Assembly: GCF_006345805.1 (NCBI RefSeq)
Contig: NW_021835955.1
Span: 1-64,000 of the forward strand
From: Octopus sinensis
Lineage: Eukaryota
DNA: 64,000 bases
Direction of reading: 5' to 3'
Positions 1 to 64,000 of the stretch are shown in pieces. Position numbers and translations under genes: made by a program. The notes under the pieces are model-generated. The model was not told the origin of the DNA. It did no database searches and saw nothing but the letters and a program-made list of their open reading frames with translations. Each line of letters opens with the position of its first letter. The first letter of the stretch is position 1.

Positions 1-363
1 TTCAATGAAGTCATGTGAAACGGTCGAGCAGCATGTAACTAATTTTAAAAAAAGAAAATTTGCGAAAAATTTGTCAAATCTGTTCTGATTCAGAGGTCTA
101 TCTGTCGGGAAGGCATGGTCTGACAGGAATAAACAAAAATCTATATAAGACATTCTATTGTAAAATTGCCCCGGTAACGACGGTCTATGCAGCTAGTACA
201 CACGCACACACAACACACATATGGCATGCAAGTCCAGTTTCTGTCAAACTCATGCCACCATTGATAAGAGACATTAACCGGCGATGATGATAAAGAAGTT
301 ATATATGTATGTGTGTGCTGTTGTGTGCCCGCGCTGTGTGTGCCCACGCTGTGTGTGCCCACC

Positions 364-405
<42 letters not shown>

Positions 406-562
406 TGTGTGGTTGTGTGTGTGTGCACGTGCGCGCAGGCTGTGTGTAGCCCAAAAGATTTAGATTCTTTTTATATACAAGAACTTTGCCGCACGACTTA
501 ATTCCAGATCCGAATTTTTTGCAATGTTACCATAGAGGCAAATTTATTTTGTCCAACATATA

Positions 563-1815
563 CAGAGTGCGGTGAATAAATTGTCGTCTAATTACGCAAA
601 ATGAAAATAATACTGACATTTCATTTTAACGATACATTTACCAAAATTACAAAATATATCTTGAAATACTAAAGAGTAAATTTATTCCAAAAAATCGCCA
701 TTGGCTTCAACCACGCCCTCCAGACGACTTCGGAATCTTCTGCAACTCTTCTGGACGGTCTCCTTGTTTAAGTTGGTGAATTTTGCCATAATCGTTGTTT
801 CAGTTCATCTTTGCTGTCACAAAGTTGTTTTGTTGTCTCTCGCTCAACTGCGCACACCACACATAATGAGGCGATTGCAGTCTGGGAAGTTAAGTAGTCA
901 GATGTTAGGGGTGGTGTGGTCTCACAAATTGTCTGACAACCATGAATGAGTCCTCCTGCTGGTATGGCATGGTGCTGAATCTTGTTGCCAGACATAGGGT
1001 CTTCCAGTAGCCCCCACCCTCTTTACCCAGGGTAGCGCTACCTCCTCCAGGCACGTGATGTAGGCTTCCGTGTTGATGTGAGCCCACTTGTGATCACTCC
1101 AAACGTCATGATGTTGACTGGATGTTTTGTTTTTATCACTCTCGGTACATGTCTTGGGAACACGGCAGGCCACGGTTGTTCTGTTTGTTCACGATCGATC
1201 CTGGCAGAAATTTTTCTCGTCTGAGAAAAACCAAAGCATGATCGGTTGGAAGGGATGCTTGAATTTGTTCAAAAGATTCGTAGCGCAGTCTTTCCTCTTG
1301 TCCTTGATGGTGTGGGATAAACATTGTCTCTTTCTCATCTTGTATGAGGATATCTAATGTCTTCATGATTAGCTGCCTTGTTAGAAACTCAGACACTCTC
1401 ATGTCCCTTGTGATGGACCTGATTGACTTGGAGGGATCGTTGTCAATCATGGCCTGGATCTCACCAACAATTTCAGTTCTTTCTTTCTTTCTTTCTTATC
1501 AGAACGATCAGAGTGAGTTTTCCGAACTGCTGTATCTTCGTAATCGCCTTTAGACTCATTTGACTCTCGCCGAATCCTCTGCACTCTTCTCAGATTGACA
1601 TCCAAGCACTCTGAAGAAATGTTAGGACTGGAGCTTCAGGTGAAAATATAGCATGTCGTTTCCAAATTCCGGAAGAATGAACTGCATCGTGATGCTGTTT
1701 TTCTCGTAGACGGTGTCTAACTGACCCTATTATACTGTGTAGTCAACAAAATCAAAAACAAACAATGCGCGAAAGGTAAATATATAAATGACGACAATTT
1801 ACCCATCGCACCCTG
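563..1815 (-). mobile_element. Degenerate Tc1/mariner-superfamily transposon, DD37D (maT-like)
   Basis: Imperfect 25-bp TIRs (563-587 CAGAGTGCGGTGAATAAATTGTCGT; 1791-1815 inverse), TA at 561-562. Minus-strand broken transposase: SDEKNF-like motif, then WQQDSAPCH followed by 37 codons to a frameshifted PDCNRL(D)Y. Confidence 0.9.
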
Positions 1816-1859
1816 TGTGTGTATGTATGTATGTATGTATGTATATATACACATACATG

Positions 1860-1908
<49 letters not shown>

Positions 1909-2602
1909 GCTTGTGCACGTTCGCGCACGCATACACGCATGCATGCACCACGCTCGTGGGTGACCGACTAGATCTCCTGTACGTATCTGGGCCGGCGCGT
2001 GTCTTTGGGTTCTCCACGCCTGTCGCCGCGGGACCACTCTTCCATCTTCCCCTTTCCCCCCCTCTCCGCTGCAGTTTTTTTTCCTTAACCCCCCCTCTTG
2101 TACACACACGCACACACATACACACCCACTCACAACACACATTTGCATATATATATACATTACACTTACACACACTTCAAATTTACTTGCCATACACACA
2201 ACTACGCACACTGGACACACACACACTACCACTCAACACACACACGCACGCCGCACACACTCACACATACATACACACGCACACACACATACCTCCCTGT
2301 TTCTGATCCGCCTTTCTGACTTGCTAGGGTACCCCCACACCACTCCTTTAATTCTACTACTGCCTGCTACTAGCCACTGTCCACCATACACACACATACA
2401 CACACACGCACACACTCACACACACAACCCCTCGTCATCTCGCCCACCTTTTTTACCCATTCCCTCTTTGATTCAGCTCTCCTGTTTTTAAAAAACATTT
2501 TCCTCCTTTTTTACCACTTCCGTCTTTTTAGTATGTGACCTCGTGAAGACTACCTGCAATTTTTTTCCTCTGTCCTCCCGTCTCGGGATCTTCTTTCTCC
2601 TA

Positions 2603-2735
2603 TGTTTTCCGACGAAGAGCTCCGCTCGAAACGTCATACCCTCCTTCTTCCATTTTCCTGAGCGCCTAATAATAATAATACTGTAATGTTCCACGTGTTG
2701 TTGTTTTTTTCTGTTTTCCCGTTTGGATTAACCTT
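2603..2735 (+). mobile_element. Penelope-type terminal repeat with variant hammerhead-like motif
   Basis: CCGACGA-A-GAGC-tcc-GCTC-GAAA-CGTC at ~2609-2635; downstream sequence resembles 13356-13483 (-) and 44777-44900 (+). Confidence 0.5.
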
Positions 2736-3131
2736 ATATATATATATATATATATATATACATACATACATACATATATACATACATATATATATATACA
2801 TACATATATATATACATACATATACATACATTATATACTATTATATATATATATATACATACATATATATATATATATATATATCATACATATATATATA
2901 TATAACATATATATATATATATTATATATACATATATATATATACATACATATATATATATATACATACATACATATATATATATACATACATATATATA
3001 TACATACATATATATATACATACATATATATATATATATCATTCATACATACATATATATACATATATATATATACATATATATTATACATATATATATA
3101 TACATATATATATATACATATATATATATAC

Positions 3132-3221
<90 letters not shown>

Positions 3222-3232
3222 AATATATATAT
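2736..3232. repeat. Compound (TA)n/(TACA)n microsatellite
   Basis: Directly visible low-complexity tract. Confidence 0.98.
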
Positions 3233-5319
3233 GTCCTCAGTGAGCTCAAATCAGAGGTATTTCACTCAACTTTTATACCCTAGGGTACTACATTATCTGA
3301 ACTGATTGTCTAATAGTTTAGATGGAGTTGCTTATCATGTTCATACTAATGCTAGTCTTTAAGGAGTTATTGGGTTTGTAATGGCGGTGGTTGAGTCAGT
3401 TTTGGTGTTGATGGATGTTGTGTTGATAGATCCAACAGCCTATTTGAAGAAACTTTGCATTAGCTATCACCGTGAGGGAGGTAAGGCAAATGAATGCATT
3501 GGTTTTAGTATGTATTATTTTACCTAATCGACGTATTTGAGAATTTGAATTGGAAAACCTTCTTCAATAGATCTTGATGTTTTAAACAAAGGCATAAAAA
3601 TGCAATGCTGAAATTTTACGTTGCTCTGGTTCATTAATATAGAGAAATTGTTACTTCAAGCTCTAACTTGCTCGAGTTAAATATTCTCTCTTGATGCTTA
3701 ACCCGATTATACTACGAATTGTTTTTGTGATCTAACTTGGGAAACGTGGCTATATCAATTTAAACTCGTTATTTGTGCAATAGTTTTGCTTAACGGCATA
3801 ATGTTGAAGTAGAAAATGCACACAATAAAATTTTTTGTTACCTATTTAAAAATCCTCATTCGGTTTAATGCAAATGCTTAGCTCTACGGTATCTATACTA
3901 TATTAGTAGTAATCTGATTCGTTCAACTGATCAGATTTAAAAGAAAAATGACAATTAAGCTCAATTATTGTATGATGAGTTTAAGTTGTCGAAGCAGAGA
4001 AATAGAATGGCAAGTATATTAATTAGCATCTGACAAAATGAAATCTACCCATTTATCATTACAATTTAATTTGATTGTTGTAATTTGTTCAATTTTACGT
4101 ATATTGGATCTCGAAGTATTCTGTGTATTAGATCAATCTTAAACACTGAGTCGTTCATAAAAGCTGAAAGAGATATAAGTATACTATTATGGTAATAGAA
4201 CCGCAGTAGAATCACTGAATCTGAATTGATATTTTGCAAAGCATATACTTTAAAGTGTATTGGAAATAAGAAGCATTTCGTGTATTGGATCAGCGTTAAG
4301 CATTCATAAAAGTTCGTTAAAGTATAAGTCAGTATTGTACAATGGTAATAAAGCATTTAGCGCTTGGCCCTTGAAAATTAAGCACTCATAACTTATGCTA
4401 TTCTTGATGCTGGTTTCATACGGCATTAAGTAATAGCAGCTGTTCCTTATATAGTTACTGGCCGGTAATATACGAAGCGATAAACTAATCCGTGGTAAGT
4501 GCTTTCTCAGAGATGTTCCAGTTGTTTTATATACAGACATATATGTACATTTCCACCATAATTTTGCAGCCATGCTATTATCATACCGAAAACTTGGGAA
4601 TTCCTCAACAGGAAAATTCCCTGAAAACGTCTCGGTACTTCTTTCTCTCTATATTCAAGAAGGTTCCTCGTACATGCTCTACAATATTCCTATACACATT
4701 TACTATTTATAGAATATTAATGTTTCTATCACAGCTCCAAATGCCAGACAGCTATTTTTTGCCTTAAAGTAACCCAATTTAGTTTTAGTTATTAGTTGTG
4801 AACAGACATAGCTTTCAGGGGCAGATAGGTTTATCTCACCATTCAAATATCTCTGAAGTTGACTCAATTTCAATACATTTCAAAACATCGAGAACTGGCA
4901 CCCCAAGACATCCCTGTCATGGAGAAGCTGTCAGTAAAGGAATTTTCTAACAATGGGCATATGACAATCAAAAAAAAAAAAAACTGTCAGAAAAATTTGA
5001 ATTTTATTTTTGCCAAATGCTGTTGAAACAATTTCTTACATAGTCACAAAGTTTTAGATTTAAGGAAGAGAATAGGTGATTATATCGATTTAATCTCTAT
5101 AAACTCGGAGTACAGATGAAAAGCACTATATACAGCGGTTTTCACTCTTTTGTAGCTCAAAAAGCCCTTTATAACGAATTGCATTTTTGTATGTTTGAAA
5201 CAACTGAAGCTGATTATACACATTGACTTGACCAGGAGATGTGGTGATTTGCTATATTTGATAATACGAGTCAAGCTAATTAGAATTGATGTCTTCCACA
5301 CATACAGGTTTGTCCTTCA

Positions 5320-5571
5320 GGTACCGGTGCCACTTAAAAATCACCCGTGCCAGTGCTGCATTGATGCACCCGTGCCAATGCTACGTAAACGCACTTGTAC
5401 CGGTGGCACGTAAAAAAGCACTCAGAACACTCTGCTTAGTGTCTGGCTTTAGGAAAGGCATGTCACAACAGACAGTTGGAATCTGAACAACTCTTTGCTA
5501 GCCAGTAGCATGTCAAACCATATAACCCATGCCAGCATGAAAAGAGGACGTTAAACGATGATGATGATGAT
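5320..5571 (+). mobile_element. Short retroposon, family D (GGTGGCACGTAAAA subrepeats, (GAT)n tail)
   Basis: Homologous to 63717-64000, 31606-31812 (-), 43220-43395 (-); ends GGACGTTAAAC(GAT)n. Confidence 0.75.
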
Positions 5572-6315
5572 AACATCACCAGTTATGTTTCTACTTACTG
5601 ATAACAATATACTAATCCCAAACATAGATTTTCAAACGTACCTTGTTTAAATACATCATTTCTAAGGTGTTACGTAATGGGACTGGACCTGGAACCATGT
5701 GGTTGATAAGCAAACTTCTTACGGTACAACTACACCTGTGCCTATTTATTTCAATTGAAATACTTTGCCGCTTGAAAGAAGAAGAAAAAACTGAGAATAT
5801 TTTACCAAGGTTACCATTTGAAATAGAAGGACTGTTTTACTCGCGATAACATTTTAACATAAAGTTTGTGTGCGTGTGTGTGTAAGCGAGCGTGTGTGCG
5901 CACGTGCAAATTAGCAGAATTGTTAGCAAGCTGGGCTCAAAGCTTTACAACATTTCATTTGTCTTTATGTTCTCAGTTCAAATGCCGCCAGTGTCGATAC
6001 ATGAACCCCTGTTCAGACCGAAAGGGCGATCAACAAAAGAAGCAATATTCTGGAAGGTAACACATAAATACAAAAGGAAAAGAAGAAAATGCAAAATGCT
6101 GGAAAAGAAGCATAGTAATACAGCAAGGCAAAAATTAACACAGCAAAGCGAAAATGAGAACATGCACAAAGGTAATTTCATGTGGTTAAGCAAGCTCCCG
6201 GTTTGCACTATATCAGTCAGTTCAGATATAGGTACACGACGACAACTGCGAGTCGTAGTGATGTATTTATGTATATATATATACATATATTTGTATATAC
6301 ATATATTTGTGTGTG

Positions 6316-6398
<83 letters not shown>

Positions 6399-6447
6399 AT
6401 ATACATATATTTGTATATACATATATTTGTATATACATATATTTGTA

Positions 6448-7075
6448 TACTCTTTACTCTTTTACTTGTTTCAGCCATCCGGCTGAGGCCATGCTGGGGC
6501 ACCGCCCTTGTTGCTACCCTCTCTAAGTCCAGTTTGCCGTGGCTGGCCACTGATCTAAGAGAGAGTTTGTAGCTGCTGCCCTTAGGTTACCTTCGTACCT
6601 TGCAGTGGGTTCATCTGGGATCCCGGAAAGCAGCTTGTCTAGATGTTTTTTGAAAATGTCCACATCCGCATCATGTAGATCTCTTAGTTTTTCTTGGCAG
6701 TTTGTTGAACAGCTGAGGGCCCCTGAACCCCAGGCTATTACAGTATCTGCTCCTTACCCTGGATGTGGAAGACGGGACCTTTGGCACCACACTGTGACGT
6801 CCTGTACGGGGATTGGAACAGCTCTCAATTCCAAAATTTGGTGCTAGTCCCTCCAGGATTTTCCATATGTATATCACTGCATATCTCTCTCGTCTTCGTT
6901 CCAAGGAGTACAAATTGAGTTCCCTAAGCCTCTCCCAATAGTTCTTTTCTTTCATGGTGGAAATCCTCTTGGTGAAATGTCTTTGGATTGTCTCAAGCTC
7001 TGTGGTTAGTTTGACACTATGCGGTGACCACAGTTGGGAGCAGTAGTCCAGGCGGCTTAGGACAAATGTCCTCCA
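6448..7075 (-). mobile_element. 5'-truncated CR1/L2-group LINE (ORF2 C-terminus plus 3' UTR)
   Basis: Translates WRTFVLSRLDYCSQLWSP...YWERLRELNLYSLERRRERY...GPQLFNKLP; short tandem tail GTAAAAGAGTAAAGAG. Confidence 0.9.
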
Positions 7076-7620
7076 TATATATATATATAATAGAAATATG
7101 TTTCAAAAGAAAATAGAAACTACACGTGGAAAATATATGTGGAAAGTATGAAAAAAAAAGCGAAAATGCACATTGAATATTAAAAAAATAATAATAATAA
7201 AGGCTATATATGAAGAGTAGCGATAAATAAATACAATTAGATGAACTGAGGTATATACATGCATATATATGTATATAATATATATGTAAATATATATATA
7301 TATATATGTGTGTGTGTGTATATATATGTTGTGTATATATATATATATATGTATATATATGTGTGTTTATATATATATATGTATATATATATATGTATGT
7401 ATATATACATATATGTATTTAAGTATGTATATGTATATATATATAAATATATATGTATGTATATATATAACAATTCATAAATAAGGTCAAACGAAAAAAT
7501 TCCTAATGCCAAATATGCAGAAAAATTGGACATATTGTCCATTAACCATATAATTTTTCACAATACGCACGCTACTCGAAAAAAGGTCGACAGAAATTTC
7601 TAAAAAATTCCATTATTACC

Positions 7621-7675
7621 ATATCGGACTGATTTCAGAGTTAGCTACTAAGAGCCCTCCCTTCGTCAGTGATAC
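7621..7675 (-). ncRNA. Type I hammerhead ribozyme motif
   Basis: Minus strand GTATCA-CTGACGA-AGGG...CTCT-GAAA-TCAG-TC-CGATAT: intact core, stem II AGGG/CTCT, GUC site, stem I 5 of 6 pairs. Confidence 0.7.
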
Positions 7676-7948
7676 ATGTGGCAAAGAAATAAATGAGATA
7701 CTTACTCATACCCATGGAAGAAGCAAACACTAAGTCATGAGCACAATTAAGTACCCAAATACATCCAAATAGAAATACTCCAGCCCATTCGAGACACGTG
7801 CGATTTGAACTGAGGCCCCCACAGAGTGAGAGAGTCCGGAAGTGAACGCTTAAATTTATATCTCTAAATATAAATTTAAGATATAAATTTAAGTGTATGT
7901 ATATATAGATATATATATATGTATGTATAGATAGATATGTGTGTAATA

Positions 7949-7992
<44 letters not shown>

Positions 7993-8340
7993 TGTATATA
8001 TATATGTATATACATACATATATATTCTTATGAAATGAGAAATAAGGATAGCTTCTAACAATGCAATTTTGTTTTAAATAATGAACGTTTACATATATCC
8101 TGCCATTTGGAATAGTTTCTGCGTTGTTATAAGGATTCTTTACGTCTCAGTGCATTTGTTATGCAAAAGGCTTACTACATGGTTTCAAGCACACTACATA
8201 TCTTATATATATATATATATATGGAACAAGAACGCAACAGGTGACAACGAAACACCGGGATACAAAAAAGGACAGGAAAAACAAGTACGGGTCATTCAGA
8301 GCTTTCTTTAGTCGAGTTCCGTATTATTTTTCGTTCTTTT

Positions 8341-8546
8341 TTTTCAGGATTAAATAAAAAGAGAAACGGAAAATATGACATACCTGTATATATAATTAAA
8401 GAAATACGTGTAGTAAATAAAGAAGCGAACATATATCTTCATTAGTATATGTTCGTTTATTTATTTGCTACGCGTTTTTCTATATTATATATATATATGC
8501 ATGTCATATTTTCCGTTTGAAGTTTTTTTTTATTTAATCCTGAAAA
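8341..8546. repeat. Imperfect palindrome, ~95-100-bp arms
   Basis: TTTTCAGGATTAAATAAAAA...GCGAACATATA / TATATGTTCGT...TTTTTATTTAATCCTGAAAA with 10-nt loop at 8436-8445. Confidence 0.9.
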
Positions 8547-11500
8547 TATTATTTATGTAACGCACGCACTCATTAAGTTTTTTACACACACACACCACAC
8601 ACGTATATATATATATATATATATAGGTAAAGTTCAGTCGTCACCAATTGCGAGTTAAGGTGCTGGGTATCACCTACATTGCTAGAAATAGGAGGTAATC
8701 CTTAAAACTGTTAAAAAGCACATTTTCATATGCTGAAGGGGGAAATAACCACCCCACAAGCGAAGCTAGACTCACCGGACGAGACTACTTTCGTCTGAAA
8801 TTTAGAGACTCGAGAGTAGTGACTACCCGTTCGCCAGATAGGCTTAGCTAAATCCAGACTGTTATTATATATATTTGCTATATAAATTTACGGCGTAGTT
8901 AACGGAATGCTAATGTGAAAATTACAAAATAATGTGGGGCAGTTATAAGCAATATAAAACCAAAACTGAAAAATACAATCGTCACTAATTTGACTGAGGG
9001 TGCTGGGTAGCGCCTATATTGCTAGAAATAAGAGTTCTTTTTAGTTTTATATTCTGTGTAGCTGCTTATGTTATTTTATACACACATACACGCACACAAT
9101 CCTCCAAAACTGATAGGAGGCAAATATTCTCAAACTAGAGATCTAGTATGACTGTTTGTTACCAACACCCAAAACACTAGCTGGCGGTGTTAAACCGGGT
9201 AAGAGATTAAGTCGACCACCCAAATCTTTATCAACTTGATAATCTACTGAAGATATTCATTCTCTATAGCTTTAGAACATTACTGGAATTGTGTAGATTC
9301 TTTCAAGCTGTATTTCCTTAAACATTTGTGCAGACACATTATCATCTTCAACACTGATGTCCAATTCCAGTTAAAAGCTTCTAAAGAGTTCAAAAGACCG
9401 TTTTATCCTTTGTGAAAATCTAAACCCGAAGATAACCTGCTACCTTTTAGCTAACGCTTTCTGTATCATAATGATCCAAACAGACGACAATGTTGATTAA
9501 AGATAACTTTAGATAGGACTTCGGTTTATTGCAGTAAGTTTTCCATGTGAGAAGAATTACATTAGAATTATATGCCAACATAATATACAACAATCCCACA
9601 GCATTTCTATTTCTTACAGTAATGTATTTTACCAGTTCTACTTTCAATGTGGTAGAGAGAAAAACCCCAGAGCAGCGTTCGGTGTAATAATTACGAATGC
9701 TGTAAATACATATACCCACATATGTGAGGTGAAAAAGATCTTCGCTCATTAAACATTATCCAAACAATTAGCACACAAAAATTTCTTCTTTGGATATTAA
9801 AAATCTTCACTATAAAATAAGTGACGGCACCCCATGACCACGTGACTAATAATCTACAACATTATTGACTAAAAGTGGCTCTCAACTGCAAATTCTGCTC
9901 TAATTCTATTCCATATCTCTCGTAGATTGGAAGATATGGTTAAAAAATTAATATTTACAATATATAACTTTAAAACCTTTCGTGGAAAGTTGTATGTGGC
10001 CAATTCATATGTATTTCATATTATTTTTATATCCGAATGTTACTTCCTAATACTGAATGTGAAGCGGAGTAATTAATTTTAACCGATGAGATAAAAATAT
10101 CAAATAATGATTGAATGATAAAGGCAACGACTCTGTGCGCACGCAAGCGTATATATGTGTGTGTGTGTGTGTATGTGTGTGTATACGTATCTGGTTATGA
10201 ATGTGTCAATGTAACTGGAACAGTCCTATCTTTCACGCATGTATGCGTGCATATAATACAAGTTTGTACATATACTGACGCAATAAAGCAGCACAGCACA
10301 GAATTGCAAAGATATAAAACAGATATAAAATAATAATAAAAAAATAAAAGCAATTCCAAGTCGGCCATTCTTTAGATGGATCAAAACTGATAACAATATA
10401 TATACTATAGCGGTTTACGGTATCAAATGACCAGGCGAAAGCCATCAGTTTTTAAGTTAGCATCACTGAACTAGTTGCTGGAAGTATTCCAAAATCTCAG
10501 CAAGATCTTTTAGAGATTTGTTCTTTCGCATCCTTGATTCTACACTAATAAAATCTCTAGGTTTCACTGTTTTTCAACGATGTCAACTCTTTTCTTATAA
10601 AGTAATGCCTTCTTTTAATTACGTTTCCATTTTTATGCCTATTTGATGTGGGAATTTGGAAATAACTCTCTCCGCATTGTAAGTACTGAATTATTTTGTG
10701 TGTGTGTGTGTGTTTGTGCGTGCACGAACACAAACGCACTTAAATGCACATACGTATACAAACTAGAGGAAAGGCACACATCACGTATCATGGAGTTTAA
10801 ATATTTATGTTTAACAGCTTGACACGTGTCATGGAGTGTGCATGAGTGTGTTTGTGCGTGTATATGTACATAGGTACATAGATAGAGAATAGAAGCTGCT
10901 TATTATAATGATGACTGGTATAAGAAAAAATTAGTGTAATAAAAATCAATGATTCCTCAACATTTTTTTACGAACTTTTAGCTTGGTGTTGTTATCGAAA
11001 ATGTTTCATCACAACGTGACCATAAGAATTAACTTCTATACCTATTTATGTGTAACAAGCAAGTTATAACATGTGAGATGTAGCAAGTAATAAATTTCTG
11101 ATGTATTGAAATAAATTGTTCCGTAATTATATAATTGCAACGTTTCGTAATTACATAATTGCAACGAGTTGGAAGAAATCATAAAAGTTCGTGTCGTGAA
11201 TGATAGTTTTCATCGAAAATCTCTTGTGCAGTCTTAATGGTAGTTTCCCATCGAGCCGAAGGAAGAAAATAAGGGATACATGGGTCATGAAAAAGAAGTT
11301 TCTTAGTAAGTGTGTATGAAAGTTAAGTCTCCGCGGAGTCGCCAACGGTGTCGGAAGAACTGGCTGTGTGTTTACAAGTATCACTAATACGTACCTGTGT
11401 CAAAGCCGAATAAGGTAATTGAAGTTAGAATTAAATGGGTTATTTAGATACAATTCTCTTTCGCGTAAGACGATGGCAGATTTGTCATATAGAGCAAATA

Positions 11501-11840
11501 GATTGTAGGTGTACATTCCGAAAGCAATGGAAGCAAATGTGCGCAGACCGAGGAGGTCTTGGTCACCCGTCGAATAATTTTCGTGTGAGAGAATTTGAAA
11601 AAAAAAAAAAAGGCCGGAGCAAAATGAAATACCTGAAAGTGATCATAAAAGGTTTTTTTTAAAAGAAAAGCAAATCGGAATATCGAAGTGAGCGTAAAAA
11701 CAAAGTATAAAACACTTAAAGTGAAAGCCTCATAGATGGATATGTTTTGGTGAGAAGTAAAAGCCAGGTAAATGAACCTCTTACGTGTAGGGCATAACAT
11801 AACCAGCATCAAATTTGTATAAAATTACTGTCACAGTATA

Positions 11841-12339
11841 TGTGCAAGCTTTATGCTAATCCTATGTTCAAACTCTCATTTCCTTTGTTTACCAGGGATT
11901 CGAAACCTCAACCGGCAGATAATCGTTCAGGCACCACAAGTAAACCACCATTGCTTCACGTGATTGGTCTATTAAGTGAAGAATCAGCGTGCAACCAATC
12001 GACGTGACATAGTTTTCTCAACCTTTCGAGAATTTGGCTTCCGGTCTCCTATATAAATCGTTTGGAGCACACTTTAGAGCGCAGCCCGCCAAGGACCTCT
12101 GTCTCCACGGATATCTGTGCAGTTGACTTCGTATAGTTTTGGGCCGGCTGCATGTTTCCACGCATATAGCCTTCTGTAATTTTAGAGCAGTTGTCTATTT
12201 CCCAGTCAGTAATTATTAATGTTAATTATAAATAGCCAACACCAAATATCTTTATGTCCAGCAATAAATGTTCTCATGCTTGCTTCAGTTATTATTCATG
12301 CAGACAGCGAAATATATCTTAATTTACCAGCTCCACACA
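11841..12339 (+). mobile_element. Probable solo LTR (~500 bp)
   Basis: Starts TGTGCAAGCT, ends AGCTCCACACA (short inverted termini, TG...CA); flanks GTATA/GTATC; internal order CCAAT boxes (11963, 11995), TATATAAAT (12050), AATAAA (~12263). Confidence 0.65.
11956..12058 (+). promoter_or_regulatory. Pol II promoter-motif cluster within the putative LTR
   Basis: TCACGTGA E-box, two CCAAT boxes, GACGTG, TTCGAGAA heat-shock-element unit (12025-12032), CTTCCGG ETS-like site, TATA box. Confidence 0.55.
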
Positions 12340-13009
12340 GTATCAACAAAGTAACCATTGCGACAGTTGTAAGTATTAAAAAGCAAAACTTCAGAATATG
12401 TGACCTCTGTGAGAAAAGAATCGGTCACTAAGTCCAGTCTTATATAAAAGCACATGTATATATGCACATGCGTATGCGTGTGTACGAATTTGCGTGCATG
12501 TTGAGCCAATTGCGAGAGATTTTGGAGTCTGTTACATTGGTTTTCGAACATTATTTCAGGTCTCTGCGCTTTAGGTTCAAACCCACCGTTCATCTTTTTG
12601 GAATCGATAAGTAACAGTCTAGTACTGCAATCGATCCTTCTTTCTTTGCCTCTTCGCTTTCTTTCTCTCTTCCTCTCTCTCTCTCCCTCTCCCTCCCTCT
12701 CCCTCTCTCTGTTTCTAAGAGACATTGGCTGTGATTGGATCTGTTCTTAAATCTGCCTATGACAAGCTGAATGTGAGGACTGCATTCATACGATTCCAGA
12801 TGCAGCACCAGCCAATATTTTCTAGAACGAGAGACAGACAGTCAGATACACGGACAGAAAGAAGGGAGAGATGAAGAGGAGGTTAATCGACTCTGCTTTA
12901 GGATTGATACTTTACAAATTCCGAAAAGCAAAATTTGAAGCCAAAACGGATCAACCCGAAACGATTACTGCAAAGCAAACAACTCTACATATTGACCACC
13001 TCTATCTCT

Positions 13010-13570
<561 letters not shown>

Positions 13571-13594
13571 TCATATATATATATATATTTATTT

Positions 13595-14000
13595 GGGCCG
13601 ATCTTGGACTTTCCGGCATGACAACGACTCGAAATACAACTTGCACCTAACCAGAGATTACATTAGGTCTAAGAGAGTTCGGTTGATGCAGTGACCGACA
13701 CAGTCGCCCGACCTAAATCCCATCGAAAATCTTTGGGAAAGGTTGGGCAGAGCTTTCAAAGTAGTAAGCCAAAGAATAAGGTTAATTTTTTTAACATTAT
13801 TTGCCAAAATTGGGAAAATATCTGAGGAACAGTGATAAATGATCTGAACCATTCTGTTTCGCAGAGGATATTGAAAATCTGTGGGCCTTTAAAGCCTAGG
13901 CTTTGCAATATCTTGTCCTATATCGTGATGGCAAATTTGGAGTCTTTGACACTATGCAGTGTATTAAGAAATTTTGAATACCCAACCAAATTCTGATTAT
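13595..14000 (+). mobile_element. Tc1 (DD34E) transposase 3' fragment
   Basis: WTFRHDNDSK...*PTQSPDLNPIENLWERLG; 34 residues between D and E. Confidence 0.88.
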
Positions 14001-14254
14001 GTGAGCTTATCATTGTTTTTTGTTGATCACTGAATAAACAAATCGTTCTTAAGTCAAATGGTGCTATAAATTACGATAATTAAGATTTATTTATAGTTTA
14101 AAATTAATATGCTGACATTACGCTGTAAATTCGCATACCACATTAAAGCTCGTGAAATTTTTGATATACATCTTAATTCACAATTTACAACATGAATATA
14201 TAAAAAAATGCCATTTTAACATTAGTATAGTAGCATTCTTAAATTAAATGTCGC

Positions 14255-14307
<53 letters not shown>

Positions 14308-14364
14308 TTTATATATGTGTGTGTCTGTGTGTGTGTTTGTTTGTACTGTTCTTATTGTGTATTT

Positions 14365-15215
14365 TTAGAATTTTGTTCTGTACTTATCTCTCGCGTGTTT
14401 ACGCACTCTTCACCCGTTGGTGATGTCCTGTACTTGATGTATTTTATATTTATTTATTCATAATCGAACGCCACGCAGCCTTGTCCACAGAAAGTTTTTA
14501 CTTTTACTTATAATTCCTGCGACTCCACTCTCTGTTCCCTTTCTTTCTCTCTGTACCCTGTCTATCTTTCTTCCACTCCCTACTATCTCTTGTTCCTTCT
14601 CCCTTCATCCTCTCTCTTGTCCCCCTTCTCCCCTGCCTGTTTGCTCCCGCGTGACTATAGGCCATTTTCTCACCTCTGTCTTTTCTGGACGCGTCATCCA
14701 TCTAGATAGACGTCGTTTTTCTCGCCTCCCGACATTTTCTCTTTTTTTTCCTCTTTTACTATTTACTTCTCCTCTATTTATTCTATACCCTTTCCAAATT
14801 TTTTCCAGGTGTTACCCACTACAATGCATCTTGGCCTAACGGCCCTTAATATTTGTCTTCGTCTATGGTTTACTCTGTACATCCACTCTGCCATTGTTTG
14901 TTCGTTCGAAGCTATAACTCACCACAAATTTTATATTTTAAAAATTTCTGGATGCTACTGTTTTATGAAGGTTTCCTATCTAGTCGTTGAAGGCTCGAAA
15001 TAGGGAGTAATTAGTAGTCGAGAAATGAGGAGCGGTTAGACTTCTTTTGTTATTTTGTCCCATACTTGTCTCTCATTATGTGCTTACGTATTTTCATTCG
15101 ATGGTGATGTCCTGTTCTGATAGTGTATTTTTTTATTATTTTGTCCTGTGCTTGTCTCTCATGTGTTTACGCATTTTTCACTCCTTGGTAATGTCCTGTA
15201 CTTGATTATTTTAAA
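14365..15215 (+). repeat. Unclassified element with terminal direct repeats (~85-bp unit at ~14365, ~15050, ~15135)
   Basis: ATTTTGT..C..TACTT.TCTCTC...TGGTGATGTCCTGT recurs three times; interior loosely resembles 43840-44045. Confidence 0.55.
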
Positions 15216-15220
15216 TATAT

Positions 15221-15266
<46 letters not shown>

Positions 15267-15394
15267 CTATCTATGTGTGTGTGTGTTTCAGGAAAGAAAT
15301 ATGATTAAAAAACAAATTTGTTTTACAAGTCTATATAATATATTAGAATTGTCATAGCAAATGTATTATACAGTATTATATATGCTTCTCTACA

Positions 15395-15566
15395 CTAGGC
15401 ACAAGACCCAAAATTTTGGGGGAGGGAGCCAGTCGATTAGATCGACCCCAGTACGCGCCTGGTACTTATTTTGTCGACCCTGAAAGGCAAATTCGACCTC
15501 AGCGGAATTTGAACTCAGAACGGAAAGACAGGCGAAATAGCGCTAAGCATCTGTCAGCTCGCCGCC
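15395..15566 (-). mobile_element. SINE family C, internally deleted
   Basis: Inverse match to 23681-23908 (GAGTTCAAATTCCGC B-box, GGGTCGACAAAATAAGTACCAG). Confidence 0.8.
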
Positions 15567-15690
15567 TTATACAGTGTTATATATTAACGATTCTAATATA
15601 TTCTTTAGTCTTGTAAAACAAATCTTCTGTGGTTTTCATCTTTCCTTGTATATTCAACCACGTGTAATCACCAACCTTACTTTCTCTTTA

Positions 15691-15781
<91 letters not shown>

Positions 15782-15791
15782 ATATGTTATA

Positions 15792-15836
<45 letters not shown>

Positions 15837-15961
15837 CGGAGATGAACTTGCATAGCGAGTGACTTGATCTGAGATCATGTGCTGGAACGAAAACAATTGA
15901 GACCGCGACCTGTTCACTGGCAAAGCTTCGTGCTGCATCTGAGAAAGTAAGTTAGTTCATG

Positions 15962-15992
<31 letters not shown>

Positions 15993-16254
15993 TGTATGTG
16001 CGTATGTATGTATGTGCATATGTATGTATGCGTGTACATGTATGTGCGCATGCATGTGTGCATGCCTATACGCATGTATGTACCTATGTACTTACGTATG
16101 TATGTGAGTATTTAGGAGAGTGTGTAGACGTGTCTGTGTGTTTGTACATGTGTATGTATATGTGAAAGTATGTTTGTGTAATGATATGTGTCAGTTCAAC
16201 TTGAACTGACAGAATTATATATAATTATATATATATATATATATATATATAAGT

Positions 16255-16830
16255 GGAGGCGCAATGGACTCGTGGTCGTAGGATCGCGGTTTCGATTCCC
16301 AGACCGGGCGTTGTGAGTGTTTATTGAGCGAAAACACCTAAAAGCTCCACGACGCTCCGGCAAGGGGTGGTGATCCCTGCTGTACTCTTTCACCACTCTT
16401 TCTCCCACTCTTTCTTCTGTTGGCCTGCTCGCTTAGCCAGCGGGGTGGTGTCATTCAGAGGCTAAAACAATGCGAACGCATTGAGACCAGCAATGTGTAA
16501 CATTTGATGGTCTGGTCGGTCACGTGATCCCGTGATATATATATATATATACGTGGAGGCGCAATAGACTCGTGGTCGTAGGATCGCGGTTTCGATTTCC
16601 AGACCGGGCGTTGTGAGTGTTTATTGAGCGAAAACACCTAAAAGCTCCACGACGCTCCGGCAGGGGGTGGTGATCCCTGCTGTACTCTTTCATCACTCTT
16701 TTTCCCACTCTTTCTTCTGTTGGCCTGCTCGCTTAGCCAGCGGGGTGGCGTCATTCAAAGGCTAAAACAATGCGAACGCATTGTGACCAGCGATGTGTAA
16801 CAAATATGATGGTCTGGTCGGTCACGTGAT
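16255..16830 (+). mobile_element. Two tandem SINE family B copies (16255-16530, 16555-16830), tail type 2
   Basis: 300-bp period; head GGAGGCGCAAT...GGTTTCGATTCCCAGACC; tail ...GGTCTGGTCGGTCACGTGAT. Confidence 0.9.
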
Positions 16831-16839
16831 ATATATATA

Positions 16840-16947
16840 CACGAGGGTGTATGAAAAGTTTTGAGCTTTCAAGTCTTGTATCTTCATCAGAAGTCTTGTA
16901 GCATGTTTTTTTTTTGAGGCTCAAGACTTTTCATACACCCCCTCGTG
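16840..16947. mobile_element. 108-bp mariner-type MITE
   Basis: TIRs CACGAGGGTGTATGAAAAGTTTTGAGC / GCTCAAGACTTTTCATACACCCCCTCGTG, TA on both sides. Confidence 0.8.
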
Positions 16948-17017
<70 letters not shown>

Positions 17018-17018
17018 T

Positions 17019-17079
<61 letters not shown>

Positions 17080-17269
17080 AAGGGAGAGAGAAAGAGCAAG
17101 AGAGAGAGAGAGATCCATACTTTTAGCTACAACTGGACTGCCAGAAAACATGTAACTGTCTCCTAACAAAGTCCATGTATTCTGAAGTTACTTTTTCTAT
17201 TCTATTTCATGTTTTATTGGTTTGGTTTTTTTGTGGGGGAGGGGGATGAGTCTTCTGAAGAGACTTTGA

Positions 17270-18370
17270 TCTTGCGCCGCCTAAAAATCCTTTGGTCTTA
17301 CCATTGATTCTTTTGCTTCTCAAGAAGAGCTGAGATTTACTTTATCCACTGCTGCTTTGTTAAGTCTTATCAGATTTTAGCCACGTAAGAGCTTTTCGGA
17401 CATCGTCTTAGGAGAACATTTTGTAATCCCATTTTTAGTTTAGTGTTTATATATATTTTTTGTGCATGTTTTTTTTATATACATATAGTTTCTGTTGTTG
17501 TTTCTTCATCGTTCCCACTGATGTCTTTTACTTCAACTTCTTTTTTATTTGTTTGTTTGGGGAAGACTATAAAGGGATTTAGAACTGTTTTATATATTTA
17601 TTTCTATTAGTTGCCGTTTATTTTTGCAAGATTTTGCGCTAGATATTTTATAATATTCAGTTTTAAAGGAACCTCTACCTTTGTGGTGAGCAGTAAATAC
17701 AGTATTTCCGTATTGGATTTTCCTTTTTACTTTTTGTTTGTTTGTCGATACCGAATATTTCTCAATTTATTCCTGACATGTTTGTTATTAATGGTGTTAC
17801 TTTACGACTGGTTAATGTTTCCTAGATCCATACTAGAAAACGCTATCAAAAGCCTTCTAAGCAATCAATCTCTCCCATGATCAGTCCCCTATTTATTTTT
17901 CGATTTTGGATTTAGTTTTGTTGCTCAGTAATTGATCTTTACAATTATATGAGTTTTGTGCTATTCCTTCAGCTCTTCTGGGTGTACATGAGTTTTTTTT
18001 CTTTCCTTTATATGTTCAGCTTTTACTATCTGCGATATTATTGCGCTTACAACGTTGTATACCGTAAGCAGATAGCTTTAGATGCTTGCTGTTTATTTGA
18101 ATCTTGTGAATTAATTTTTTTTTTCCCACGACAAATTCTAAAGGCTTATATTTTGCGTATTTCAGTAGATCATTAAATATTTTGGCCAGTACTCTGTGTG
18201 CGCGGCTTAACTATTTTAACCAGAATTTTAGAACTTTATTACTTCCTGATATGGGTATTCGCTGGATATATCAGGCCATCTTAACCAAAGTAATTAAAGG
18301 TTTGGTAGGCCATACATGAACTAGTATGACGTGAAATTGCCTTACTCCTTAGGGCTTTAATATCAGATTT
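17270..18370 (-). mobile_element. Highly degraded Penelope-like reverse transcriptase remnant
   Basis: Minus-strand MYGLP (~18300-18317), an RPIISS-like segment and RGLIMG (~17875-17893) in the expected order; many stops. May extend to ~18918. Confidence 0.5.
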
Positions 18371-19269
18371 CAGCTAAAAATGAGAAAATACTTTCTATAC
18401 CCGTTGTGACAGAACGGCTTTTTTTATATTTGAATCCAGATACTTATGCTTTTCAAATGCTGTTGGTTATACTTCTGTATAGAGACGAAATTTTAATGGA
18501 GGATATTTGCTAGGTTTTGTAGTGAATATTTCACCTTTATTTTCAATGGTTGTTGATGGTGCTGATATATATGAGAAGAAGCAATTATCATCTAGTGTAC
18601 AATCTTTTTCAGACAGTTTTTCTAAATCAGTGACAGTGGTTGCTGTGAAAAACGTTAAATATTATTTGCAAGGGGGACTCCTTCATCGAAAACCGGTGCT
18701 TACCATGCGTTGACGAGAGGCAATTACCTTGAAACTATAGTTCGTATGTAGTACTTAGGTTTTCGAGGGAGGATGACCTCCCTTTGCAAATAACACAAGG
18801 GCACTGAGATTGTGTCTAAAGTCCATCTGGTGACGTTGATCGCCTGGGGCTAAAAGCATCAGTAACACCCCACCCCCAGTGGCTAGCCACATTCAGATGG
18901 CTAGTACACCTTACGTTAAATTTGATATTATTTGAGAGGTATTCATTGGGTTAGTAACACAAAGTAACTTACGTCCTATTTCTGTGGCCGATGTAGTATT
19001 TGAATTAAATCAAGAAAAACTCCTTGACCAAGAATGTGAAGGTTACTCTAAAATAACAGGAAAGGGAAGCAGAGTGCAAGTTTTTAAAAAAATGGAGCAT
19101 ATATACAAAAATTGGATCTATTGATAGCGCTGCGCATAAATGTTATGAATGACCTTAATGCAATACTTGAAGTTGAATTAGTGTAGTGAAAGGTACCAAT
19201 TTCTTTCTTTTTAAGTTTTGTCAGTGAGCAAAAGAAATGTCTTCTTCCAAGTGTATTAAATATATGGAA

Positions 19270-19649
19270 GCACTCCGTCGGTCACGACGATGAGGGTTCC
19301 GGTTGATCCGAATCAACGGAACAGCCTGCTCGTGAAATTAACGTGTAAGGGGCTGAGCACTCCATAGACACGTGCACCCTTAACGCAGTTCTCGGGGATA
19401 TTCAGCGTGACACAGAGAGTGACAAGGCCGACCCCTTGAAATACAGGTACAACAGAAACAGGAAGTAAGAGTGAGAGAAAGTTGTGGCGAAAGAGTACAG
19501 CAGGGATCCCCACCATCCCCTGCCGGAGCCTCGTGGAGCTTTTAGGTGTTTTCGCTCAATAAACACACACAACGCCCGGTCTGGGAATCGAAACCGCGAT
19601 CCTATGACCGCGAGTCCGCTGCCCTAACCACTGGGCCATTGCGCCTCCA
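19270..19649 (-). mobile_element. Full-length tRNA-derived SINE family B, tail type 1
   Basis: A-box TGGCCCAGTGG, B-box-like GGTTTCGATTCC; TSD TTAAATATAT (19256-19265, 19650-19659). Confidence 0.93.
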
Positions 19650-20045
19650 TTAAATATATACAAAGAGTTGGACAGGAAAATAATAAAAGAATATTCAAGA
19701 TTTTCCATTGACTTTGAAAATGATTTTGATTAGTGAAATATAGTCTCTACAGCTTCGGGTGAAACGCACCAACAAGCTCACCAGTTGAAGCCTGTTTCTA
19801 GTACAAGAACGTTTCTCGTTAGTCTGAATATAATTTCATTCTATTCAGCACAACTGGAATCTTTAAAAATAAGTTCAAGCTGTTTCCATGTGATGTAATC
19901 AAACTGTATTATCATGTCCAGGAGCTCGTGATTTCTATAGACAAAGACAAAAGTAAAAAATAATTCAAATAAATTTTTTTTGGAAAGTCAAACAATTATC
20001 AGGGAAATTAGACATATACTGACCTGATAATTTACAGAAAGCAGT

Positions 20046-20450
20046 GGAGGCGCAATGGCCCAGTGGCCCAGTGGTTAGGGCAGCGGACTCACGGTCATAG
20101 GATTGCGGTTTCGATTCCCAGACCGGGCGTTGTGAGTGTTTATTGAGCGAAAACACCTAAAGCTCCACGAGGCTCCGACAGGGGATGGTGGTGATCCCTG
20201 CTGTACTCTTTCGCCACAACTTTCTCTCACTCTTACTTCCTGTTTCTGTTGTACCTGTATTTCAAAGGGCTGGCCTTGTCACTCTCTGTGTCACGCTGAA
20301 TATCCCCGAGAACTACGTTAAGGGTACACGTGTCTGTGGTGTGCTCAGCCACTTACACGTTAATTTCACGAGCAGGCTGTTCCGTCGATTCGGATCAACC
20401 GGAACCCTCGTCGTCGTAACCGACGGAGTGCTTTTTTTTTTTTTTTTTTT
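20046..20450 (+). mobile_element. Full-length tRNA-derived SINE family B, tail type 1
   Basis: Near-identical inverse of 19270-19649; 13-bp TSD TTTACAGAAAGCA (20031-20043, 20451-20463); oligo-T end. Confidence 0.93.
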
Positions 20451-20724
20451 TTTACAGAAAGCATAATCTACAGATATTGTGTTCTGATACTGGTGGCTTA
20501 ACTGTAGTAGAATTTCGTCGTAGATCAGTTTTCTTTTCTTTTTTTTTTTTGTGCCATTTTAACACACCATTATATCATCCTTGGAGAGCAGTTTTTTGCT
20601 GTAAATAAGAAAATTTTTAGCCTCTTTTTTACATTTATTACAAACGGTGATGCTAACAAAACACGAGTCCATGAAGGTCAGCAATGGTAGATCAAGGTTT
20701 ATCTGAACTGTGCATGATAAGTGT

Positions 20725-21018
20725 TCTCTTTACTCTTTACTCTTTTACTTGTTTCAGTCATTTGACTGCGGCCATGCTGGAGCACCGCCTTTAGTCGAGC
20801 AAATCGACCCCGGGATTTATTCTTTTGTAAGCCCAGTACTTATATATATATATACGACAGGCTTCTTTCAGTTTCCGTCTACCAAATCCACTCACAAGGC
20901 ATTGGTCGGCCCGGGGCTATAGCAGAAGACACTTGCCCAAGATGCCACGCAGTGGGACTGAACCCGGAACCATGTGGTTGGTTAGCAAGCTACTTACCAC
21001 ACAGCCACTCCTGCGCCT
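20725..21018 (-). mobile_element. SINE family A, internally deleted
   Basis: Inverse match to 26987-27396. Confidence 0.9.
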
Positions 21019-21204
21019 ATTCACCATATTTTTTATTAACAATTGGTAGTACATGTACTCAATTCGAGAAATTGATAAGCGGACAGGTTTCTGGAGTACT
21101 CGAATCCATGCTAATCTTTTAATTATATCACGTTTTAGTTATTATATGTTTTAAAGTACTCCTTTATTTCCGTGTAAATATATATATGCTTTTGATATCA
21201 TAAT

Positions 21205-21471
21205 ACATCCAGTCATTATTTACATTATTTACATTTGACGGATATTTGTCCTCATCTTGTTTGTTAACACAACGTTTCGGCTGATATACTCTCCAGCCTT
21301 CATCAGGTGTCTTGGGAAAATTTCGGACCTGGGTTCTCATTTCTAAGGTATTTTTCGATGTTGTTGTTGTTGTTGTTGTTATTTAGGTCACTGCCTGGAA
21401 TCGAACTCGGAATCTTGGGGTTAGTAGCCCGCGCTCTTAACCACTAATATAGAATTGTAACATCCAGTCAT
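21205..21471 (-). mobile_element. tRNA-headed SINE carrying a hammerhead ribozyme
   Basis: 12-bp TSD ACATCCAGTCAT (21205-21216, 21460-21471); head TAGTGGTTAAGAGCGCGGGCTACTAACCCCAAGATTCCGAGTTCGATTCCAGG; (AAC)n; hammerhead; (AATGTAAAT)n tail. Confidence 0.85.
21266..21311 (-). ncRNA. Minimal type I hammerhead ribozyme
   Basis: GACAC-CTGATGA-A-GGCTG-gagagtatat-CAGCC-GAAA-CG-TT-GTGTT: perfect core, 5-bp stems I and II, palindromic AACGTT in place of stem III, GUU site. Confidence 0.85.
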
Positions 21472-21619
21472 ATTTTCTGTAATGTCACTCACCACCTCTT
21501 ATTTCATCTTTGTAGATTTCTTTCACACTACATTTTGCTTCCATTTTTTTTGTAACCATTGGGAAATTTTCGTATATCTTTGTATCCTTTTGCGCCCTTG
21601 TGACAAATAAATAAATAAT

Positions 21620-21673
21620 TGATGTTGTTGTTGTTGTTGTTATTATTATCATTATTATTATTATTATTATTAA

Positions 21674-21752
<79 letters not shown>
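21620..21752. repeat. Compound (GTT)n(ATT)n(AGT)n microsatellite
   Basis: Directly visible. Confidence 0.97.
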
Positions 21753-21954
21753 CGTGTAAAATAAAACGCCAGTTAAACATTGGGGTCGATTTAATCTCCT
21801 TGTACCTGTCACCCAATTTTCGGACTACGTCGCTATATTATAAACAATCACCCTCAGATGTTGTTTTGCTTCTCTCCCTCTCTCCTTCTTTCGCTCTCTC
21901 TCTCTCTCTCCTTCTCCCCCACCTTCTCTCTGTGATTAGGTGTTTCACCACGAT

Positions 21955-22340
21955 ACTTTTATCTTTTATCTTTTATGTGCTCTTAGACTGCAACCATGCT
22001 GAGGCACCACCGTGAAGAATTTTTAGTCGAATGAATTGGCCCCAATACTTTTTTTTTAAAGCCTGGTGCTTATTATGTCGGTGTCTTTTGCTGAACCGCT
22101 AAGTTACGGGGTCGGTTGTCAAGCTGTGGTAGAGGACAAACACAGACTTAAAGACACACACACACACACATATATACATATATGCATACGACAAGCTTCT
22201 TTCACTTTCAGTCTATCAAATTCACTCACAAGGCTTTGATCAGCATAAGACTATATAGTAGAAGGCAAAAGGTGCCTCACAGAAGGACTGAATCCAGAAC
22301 CATTTGGTTGGAAAGCATGCTTCTTACCACACAGCCACCC
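21955..22340 (-). mobile_element. SINE family A, diverged
   Basis: Inverse match to 26987-27396. Confidence 0.85.
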
Positions 22341-22619
22341 CTTTTAAAGAAAAAAAAAAGCGACATCAAGAATTTCGGGACGTTTGCTTCATGATCTCGG
22401 ATTTTTACAAAAAATGGTTCTTGGGTTCTCCTTTTCCTTTCTTTCTTTTTTAACAAGCAAAATTAATATTCATTGCAGCACAAAGCATTCAATGACTTTT
22501 GGTCAATTGAGAATTACACTGACATACAGTTACCCTGATACTTACACGGACGATTCGAAGCTTTTACTCGTGGAAGGTGCAAATAGAACAGCGGTTCAAC
22601 TGGTGGCATAGAATGCTCT

Positions 22620-22697
22620 TGAGCGCAATGGTTTTTGTCCGATCACGGAAGTTAAGCAAAGTCGATCCTAGTTATCGGGTAATCTAGGTGCAGTAAG
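22620..22697 (+). pseudogene. 5S rRNA pseudogene with internal deletion
   Basis: GTCCGATCACGGAAGTTAAGCAAAGTCGATCCTAGTTA matches the 5S box A region; ends AGGTGCAGTAAG like the 5S 3' end; box C region missing. Confidence 0.7.
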
Positions 22698-22710
22698 GAT
22701 CTCACTTATA

Positions 22711-23108
22711 GGCGCAGGCGTGGCTTTGTGGTAAGAAGTTTACTACCCAACCACATGGTTCTAGGTTCAGTCCTACTGCGTGGCACCTTAGACAAATGTC
22801 TTCTATTATAGCCTCGGATCGATCAAAGTCTTGTGAGTGGATTTGGTTGACGGAAACTGAAAAAGCTCTGTCGTATAAATATGTATACGTGTCTGTTTTC
22901 CCCTGTTTTCCCACCCACAGCTTGACAACTGATGTTGGTGTGTTTACGTCCCCGTAATCTAGTGGTTCGGCAAAAGATACCGACAGAATAAATATCAGAG
23001 TTTTAAAAAAAAGTACTGGGGGTCGATAATTTCTACTAAAAACTCTTCAGGATGGTGCCCCAGTATGGCTGCAGTCTAATGACTGAAGCAAGTAGAAAGT
23101 AAAAAGAT
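22711..23108 (+). mobile_element. SINE family A
   Basis: Colinear with 26987-27396. Confidence 0.9.
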
Positions 23109-23680
23109 AGTAAGCTCCACATAAAGATTTGTTCCCCGAGGACCTGAAAACAACAAAAGAGGAATGAAAGAGAGAGAGAGAGACGCAGGAAATAGTTATC
23201 CTTTCACATCTGTAGGGCCTACGAACTTCACTTTCCTAAAAACTACAAGTCGAATCTTCGAAGATGGCCGAAAGACTCACCTCGCTTCGCTGGGAGTAAC
23301 CGACATCTTGTGCATCAACGTCCAAGGAACCTATACTCCTCTCCCAATAATATGAATCCAATGCAATGGGAAGATGAAAAGTAAATCGAGGATGGACAGA
23401 CACCAAACTGCTGGATATATTGAATCAGTAGAATGGAACGAAAAGGAAGCAGAAAATTTGAAATAAGCCCAAATAAATGTCTTGTGAAGTACAGGAATAG
23501 ATTCACAGTAACTTTTCTCTTATTCATTTCCCCACTATATAAAGCATCTCCTTACTTTTTGTGTCGTTGTTACTGTTGATCCTTCCCACGATTGTTTAAC
23601 TACTGCACTAGTAATTTTGAACGTTCTTGTCCGTATCAATCGATTGAGAATATTTTCAGATTATCTACCACTGCCATGTA

Positions 23681-24095
23681 GAGCTGGCAGAAACGTTAGC
23701 TTGCCGGGCGAAATGCTTAGCGATAATTCGTCTGTCGCTACGTTCTGAGTTCAAATTCCGCTGAGGTCGACTTTGCCTTTCATCCTTTCGGGGTCGATAA
23801 ATTAAGTACCCGTTACGCACTGGGGTCGATTTAATCGACTTAATCCCTTTGTCTGTCCTTATTTGTCCCCTCTATGTTTAGCCCCTTGTGGACGATAAAG
23901 AAATAAGAATTATTAGCACGCCAGGCAAAATGCTTAGTGGAATTTCGCTCAGAATTTAAATTTCGCCGTTGTCGACTTTACTTTTCGTCCTTTCGGGGTC
24001 GATAAAATAAGTATCAGTTGAACATTGGAGTCGATGTAATCGACCGATGCCTCCTCCGAACTTCAGGCTTTGTGCCTACATTTGAAAGGATTATT
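23681..24095 (+). mobile_element. Two adjacent SINE family C copies (23681-23908, 23909-24095)
   Basis: B-box GAGTTCAAATTCC; central CCTTTCATCCTTTCGGGGTCGATAAATTAAGTACC resembling the Nin/Deu-type conserved SINE domain (recalled, not aligned). Confidence 0.85.
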
Positions 24096-24889
24096 ACCAA
24101 CATATTATTTCAACGTTCCAATATATATGACTGAAACAAGTGAAAAAAATAGTTAAATGGGAGAACTAAATAGTTGGTTTTTACCGTTCTACCTTCGAAA
24201 CAGGCAGATCGATAAAATATAGTACCAGCTAATTACTGGGGTAGATTAAATCGAATATGTTCATAATTCACGATGCATGGCTTTGTGCCATTATTGTAGA
24301 TCAGGAGATACTTTTTAAGTAAATATATTCTTTTATTGAAAGATAATGCAATGTAAAATTACTTAATAGAGAGTATATACTTCCTTTTCAGAAGAACCTA
24401 GCAATTATTGAATATTTGTAGATTTTTTTTTCTTAACATTTTTGTGTTTTTGATACTGAAAATACAGTTAACGAAAACTTTGGTCTGATCAAAGGTGATA
24501 GAGTGTCTCTATTATTAAATGATAAGTGAAAACAATTTACAGAAAACAGACGTTTTTAGAACAAGCAGCAAAATAAATGAATAAATTTGAGGTAATAAAT
24601 AATATAGGAAATAAGTTTATCCGGGAAGATGTACTTCTCTATTTTTATGGGTCTATACTCTCGGCGTGTATATGAATGTGTATATGAGTATGCATATACA
24701 TTTCATAACAAGACACATACAGGGCACATAACAATTAGTGTTAGCAAGGAATTTCTCAAAGGTTGTTCATATAACATTTGAGTTATTTGAGGCTTCCTGC
24801 AATAAATCTTTGTAATGAAAGAATAAACAGAAATGGTCGACTTAAGATATACGATTTGAAAATGTGATCATATTTCATAGCAATCACTT

Positions 24890-25507
24890 TCAGCCCTGGC
24901 GTTTCTTTTACTGGGCTGACATATGGCCTGAGAACTTCTGAGGCACTGGAGACTTGTTTGCTGGGCAGACGCATGATCTGACATCCTTCTGTCACGATTT
25001 GCTCGATGGGTGGAATCGAGCAGAACCCGGTGTTGGTAGATGGATGTGCCTCGAAGATAACGCTATTCGGCTCACTTCTAGGAGAAGAACGACCCGCTCA
25101 CATCAGACCCGTGTTTATAGTTCGTGGTATCGTCCACTTAAATACCGACAGCCTCTCGTGGGAGACCTTCTGCCAACGGACAGCAAAGCTTACTCCAATC
25201 AATTAACCGGGCGTCGTGGAGGAAAACCTTCCTCTCGTCTTCGATAGGTAGACATTGAGAGTATCTCTTCGACGTGTGCGTGGGGCAGCCTCGAGGGTTA
25301 TGCTCTGCCTGAACAAGCCATTTCATTCTGTAGACGCTTTTTTACTTCTTAGCATGTGGTACCATCCACCTTAAAACAACGGTACCGGCTTGGAGAATAA
25401 AGATTTGGGTCAGTATCTCGTCCTATGCTCGTGTTGCTATCAGTGAGTGCACTGTGGAACTATCCACGTAAACTTCAGAGTAAGTTGCGGTTTCGCATTC
25501 ATAAAAG
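24890..25507 (+). mobile_element. Possible 3' end of an R2-like site-specific retrotransposon
   Basis: GC/CpG-richer non-rRNA sequence abutting 28S at the R2 cleavage site; only weak broken endonuclease-like peptides (*SDILL, MDV, PVFIVRGIVH). Confidence 0.45.
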
Positions 25508-26358
25508 TAGCCAAATTCATCGACATCTAATTAGTGATATGCATAAACAGATCAACGGGATTTTCACTGTCTCTCTCTGCTGTGTAACAAAATCACAGTT
25601 AAGGGAACAGGCTTAGACGGATCGTAGGGGAAAGAGAACTCTGCTGAGCTTGACTCTAGTTTTGTTTTATGAGGGTGCTTAGTTGGCGTAGCATAAGCGG
25701 TAGCATTTGCATTGACCAACGCCGACCGCCGATACTAGCAGCGTCGCGACCGCTGTCCTCTTACGATTTCTCTTGTACCGACGTTGTCGGTTGGTCGGTT
25801 TCGTGTCGGGGTGTCGTTCGCGTTTGCGATGATGAAAAACCGGACCGTGGGGGAAAGAGAACTCTGCTGAGCTTGACTCTAGTTTGGTTTTATGAGGGTG
25901 CTTAGTTGGCGTAGCATAAGCGGTAGCATTTGCATTGACCAACGCCGACCGCCGATACTAGCAGCGTCGCGACCGCTGTCCTCTTACGATTTCTCTTGTG
26001 CCGACGTTGTCGGTTGGTCGGTTTCGTGTCGGGGTGTCGTTCGCGTTTGCGATGATGAAAAACCGTCACTTCCATAGTTACTTCACGCACTAGATGGTAA
26101 AGGGATCGAGCAGTCAATGAGAAGTGATTCATTATCTGGTGCGAATTGCGTGGTGTATGTCAAGCGCCCCGACGGGTGCCGATGCGACCGATGCACAGCA
26201 CTTCATCGAGAAAATTGACGGTCGAAGAGTCTGACTGAGGCGGTATGTGTGTCAAATAACGCAGGTGTCCCAAGGCGAGCTCAGCGTGGACGAAAACCTC
26301 ACGTTGAGCAAATGGACAAAAGCTTGCTTGATCTCGATTTTCCGAAAGAATATGGACA
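25508..26358 (+). pseudogene. Dispersed 28S rRNA fragment with internal duplication
   Basis: TAGCCAAAT..TCG.CATCTAATTAGTGA; GGGGAAAGA...TGAGCTTGACTCTAGT; TAACGCAGGTGTCCCAAGGCGAGCTCAG; GCTTGATCTCGATTTTC are conserved LSU segments in the correct order, with substitutions. Confidence 0.93.
25618..26065 (+). repeat. 223-bp tandem duplication (25618-25840, 25841-26063)
   Basis: Copies differ at only a few positions; CG microhomology at the junction. Confidence 0.95.
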
Positions 26359-26986
26359 CACTCAAAGATCATCACTGTTTGAAGGAAATTGGTTTTCATG
26401 ATGTCTATGTCTTATCTTGTCTTGTCGCCTTTAAAGTGTTCACAGAGCATTGATCTGAAGTTATGATGTCGGCATTTCGAAACTCAATGTGAGCCATCGT
26501 GATACAGATATCTCTTTTCCAGCATTCAGTTGGTTTCCATTCCTCCACATCAACAAACGTTTTCTCAACCACAATTTTAATCTCTATGCTCTCTAACGCC
26601 ATTCATCGATACATCCAGCTGTTCCAAAAAACAGGAGACATAAGAAATTCGTCAAATTCAAGCCAAACACCCTGTATAAAGTTGACAATTAATTGATGAA
26701 CCACTGCAGAGGAAACTTAGAAGCCACATTTACTTTGCATTTCATTCGAATAAACTGTTTAGAGTTTACATCTGTGTCAAAACTCATTATTAGTGAACTA
26801 GCGGGACCTGTATTTATTTCACAGAATTAATGGTAAACCTATTGGGTTATTTCTGAAAATTTTATCCAAAACACCTGAAAGCGCAGCATGTATTGCACCT
26901 GTATGGAAAGGTAGTCCTTCATCTGCTACCCATTGAAAAGTGGAAGGAAATTGGAATACGATGATTTCTTAACGCACTTTATACAG

Positions 26987-27396
26987 TGCAGGAGTGGCAG
27001 TGTGGTAAGTAGCTTGCTAACCAACCACATGGTTCCGGGTTCAGTCCCACTGCGTGGCATCTTGGGCAAGTGTCTTCTGCTATAGCCCCGGGCCGACCAA
27101 TGCCTTGTGAGTGGATTTGGTAGACGGAAACTGAAAGAAGCCTGTCGTATATATGTATATATATATATATATATAAGTGTGTGTGTCTGTCTTTGTCCCC
27201 CTAGCATTGCTTGACAACCGATGCTGGTGTGTTTACGTCCCCGTCACTTAGCGGTTCGGCAAAAGAGACCGATAGAATAAGTACTGGGCTTACAAAGAAT
27301 AAGTCCCGGGGTCGATTTGTTCGACTAAAGGCGGTGCTCCAGCATGGCCGCAGTCAAATGACTGAAACAAGTAAAAGAGTAAAAGAGAAAAGAGTA
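26987..27396 (+). mobile_element. Full-length young SINE family A (reference copy)
   Basis: tRNA-like head (GTGGCAGTGTGG, GGGTTCAGTCCC), central TA/TG tract, 3' stem-loop CAGTC-AAAT-GACTG and GTAAAAGA tail; more than 12 copies or fragments in window. Confidence 0.93.
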
Positions 27397-27708
27397 ATAT
27401 ACTTTATATACTTTAGGCACAGTTTTATAGACTTAATACACAGCGCCCATAAAATAAATATTCACTCTTATTTTTCCATTTTTCCCATAGACAAAAAAAA
27501 AAATATCCTGTACATATGATACAGCCTTTAGTTAAATTGCACATAATACAACCTTTAGTTAGGAATGTGCATGTATTAGGTGATATGTGATGTAAAAAAT
27601 TTACTTCAGTTTAAAAAAATACACTTTTCAATATCTAATCACCACTACCACCACCACCACCTCAATCTCCACCACAGCCACCATCATCATTTCTCTCTCC
27701 CTCTGTCC

Positions 27709-27760
<52 letters not shown>

Positions 27761-29528
27761 TCTCTTTCTTTCCTTCTCTCTCTACCTTTATTTAAACTCA
27801 CCATCAGAATATCGCCTCTCTGCTAAAATTATATTTTTAACTCTCTCCCTCTTACTTCATCTAGCTTTTTAACCATGTAATAAATATGACGTTCTCTCAC
27901 CTCACGTCATGGACGCTTCTGTCTCTCCCTTTTCTTTCTCCCTCTTTCTGTCTCGCTCTTTGCCTTATACTCTTTTCTTCTCTCCTTTACCTTTCTCCTC
28001 ACTTTCTCTTCAACTAATCAAGTGAAGGCATTACAATTACATTCCCTCTACCTCACGTCATGGACACTTCTCTCTCTCTCTCTCTCTCTCTTTTTTTTCT
28101 CTCTCCCTCTTTTTCTCCCTCCCACTTTTTCTCCCTCTTTTTCTCTAATCATACGAAAATGTTACTGATGGGCTAAGTAACGCAATGACAAGCAGAATTA
28201 TTATAAGATGTTTCATACTGTTTCTAAGATTTCTTTAAAAGTAAGGCAAATCTTTACTTCAAGTCTAGAGAAATAGATAGCTGACTAACCAGACAGAAAA
28301 ATTTATTTGTAAATTCGTGAAAATATTAGATTTATGATACTCCATGTATGTCTCTAAAACAAGTCTTGCATTTATGTTATGAATTAAAGTTAACTAAAAT
28401 GCTTCATTAAAATGCATGTGCTCTTTACCATTATTTTCTGTGATTTTTATGGAAAATAGAGTAACAGAACAAGAGAGAGGGAGAATTACATAGTTTGGTT
28501 TTTAAAAAAAAATTATGGTCATGGGTCTCCAGAAATACCTTGATTATGACAAGAAGTGTAAAGGAATATTTAGCCAAAGGTTTTGAATGAGGTTAATCTG
28601 GGGCCAGTAGAGATTGTAGAAACTGGGATTATAGTTGGAGTAAAGATAGAAAATGCTATGTTCTGATCTCCATGATTTTTATCTGTTTTTCCCATCCACC
28701 ATTTCTAAATGCCAATTAAGGAGGTTTGCTTTCTCTGACCTTTTTACATTCTTTGGCAAGAGAAAGCAGAAATACAAATCCCTGAACATTTTGTTTGTGC
28801 ATTCTTCAACCCTGAAGATTAGATGTAAGCAGTTCATGTTAGGAAAGATCCTCAGATAATAAACAACCCCATCAAGAGGAGAAGTAGAAAACATGAGGAA
28901 GCATTTCTTTTGAGGAAAATCATAATTGGAAAAATGAGAAAAGAAACGCGGAAATATCTGAAAGTCTTCAAAATCAATATAACAAAATTCCTTCACAATG
29001 TTTTAATCCAAATCTCCCAAAGGCACAAAGCAATTTGTTAAACAAAGATTACAATGCATGGGAATGCAAAGAAATAAAAACAAAGAATTGTTGGCTGGAC
29101 TTTGAGATGCTCTGATATAATGCACAGGTGATTTTAACCTTCAACTGATGATCAAAGACAATGCTGAACCTGAAGGACTTTTAAAAGAAAGGATGGATTC
29201 CTTTGCACATTACTGATGTTGCCTGCTGATTTAAGTTTATTTTTCTGATAGAAATAAAATAAGTTTATGATATTTTCTACAAAACCAAGGATTATGTACA
29301 TATTTGTAATGCTTGTATGTAGATGTACACTAAGAATTCAGATAAGTGTCAATGCTTGAAATATATTTGTATGTTTTTGTAATTCTAAATCTCATGGCAC
29401 CCAGTGAATCCCGTTCTGTTGGGTACAGATATCAAGTATGGTGCATACTAAAGTTTAGATTCAAGAAATGCGAGACATGATACACTGACTTATAGAACGA
29501 TCGCTTGCAGGTTTCAACCTCATGATAT

Positions 29529-29761
29529 TTTATTTCTTTATTGCCCACAAGGGGCTAAACATAGAGGGAGCAAACAAGGACAGACAATGGGATTAAGTCG
29601 ATTACATCGACCCCAGTGCGTAACTGGTACTTAATTTATCGACCCCGAAAGGACGAAAGGCAAAGTTGACCTTGGCGGAATTTGAACTCAGAGCGTAACG
29701 GCAGACGAAATACGGCTACGCATTTCGCCTGGCGTGCTAACGTTTCTGCCAGCTCACTGCC
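29529..29761 (-). mobile_element. SINE family C, full length
   Basis: Inverse of 23681-23908. Confidence 0.9.
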
Positions 29762-30460
29762 TTTCTTTCAGCCTCATGATATGTCAAGTCAACCTGGAAG
29801 AAGTCATCATTGTTTAAGCTATGGTCAGAGTGGTAGAGTGTACTCAGCCTTGCACATGCAAAATGATTCTGCCTGAAATATCGAAGATTTGAGCCAATTA
29901 ATGCAGTTTCTGGTAAACTCTATGCAGCTGATAGTCCTGCTAGAAATACCAGCCAGGCTTTCATAAAATTTCAGCATACTATCTCAAAAAAGGGAAGGAC
30001 ATATTTGACAATGTGGAGAACGTTAGATAACAAAAGAAAGAGCGAGAGAGAGAGAGAGAGAGCTTGTGAGAATGTTGCTGCTTTTATCATGTTGTCGTAG
30101 ATCTGCTATAATTATTGAGTATATTATAATCAAAGCATTCCACTTGTAACCAACCTGTTTCATTTTTATTCACATTTACTGTATCTAGAACTATATAGAC
30201 CTAAAAATCTAATAATTCTAAAACAGACAAGATCATCACAGCTGGAATGCCTTTGATCATAGATCTGCTTCATTGGAGCTGATATTGAGTGAGAAAACAA
30301 CAAACTAGGCTTTCTAGATACTCTCCAAAATGATGGGATGATCACAGTAACTGGACTGTTTCAATCAAAGGCCTGATTCTTAAGAGCTGATTCAAGATTA
30401 AACAAGCAAAAAACAAACTAAGTTTTCATAGCCCATTCTTGCTTGGGTTCTATTCGTTTA

Positions 30461-30680
30461 CCCTTTAGCATTTAAACTGGCCTTATCCAGTCAAAATATT
30501 CTATTTGTTTTATGTTCAAATTGGCCAAGTACAGTCTGTCACACCTACCCTACAATGCCATACAAAAGTAAACAATCCCATAATCGAAAATCTCAAAGCT
30601 ACAAGATAATGCATGATTATTTATAAACAATGTGAAGAAATAAGCATCACGTTTGACAGAATAATCTGAATGTTAAAGAG
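30461..30680. mobile_element. piggyBac-type MITE, diverged
   Basis: CCCTTTAGCATT...AATGTTAAAGAG; homologous to 37965, 38810, 46745, 56289. Confidence 0.7.
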
Positions 30681-30814
30681 TGAACCTACAGAAAATTACA
30701 TATCTGAAAATGCCAAAGCCATTTGAAATAAACACAAAGATGTATGAAAATAGTAAAATAGTTCAAATGAATCTGTGTAATATGTAAATGTGTACACTAA
30801 TATACACCAAAGCT

Positions 30815-31128
30815 GTAAGTTATGACAATGAGGGTTCCAGTTGACCTGATCGATGGAATAGCTTGCTCATGAAATTAACATGCAAGTGGTTGAGCACTCC
30901 ACAGACACACATACCCTTAACGTAGCTCTCTAGGAGATTCAGTGTGACACAGAATGTGACTAGGCTAGCCTTTTGAAATACAGGTACTACTCACTTTTGC
31001 CAGCTGAGTGAACTGGGGCAACATGAAATAAAGTGTCTTGCTCAAGGACACAATGTGTCACCGGGAATTGAACTCATGACCTTACGATCATGAGCTGAAT
31101 GCCCTAACCACTAAGCCACAAGCCTTCC
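30815..31128 (-). mobile_element. Chimeric SINE: 58011-type head/body with family B tail type 1
   Basis: Body CAGTTCACTCAGCTGGCAAAAGTGAGTA as at 58128-58155; tail homologous to 20250-20430. Confidence 0.8.
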
Positions 31129-31605
31129 CTACACCAAAAAGGACACATTTAAAACATATATAACTGTGTTCATTAAAATAGGCAGAAAGTCACAAAAGTG
31201 ACTCAAAGGTTGAGGATTTTAATTATATAAAGGTTATATTGTCGTTTAGGAATCCCAAATTAACTCACCATAGATGTATCCTTGGCCTGATGATTAGCTA
31301 GCTGAGTACCCCTCATTGAGTACTTATTACATCAGAAGATTAGCTAGCTAGGAAACATATGTGGCCTGGATTTTACCTGTTCCACTCCCACAATTTGGAG
31401 TTTTATTTGCATTCATAGCAACTCTTGTTGCTAACTGTGAGCTATACAAAACATGTTTCTGTTTGTGTGTCTCCCTTATCTTGATATCATGAGCTAATTG
31501 TAAACAAACTTTCAGTTCTGACATTTTTGGCAGTCTTCTGTAATAACATGTCTGGATTCCTATTTTACTGGGATGAACCCTCAAAGCCTTCTAATCATTA
31601 TCACC

Positions 31606-31618
31606 ATCATCATCATAG

Positions 31619-31655
<37 letters not shown>

Positions 31656-31812
31656 TTAATGTCCACTTTCCATGCCAGCATGGAATAGCTGGTTTGACTG
31701 GAGCTGGTAAGCCAGGGAGCTGCACCAGATTCCAGTCTGATTTGGCATGGTTTCTATGGGTGGATACCCTTCCTAATGCCAACCACTCCAAGAGTATAAT
31801 GAGTGCTTTTTA
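31606..31812 (-). mobile_element. Retroposon family D
   Basis: Inverse match to 63860-64000 with long (GAT)n tail. Confidence 0.8.
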
Positions 31813-32355
31813 TAAATGAATATCATTAGGAAATATATATAAAAATATTGTTTAAATATTTCATGCATTGTAGAAGTATAACTCATTTATTGCTGATAAA
31901 TTTTAACAAAAAAATTTTATTTGGAACCCCAAGGGCCATATGAACCCCACATGAGAACCACTAGTCTGACCCATACTAACCTGGATAAACAAGTGCAAAG
32001 ACAAATGAAAAACGGATGAAGTGTATGATTTTTCTCTTATCCCCTTAACAATGCAAGTAGAATTAAGCATTAGTCTAGAAGACCTGAGAGGAATGTGTAA
32101 AGGTAAACTTTTGTAGGAAACATGTAACATCACATTGATGTGATTATTTCGAAAGTTGAAATGATATCTCTTCTAATGATTGTGGTAAGTATTGATAAAG
32201 TTTTTCATCAATTCCCTGAAGTTGAGTAGCATCATGCTTCGTTGATACTGTGATTGGTGATGCTTCAGAAAATTACCTTAAGAAAGACAGGTTTTGCCAA
32301 GTTTTAGATCTAAAATCATCTCATGAAACATGCCACAGCAACAAAAGATATATAC

Positions 32356-32390
<35 letters not shown>

Positions 32391-33424
32391 CATACATACA
32401 CACATATATGTACACATACACACTGACATATACATGCACACACACAAATATACACACACACAGTGTGTAGTAAGAGAATGAGAGGGAGAGAAGAAAAAAA
32501 GAGGTTTTGGGGAAATATCAATCATTCTAGGCTGATTTTAAGTTTGCAGCTGAGCAATTTGAAGTTTCCTCAATAAATCAATCATTTCATAGAACATTAA
32601 ACATCTTACATTGCCCCTGATGTAAAATACTCTTTGCCATATAGTTTATCTGCTTTGAAGTTTAGGAATTTTAACTTCAACATTTAACTGAAGGCTATAA
32701 AATGCTTTCAATATTTTCTGGCTAGAATTTTAGCAGAATTTTCAAGATTTAGGCAATAGTATTTAATAGTAGGAGAAGGATTAAAGACACTATGATTAGG
32801 GGCAAAATATATATTTTGATTGAAGTTGAGGCCTGAAGATTATCAGCTAAACTTAAATTTCTAAATATTGTTTTACAGTTTTACATCTAACATACATTCT
32901 TTCAAAACTTTTATTTCCTGCCTGACATCATTATAAATTATTAACAAAATAAATAAACATGATCAATCCAACAAAATATTCAGATTATCATATGATATGT
33001 GTAAAGTTTTTGATGTGATAATGATGAGAACTGCTAATTCATAAAAGGCTCTTTTACCATTTAAATATTCTTGGATGTTTGCTTTTATCAACAACATATA
33101 GTTTGGTTTTACTCAGAACTTTCAGGTTTTGCAATCCTGACTCTTTTAACACTTCTCTTTAAAAATCTCCGAGCATTGGTTCCCAAGGAGTAAAAATTAT
33201 TTCTCTTGGGATATTCAGACAACTAATTTAAGCAAATGAGTATTATGCACATATTGTGCAATAAAATTTGCTTAAGTGGTGCCTCCACAACATTATTATT
33301 GTGTTGAGTGAAAAGTTTTGCAATAGTTTGGTAACTTATTTGCATTATTCATCAAGTTACAACAAAAGTAGCCTGGCATTCAAAGAAGATGTCCTTCTGT
33401 TGCACTGTTTAAAGCCACCTTTCT

Positions 33425-34605
33425 GTCAGTTCTTTGATCCCATGCTGATACCAGTTTTTGTCCTCCAAGCACCGTATTGGTGCTGGATTGCTTCGAAATC
33501 CAGTTTGTTTCACACTTTCTGGGGCCTATAGTTGGGAGCAGTAGTCCAAGTGGCTGAGAATGAAAGTCCTCCATAAGAGTAGCAGGGCCTCTCTTGTCCT
33601 GGTTCTAAATGTCCTCAGAATCCAGTCAGTCACTCACCTGCACAGTGCTGTCATCTTGGTAATATGCACATGGAGTGTTGCATTATAGCTCATGAGAACC
33701 CACTCTGGGATCATATTACCTGACTCTGACTCTGGGATCGTATTACCTTCCGATCCAGTGTATTCCGATTTTAGCTATGGTGCTGAACCAATAGTGAAGT
33801 ACCTGAAATTTCATTGCATTGAACTGCATGTTATTTTTGTTAGCCCATTTGTTGATTTCGTTCAGGTCTTTCTGCAGTTTTAGGATGTCCTCTGGATTCC
33901 TAACTGCCTGTGATACTTTTGTGTCGTCAGCATTACTGGTCAGATTGGTTGACTGTACCATGGAGAGCATGTCTGAGAGAGTCACCACAAATAATTGTGG
34001 CCCCAGTACAGTTCTCTGTGGGACTCCACTGAGAATTGGTGTCTCTTTAGAGTGAGTACTATTGGCTACAACTGTCTGACTCCTGCCTTTCAGAAAGTCA
34101 TGCAGCCACCCTCCCAGTTTCCCAGTAATACCAAGGGTTTGCATCTTGTGACATATCATGCCATGATCAACCTTGTTGAAGGCCTTGGCAAAGTCAAGGT
34201 ATATCACATCTACAGCTGACTGGTTTAGCTGTTGTTTCAGTACCCAGTCAAGGTGCTGCAGCAGCTGTGTGAGGCAGCTCCTCCCTGGATGGAAGCCATG
34301 TTGTGTGTTTGTGAGTAGGTTGTTTCCTCCTAGGAACATGATCAGCTTTATTCTAACAATGCATTCCATTGTCTTGCTAACATGTGAAGTCGGAGAGATG
34401 GGCCTGTTTTTAGCATCTGCTCTGCTCCTTCCTTTACGGACAGGGCAAACTATAGCCTCTTTTAGCATGCTGGGAAGTTTACCACATGCAAGGAAAGTCT
34501 GAAAGAGTATCTGCAGTGGCTTTGCAAGAGCCTTTTTATATATCTTTAAGAGAACAGCTGGGAGTCCCTCTGGGCCCATTGCTGAGTTTGATCACATCTC
34601 ATCAA
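33425..34605 (-). mobile_element. CR1/L2-group LINE reverse transcriptase fragment (pseudogenised)
   Basis: ORF 33743-34579: QHGFHPGRSCLTQLL, VIYLDFAKAFNKVDH, SGVPQRTVLGP, ADDTK; continues WRTFILSHLDYCSQL, related to 6448-7075. Confidence 0.93.
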
Positions 34606-34614
34606 TGTATATAT

Positions 34615-34838
34615 ATATATATATATATATATATCTGTGTGTGTGTCTTTGTCTCTGTGTTTGTTTGTCCCCTCCACTACTTGACAACTAGTGCTGGTGT
34701 GTTTATGTCCCATAACTTAGTGGTTTGGCAAAAGAGACCGATAGGGTGAGTACCAAGCTTTAGAAACATAAGTACTGGGGTCAATAAATTCAACTGAAAT
34801 TTCAAGGTAGTGCCTCAGGACTGAAATGAGTAAAAGAT
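34615..34838 (+). mobile_element. SINE family A, 3' half
   Basis: Matches 27180-27385. Confidence 0.8.
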
Positions 34839-36145
34839 ATACCTATACATACAAACATACATACATACATACATACATACATACACATACATACATACAA
34901 TACATACATACATACATACATACATACATACAAATATATATATACATATATACAGAGAGAGAGAGACAGAGAGAAGGGAGAGAGATTTTCTACATATGTC
35001 TGTGTATGCATCATCATCATCATCTGTGTATTAATAATATCATAATTGTATTAGTCATATATAATTATTTGGCAAGTGGTTTGCCAAGCAACTTTTGTTT
35101 TTCAAAGTTTTAATTCTTTTACTTTGTCTCCACACCAGGACCAATTTGATGAAGTAATTTATTACTTTGCCATTAAAATAAGTAAATTTAATGAATTAGG
35201 GAATTAAACTTTCTAATTGTCCTTTGATGGTGCAGAAGTAAATTGTCTAGGCATGTCTTTCGATACTGAGTAATGGATTGAAGTATTTCAACCAACAATT
35301 CTCAATGCCGGAAGACATAAATCAATGGCAAATTAAATTGACCAGTACAACAAATAATTAAGAAATGTAATCTTGCTTTGACCATTTCTGTTAGATAACA
35401 AGATGCTCTAAATATATTTTAACATATTGGAAAACACAAACATCGCAAGGAGTGAAGGCTGGAATTATAATTCCTTTGATTGACTACTCTGCTGTTTCAA
35501 TCAATCTTAATTAGGTATAAGAGAAAATGTGTCGTAATTTGATTGTATTATACATCATTTAAATTCTAATTGCTTTCTCCTGCTTAGATAACGCTATGGA
35601 TGAGCTAAATAGTTAAGGTTTTTCTATTTTGGCTCCAAGATTCTGCCAATGACAGATGCTGCAACTGGAGTTGTTTAGGCCCTAGCCAATGAGGCAAACT
35701 CAGAGAATTGCTTATTATCTTTTCATTAGCTTTTAACCATGTTTGTGGCAATGATGTTCAACTTCCAATGTTCCAATGTTCCTGTACACCAAGTTGTAAA
35801 ATAAGTACCATGGGTATGTACATTTCCCTGTTTTTTGGCAGGCAGCTGTTGGCATTGTTTTCCTAATGAATGTTTCATTAGCTTTCGCAGTGCAGTGCTG
35901 TAATTGAATTCTTCATCAGAATTCATCAGTTTGTATTGCATTAAATTTCAGTGTAATGAGAATGATATTAAATTTTGCAAATAAGATATGTTATTATTTC
36001 ACCTCACATATACTTACACCTGTTGTAAATAGATCTTCTAGAAGTTAACTGAACCACTACTTTGTTGTTATGTCAAGTAAGCTCAACTGTAGGACTGAGG
36101 GTCATTTTAGCTTGGAAGATAACCCAGCTAGTATGATGCACACAA

Positions 36146-37160
36146 ATATAAATAATAATAATAATGAAATTATTGTATACAGTGCCAGACGTCAAGAGTT
36201 TCAATGTATATATATTCGAAGATTTTATTTACCTAGTTACAGTGGAATACATCCACTTGTTTTCAATAATAGAAATATTAAAATTACTAAGTCTCTCTAA
36301 AGGAGATTACGGCAGCGTTACTGGATATTAATAGTTATCGCCATACTAATATGGCAGTCTATAAATATAAGACTAAAGCTGTCACTGATTAGCTCCAAGA
36401 GGCCATCGCCTCTAGCTAGCTATATGACACACGAAGGTTGTAATGGACGCAGGTTCGTGTGTCATATAGCTAGCTAGAGGCGATGGCCTCTTGGAGCTAA
36501 ACGATGATGATGAATGCTCAGGTGCACCACAACTTGTCAAAAGTGCATATAAAGCATATGCAGTAATGTACAAATGTCCGGGAAGTGAACGGTGTATGAG
36601 TCAGATACATGCTTCCGTGTGTATGGAGGGGAGAAAATCAGGTGTAGTGTTGGCAAATCCCAGGAAGCATGGAAGTTTTGAAGGAAGCAGTACTCTGATA
36701 ACTAACAACTGATGCCGGCAGTTTGTTCCATACTTCAGCAACTCTTAATGTGAAAAAATGTTTCCAAAAGTCATGGGAGCTGTGCTGTTTTCTGACTTTG
36801 TAAACATGTCCACAGGTATTAGACAGATGGAGTTTGAAAAGGTGCTCAGAGTTATTGTTAGTAAGATGGTTAATAATTTTATGGGTGTCTGCCAAGTCAG
36901 CTGCCAGATGTCAGAGTTTCAATGTATCCATGCCCAGGGAAATAAGGCATTCAGAATAAGGCAAATGCCTGATGGAGAGTATTCTCTTGGTTGCACGTCG
37001 CTGAACAGTTTCCAGACAATTAATATCCTGGGCAAGATAGGGTTCCAGACCGGTGATGCAAATTCCAGGTGAGACCGCACTATAGCTATATAAAGCCTCA
37101 GATAGATTGCCGGAGAGTGGCTCACAAAGGACTTGGTAAGTGATGCCAAGACATATCTGT
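36146..37160 (-). mobile_element. CR1-like LINE 3' fragment interrupted by a young insertion
   Basis: IVRSHLEFASPVWNP, LETVQRRATKRI, HFFTLRVAEVWNKLP; probable (ATT)n tail at ~36150-36165; 3' UTR apparently split by 36186-36512. Confidence 0.88.
36389..36500. repeat. Perfect 47-bp inverted repeat with 18-nt loop
   Basis: 36389-36435 is the exact reverse complement of 36454-36500. Confidence 0.97.
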
Positions 37161-37297
37161 TCATTCAGTTGGAAAGCCAGTAATTTAGCTATTTGTCTAT
37201 ATGTGGCAATATAAAATGGATATTTAATAAATAACACTAGTAAATTTGAACGGGAAGCAGAGCTACTAACAGAGGTTTTGTTTTTATTTACCATACT

Positions 37298-37795
37298 GGC
37301 TGCAGGTGTGGCTGTGCAGTAAGAAGTTTTCTTCCCAGCATCATGGTTCTGAGTTCAGCCCTATTGTGTGACACCTCGGGTAAGGGTCTTATATTATAGC
37401 CTCAACTGACAAAAGGCTTGTGAGTAGATATGGTAGACAAAAACTGAAAGAAGCCCTTCGTATACATATATGTATGTATGTATATATGTATGTATGCATG
37501 TATGTATGTATACATTCATGTATATATGTATGTGCATATATGTATGTGCATGTATGTGCATGTATGCACATGCGTGTGTGTGTCTTTGTGTATGTTTGTC
37601 TCCCACCACTGCTTGACAACCGGTGTTGGATTGTTTACATTCCAATAACTAAGCAGTTCAGCACAAGAGTCTGATAGAATAAGTACCAGGCTTAAAAAAA
37701 TAAGTACTGGGGTCAATTCATTCATCTAAAATTCTTCAAAGCAGTGCCCCAGCATGGCCACAGTCTAATGACTAAAACAAGTAAAAGCTAAAAGA
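37298..37795 (+). mobile_element. SINE family A, CpG-decayed
   Basis: Colinear with 26987-27396. Confidence 0.9.
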
Positions 37796-37964
37796 TGTTC
37801 AGGACAAGTGAGATTGATGGAATCAGTCCATCTTCAAGCTTTTCCCTAGAGATGGAAATTACAAAAACCAAGAATACAATTTCGATCACAACCATGTCAC
37901 AACTACAAATTACAGTGTATAATTCTGTTTCTGGCACCTATTGGAAAAATCGGTTGCCATTTAA

Positions 37965-38171
37965 CCCTTTAACACATAAACCACTCATATCTGGCCCAAA
38001 TATTCTACCTGTTTTATGTTCAAATTGGCCCAGATCCTACCTCTCACAACTATCCCTACAATGCCATTCTAAAAATAAGCAATAAGCAATAACAGGAGAT
38101 AATGCAGGATTAATTCAAAACAATGTGAATAAATAGGCACTACATTTCACAATAACATGAATGCTAAGGAG
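37965..38171. mobile_element. piggyBac-type MITE
   Basis: TTAA-CCCTTT...GCTAAGGAG-TTAA. Confidence 0.75.
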
Positions 38172-38809
38172 TTAAACATGGTCCTGTATTTTATAGGAAA
38201 GTTGAACAGGTATTTTATAGAAAGGTTGAAATTCATGCCTTCCCCTAAGGGTTTTTTTACTAATCAATTAGTCAGAGGAGAAAATGCAGTATCCAAGACT
38301 CTTTTCAGGATTTCTATTATTGTTGAGGCAATGGGCTTTGTAACCCTCAGATTACAAACCTAATGCAAATGCTTGCAGTTGAATAGACTCCACTAAAGCC
38401 AACCAAAGACTACATCTATAAAGCAGCATTAACAGAATAAAATGGCTTCAGCCAAGGATTGAAATTATATTGTGATCTCAACTTGCAGGGAGTTTACTTG
38501 TTCTTCTCCACATCTCTCTCTACATTCTTTTATTTAATATGAAATAGAGAGCTGCTGCTATTAGCACAAGCACTGGACTATCCAAAATAGCAGGATCTTT
38601 CTAAACACACATTTCTTTGACTGTATTCCTTCTCAAGTTAGGCCTGGTCCTTTGTGCCTGAAATATAAAGGTTTTCATAAAGCTTCCTGCATTGTTAGAA
38701 ACTTTCCTTATTTATCAGTTCATTCATTATTCTACTTTAATATATTTCATTTTGGTTAAGTATTTGAACCTGTAATTTAGGGAGTAATGTCTCACAACAT
38801 CTCTTTTAA

Positions 38810-39073
38810 CCCTTTAGCATTTAAAACAGCCATATCTGGCCAAAATACTCTACCTGTTTTATGTAGAAATTTGGCCAGATATAGCCTCTCACACCAACTC
38901 TATAATGTCATTCTAAAAATTAACATCTACCTCATGAAAATCTCAATGTTACAAGATAATGCAAATGTTTGCAATGATTAATTAAAAATAATATGAATAG
39001 GAGTGGCTGTGTGGTAAGTAGCTTACTTATGAACCACATGGTTATGGGTTCAGTCCCACTGTTAAGCCCGTCG

Positions 39074-39112
<39 letters not shown>

Positions 39113-39322
39113 GTTGAATTAAAAAATATGTATATGTATGTATGTGTGTGTGTATGTTTGTGTCTGTGTTTGTCCGCCAACATCGCTTGACAACCGAATA
39201 AGTCCAGGGGTCGATTCACTTGACTAAAGGTGTTGCTCCAGCATGGCCACAGTCAAATGACTGAAACAAGTAAAAGAGTAAACTAGCATTACCTTTGACA
39301 GAATAATCTGAATGCTAAAGGG
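38810..39322. mobile_element. piggyBac-type MITE with nested SINE A (38999-39281)
   Basis: TTAA-CCCTTTAGCATT...AATGCTAAAGGG-TTAA: perfect 12-bp TIR and TTAA TSD. Confidence 0.88.
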
Positions 39323-39654
39323 TTAATATTTCGTAAAATACCAAACCATACTTTCAAATTAAAAGTAACTGTAAAATTGGAAGTTTAACCTTTGAAAGAC
39401 TATATACTCTATAAGTTCCTATTATTTTTTGAATTAATCAAGAATTTCGATGTGTAAAATATTTCACTTCTCCATTCATTTCCTCATGCAGCTGATATTT
39501 TGAACAGGATTTCATAAAAGGTTCTGACATAGAATTAAGATAAAAAGATTTATATCAAAGATTCATATGCAGTTATAGATGGATGGGTATCAAAAATGTT
39601 GATATGTGGGTGAGTGGGAAACACTGTAGAACATGAAGTAACTAGTAGTAGTAG

Positions 39655-39975
39655 GAGCACTCCATCGGTTACGACGATGAGGGTCCCAGCTGATACGATC
39701 AATGGAACAGCTTGCTCGTGGAATTAACGTGCAAGTGGCTGAGCATTCCACAGACACGTGTACCCTTAACGTAGTTCTTGAGGAGATTCAGCATGACACA
39801 GAGTGTGGCAAGGCTGGCCCTTTGAAATACAGGTACAACAAGAAACAGGAAGAAAGAGTGAGAGAAAGTTGTGGTGAAAGAGACAGCAGGGTTCACCACC
39901 ACCCCCTGCAGGAGCCTTGTGAAGCTTTAGGTGTTTTGCTCAATAAACACTCACAATGCCCGGTCTGGGAATCAA
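39655..39975 (-). mobile_element. SINE family B, 5'-truncated
   Basis: Matches 19270-19592. Confidence 0.88.
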
Positions 39976-40152
39976 AACAAACATGAAGTAACTACACTGC
40001 CATGGATAGTCTAGTTCAGTTATACTTTCAACCATTTTTTATTTATTGATCTCTTTCATTACTTTTTCTATTCTGGTGGACCCCATAGCCATTCATGTGT
40101 AAAAACTGGTTTTATAAATGCTCCTTCCAAAATTCCTATTTTGTTTTTCACA

Positions 40153-40505
40153 TAGGAGTGGTTGTGTGGTATGTAGCTTGCTTACGAACTATATGGTTCC
40201 GGGTTCAGTCCCACTGTGTGGTACCTTGGGCAAGTCTCTTCTACTATAGCCTCGGGCTGACCAAAGCTTTGTGAGTGGATTAGGTAAACGGAAACTGAAA
40301 GAAGCCTGTCGTGTATATGTATGTGTGTGTATATGCTTGTGTATCTGTTTGTCTCCCCAACATCGATTGCCAACCGATGCTGGTGTGTTTACGTCCCAAT
40401 AGAATAAGTTCTCTGCTTACAAAGAATAAGTCCTGGGATTGATTTGCTTGACTAAAGGCAGTGCTCCAGCATGGCCACATGAAATGACTGAAACAAGTAA
40501 AGAGT
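40153..40505 (+). mobile_element. SINE family A
   Basis: Colinear with 26987-27396, small deletions. Confidence 0.9.
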
Positions 40506-42403
40506 TTGGTAACTTGTGTAAGTTGTACTATGCAAAACATTTGAGAAAGAAACCTTTTTCCTACAATAAATGCATTTAAAGTAATATATTTTTTCATGGA
40601 CCATTATAATACTGCTGTAGATCCCTAATTTACTATTTCATTTGTGTGGACCCCATAAAGTTTTACACGGATGCTCATGGGTCATATGGACTCCAGTCGA
40701 GAACTACTGGTCTAGTTGAACACACACGCAACTATAACTACCACTTATAATATATAATTGTATTTTCTCCAAGATTGTTATTTTCTAAATTTTTTTCCAA
40801 TAATGCCATAGGAGAAGAACATACTAAAATACCATGTAAGTCATTTTCTCTAATTAGTACTGAATAAAAGCTCTGAATCTGTTTTCTGAAAACATTTTGC
40901 AGACTTAGAAAATTACTTTATTTATCCATTCATTGCTATGATTTACTGTTTGGTTAAGCATCATCTGGTATAGAATAACATAGTTGTTGTTTTCTCATAG
41001 TAAATAAATATTCAATGCTGATGAAACGGGTTAGTATATTGGGTGTTGAAAAAGCAAAACAAAGCAAAAAAAAAAAAAAAAAATTACGAGCAGCAAAAGA
41101 ATACTAGCAAGATACCCTGAGGGAAGAGAGGAATTAGATTATACTCCCTTGGCTGTATTTTTCGAAATCCATCTTCATATTATTGCCATATTCTACAGGA
41201 ATCAGTTTGTTTTATTGATAATTTCTAGATTAATTCTCTCTCTCTCTGCTATCTATCTCAACCTACTCATTACTTTTACTGATGAATATCAGTTTTTATT
41301 CTCACTAGCAAAGCTCAGTCACATAAACTCCAACTCTATTATTATTCCCTCTCTACTGATAGATTGATAACATTCATTATACACAGAGAAAGATTCTTCC
41401 TATTTAAAAAAATAAAAACTAATAAAATAATGAATAATGCGAGTGCTGATTGCTGTATATCTTATTAAGATTTATGTTGAGTGCTGGAGTTGATATTAGC
41501 GTTGTTTTTACTTGTTTTTATTTTTTATCAGTTTTTTTTTTGTTTTTTTTTTTGCAGATGGTGGTGGCAGCATTTTTTGATATAGTGATGGTGGTATCAG
41601 TGATGGCATTTGGTGTTGGTGGGAGGTGTGGTGTTAGTGATAGTGGCTACCATTAAAATCTGTATTCATCTTAGGACACAGAAGTTTCAACCTATTTAGC
41701 CTGTGGAAGATCAATGGTCCATAACATGAAGTCAGACTCCACAAAAACAGATCACAGTGATTAGAGGAATGGCCAAAACAGTAATGAATTCCACCAGTGA
41801 ATCACAGTCTGGACTCAATGGAGATTAGGTTTCTGAAACACAGTGAATGATTACGGCCAGATGGACTAGGGTGAAGTGCCAGAATACTTTAAGAGGAATA
41901 TGAAAGAAAAGACAGATGGATATGGAGATAGATACATAGCTAGAGTCAGTGAGAGAGAGAGAGAGGGGGAGAGAGGGGGGGGAGAGAGGTAGAGAGAGAG
42001 GGGGGGAGAGAGAGAGGGAGGGAGAGAGGGAGAGAGTGAGAGAGAGAGAGATTCAGAATGAGAAGATAAAGATCTATTCTCTTTTTACTAACTTCTACAG
42101 ATATTCTTCTAATACTACCAGCATGATTAGTTGACAGGCAGGCTGATAAGTTGCCACCAGAATTAGATAGCTACCATTGGATATTACTCATATTATAGTA
42201 AAAGCAAAGCAAAAAAAAAAAAAAAAAAAAAAAAAAGAAATAGGAAAGAAAAGAAGACAGAGTCTAAAACGATAAATATATTTGCAACGTTGTTGTATAT
42301 ATCACAACTTGTATGACCTGATAAACATTCGAAAAAGAACTGTAGAAAAATATGCATAATATGCATACATGTGCATATGTGAGTGTATGCATCCATATAT
42401 ATA

Positions 42404-42458
<55 letters not shown>

Positions 42459-42760
42459 GCATACATATATGTATTTATATATGCATGTATGTATGTATGT
42501 ATGTATGTATGTATGTGTGTGTATATGTATGTATGTATCTATGTGTTAATAAATGCATATGCACCAATATGATACTAATATGCTAATATGTAAATATGTC
42601 TCTGCATGTATGCAAGTAACAGCTTAGCCAAACATAGCAAGATAAATGTGCATATGTGCACACACACACACGTGCACATACATTTGTATGCAGATGTGTG
42701 TATGTGAATGTGTGCACGTATGTATATGCGTGTGTATGTGAATATATATATATATTTTTT

Positions 42761-42812
<52 letters not shown>

Positions 42813-43219
42813 CATACACACACATGCACACACTCACACACTGATATTTATATACACATACTTATAATTATATATCCATATGCATACATCATCAGCAATG
42901 GTATTTTAACATTCTATTTTCCATACTGGTATAGATGAGATGGGACTTTTTGAAGCATTGTTTTATTGCCATATGTATTTCCTGATGCCCAACTTTTACA
43001 TGCTGCTTATGAATTGCTAGTTTACAGTGTACTGTAGTTATTCTGAAAATTCAAGTCACATACATTTACATATTTAGAGATATAATACTCAGAGAGAGAA
43101 CTTTTAAAACAGTGGTTCCTAACCAATTCACTACCAAGGGCCCCTTTTATTTAAATGAGTTTTCACACAGACCCCAGGATATTCTTATCCTTATGTGTAT
43201 GTGTATATGTAATTATATA

Positions 43220-43395
43220 TCATCATCATCATCATCCTCATCATTTAAAGTCTGTTGTCCATGCTGGCAAAGGTTGGACAGTTTGATTGGGTTGGCATGT
43301 TGGAAGGCTGTGGCTGGCTCCAGTCAGATTTGGCTTGGTTTTCTATGGCTGGATGACCTTCCTAATGCCAACCACATCTGCTCTTTTTAACGTCC
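43220..43395 (-). mobile_element. Retroposon family D, diverged
   Basis: GGATGACCTTCCTAATGCCAAC and (CAT)n as at 31606-31812. Confidence 0.7.
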
Positions 43396-44180
43396 ATGCA
43401 GGAAAAGAAAGATCGTCACGTGAGGAAAACAAAGATAGACAATGGTCATATGTGAGCAATGAGAGAAAGAGAGAAAACGTGTCCCTCCTTCACTGTTTTC
43501 TATCTGTCTGTTTGTCTGTCTGTCTCTCTCTCTCTGCCACCCATCTCTCTCTCTCTCTCTCTCTCTCCTTGCTCACACATGACCATCGTCCATCTTTCCT
43601 TTCCTCACATGACCGTCTTTCTTTTCCTGCACCAATATTTAAAAGAGCAGAAGTGCTTTTTTCTCTCTCTCTTCTATCATTTCTCTTTTCAAAAATAAAT
43701 GTTTTCCCAACATTCACTATTTTCCTCTCATTCTGGTCCAACAACCCTCTGTGTTTGTTTTCACTTGGTTTCCTTGTATGTCTCAACTGTCATGTTTTGT
43801 TCCCAACTTTGACCCTCCATAAATCCTAAATTTTATTTTAGAATTTATGGGAGCAACTGTCTTTGAAAACTCATATTGTCATTGAATACTTGAAATGAGG
43901 AGTAGATAGACAGCTGACAACAGATGAAGGGTCATTTCTCTGTGTTTATTTGACCTGTTTTCCATTTTTTCTCGTTGTTTACGTATTTAACTCATTTGTT
44001 TACATAATTCATGTTATTTGCACCAATGGTGACGTCTTGCACCCATATATATATATATATCCTTTAATCAACAGAGAGTAGCTCCCAGAGGAAGTTTGTC
44101 TTGAATTATTCTCTTATTGCCTGGAGGACTATGATGAACAAGTGGAAGTTGAGTACCGATCCTTTGTATATATATACAAC

Positions 44181-44516
44181 TTATAAACAAGGGCAAAAGA
44201 AAAATTATTTCCATGCCGATATGCTGATAACAGACTTTAAATCGTCAATTTCCACATTTCATTATACATTTACTATAAATATTTATTTCTTATCGTATTT
44301 TCTACTGAAGAGGGAAGAATTCATAAGATTAATCCCAAAATTGATTCAATATAGAAATAATGAACTTTTTAAAAAAATTCTGTTGGCTAGCTTTCCTTGA
44401 TTTCAGCACGACGTGTATCTATAGTGAGTGTATAATGAAATGTGGAAATTGACGGTTTAAAGTCTGTTATCAGCATATTGGCATGGAAATAATTTTTCTT
44501 TTGCCCTTGTTTATAA
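44181..44516. repeat. 97-bp inverted repeats enclosing a hammerhead motif
   Basis: 44181-44277 vs 44420-44516 inverse, a few mismatches. Confidence 0.92.
44299..44357 (+). ncRNA. Type I hammerhead motif with G12-to-A change
   Basis: TTTCTA-CTGAAGA-GGGA...TCCC-AAAA-TTGATTCAA-TA-TAGAAA; stems I, II and III all pair. Confidence 0.65.
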
Positions 44517-44594
44517 TTTTAACCTTTACAGGTATTTTTATATGCTGCCACTTTTGATGAAATATTTTTCGGGAAAAAAAATTTCATCTTATAT

Positions 44595-44644
<50 letters not shown>

Positions 44645-44932
44645 TATATATATATATATATAAGGTGTATTATGAGAATTTATAGAACAAATATCCTATA
44701 GAAACTCAACAAACTGTTAAAGAATAGAAGAAAAGATGTTAAAAATTTGAAAAGCACACACACACACATTCACATATGTTGAAGAGCGTACGCTTGAAAT
44801 GTAAAAGAACTTGTTCATTTTCCTGAGCATCAAAGTGATACATCTGCTTGTTGTTCATACAACTGTCTTCGTCTTTTGTTTCTCTATAAATTTCAACTAT
44901 GAAATATATATATATATATATCACTTTATATA

Positions 44933-45649
44933 TTTTTTGCTGAACACTAATTATATAAAGTAATGTTTATATTTACCGTAAATGGTCCTTTTACATACTG
45001 AACACTGCTTGGTAAAATTATTAATTACTAATTAATTAATTAATTTTACCCTTATTATTATTGACAATATAATTCTCTTCCTGATAATAAACTACAAATT
45101 CCTCTGTAGGAATTTGTTACTCTATAACTCACGTGGGTGGACAGGGGTAGATGCAGAGCCTCATTCGTATGTTTTGAATTCGTTGGTACTGGATGTCGAG
45201 GGTGGTTTGTCTGAGGTTACTCAAATCAGACGGGTATGTTCGATTTTTAGTGCTCTCAAATTTAAATTTAATGAAATCTTGTGCTGATGATGGGAATGAT
45301 AGAATAGGTATGTATTTCTAGCATCTCTATATCTGACTAACTCAGAAACGTGTTCACAAGTAATCTATTTTTCGAGTGAACTTTCGTTATTTTTCCCTCT
45401 ATGCCTACGTGAATTGTTTTTGAGCATACATTGTCTGGGAGACTCTTTTTATAGTAGTGGAAATAGCTAAATTCTTTGGTTACTATTTCTAAAAGTTCGG
45501 TGTGTGGTAAAGCAATTTTTTTGCTGAACCCTAATTATATAAAGTAATGTTTATATTTACTGTAAATGGTCCTTTTATATACTGAACACTGCTTGGTAAA
45601 ATTATTAATTACTAATTAATTAATTAATTTTACCCTTATTATTATTGAC
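44933..45649 (+). mobile_element. Retrozyme/Penelope pLTR-like unit: 584-bp monomer plus 133-bp terminal repeat
   Basis: Direct repeats 44933-45065 and 45517-45649; (TA)n on both flanks; internal hammerhead. Confidence 0.72.
45278..45360 (+). ncRNA. Type I hammerhead ribozyme motif
   Basis: CTTGTG-CTGATGA-TGGG...CTCA-GAAA-CGTG-TT-CACAAG: perfect core, 6-bp stem I, GUU site. Confidence 0.8.
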
Positions 45650-46744
45650 TATATATATATATAACACATATATAATAAGCAACTACCATTTCATATTGCA
45701 TTGTCTGGATCTACTATTCAGTGGCTTATGGCACTGTCCATGAAGCTGATAAGGCTGATAATCAATTTGATTTTCAATATGAATTTGGAGGTGTGAGTGA
45801 TAATACACTAAAACATGAAAAAATTAGCGAGCAGTTATTTGTTTTTCTATATCCAAGAAGGGCAAGTATGAATACCATAACTGATAGGTATACCATATTG
45901 TGAATATACCATGGCATACGATGTGTAAACCACAGTTTATAGAACAAATTGAAACGAAAATCAGAGTATCTTGTAGGTGAGACCAAGTAGACAGACCAAA
46001 GTACTGTTAGTGAAATTTGTTATATTTAGGATTTTGAAGACATTTATTATTCATTAAGAATTTGGAAACAAAATGTGTCTGATATATGTTTTTTAGCATA
46101 TTTTAAAGATTTATAGAACTCGTACTGAAATCTATTGATGGAAAGACAGATTTCCTTCAAAAGTGAAAGCTTGTTTGTTAAAAATATCTTCACCAGTTAA
46201 TGTTAATTCTTATACTTTCTGTACGAATAAAGAACTGAAGCAATATTGATACAAGGAGCATGTCCATGAGAAGCAATTTAACTAACAAGCTGTAATACAA
46301 CTGTCTAATATCATTCATTTCGCCAGATTCTTATGTGATAACACTGGATCATTCACCAACTGTTTGTGTTAATTTTGTGATCTCACAAAAGAAAACTTCT
46401 GCTTTCCTTGTTTTATTATTAATAATGCTTATGCATAAGAAAATTACATACAATTTTCAAGATGTTCAAATTTTAGCATGGATTATTGAAAACCTTAAGT
46501 TGTCTTTCTTAAAAATCTGTGATGCATATACATACCTGTTATGGCATATCACTGCACTGTAATTTCTTGATTTTCTTATAATGGTAGCAAAATCTCCCCA
46601 AAATATTATCATATTACAAACAAAAAAAAAAAAAAAAAAAAAAACAAGGACAATGTGATCCTTGATATCAAAAAAACAATGAGATATCAAAATTGGATTA
46701 CTCTTGATCATAAATCTGTTTGACCAGAGTTGACCTGGAGTTAA

Positions 46745-46930
46745 CCCTTTAGCATTCAGATTACTCTGTCAAATGCAATACTTATTTATTCCCATTGTTT
46801 TAATTATCACAAATTATTGAGCTTTCAATGATGTGATTGTTTATTTTTAGGATGACATTATAGAGACGTGAGAAGCTAGATCAGGACAGTTTGAACATTT
46901 GGGTTGGAAATGCCAAGTTTAAAAGCTAAA
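46745..46930. mobile_element. piggyBac-type MITE, reverse orientation, one end decayed
   Basis: TTAA-CCCTTTAGCATTCAGATT, inverse of the 39301-39322 end. Confidence 0.7.
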
Positions 46931-47656
46931 CATCAACTCTTCTAGAAACAATGGATTGAAATAATCAGTTTACAGCATCAAGCACAGATTTCTTGTAAAC
47001 TGTCATAAGACATCGAATCTATGTTCCATTTAGACAGTTGAGATGCATCAATTAGAGGGCTGAGATATATTTCTATGTCTTAATACCTACCAAAAATTAA
47101 GATTTATGGTAATTAGGAAATGATTTTATTATTTAATTGAAATAAATGTTAAAGTCTACAGTAGTGTCACAGTCAATGGAAGGAGAAATATAGAAAGGAT
47201 ACTGAATTAATAGTTATTTGTTTGGAAATAACTACGTTGCAGAGCTGGAGAAGAAACTATGCCTTGGCCTTGGGTCCTCAATCTCCAATGATATCAATGG
47301 AGTGCTTTCAGCCAGTCAACATTTAGCATGTGTCAGTTATTTTAGACCTGGCAGAATCATCCTTCTCTAGGTCTTATACTAGAAGCAATTTCTTCCAGAG
47401 AAAATAAAAGCAGAAAGAGAAAGACAAAAACACAACAACAGTGTTGAACTGGTATTTTATTTACTGATCCCAGAAATGACAAAAGGCAAAAATGACATCA
47501 GAGTGATTTGAACCCAAAATGCAGAAAGCTAAATTAAATTGCAAGAAATTCTATCCAACTCTATAATGACTCTGCCAACATGATATCTTTTAGGAGTTGA
47601 TATAGATTGTTGAATAGCCACAATCAGCATTGCTAAAACATACCTATATAATCGTC

Positions 47657-48036
47657 ATGTACTCCATCAGTTATGGTGACAAGGGTTTCAGTTGATCCAA
47701 TCAACGGAACAGCCTGCTCATGAAATTAACATGCAAGTGGCTGAGCATTCCACAGACACGTGTACTCTTAACATAGTTCCCAGAGAGATTCAGCATGACA
47801 CAGAGTGTGTTGAGACTGGTTCTTTGAAATACAGGTACAACAGAAACAGGAAGAAAGAGTGAGAAAAAGTTGTGGTGAAAGAGTACAGTAGGGTTTGCCA
47901 CCACCCCACTGCTGGAGTGTCATGGTGCTTTAGGTGTTTCCACTCAATAAATACCCTCAAAACCCAGTCTGGGAATTGAAACCATGATCCTACAACTGCG
48001 AGTCCACTGCCCTAACCACTGGGTCATTGCACCTCC
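47657..48036 (-). mobile_element. SINE family B, CpG-decayed
   Basis: Colinear with 19270-19649; most CG replaced by TG/CA. Confidence 0.88.
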
Positions 48037-49621
48037 TCTTATATAATACATAGAAGTTGAAATGTTTTGGAACCATAACCAATAAGTCAAACACAATAAG
48101 TCAATGCCTTGTTTCAGGTTTGTCTGTTGTTACATTACACACTCATTCAGAATTTCATTGAGTGGGATGTTGACTGGTGTTCGGAGATATTTTACAACCA
48201 TTTTGTTTAATAGCATGGTTTGCTGTGTCAATAGTAATTGTAGTACAATTTTGTATAATGTGTCATGATGAAAGCAAGACCTAATCTAGCAAAATTCATT
48301 TTCTTTCAACATTATCAAATGAAATGGTTATGATTCTTCACATGATTAAAAAGATTATGGTGTTTGTGGTGGTGGTGGTGCAGATGTTGGTAGTAGTAGG
48401 GATTTTTCTGGTGGTAATGAATACTTGGTATTTCAGAGAAGTGGGGTTTATAGATTTTTTTCCCAACACTTTTTCATTCTTGGCATAATGCATTTTGTGT
48501 AAAGCATAGTATTATCTCGTGAAAATTATTTTTATTTGCCTTTCGTGTATTCATGTTGGTGATTTGTAAAATTCCCAATGCCCTATTAGATTCAGTAAAT
48601 CTAATCACGAAGGATAACTCCATCAATTTATCAAATCATAAAGCAAGATTATTGCTGAACTTTTCTACTGGATATCGCCTTTGTTAAAATAAATAAAATA
48701 ATAAATACAAAAAGAAAAACGAAATAAAGAATTATAAATCAGTGTAAATATATCCACTTCTTTCACTGAGTGGATGTAAAAAAAAAAATATCTTTTCTTT
48801 TTTATTTTTTATTTGCTTCAGAAATATGTAATTTTAGGCAGTGCTACATTTCTTTAGGGAGATATCTATCCCATGCAAATAACTAAGAATTTATGATTCG
48901 AATTTTTATGTGGTTTCTGATTTCAAACTCATGATACACTACATTGCCTTTTTCTGATGCAGACACTAACAAATCACAGATAAGTTCCTGTAAAATGGTT
49001 GTTTTAAATGATGTAAACATGCTTAAATAATTCTTTTAATTTTCTCTCATATATCCAAAACCTTGAGTATAATAAACTAATTCTGAATCTAACAAATTGG
49101 TAATAATTCTAGATCAGTGCAAGCTTTGTAAATGAGCCTACATTTCACCAAATATTGTCTTTTTAGATATTAACACTTGAAAGTTTTAAAAAAAAGAAGA
49201 GGAATTAAATGAAAACAAAACAAAAATATTCTGTTTTCCTAAGAACTTTTAGTATTTTATGAAAGACAAAAAGAAAGTTCTAACTCTGAAGATACAATAT
49301 TGATGCTCATTCTTTAATATTTGCCAAGCTAAGGTGGGGAGCTGATAGAATCATTAGCATGTTGGGTGAAATGCTTAACGGCATTTCATCCATCTTTACA
49401 TTCAGAGTTCAAATTTTGCTGAGGTGCCATGCAGTAGGTTTGAACCCAGAACCATATAGTTGGGAAACCAGCTTCTTACCACACAGCCACGTCTCTGCCT
49501 ATCCATCGATGCAATGAGTTCAAATCCACCTATTATTGACTTAGTTTTTACTTTTCGTGCGTGTCAATAAAATAAGAACAAGTGGTGGGGTTGATTTATT
49601 TCACAGCATCAACCTCACTAC

Positions 49622-49790
49622 AATACTGGAGCACTGCCTTTAGTCGAGCAAATCGACCCCAGGATTTATTCTTTGTAAGCCTAGTACTTATTCTATCAGT
49701 CTCTTTTGCTGAACTGCTAAGTTACCGGGATGTAAACACACCAGCATCGGTTGTCAAGCAATGTTGGAGGGACAAACATAACATACTACA

Positions 49791-49843
<53 letters not shown>

Positions 49844-50170
49844 CTTACTTGGAAGTGAATGCATGGCATTCGATCATCTAATAACTAAATAATATATAAA
49901 CATATGCATATACACCTACATATAGTACATACCTACATCTATATATGCATATATGGGTACAGTACACCAAAAAAAAGTTGAATACAATGAGAGACGAAAA
50001 CATACGATGGGCTTCTTTCAGTTTCCATCTACTAAATCCACTCACAAGGCTTTGGTCAGCCTGAGGCTATAGTAGAAGACACTTGCCCAAAGTGCCACGC
50101 AGTGGGACTAAATCCGGAACCATGTGGTTGGTAAGCAAGCTACTTTCCACATAGCCACTCCTGCGCCTAT
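49622..50170 (-). mobile_element. SINE family A interrupted in its central microsatellite
   Basis: Tail part 49622-49780, head part 50003-50170. Confidence 0.8.
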
Positions 50171-51413
50171 ATAATTTACTATTATTAGAATGGAGTTTCT
50201 ATCCCTTAGAGAATTTTTCCCCTTTAAGGCTTATTTTGACATCTTACTAAATCAATAAAATTCTTCCTCCATCATGTTAGTTTTAATTTTCAGAATTTTA
50301 TTGTTAAGGCTTAGCCACAGGTCATCTGTAAATGAGCAGACTTATAATAGAAATTCCTCCTTTTAGGGGTATGTCAGACTACTTCTGTCGATATGTCGTT
50401 TCTTTTTCAAGTCAACTTGCAAAATATCTTAGAGGAACATTAGTCACCTTAAAGTCAGCAGCTTCAGAGAGCCTCTGAAAGCTATAGATACAGTCCTTAT
50501 CTTCTGACCAAACTAATAAAAATAAGTGTGCTATCATAGACTAAATCAAGTTTGATACTTGATTCTTTCAGCTAAACAACTGAACAGAGGAGTTTTATCC
50601 AATCTTATGGAGCAACTGTAATAAATATGTGTCTGTTTACTGTTTATCCAGTGAATTAATCAGATGAAAACCCACATGATTCAGATGAACTGATTCTTCA
50701 ATCAAATAAACACTCACGAATGAATATATGAAATCATAGATTTTCCTTAAATACTGGTAGATTGCAATATCAGGTACAATTATAAGAATTCTTCATTATT
50801 TTAGTGATGCAGACATGAAATTGAAAATGAGAAGCTTCACAGCTAGAATCAGGATAAATAGAGCAGGAATTATCCAATTACATCTGTCACTATTCATAAA
50901 TGGGTTGGAAAACTTAAGCAAACAAAAGACTAGCTTTTTTTATCTAACACTAAGCATAGATAATTTCACTCGACAAACATTTATGATAAACAAACTGTAA
51001 AAGATGAACTGACTTCCTTCAATAACCAATGATAGAATCTTTTAGATTTCTTTCGTAATTGTCTGACATTTCCTGACAGTTTCAATATGATTATTTCTCT
51101 CATTGAGAATATTGCCAATAATAATGAAATAAAGCCCCCAACTGATCATCTTTATCCAAAGTCAGAGAAATTCATCCTTTCAATGTAATTCAATATTTTC
51201 TAGTCTGAAATTTGAAGTCTAAAATGTCTAACTCCCAAAGCTGGAAGACGATGTTATAAATTATTAATTTTTTGAAACAACTTCATAGAAATAAATTTTT
51301 AATTTTTAACATTTTCTCTATCTTTTATCTTTCATTTTTTTTTTATCTTTGTCCTTAATTTATTGTTTCAGTCATTAGACTGCAGCCATGCTGGGACACT
51401 ACCATGAAGAATT

Positions 51414-51658
51414 GTGGGTAAGTAGCTTGCTTACCAACCACATGGTCCTGGGCTCAGTCCCACTGCATGGCACCATGGACGTCTTCTACTATAGCCTCGG
51501 CCGACCAAAGCCTTGTGAGTGGATTTGGTAGATGGAAACTGAAAGAAGCCCGTCGTATATATGTGCGTATATATATATATATATATGTATGTATGTGTGT
51601 GTATATGTTTGTGTGTGTTGTCCCCCCAACATCGTTTGACAACCGATGCTGGTGTGTG
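51414..51658 (+). mobile_element. SINE family A, partial
   Basis: Matches 27001-27232. Confidence 0.85.
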
Positions 51659-51659
51659 T

Positions 51660-52430
51660 CTTCCTTGACTTTTTTTGAGAGGTGATTTAGCATGTCCAAG
51701 TCATCTCTGATATTGCTATTGATGGTTTAAGGAAGGGTTTTCAATAGGATGTCCATAAATAGACTTAGCTTGTGTGTTTCACAGGCTGGGCCAGCTATAA
51801 TGGCTCACAATTTTAGGTTTGGTGTATGCATATATGTCATTGGTGATTTTTTATGGTTTCATTTATAATCTGGCTTTTGTGGATTTTTGGTAGACCATAC
51901 ATAAGTTTAGGTTTGCGTTTAAAATTTGTTGAATAGTTGATTTCTTTTGTTGTTAGTTCTTTTCCATGAATTTTAATTAGTGAGGATGGGGTTTTCATTA
52001 TTTTTTGGTGGTGCTCTCATTCAGCATAGAGATTACTAGATTTTTTATAGTATAATGTGTCCATTATTACTACTGCACTTCCTTTATTTGCTTCCTTAAT
52101 TGTTATATCTTCATTATTTTGAAGTTCTGTTAGTTCCTTCCATTGTGTAGTGCTAAAGTTTGAGATAATTGTCTGTTTATGCATGGTGAGGCAGGGGAAG
52201 TTCTCAATGTGGTTGCAAAATTCATCAAGATTTTTATTTCTTCCTTTATGGAGGATGTGTTCCCCTTTGTTTTTGACTAGTGAGTTATCTTCAGTATTGT
52301 AACTGGTTAATGCTTCTGTGAGTTTAATTTTCTACAGAATTCTATTATACCGGCCTTCACTTCATTTTGGTGGTTCTTCGTGGTGTGGGGGTGAATTTTA
52401 ACCCTTTTCAGAGGATGTCTATCTTTGTGC
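51660..52430 (-). mobile_element. Penelope-like element reverse transcriptase N-terminal remnant
   Basis: KGLKFTPTP, EFCRKL, ITIKEANKGSAVVIMD, MYGLPKIHK, IIAGPACETHKLS in order: characteristic PLE motifs. Confidence 0.9.
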
Positions 52431-52666
52431 TTGTACATCACACCAAAGCAAAGAGATAACACAATATTGGTCAAGAAATTGAGAAATTTTAAAAGAAAAA
52501 AACGAAAAAGTTATTTCTCTCCTCCAAACAATGTCACTATACACAACATTTTATCATATTTTCCTAATATGATAATTTTAATAGACTATGTAACCATATA
52601 ATACAGTCTTCTGTAGGTTTTTCATTCTATTTTGTTTTATATTGTATATATATGATATTATATATA

Positions 52667-52706
<40 letters not shown>

Positions 52707-52841
52707 CATGCACTTTATATTTATATACACATATTTATGTTATATTATATATATATATTATATATTATATATTACATACATATTTTTTATATACATATAA
52801 TTCTATTATATATATATAAAATATAATAAATATATAAATAA

Positions 52842-52874
<33 letters not shown>

Positions 52875-53352
52875 TATATACATATATCTATCATATATAT
52901 ATAACTATAATAGCATATATATATATACATACATACATACATACATACATACAACATATATCATATACATATAATAAACTTAGATAAAACTTAGATATGT
53001 TTAACCATAGATTGGACCAGGCTAAGTCTAACTAATACCACGTTTTTGACTCCTATTTCTAGCAATGCTGGTACTATCTCTGTACCCTTCATCATAATTT
53101 AATATAATATAAATTAAATTAGATTTACCTCTACAGTTATTTCATGCATGCTAGCCACTGATATCATTATTATTTAATAATAATATCTTTATATATATAG
53201 CATATGAAAGACAGAAGATGTGTACAAGAATTTATTATTAATCACGACATGTATGTATTATAGTGTAGTTATATACACATATACTATATACATATATATA
53301 TCATATACATATATATATTATATATAATATTAATATATATCATATACATACA

Positions 53353-53390
<38 letters not shown>

Positions 53391-54277
53391 TTATATTCTG
53401 TTAAGAACGTAGTAGAGTGAGTAGGTATAAAGCTCAACCACCTTTAGATTTCACCCGGTGCTATCCAGCAGTAGTATTATAGGTATTGGCGTAGATATAT
53501 AGATAGATACATAGATAGATAGACACAAGCAGAGAGACAGACAGGCAGACAGACACTAGAGATAGAGAGGCCCAGCAATCCTTTAACAAAGAACATTTCT
53601 GCTTTTAAATTAAACAATATATTCTTTCCGAGTCAAACCGTTACTAGCTATATTTTAAACTGAACAGCACATGAAGGTTCCGTTATTTCATTTGTAGACT
53701 TATCTGTGTGTATAAAGATGCATGCACACACACACACAAAATACACACATGCATCTCTATCAAATGTTTGAATTAAACATGCTCAGAAAAACTTCAATCT
53801 CATTGTCAACAAAATTATTCAAATACTGGAACTCGCAGTCACACCGAGTCCTTATCCAGTAATGTTGCTGTTTTAATGCATATATATCAATCCCTCTATC
53901 TATCTATGTATCTATCTATCTTATCTATCAATCTATCGATCTATTATAATATGTATGTTTATATATGTTATATGCATATAGTATGTACATGTATACAATT
54001 ATGTATATATATATTATTATATATATATATTATATATATATAAATAAATGATACATGTACATATATATGCATATACATATGCATGTGTGATGTTTACACA
54101 CACACAATATATCTTATAACATGTGTTTTATGAATGTACATATGTATAGATAAATGAATGCATATATATGTATACCTACTGTAAGTATATGCATATACAT
54201 ATGTGTGTGTGTATGTATGTATGTATATATATATTTGTTATTATATATATATATATGCATATATTATATATGTTATA

Positions 54278-54327
<50 letters not shown>

Positions 54328-55273
54328 ATAACCATACGCATGCTAACACACACACAACACACACTCACACACACACATATATATATTCATACATCAGTAG
54401 ATCTCCCCTTGAGATTGAAAGCCAATAGAAATGCACACACGAAGAAAAAGTTGACATATTAGTGGGTTAGAATAATTAATGCTTTATTAACAGTTTTGAA
54501 AAGATGTTAATAAAATGGTTAGAATTCTCATAACCATTCAATCCATCCTTGCAACATGTCAGCAAATTGCCTGAAGTTTATCTTTCTTTAATTACTCTCT
54601 GTCTCCCTTTTCTGTCTTTCCTTATCTCTCTCTCTCTGTCATACAAATATTTGTAAGGAAACACATGTAATTACTACTCAGACAACTGTGGGAATCTTGA
54701 AACACTTGAAACACAGCAACGAAAGAATTGTTAAAGTATTAACAGTAAAGTATAACTATAGGCAGCGAGTGCACACATAAATATTGGCCTGATCACTGAA
54801 AGAAGAAAGAAAAAAAAAAGAACCTTGAAATGTCTTAAGAATTTTGGCACAATAGTCAAGGAAGTACCACCAAAGAATTGTGGCATTTAATTTGGCAAAG
54901 AAAATTTTACCAACAGATATTAAAAATAAATGATTCTCCAACCACTGTATTTCCCAGTGTTGAGGTCACTCTGACTTAACGATGTAAATTAGTTTTGGTT
55001 TGAAAATTACGAAACTAAAATAAACATCAAAATTAAGATTAGAGCACTTTCATATACTTTGCAAAAACATTTTGTTAGTGGTTTAGTAACATACATCAGT
55101 GATTTTCAGCCATTTTTTACCTATGAACACCTTTGTTTATTATCTTATTTTAGCAGACCCCACCTCACCAACCATAGCCATTCACTGTTTGAAAACTAAT
55201 TTTATACATACTCCTTTCAAAATTCCTGATTTGTCATTCGCTCATTCACTCATTCACTCATTCACTTGCATTG

Positions 55274-55671
55274 GCACAGGAGTGGCTGTGTGGTAAGTAG
55301 TTTGCTTACCAGCCACATTGTTCTGGGTTCAGTCCCACTGCGTGAAACCTTGGGGAAATGTTTTTTACTATAGCCTCGGCCCAACAAAAGCCTTGTGACT
55401 GGATTTGGTAGATGGAAACTGAAAGAAGCCTGTGTGTATATGTAGATATGTGTGTGTTTGTGTCTGTGTTTGTCCCCCAACATCGCTTGACAACCGATGC
55501 TGGTGTGTTTACATCCCCATAACTTAGCAGTTCAGCAAATGAGACCAATAGAATAAGTACTAGGCTTACAAAAGAATAGGTCCTGGGGTCTATTTGCTCG
55601 ACTAAAGGTGGTGCTCCAGTATGGCCACAGTCAAATGACTGAAACAAGTAAAAGAATAAAAGAATAAAAGA
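55274..55671 (+). mobile_element. SINE family A, full length
   Basis: Colinear with 26987-27396. Confidence 0.92.
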
Positions 55672-56066
55672 ATTTGTAAAACATTAAAGAAAGAAAACTA
55701 ATTGTTTCTTGCAATGCACACCTTTAAATCAAAAACTTTTCTTGGACCCTTAAAATGCTACTGTAGATCCTCAATTTACTATTTTGCTAATCTTAAATGG
55801 ACCCTTGTTGAAAACCATGGATATAGATCCCATTGATCACTTATAATATGCATTTTTCATTTACTTTTACAGAAACATGGCAAGGAAGCATAGACAATTC
55901 TATTCTTAAGTTAAATTTGGATTATGAAAAGCTCTAATCCTCATCTTCTCGTATAGTAACTAAATTTTTTTGAGACTTATTTTGAAGTTGAGGATTGGTA
56001 TCCTTGATGCCAGGAAAAATATGGTAACTATAAATTTAGACATTTTTAACTGCAAGGCTCTCCATT

Positions 56067-56101
<35 letters not shown>

Positions 56102-56288
56102 GCAATTGTTTTATTCAGTTTTTGAATTTATTAAATTTCATTTTGGTATCAGCTTGTTGAAGTATCAACGATAAGGAACCTACTTTGTAACTTCTGTTTG
56201 CAATTAGGTGGTCTAGCCTAATGGGGGTGGGTTCTTTATCAGGCACAAAGCACCCGCAACACCACCTTATTGATTTAGCTATAATTAA

Positions 56289-56475
56289 CCCCTTTAGCAT
56301 TTAAACCAGCTATATTGACCAAAATTTTCAACCTGTTATATTTTTAACCAACCAGATCATACCTCTCATACAATGTTATTTTAAAATTAAACGATCACAT
56401 CATCAAATTCTTGAAGCTGCAAGGTAATGACTATATAAGCATTGTATTTGACAAAATAATCTGAATGCTAAAGGG
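56289..56475. mobile_element. piggyBac-type MITE
   Basis: TTAA-CCCCTTTAGCATT...AATGCTAAAGGG-TTAA. Confidence 0.85.
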
Positions 56476-56634
56476 TTAAATAAATACCACAACTAAATGA
56501 CCGTTTATACACTCAGGCCCATTTGGCTGCTGTTATCTGAATTTCTGATATTCATAAGTGATTGAGAGTACAAGACTTGTCTCTGGATAGGATACAAGTC
56601 AGTTTCAGGGCTAACAACTACCAGCTATTACTTA

Positions 56635-57487
56635 CGATGTGGTATCAAAAAGTTCTTGAACTAGTTCTGTAGCACACCAACAGATGGCAGCACACAGTTG
56701 TATGCAAAGCGAGAGCTAGCAGTGACCTCTATAAGGCGTTGTGCCAAGTGACATCACTGTGTTTACTTCACAAGTTGTGAAACTTGTGTTTTCGTGATCA
56801 TGTGTTTACTGTAGTCTGCAATTTTTGTCATGGACAGGAATAAACAGCTAACGTGAAATTTTGTGTTAAACTTGGGAAGTCTGCTACAGAGACATTGAGC
56901 ATGCTTTGGCAAGATTACAGAGCAATAGGTCGTTTCAAGTGGCACAGGTGCATGAGAGAGCCACAGCTCAATCAAGAGCATGCTCATTGTTTTTTTGACA
57001 TCCATGATACTGTGCTTAGAGAATTCATCCCCTAGAGTCAGACTGCTAATTGAGAGTTCTACTGTGACGTTTTGAAGTGTTTGAGGAAGAGCATTCAGTG
57101 AAAGCAAACAGATCTGTGGAGCATGAAAAATTGGATTCTTCACAATGACATAATGGAGCTCTCCTCATTCACAAGTTTCTCCCCCGCCCAAAAAAAAAAT
57201 TGTATCACATCTGCACCTGCCCTATTCACCAGATCACTCAAAGTGAAAATGCAGCTGAATGGTTACTGCTTTAATACTGTTGTTGAGATCAGAGGTAAAT
57301 CGCAGAAGGTCCTTGACTCGCTTATGGAAAATGCCTTCCAGGCCGAATTCCAAAAGTGGCAGGAATGCTGGGACAAGTGTATTATCGTGCAAGGTGATTA
57401 TTTCGTAGGAGATGATATAAAAACTTCGGTAAATAAGTTATTTTTTATTCAACATAACTAGCATGGGAACTTTTTGATACCATCTCG
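56635..57487 (+). mobile_element. Internally deleted mariner element
   Basis: TA-CGATGTGGTATCAAAAAGTTC / GAACTTTTTGATACCATCTCG-TA TIRs; KFCVKLGKSATETLSML, MLIVFFDI, FQKWQECWDKCIIVQGDYF. Confidence 0.92.
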
Positions 57488-58010
57488 TATGTTCATTGTG
57501 GCTGAGTAGACTGTGAAATAAAGTGCTTTGTTCAAAGCCCATTTGGTTCAGGTATTGAATTTATCACCTTACAAATGTGAGTGCCATACCCTAGGATATG
57601 CACCTTCCCAGTTCATAAATACCAAAGTTTACTCACTTTCTCATTCATTGACACATATGCACCTTAACTGATTCGCTAATTTAATTATTCATGGATTAAC
57701 TAACTCAGTGACACATACTTAGTTACTTGCTCAGGCTTTCACATATTCACTTGTTCATGCTTATACTCTCTCAAAGCCCACAATTTTGGTTTAGATCTCA
57801 ATTAGCTCATTTTCTTTATTGCAGCTTTACAGATTTCTGATAACTGTTTCTTTTCCTTGTGTTGTATTGGAGAATGGTGCAAGCATAGTTGTTGTTATTA
57901 AGATGTTGGCTATGCAACCACAAATTTATGGGTTCAATTATAGCACACAGTACCTTGATCAAATGCCTGCTAGCACAGCTTTAGGTTGACTGATAATGTG
58001 TGAGTAGAGT

Positions 58011-58400
58011 GTGGAGGTGTGCGGCTTAGTGGTTGGGAAGTTGGATTCATGATTGTAAGATTGTGGTTTCAATTTCTGGACCGGGCGACATGTGTTCTTG
58101 AGCGAAACACTTCATTTCACATTGCTCCAGTCCACTCAGCTGGCAAAAATGAGTAATCCTGCAATGGACCAGCATCTCGTCCAGGTGGGGTTAGGGTTAG
58201 GGTTAGGGTTATATAAACACCACAAACCAGGAAACATGTTGCGTTCTTGAGCAAAACACTTCATTTCACATTGCTACAGTCCACTCAGCTGGCAAAAATG
58301 AGTAATCCTGCGATGGACCAGCATCTCATCCAAGTGGGGAATATAAACACCACAAAACCAAGAAACCAGCCCTTGGGACTTGAGAAGGTAAATTTGTTTT
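58011..58400 (+). mobile_element. tRNA-derived SINE with internal duplication, nested in an old SINE A (~57877-58450)
   Basis: Head GGAGGTGTGCGGCTTAGTGG; TSD TGTGAGTAGAGT/TGTGAATAGAAT (57999-58010, 58401-58412); body duplicated ~58088-58234 and ~58235-58367. Confidence 0.8.
58188..58211 (+). repeat. Interstitial telomeric repeat (GGGTTA)4
   Basis: GGGTTAGGGTTAGGGTTAGGGTTA. Confidence 0.9.
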
Positions 58401-58639
58401 TGTGAATAGAATATGTTAGATGGAAACTATACAAAAGTCTGTTGTGTCAGTGTATGTGTTGGAAGGCAGAGGAGGCTACATACTCTAATTACTGACAATA
58501 TGTAATGTGCTGAATTTAGTTGTAGGTTTACCATTTGCAGTCTCATCTAGCATTATTTGCACTGTCTCATTAATAACAATTCTTAATGAGCTGAACTCAG
58601 CACTCTATTTACTCTATTTACTATGTTCTCAACAAACAC

Positions 58640-59875
58640 TGTGTGATGTGTTCCAGAAGTTTTGAACCTGAATATGATCCCTTTGACAGTGATCCCAAAT
58701 TATTGTTTTATTTGATTGACTTATTACATTATTTACTTATATTGGGATTTCCACTTCAGAAGCAATAGAAAATTTAAGTAATTGATGATGACCAACAAAT
58801 ATCAGAATCAGAAATTGAGAAATTACTGTTATTGGATTTTCGACTCTGGAGATGATTGCTTTGTAGAAAATCTATGATTGCATATAAATATGTACCATGA
58901 GGACTGTACTTCATATGCAATGGTCACACATTGGACTGCCAATAGAGATTACATGGTTTCAAATCACAGTCAGGATGGCCTGTAGAAGTAACTTTTGAGG
59001 AAAAGTTCACTGCTGTTGAGTGTTTTATAAAGGAAGATCAATAAATGATGGTGCGTGAGACACTTCACATCATGGGACATGGTTTGGCAATGATTGACTA
59101 AATCATTTATGATTGTTTGAACACATGAAAGGTATTTGTTCATTGGGTGCCATGAATACTGATACTGGAAATAAAATACAGCAGAGTTCAATGTTCTGAT
59201 AAAAATCTCATGCTCATGTGAGAGAACTGGGTTCTGTTTAGGTTGCAGTCTGTAATGTGGGTAGGGGGAGTGATGAAACATAGATCCATCACCATGACTC
59301 TATGATGAAAGAAGAATCCAAGCACCGGAAAAACAACAATTCTTTAACACCAAAGAAATTCACAGTTAGGCCTAATGTAGAACAGAACATGTTGCAATTT
59401 TCTATGAACTTGTGGTGTAGGGTTAACTACATGTGACACAAGGCATCAGTCACAGGTAACAGAGTTACTATAGGTATCTTGTGTAATTATATCAAGACAA
59501 AGTGCCATGGAATTCTGAGTGCTGACAGGTCACATGTGAAAAGTTATCATACCAGGTCTATTTATCAGACTTTGCTTTATGTGATATCCACCTGCTTCCA
59601 GATTTGGAGCACCGTTTGGAGGGAGGGCAGGCAGTTTTCCTGTGATGAGTAACTGCAGTTGGCAACAGAATAATGGTTGGTTGAACAGGACAAAAAGCAC
59701 TATTTAAATGGCATTGAGCAGCTGTGCAAGAAGTACATAAACTGTATAGAAGTTAGCAAAATAAAAGTCAACAAAATAAAATAAAAGCATTTGTCTAAAA
59801 ACTACTGAAGTATTCTTTCCCTGTTGTCATGTCATTAAGTATGTTGTGCTCAAAGCCTTTGAAACACCCTTCATA
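58640..59875 (+). mobile_element. Old near-full-length mariner element
   Basis: HWVP*IL, GSDET*IHHHD, YLSDFALCDIHL (YSPDLAPCD-like), YLNGIEQL; degenerate TIRs; a second fragment of its 3' part at ~62385-62500. Confidence 0.8.
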
Positions 59876-60502
59876 GATGCACTGCCCTGTAACTGATAGT
59901 ACATGCGAAGCTGAATTCAATGCTTTATTTACTTATATTGTTCTTGCCAAACACTACATGTTCTTTCTGTTATTTTATAAGGATTCTTCTTTAACTATAC
60001 TTCTCCAATGGAAACATATTTATAATGAATAAAACATTGGAAGACGGTTCAGAAGAAACATTATACTTCCTATTTATTTTATCAGTACTACAATCACTGA
60101 TATTATGAAAGAATTGAAGACATAAAGTTGTCTGAGTATACAATATTTCTCTTTACTTTTTCCCCCAAATAGAGTTGTCTGCGTATATAACATTCTTCTT
60201 TATTTTTCCCTCAAGTAAGGTCCGAGATTAGCACATTTCGTAATCTTTCCTCCTTAGATCTAAAACCTTCAAGAAACCTCTCTCACACATTTCATGTTTT
60301 TCGTGCAGGTATCAACATATACATATCATCAAACACTTCAATGTCGCCAGCAAATAGATGTATTAGCAAAGGTAAATGGTACTAATCTTCCACCTCTGAC
60401 CAATTCATGATTAAGAAATGTACACAAAGGAAAAGAAAATGAGTTGACCTCTCCTCCAGTTTTGAGCTTAGAATACTGAACAGAGTAAAGATCTCGTTGA
60501 AT

Positions 60503-61345
60503 ACCTATATATATATAAAACACAGGATATATGTCTGTCTGTGTGTGTATCATGTCTTTAAAACTCAATATCCACCCAACTGACTTTAATGAAATTTTAC
60601 CCCTCATTACTTAGGACCCATGGAGTGTCATGGGCCAAAACAATTTCAGCTTTTTGTCTAATGTGGGCCCAGGGGCAGATAAACAGCATTCTTTAAGCAT
60701 TTTTGCAGTGTTAAGGCCTGTAACTTGAAGAGTATTCAGTCACTTTCCTCCAATTTTGCAACGAACATTAATCAGGCTCCTCGAATTGCTGTTGGCTAAA
60801 ACAAATTTCTGACACCAACTATATGTCCCCCACACCCAAAATGCAGATTAATAATATTTGAGTATACTGCAGTGGGTTTTATCTTTGTTTAGGCCATTTA
60901 CCAACGATGAAATATTAACACTACTTATGCAGTGTAAGTAGTGTATAATATTTCATGGAAACCTTTTTGTCCAATTTGTCAGAGGAAATGAGAACATTAA
61001 AAATTTTTGTCAGTGCCCTGTTGAAGCTTCATGCTACCATCCCGCACACCACTGGGCCATGTGCATATGTGTGTGGCTGGTTAAAGGCGCAACAAATCAA
61101 TTCATTCATTTTTCAGAAGTTCCCGGGTGATGTTTCATGTTTCCAATCCTGCACAATGCAGCATGGTCTGCCAGAAAGTCTGCTTTGTATGTCATCCATG
61201 CAAAATGTTCATACAAAGAAACAAACTGCTGTTGTGGCTCACAGCCATTTGAATTTCACCGCATGACCACTTTTGGAAGCTACACTTGCTACCTGCAATT
61301 ATCCCCTTCCCCTGTATTCCCTCCCCCATTTAGTTGGACGAGTAA
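60503..61345 (+). mobile_element. Possible non-autonomous Helitron-like element
   Basis: 5' CTATATATATAAAA...GTCTGTCTGTGTG...TGAAATTT resembles non-autonomous Helitron starts; no clean hairpin-CTRR 3' end seen. Confidence 0.3.
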
Positions 61346-61348
61346 ATA

Positions 61349-61830
61349 CAGGGTATCCCAGAAATAATGATGATTGGAGTCAAATCGGATGCAATTTTTA
61401 AAAAATTCACTTTTATTTAAGTTTATCATGTTTAATAAGTGTTAAAAGCATATAAATTTGAATTTGTTTATAATTTTATTTTCATTCCTATTGGACCCCT
61501 TTAATTTGTCCATGGCAGCTTTTTTTCAATTTGGCAGCAATCATTTTCTTACCTATATCCCCAAGATACAGCAATCATTTAGCTGAGCTTAAAGAACACA
61601 TTCAGTTAGCAGTGCAAGAGCTAACTCCTAAAATGCTTCAAAATGTGTTTCACAATGCAAAGGGGATATTTAAAGTATGCAGGGATACAGACATGTTAAA
61701 AATTTTCAATAAAAGTTTGACGTACGATTTATAAATCTACTTGCTTTGGTAATAAACATAAAATTCTGTCAGTTTTATTTAAAATTTGCTCAATTTCATT
61801 GAAACAGATAGTTGATTCTGGAACACCCTG
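61349..61830 (+). mobile_element. Tc1/mariner-superfamily deletion derivative
   Basis: TA-CAGGGTATCCCAGAA / TTCTGGAACACCCTG-TA; transposase C-terminus-like LAELKEHIQLAVQELTPKMLQNV. Confidence 0.8.
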
Positions 61831-62781
61831 TATGGTGTAACATTTTTAGTTGTTGCATTGCTTGAGTAAATATTAAAATCAAAGATCTTCTCACTATAAA
61901 CATCCCATCCTTTTGTTAAGCATTTTGTATCAGGGAATATATTATCCAAAATGTATCTCTCCTTTATAGGTATGGCTGTGTGGTTGGGAAGCTTGCTTTC
62001 CAACCATGTTGCCATGGGTTCAGTCTCACTGTACAGCACATTGGGCAATTCTCTTTCATTACAGCTCCATGCCAACTAAAGCCTTGTATATTATATAATT
62101 GTCATTACTGTATTAATATATAAAATAATACAAGCAATTCATTTATTATTGTCCTGTAATAAACAAATTGAAGTTCGTATATGAAATTGATCTTTTTTCT
62201 ACTTCAATTATTACATGATTTTTCTTATGAAATGCACACATACAGGAGAAGCAAATCTCTCTCTATATATATAATAACACTCTGAATGTGGTTCCTGAGA
62301 AAGAGTAAAAGTAATTACTCAATCAATGATAGGTATTACTGCTAGTAAAATAATAAAGCAAAGAATGACAGTATATTTAGTGAGGGAGCACCATTAGAAC
62401 AGCAGACAGTTTTTCTTGTGGTGAGTAACCGCAGTTGGCAACAGAAGAATGTTGAGTTGAACAGAACAGAAAGGTCAATTTAAATGGCATTGGGTAGCTT
62501 AGCAATATTAGATAAGATTTCTTTTGAAACTGAAGAATAATTGTGAAATCTACAGAAAATAAAATAGTCCTCCATAAATCCATTTATAATTCACATCTCA
62601 ATTTTGGAGACAAAACTATCTTAAAATCTCCAGTAGCAAACATAAGACTCCTTCATCAGATGTCTGTGGGAATAATTTATAGTACCCTTATACCATGGTA
62701 CTACACCCACCCCATGGCTGTATTGTTAAAATGTTTGCTTCTGGACCTCAGGGTTTAGGTATCAATCCCACTGCAGGGCAC

Positions 62782-63070
62782 CTGATGAGAAACCAGTAAG
62801 GTTCAAAAATCGATTAAAGTTGTTCATCATTTTATTATATCATACCTTGATATTGTATGGACTAGGATCCCTGGTTTTATAGGTTTTTATAGGGTGTTAA
62901 ACACTTTTGGTATGCAAATTAGGTACTCCTTCATAGAGTAACTGCTGCATTTGTTGAGTATATAAACTCTTTGTTTGCTTGTTTCTCTGGAGATTGTCAG
63001 AATGATGTGAACACCTCTGATGAGAATGCAATAAGGTTTGAAATTTAAGGTTGTGCATCATTTTTTATCA
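62782..63070 (+). mobile_element. Tandem hammerhead-bearing repeat, 235-bp spacing
   Basis: CTGATGAGAA...TAAGGTT...TTAA.GTTGT.CATCATTTTT at 62782 and 63017; second copy has stem I ACCT/AGGT, GAAA and UUA site. Confidence 0.6.
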
Positions 63071-63117
63071 GTTTGCAGAGAAATGACTAAAATTTGCCCT
63101 GTTTATAATTATACCAT

Positions 63118-64000
<883 letters not shown>

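What the first reader, a model, noticed from the sequence alone, without database searches (positions are those of the whole stretch)
21205..21471. A tRNA-headed SINE with a built-in, probably dimer-dependent hammerhead ribozyme
Seen, all on the minus strand inside one 12-bp TSD: Pol III tRNA-like head (partial A-box, anticodon-like arm, B-box GAGTTCGATTCC), (AAC)n spacer, a perfect-core hammerhead in the sense orientation, then a ~54-nt tail ending in AATGTAAAT repeats. Known: minimal type I hammerheads with a palindrome instead of stem III occur in Penelope-like elements and retrozymes and cleave best as dimers; typical SINEs carry no ribozyme; TSD plus tandem tail indicates LINE-type TPRT. 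Inference: a SINE that captured a Penelope ribozyme. Cleavage between 21271 and 21270 would cut the head from the tail needed for TPRT, and with one ribozyme per RNA this needs two transcripts pairing through AACGUU, i.e. a possible concentration-sensing brake on its own spread or a source of defined small RNAs. I cannot confirm novelty without a literature and database search.
Basis: partly seen in the sequence, partly recalled or inferred. Interest (0 to 1): 0.85.

Follow-up and report, generated by a model that had tools for sequence, protein, structure and literature searches.

The report
Penelope retrotransposon with a tRNA-type promoter
This short repeat is the end piece of a protein-coding Penelope-type jumping gene, which carries a tRNA-like head that likely serves as its own promoter and likely lets the small-RNA polymerase (Pol III) copy the whole element, shedding thousands of short SINE-like copies on the way.

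Summary
The sequence described is real, but it is not a LINE-driven SINE that captured a ribozyme. It is the terminal repeat (pLTR) of an autonomous Penelope/Poseidon element. In 27 of 30 ORF-bearing loci the RT-endonuclease ORF is followed directly by this head. The 'tail' is the start of the same ORF, read in frame through the hammerhead. Copies are head-to-head two-armed insertions inside one TSD; 66 of 71 have the ~32-nt tail on exactly one arm, and the window copy's first 13 nt are the inverted tail tip. Ribozyme, tail and inversion are published PLE features. New is the tRNA-type A/B-box head. 20 of 30 head-anchored arms stop at the head start, which likely maps the RNA's 5' end. The ~2.7-kb unit has no TTTT (Pol III terminator) on its sense strand, against 33 of 34 intact ORFs of relatives from other organisms that have some. 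Best reading: a PLE likely transcribed by Pol III from a captured tRNA promoter, whose two priming junctions yield short SINE-like and long ORF copies. Polymerase, cleavage and translation are untested. The proposed concentration brake has no support, and this copy is likely dead.

The parts
21460..21471 (-). upstream copy of the 12-bp target-site duplication
21447..21459 (+). inverted second arm: last 13 nt of the PLE tail (outer RT start site), one mismatch to the family
   Evidence: tail rule
21385..21446 (-). tRNA-like head, 5'-truncated inside the A-box; B-box 21408-21397; in the full element it begins about 30 nt after the ORF stop codon
21360..21384 (-). AAT(AAC)7 microsatellite spacer between head and start codon
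21218..21340 (-). first 41 codons of the Penelope/Poseidon ORF (ATG at 21340), read through the ribozyme
21317..21320 (-). TTTT private to this copy (13 of 73 arms have it); would stop Pol III before the ribozyme
21266..21311 (-). minimal type I hammerhead, palindromic AACGUU, predicted cut 21271/21270
   Evidence: relatives with different stem II
21218..21235 (-). two AATGTAAAT repeats = inner RT start site (tail-less end of this arm)
21205..21216 (-). downstream copy of the 12-bp target-site duplication

Best explanation
The feature is a truncated two-armed insertion of the terminal repeat of an autonomous Penelope/Poseidon retrotransposon, whose tRNA-like head likely marks the start of its RNA and likely recruits Pol III. 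Shown: the unit is head - (AAT/AAC)n - ATG - hammerhead - tail - rest of an ORF of about 840 codons (RT, GIY-YIG) - stop - about 30 nt - head again. Inferred from the studied Poseidon element: the RT-endonuclease nicks both strands of AT-rich DNA about 8-16 nt apart and primes cDNA at two internal sites of the RNA, here the tail tip and the AATGTAAAT repeats about 35 nt upstream. One site is used per strand, and the two cDNAs join head-to-head. Inferred: priming at the first pLTR-ORF junction of a transcript that starts at the head runs off the RNA's 5' end after about 280 nt and gives the abundant SINE-like copies; priming at the next junction gives ORF-containing copies. Short copies are therefore likely dead-end products of master loci rather than a self-propagating SINE. 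Inferred and least certain: Pol III reads the whole terminator-free ~2.7-kb unit to make the template. The ribozyme is inherited PLE equipment; because the start codon lies upstream of its cut site, cleavage would separate the AUG from the ORF.
For: ORF followed by head in 27 of 30 loci; first seen in L008/L141. Tail abuts the ORF start in 19 of 30 rows, some of them duplicates of one insertion. Natural copy L234 has a 391-aa open frame from the ATG through ribozyme and tail into the RT, and a relative at 49% identity has the same in-frame ribozyme peptide. The protein is closer to an anole Poseidon protein (36% over 553 aa) than to a local Neptune (27% over 429). 66 of 71 two-armed units are tailed on exactly one arm, none on both. 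5' pile-up: 20 of 30 head-anchored arms stop at the head start and 9 run on into the ORF; 17 vs 6 arms in an independent ribozyme-anchored sample, counted by eye; exact 24-mers number 1,674 in the head vs 723 just 35 nt upstream. About 13 of the 20 stop there without a symmetric palindrome junction (by eye). No TTTT in the 2,390-nt majority ORF strand (expected 2.6 and 3.8 under two nulls, P 0.044 and 0.011; local Neptune ORFs have 9 and 10) nor in head and body. Among Poseidon-like loci of other organisms 1 of 34 intact ORFs lacks TTTT; 19 of 19 with a mapped ribozyme have TTTT in the 3' UTR and 0 of 19 have A/B boxes. Short and long copies share age (about 5-7% from the majority) and variant frequencies. 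Mechanism by analogy: PMC11167929, PMC8557442.
Against: No direct evidence for Pol III. The RNA reads laid (a related organism, standard RNA-seq) come in both orientations equally and show no pile of starts or ends at the head or at the cut site, so they are probably host transcripts. The TTTT test is modest (P 0.01-0.04); low-T relatives can have 0-1 runs (L293, L298, L290), and several control loci are copies of one family. A small palindrome at the head start can itself favour junctions there (about 7 of the 20). 9 of 30 arms, and two upstream pLTRs (L211, L220), extend beyond the head, so longer templates exist. An uncapped Pol III RNA is a poor mRNA; the source of the protein is unexplained. 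The only mapped Penelope promoter is Pol II-like (PMC2377424 abstract). No relative without the head was found in this genome for comparison.
Confidence: 0.68

Rival explanations
1. Ordinary Pol II-transcribed Poseidon element; the tRNA-like head is a passenger (a SINE fragment once inserted in the 3' UTR), and short copies are plain 5' truncations that pile up at a hairpin or palindrome.
For: PLE copies are normally heavily 5'-truncated and inverted; a GC palindrome sits exactly at the head start and about 7 of 20 stops there are symmetric junctions; the head resembles other SINE heads in this genome; RNA reads show no start at the head.
Against: About 13 of 20 stops have no symmetric junction; an RT should stall before a structure, not after copying it (own knowledge); absence of TTTT over ~2.7 kb is rare among relatives.
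Confidence: 0.17
2. A true self-propagating SINE, born from the pLTR and carried in trans by the Poseidon enzyme, coexists with a Pol II-driven autonomous partner.
For: Short copies outnumber ORF-linked ones by 2-3 to 1 at the head boundary; they have head, ribozyme and tail and their own TSDs; the majority short unit has no terminator.
Against: Star-like divergence with no short-copy subfamily and equal variant frequencies in head-anchored and ORF loci; in the anole element the template needs ORF sequence beyond the RT start site (first 172 nt), which short copies lack.
Confidence: 0.12
3. One reading: a LINE-mobilised tRNA SINE that captured a Penelope ribozyme as a dimer-dependent brake.
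For: Head, TSD and AT-rich repeats look SINE-like in one copy; the ribozyme can pair as a dimer in silico (cofold -31.2 vs 2 x -13.6 kcal/mol); minimal HHRs cleave weakly as dimers.
Against: Body and tail belong to a Penelope ORF; the inversion and one-tail rule are PLE signatures; cDNAs pass the cut site.
Confidence: 0.02
4. Retrozyme-like cycle: double ribozyme cleavage and ligation give a circular RNA that is reverse-transcribed beyond unit length.
For: Proposed for PLEs; upstream pLTRs run through the cut site and sometimes past the head.
Against: A circle has no 5' end, so the pile-up at the head start is unexplained; no head-to-tail arrays of the short unit in four close pairs fetched; in vitro the uncut RNA is the main substrate.
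Confidence: 0.06

Closest known systems
Penelope/Poseidon PLEs, esp. Poseidon of Anolis carolinensis (PAc; PMC11167929, parts 1-3 of 4 read)
   Same: Single RT + C-terminal GIY-YIG ORF, tandem pLTR, hammerhead overlapping the ORF start with the cut site downstream of the AUG, two internal RT start sites bounding a 30-40 nt tail, both strands primed, inverted truncated arm.
   Different: The pLTR here carries a tRNA-type A/B-box head and a microsatellite leader; the whole unit lacks TTTT; most copies stop at the head start; the tail is on exactly one arm (in vitro PAc showed no strand difference).
tRNA-derived SINEs (SINE2), incl. octopus OK/OR1/OR2 (original paper not read; OR1/OR2 are CORE-SINEs)
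   Same: Short, abundant, tRNA-like head with A and B boxes, TSDs.
   Different: The 3' part is not a LINE tail but the start of a PLE ORF; the same head is an integral part of the autonomous element; insertions are two-armed inversions.
Schistosome Sm-alpha / Sj-alpha SINE-like elements and non-LTR retrozymes (passages only)
   Same: tRNA-related short repeat with a type I hammerhead; retrozymes are linked to PLE pLTRs.
   Different: Those are non-autonomous and typically head-to-tail tandems giving circular RNA; here the ribozyme is minimal, copies are head-to-head, and the autonomous parent carries the identical unit.
TRIMp3: Cassandra, Helenus, Ajax (PMC10886601, passages)
   Same: A Pol III promoter from a small RNA gene sits inside a terminal repeat.
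   Different: Non-autonomous LTR elements of 0.3-1.3 kb; that paper argues autonomous partners must use Pol II. Here the promoter-like head is in a protein-coding PLE.

Membership tests
Penelope/Poseidon PLE | single ORF with RT and C-terminal GIY-YIG-type endonuclease, no zinc-finger linker | tested here: met
   783-codon open frame in the majority strand; natural 551-aa frame aligns with an anole Poseidon protein over RT and EN, 36%; linker absent by inspection
Penelope/Poseidon PLE | partial tandem forming pLTRs | tested here: met
   head after ORF in 27 of 30; tail before ORF in 19 of 30 rows; full unit L198
Penelope/Poseidon PLE | minimal hammerhead in the pLTR overlapping the ORF start | tested here: met
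Penelope/Poseidon PLE | 30-40 nt tail at one end and inverted truncated arm | tested here: met
   66 of 71 units tailed on one arm, 0 on both
Penelope/Poseidon PLE | internal Pol II-like promoter in the pLTR (shown for D. virilis Penelope) | not testable with these tools
   sequence shows A/B boxes instead; polymerase not determined
tRNA-derived SINE (SINE2) | tRNA-derived head with A and B boxes | tested here: met
   aligns with genomic tRNA-Arg(TCT) and tRNA-Ala(TGC), z about 7-8 vs shuffles, among 15 distinct tRNAs of 6 isotypes tried; below Rfam and ARAGORN thresholds
tRNA-derived SINE (SINE2) | 3' end shared with a LINE partner | tested here: not met
   3' part is the PLE pLTR and ORF start
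tRNA-derived SINE (SINE2) | short copies propagate as their own lineage | tested here: inconclusive
   no separate subfamily seen, same variant frequencies as ORF loci; sample of 224 arms
tRNA-derived SINE (SINE2) | transcription by Pol III | not testable with these tools
   indirect only: 5' pile-up, no TTTT
Non-LTR retrozyme / Sm-alpha | head-to-tail tandem short units, each with a hammerhead | tested here: not met
   units are head-to-head; four close pairs were independent insertions
Non-LTR retrozyme / Sm-alpha | circular RNA made by double self-cleavage | not testable with these tools
   standard RNA-seq only
Minimal type I hammerhead of PLEs | intact core, bulge before stem II, palindrome in place of stem III | tested here: met
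   relatives keep the core with different stem II sequences
Minimal type I hammerhead of PLEs | self-cleavage | not testable with these tools
   no pile of read ends at the site in two RNA runs, a weak test
TRIMp3 (Cassandra, Helenus, Ajax) | non-autonomous LTR structure with PBS and PPT | tested here: not met
   autonomous PLE structure

The most novel reading that the evidence does not exclude
A protein-coding, autonomous retrotransposon that has replaced its Pol II promoter with a tRNA promoter and purged Pol III terminators from its whole 2.7-kb unit, so that Pol III makes its template (and perhaps, through the unstructured AAT/AAC leader, an uncapped mRNA). It thereby sheds its own SINE-like progeny from its terminal repeat: a direct route from an autonomous element to a Penelope-mobilised SINE.
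Probability: 0.4. Interest if true: 0.85.

Novelty: new variant of a known kind. Interest (0 to 1): 0.66.

Why it matters
Autonomous retrotransposons are held to need Pol II, and SINEs to ride LINEs. A Penelope element with a tRNA promoter in its repeat and no Pol III terminator would break the first rule and show how a SINE can bud from inside its own partner. The family also offers tens of thousands of natural integration products (rough estimate) with a strict one-tail rule, which constrains the still unresolved PLE integration mechanism. The head-to-head copies make double-stranded RNA that appears heavily A-to-I edited in a related organism. Repeat annotators would file the short copies as SINEs and miss the link.

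Tried and rejected
LINE partner: never needed; the tail mapped to a PLE. Neptune and Nematis-like PLEs as partner: 50 GIY-YIG loci share no head, ribozyme or tail. Core conservation among copies: neutral, uninformative. One versus two RNA molecules per insertion: arms are as far apart as random copies (9.3% vs 9.4%) but share non-CpG variants (position 230: 5 both, 4 one only, 39 neither; 23 positions tested, possible duplicate pairs), which fits one RNA or one master locus and cannot show dimers. Ribozyme cut as RNA 5' end: no pile-up. Expression: no RNA holder listed; raw reads of a relative were laid instead. In-frame ribozyme peptides in relatives are enriched over shuffles but confounded by gene calling, and the overlap is already published for PAc. 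Other Poseidon families in this genome: an outside query returned mostly this family; its loci were not obtained. Donor of the head: not identified. Relatives in viral contigs: none; first metagenome scan empty. Earlier findings: none. Literature: ten searches showed no report of a tRNA promoter in a PLE pLTR or of a PLE-mobilised tRNA SINE. Repbase, Dfam, SINEBase, subscription papers (Ohshima and Okada 1994 not looked up; two cited ribozyme papers not held) and bioRxiv supplements could not be seen, so the family may already be catalogued there.

Full report
Observation. Rfam and ARAGORN do not call either RNA motif. The head aligns with genomic tRNAs at z about 7-8 and no single isotype stands out. 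The host is a 2.7-Gb animal genome; that its repeats look like an octopus's is my recall and comes from no call.

Family. A search with the element gave 3,619 candidates, 40 scored, at about 90% identity. An exact 34-mer of the ribozyme occurs 1,551 times. Only 3 of 67 arms not selected on it carry that 34-mer, so arms number roughly 35,000, with a wide margin. Divergence is star-like, about 9% between arms.

Architecture. Most copies are two arms joined head-to-head inside one TSD. Arms end either at the tip of a ~32-nt tail or about 35 nt earlier in the AATGTAAAT repeats. Of 71 two-armed units, 66 have one end of each kind, 1 has two tail-less ends, 4 are unclear and none has two tails; 46 have a TSD of 8 nt or more, against 21 of 700 controls (six duplicate loci dropped). 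The window copy obeys the rule: its main arm is tail-less and its first 13 nt are the inverted tail tip. A short tailed arm beside a long tail-less arm means neither arm is a copy of the other, so both were primed on RNA. Inverted truncated arms and a 30-40 nt tail at one end are the described PLE signature (PMC8557442, passages).

Parent element. Neptune-type families did not match. A Poseidon-type RT was found upstream of copy L008. In the 30 best ORF loci the head follows the stop codon in 27, and head plus body in 25. At the other end the tail continues directly into the ORF (19 of 30 rows, with duplicates). An ATG upstream of the ribozyme opens the frame: 391 codons in natural copy L234, 41 in the window copy. 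A relative at 49% identity has the same in-frame peptide. The protein is 36% identical to an anole protein whose N-terminus matches the PAc template printed in PMC11167929, and 27% to a local Neptune. That paper (parts 1-3 of 4 read) shows the ribozyme overlapping the ORF start, two internal RT start sites that bound the tail, extension of both strands, protein-assisted cleavage that is dispensable for insertion, and a need for ORF sequence beyond the start site. Ribozyme, tail and inversion are thus known features, and the 'SINE body' is a pLTR.

What is new. First, the pLTR carries a tRNA-type head. None of 19 relatives from other organisms with a mapped ribozyme has A/B boxes upstream of it (62 of 80 fetched loci examined, the 18 shortest left out; several are copies of one family). 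Second, arms stop at the head start: 20 of 30 in a sample taken in chromosome order, 9 continuing into the ORF and 1 jumping from mid-ORF; 17 against 6 in a second sample; 1,674 against 723 exact 24-mers across the boundary. About 7 of the 20 are symmetric junctions at a small palindrome; the rest are not. Third, the sense strand of the majority unit has no TTTT in 2,390 nt of ORF region or in head and body, and no place has TTTT in over 15% of 59 fragments. Codon-shuffling nulls give P 0.044 and 0.011, local Neptune ORFs have 9 and 10 runs, 33 of 34 intact foreign Poseidon ORFs have at least one, and 19 of 19 have one in the 3' UTR.

Mechanism. Shown: structure, linkage, one-tail rule, pile-up, lack of terminators. 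Inferred by analogy: double nicking and two internal priming sites. Inferred from the pile-up: the RNA starts at the head, so priming at the first junction gives ~280-nt copies and priming at the second gives ORF copies. Short and long copies have the same age and variant frequencies, and short copies lack the ORF stretch that PAc needs, so they are likely dead ends. Inferred, least certain: Pol III makes the full template. How the protein is made is open; host Pol II read-through, or cap-independent initiation on the AAT/AAC leader (poly-CAA leaders enhance translation, own knowledge), are the options. Cleavage would cut the AUG off the ORF, so a brake on translation is conceivable, but cDNAs pass the cut site freely.

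Against. No read pile marks the head start or the cut site, and reads come in both orientations (a related organism, about 6% of each run, fragmented library). Some templates extend beyond the head. The TTTT statistic is modest and low-T relatives can have few runs. The core decays neutrally in copies, as expected. This particular copy has lost half its A-box and gained a TTTT before the ribozyme, so it is likely inactive.

Comparison. It is a member of the Penelope/Poseidon clade. The short copies look like a tRNA SINE but fail the LINE-tail test. Sm-alpha/Sj-alpha are earlier SINE-like elements with hammerheads (PMC2770079, passages), and retrozymes have been tied to PLE pLTRs (bioRxiv 10.64898/2026.07.22.740005, part 1 of 5; PMC7229834, passages). 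Cassandra, Helenus and Ajax put a Pol III promoter in a terminal repeat but are non-autonomous (PMC10886601, passages). PMC4209133 (parts 1-2 of 4) defines the minimal ribozyme. A recent octopus repeat annotation mentions no ribozyme in its main text and holds no matching motif in the one supplement searched (PMC13282606). Ten library searches showed no tRNA-headed PLE; Repbase, Dfam, SINEBase and most subscription journals were out of reach.

Verdict. Real, and a new variant of a known kind. PLE identity about 0.95; RNA start at the head about 0.75; Pol III across the whole unit about 0.4. Interest 0.66.

Noticed in passing
window 20900-21020 (-): A second, unrelated tRNA-headed SINE 185 bp from the finding; the same head recurs in many fetched loci.
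   Followed up: no
window 16235-16830 and 16842-16949: Two tandem copies of another tRNA-headed SINE in (TA)n, followed by a ~110-bp inverted-repeat element with a CUGAUGA-like motif.
   Followed up: partly
window 25618-26446 (+): Decayed 28S rRNA fragment with a 223-bp tandem duplication.
   Followed up: no
window 51592-52434 (-): Decayed Neptune-type PLE ORF fragment.
   Followed up: no
L091, L037, L038, L047 (G000): Young Neptune-type PLE family with several intact 781-codon ORFs; its hammerhead-like motif has a variant core (UUGAUAA) and it ends in (TA)n.
   Followed up: partly
L039 960-1130; L240-L259: A younger (97-99% identical) T-rich short hammerhead element, often inverted and set in (TA)n, without a tRNA head; no ORF of its own found in 20 loci.
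   Followed up: partly
L079 1357-1622 (reads of runs X21, X22): About 600-680 reads per million map to the element, with A>G and T>C changes at about 30 places each and 11-27% frequency at nine places checked versus 0.1-2% in contigs of another run: an A-to-I editing signature on the inverted arms, though organisms differ.
   Followed up: partly
L064, L065, L169, L224: Another repeat of several hundred bases repeatedly inserts into the (AAT)n spacer.
   Followed up: no
P0001, P0015, P0017, P0018, P0020, P0024, P0026, P0037: N-termini of many Poseidon proteins spell the hammerhead in one of three frames, so the AUG often lies upstream of the cut site.
   Followed up: partly
L002 (G000:C9036): Same insertion and flanks on a second contig, probably an allelic or duplicated assembly piece.
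   Followed up: no
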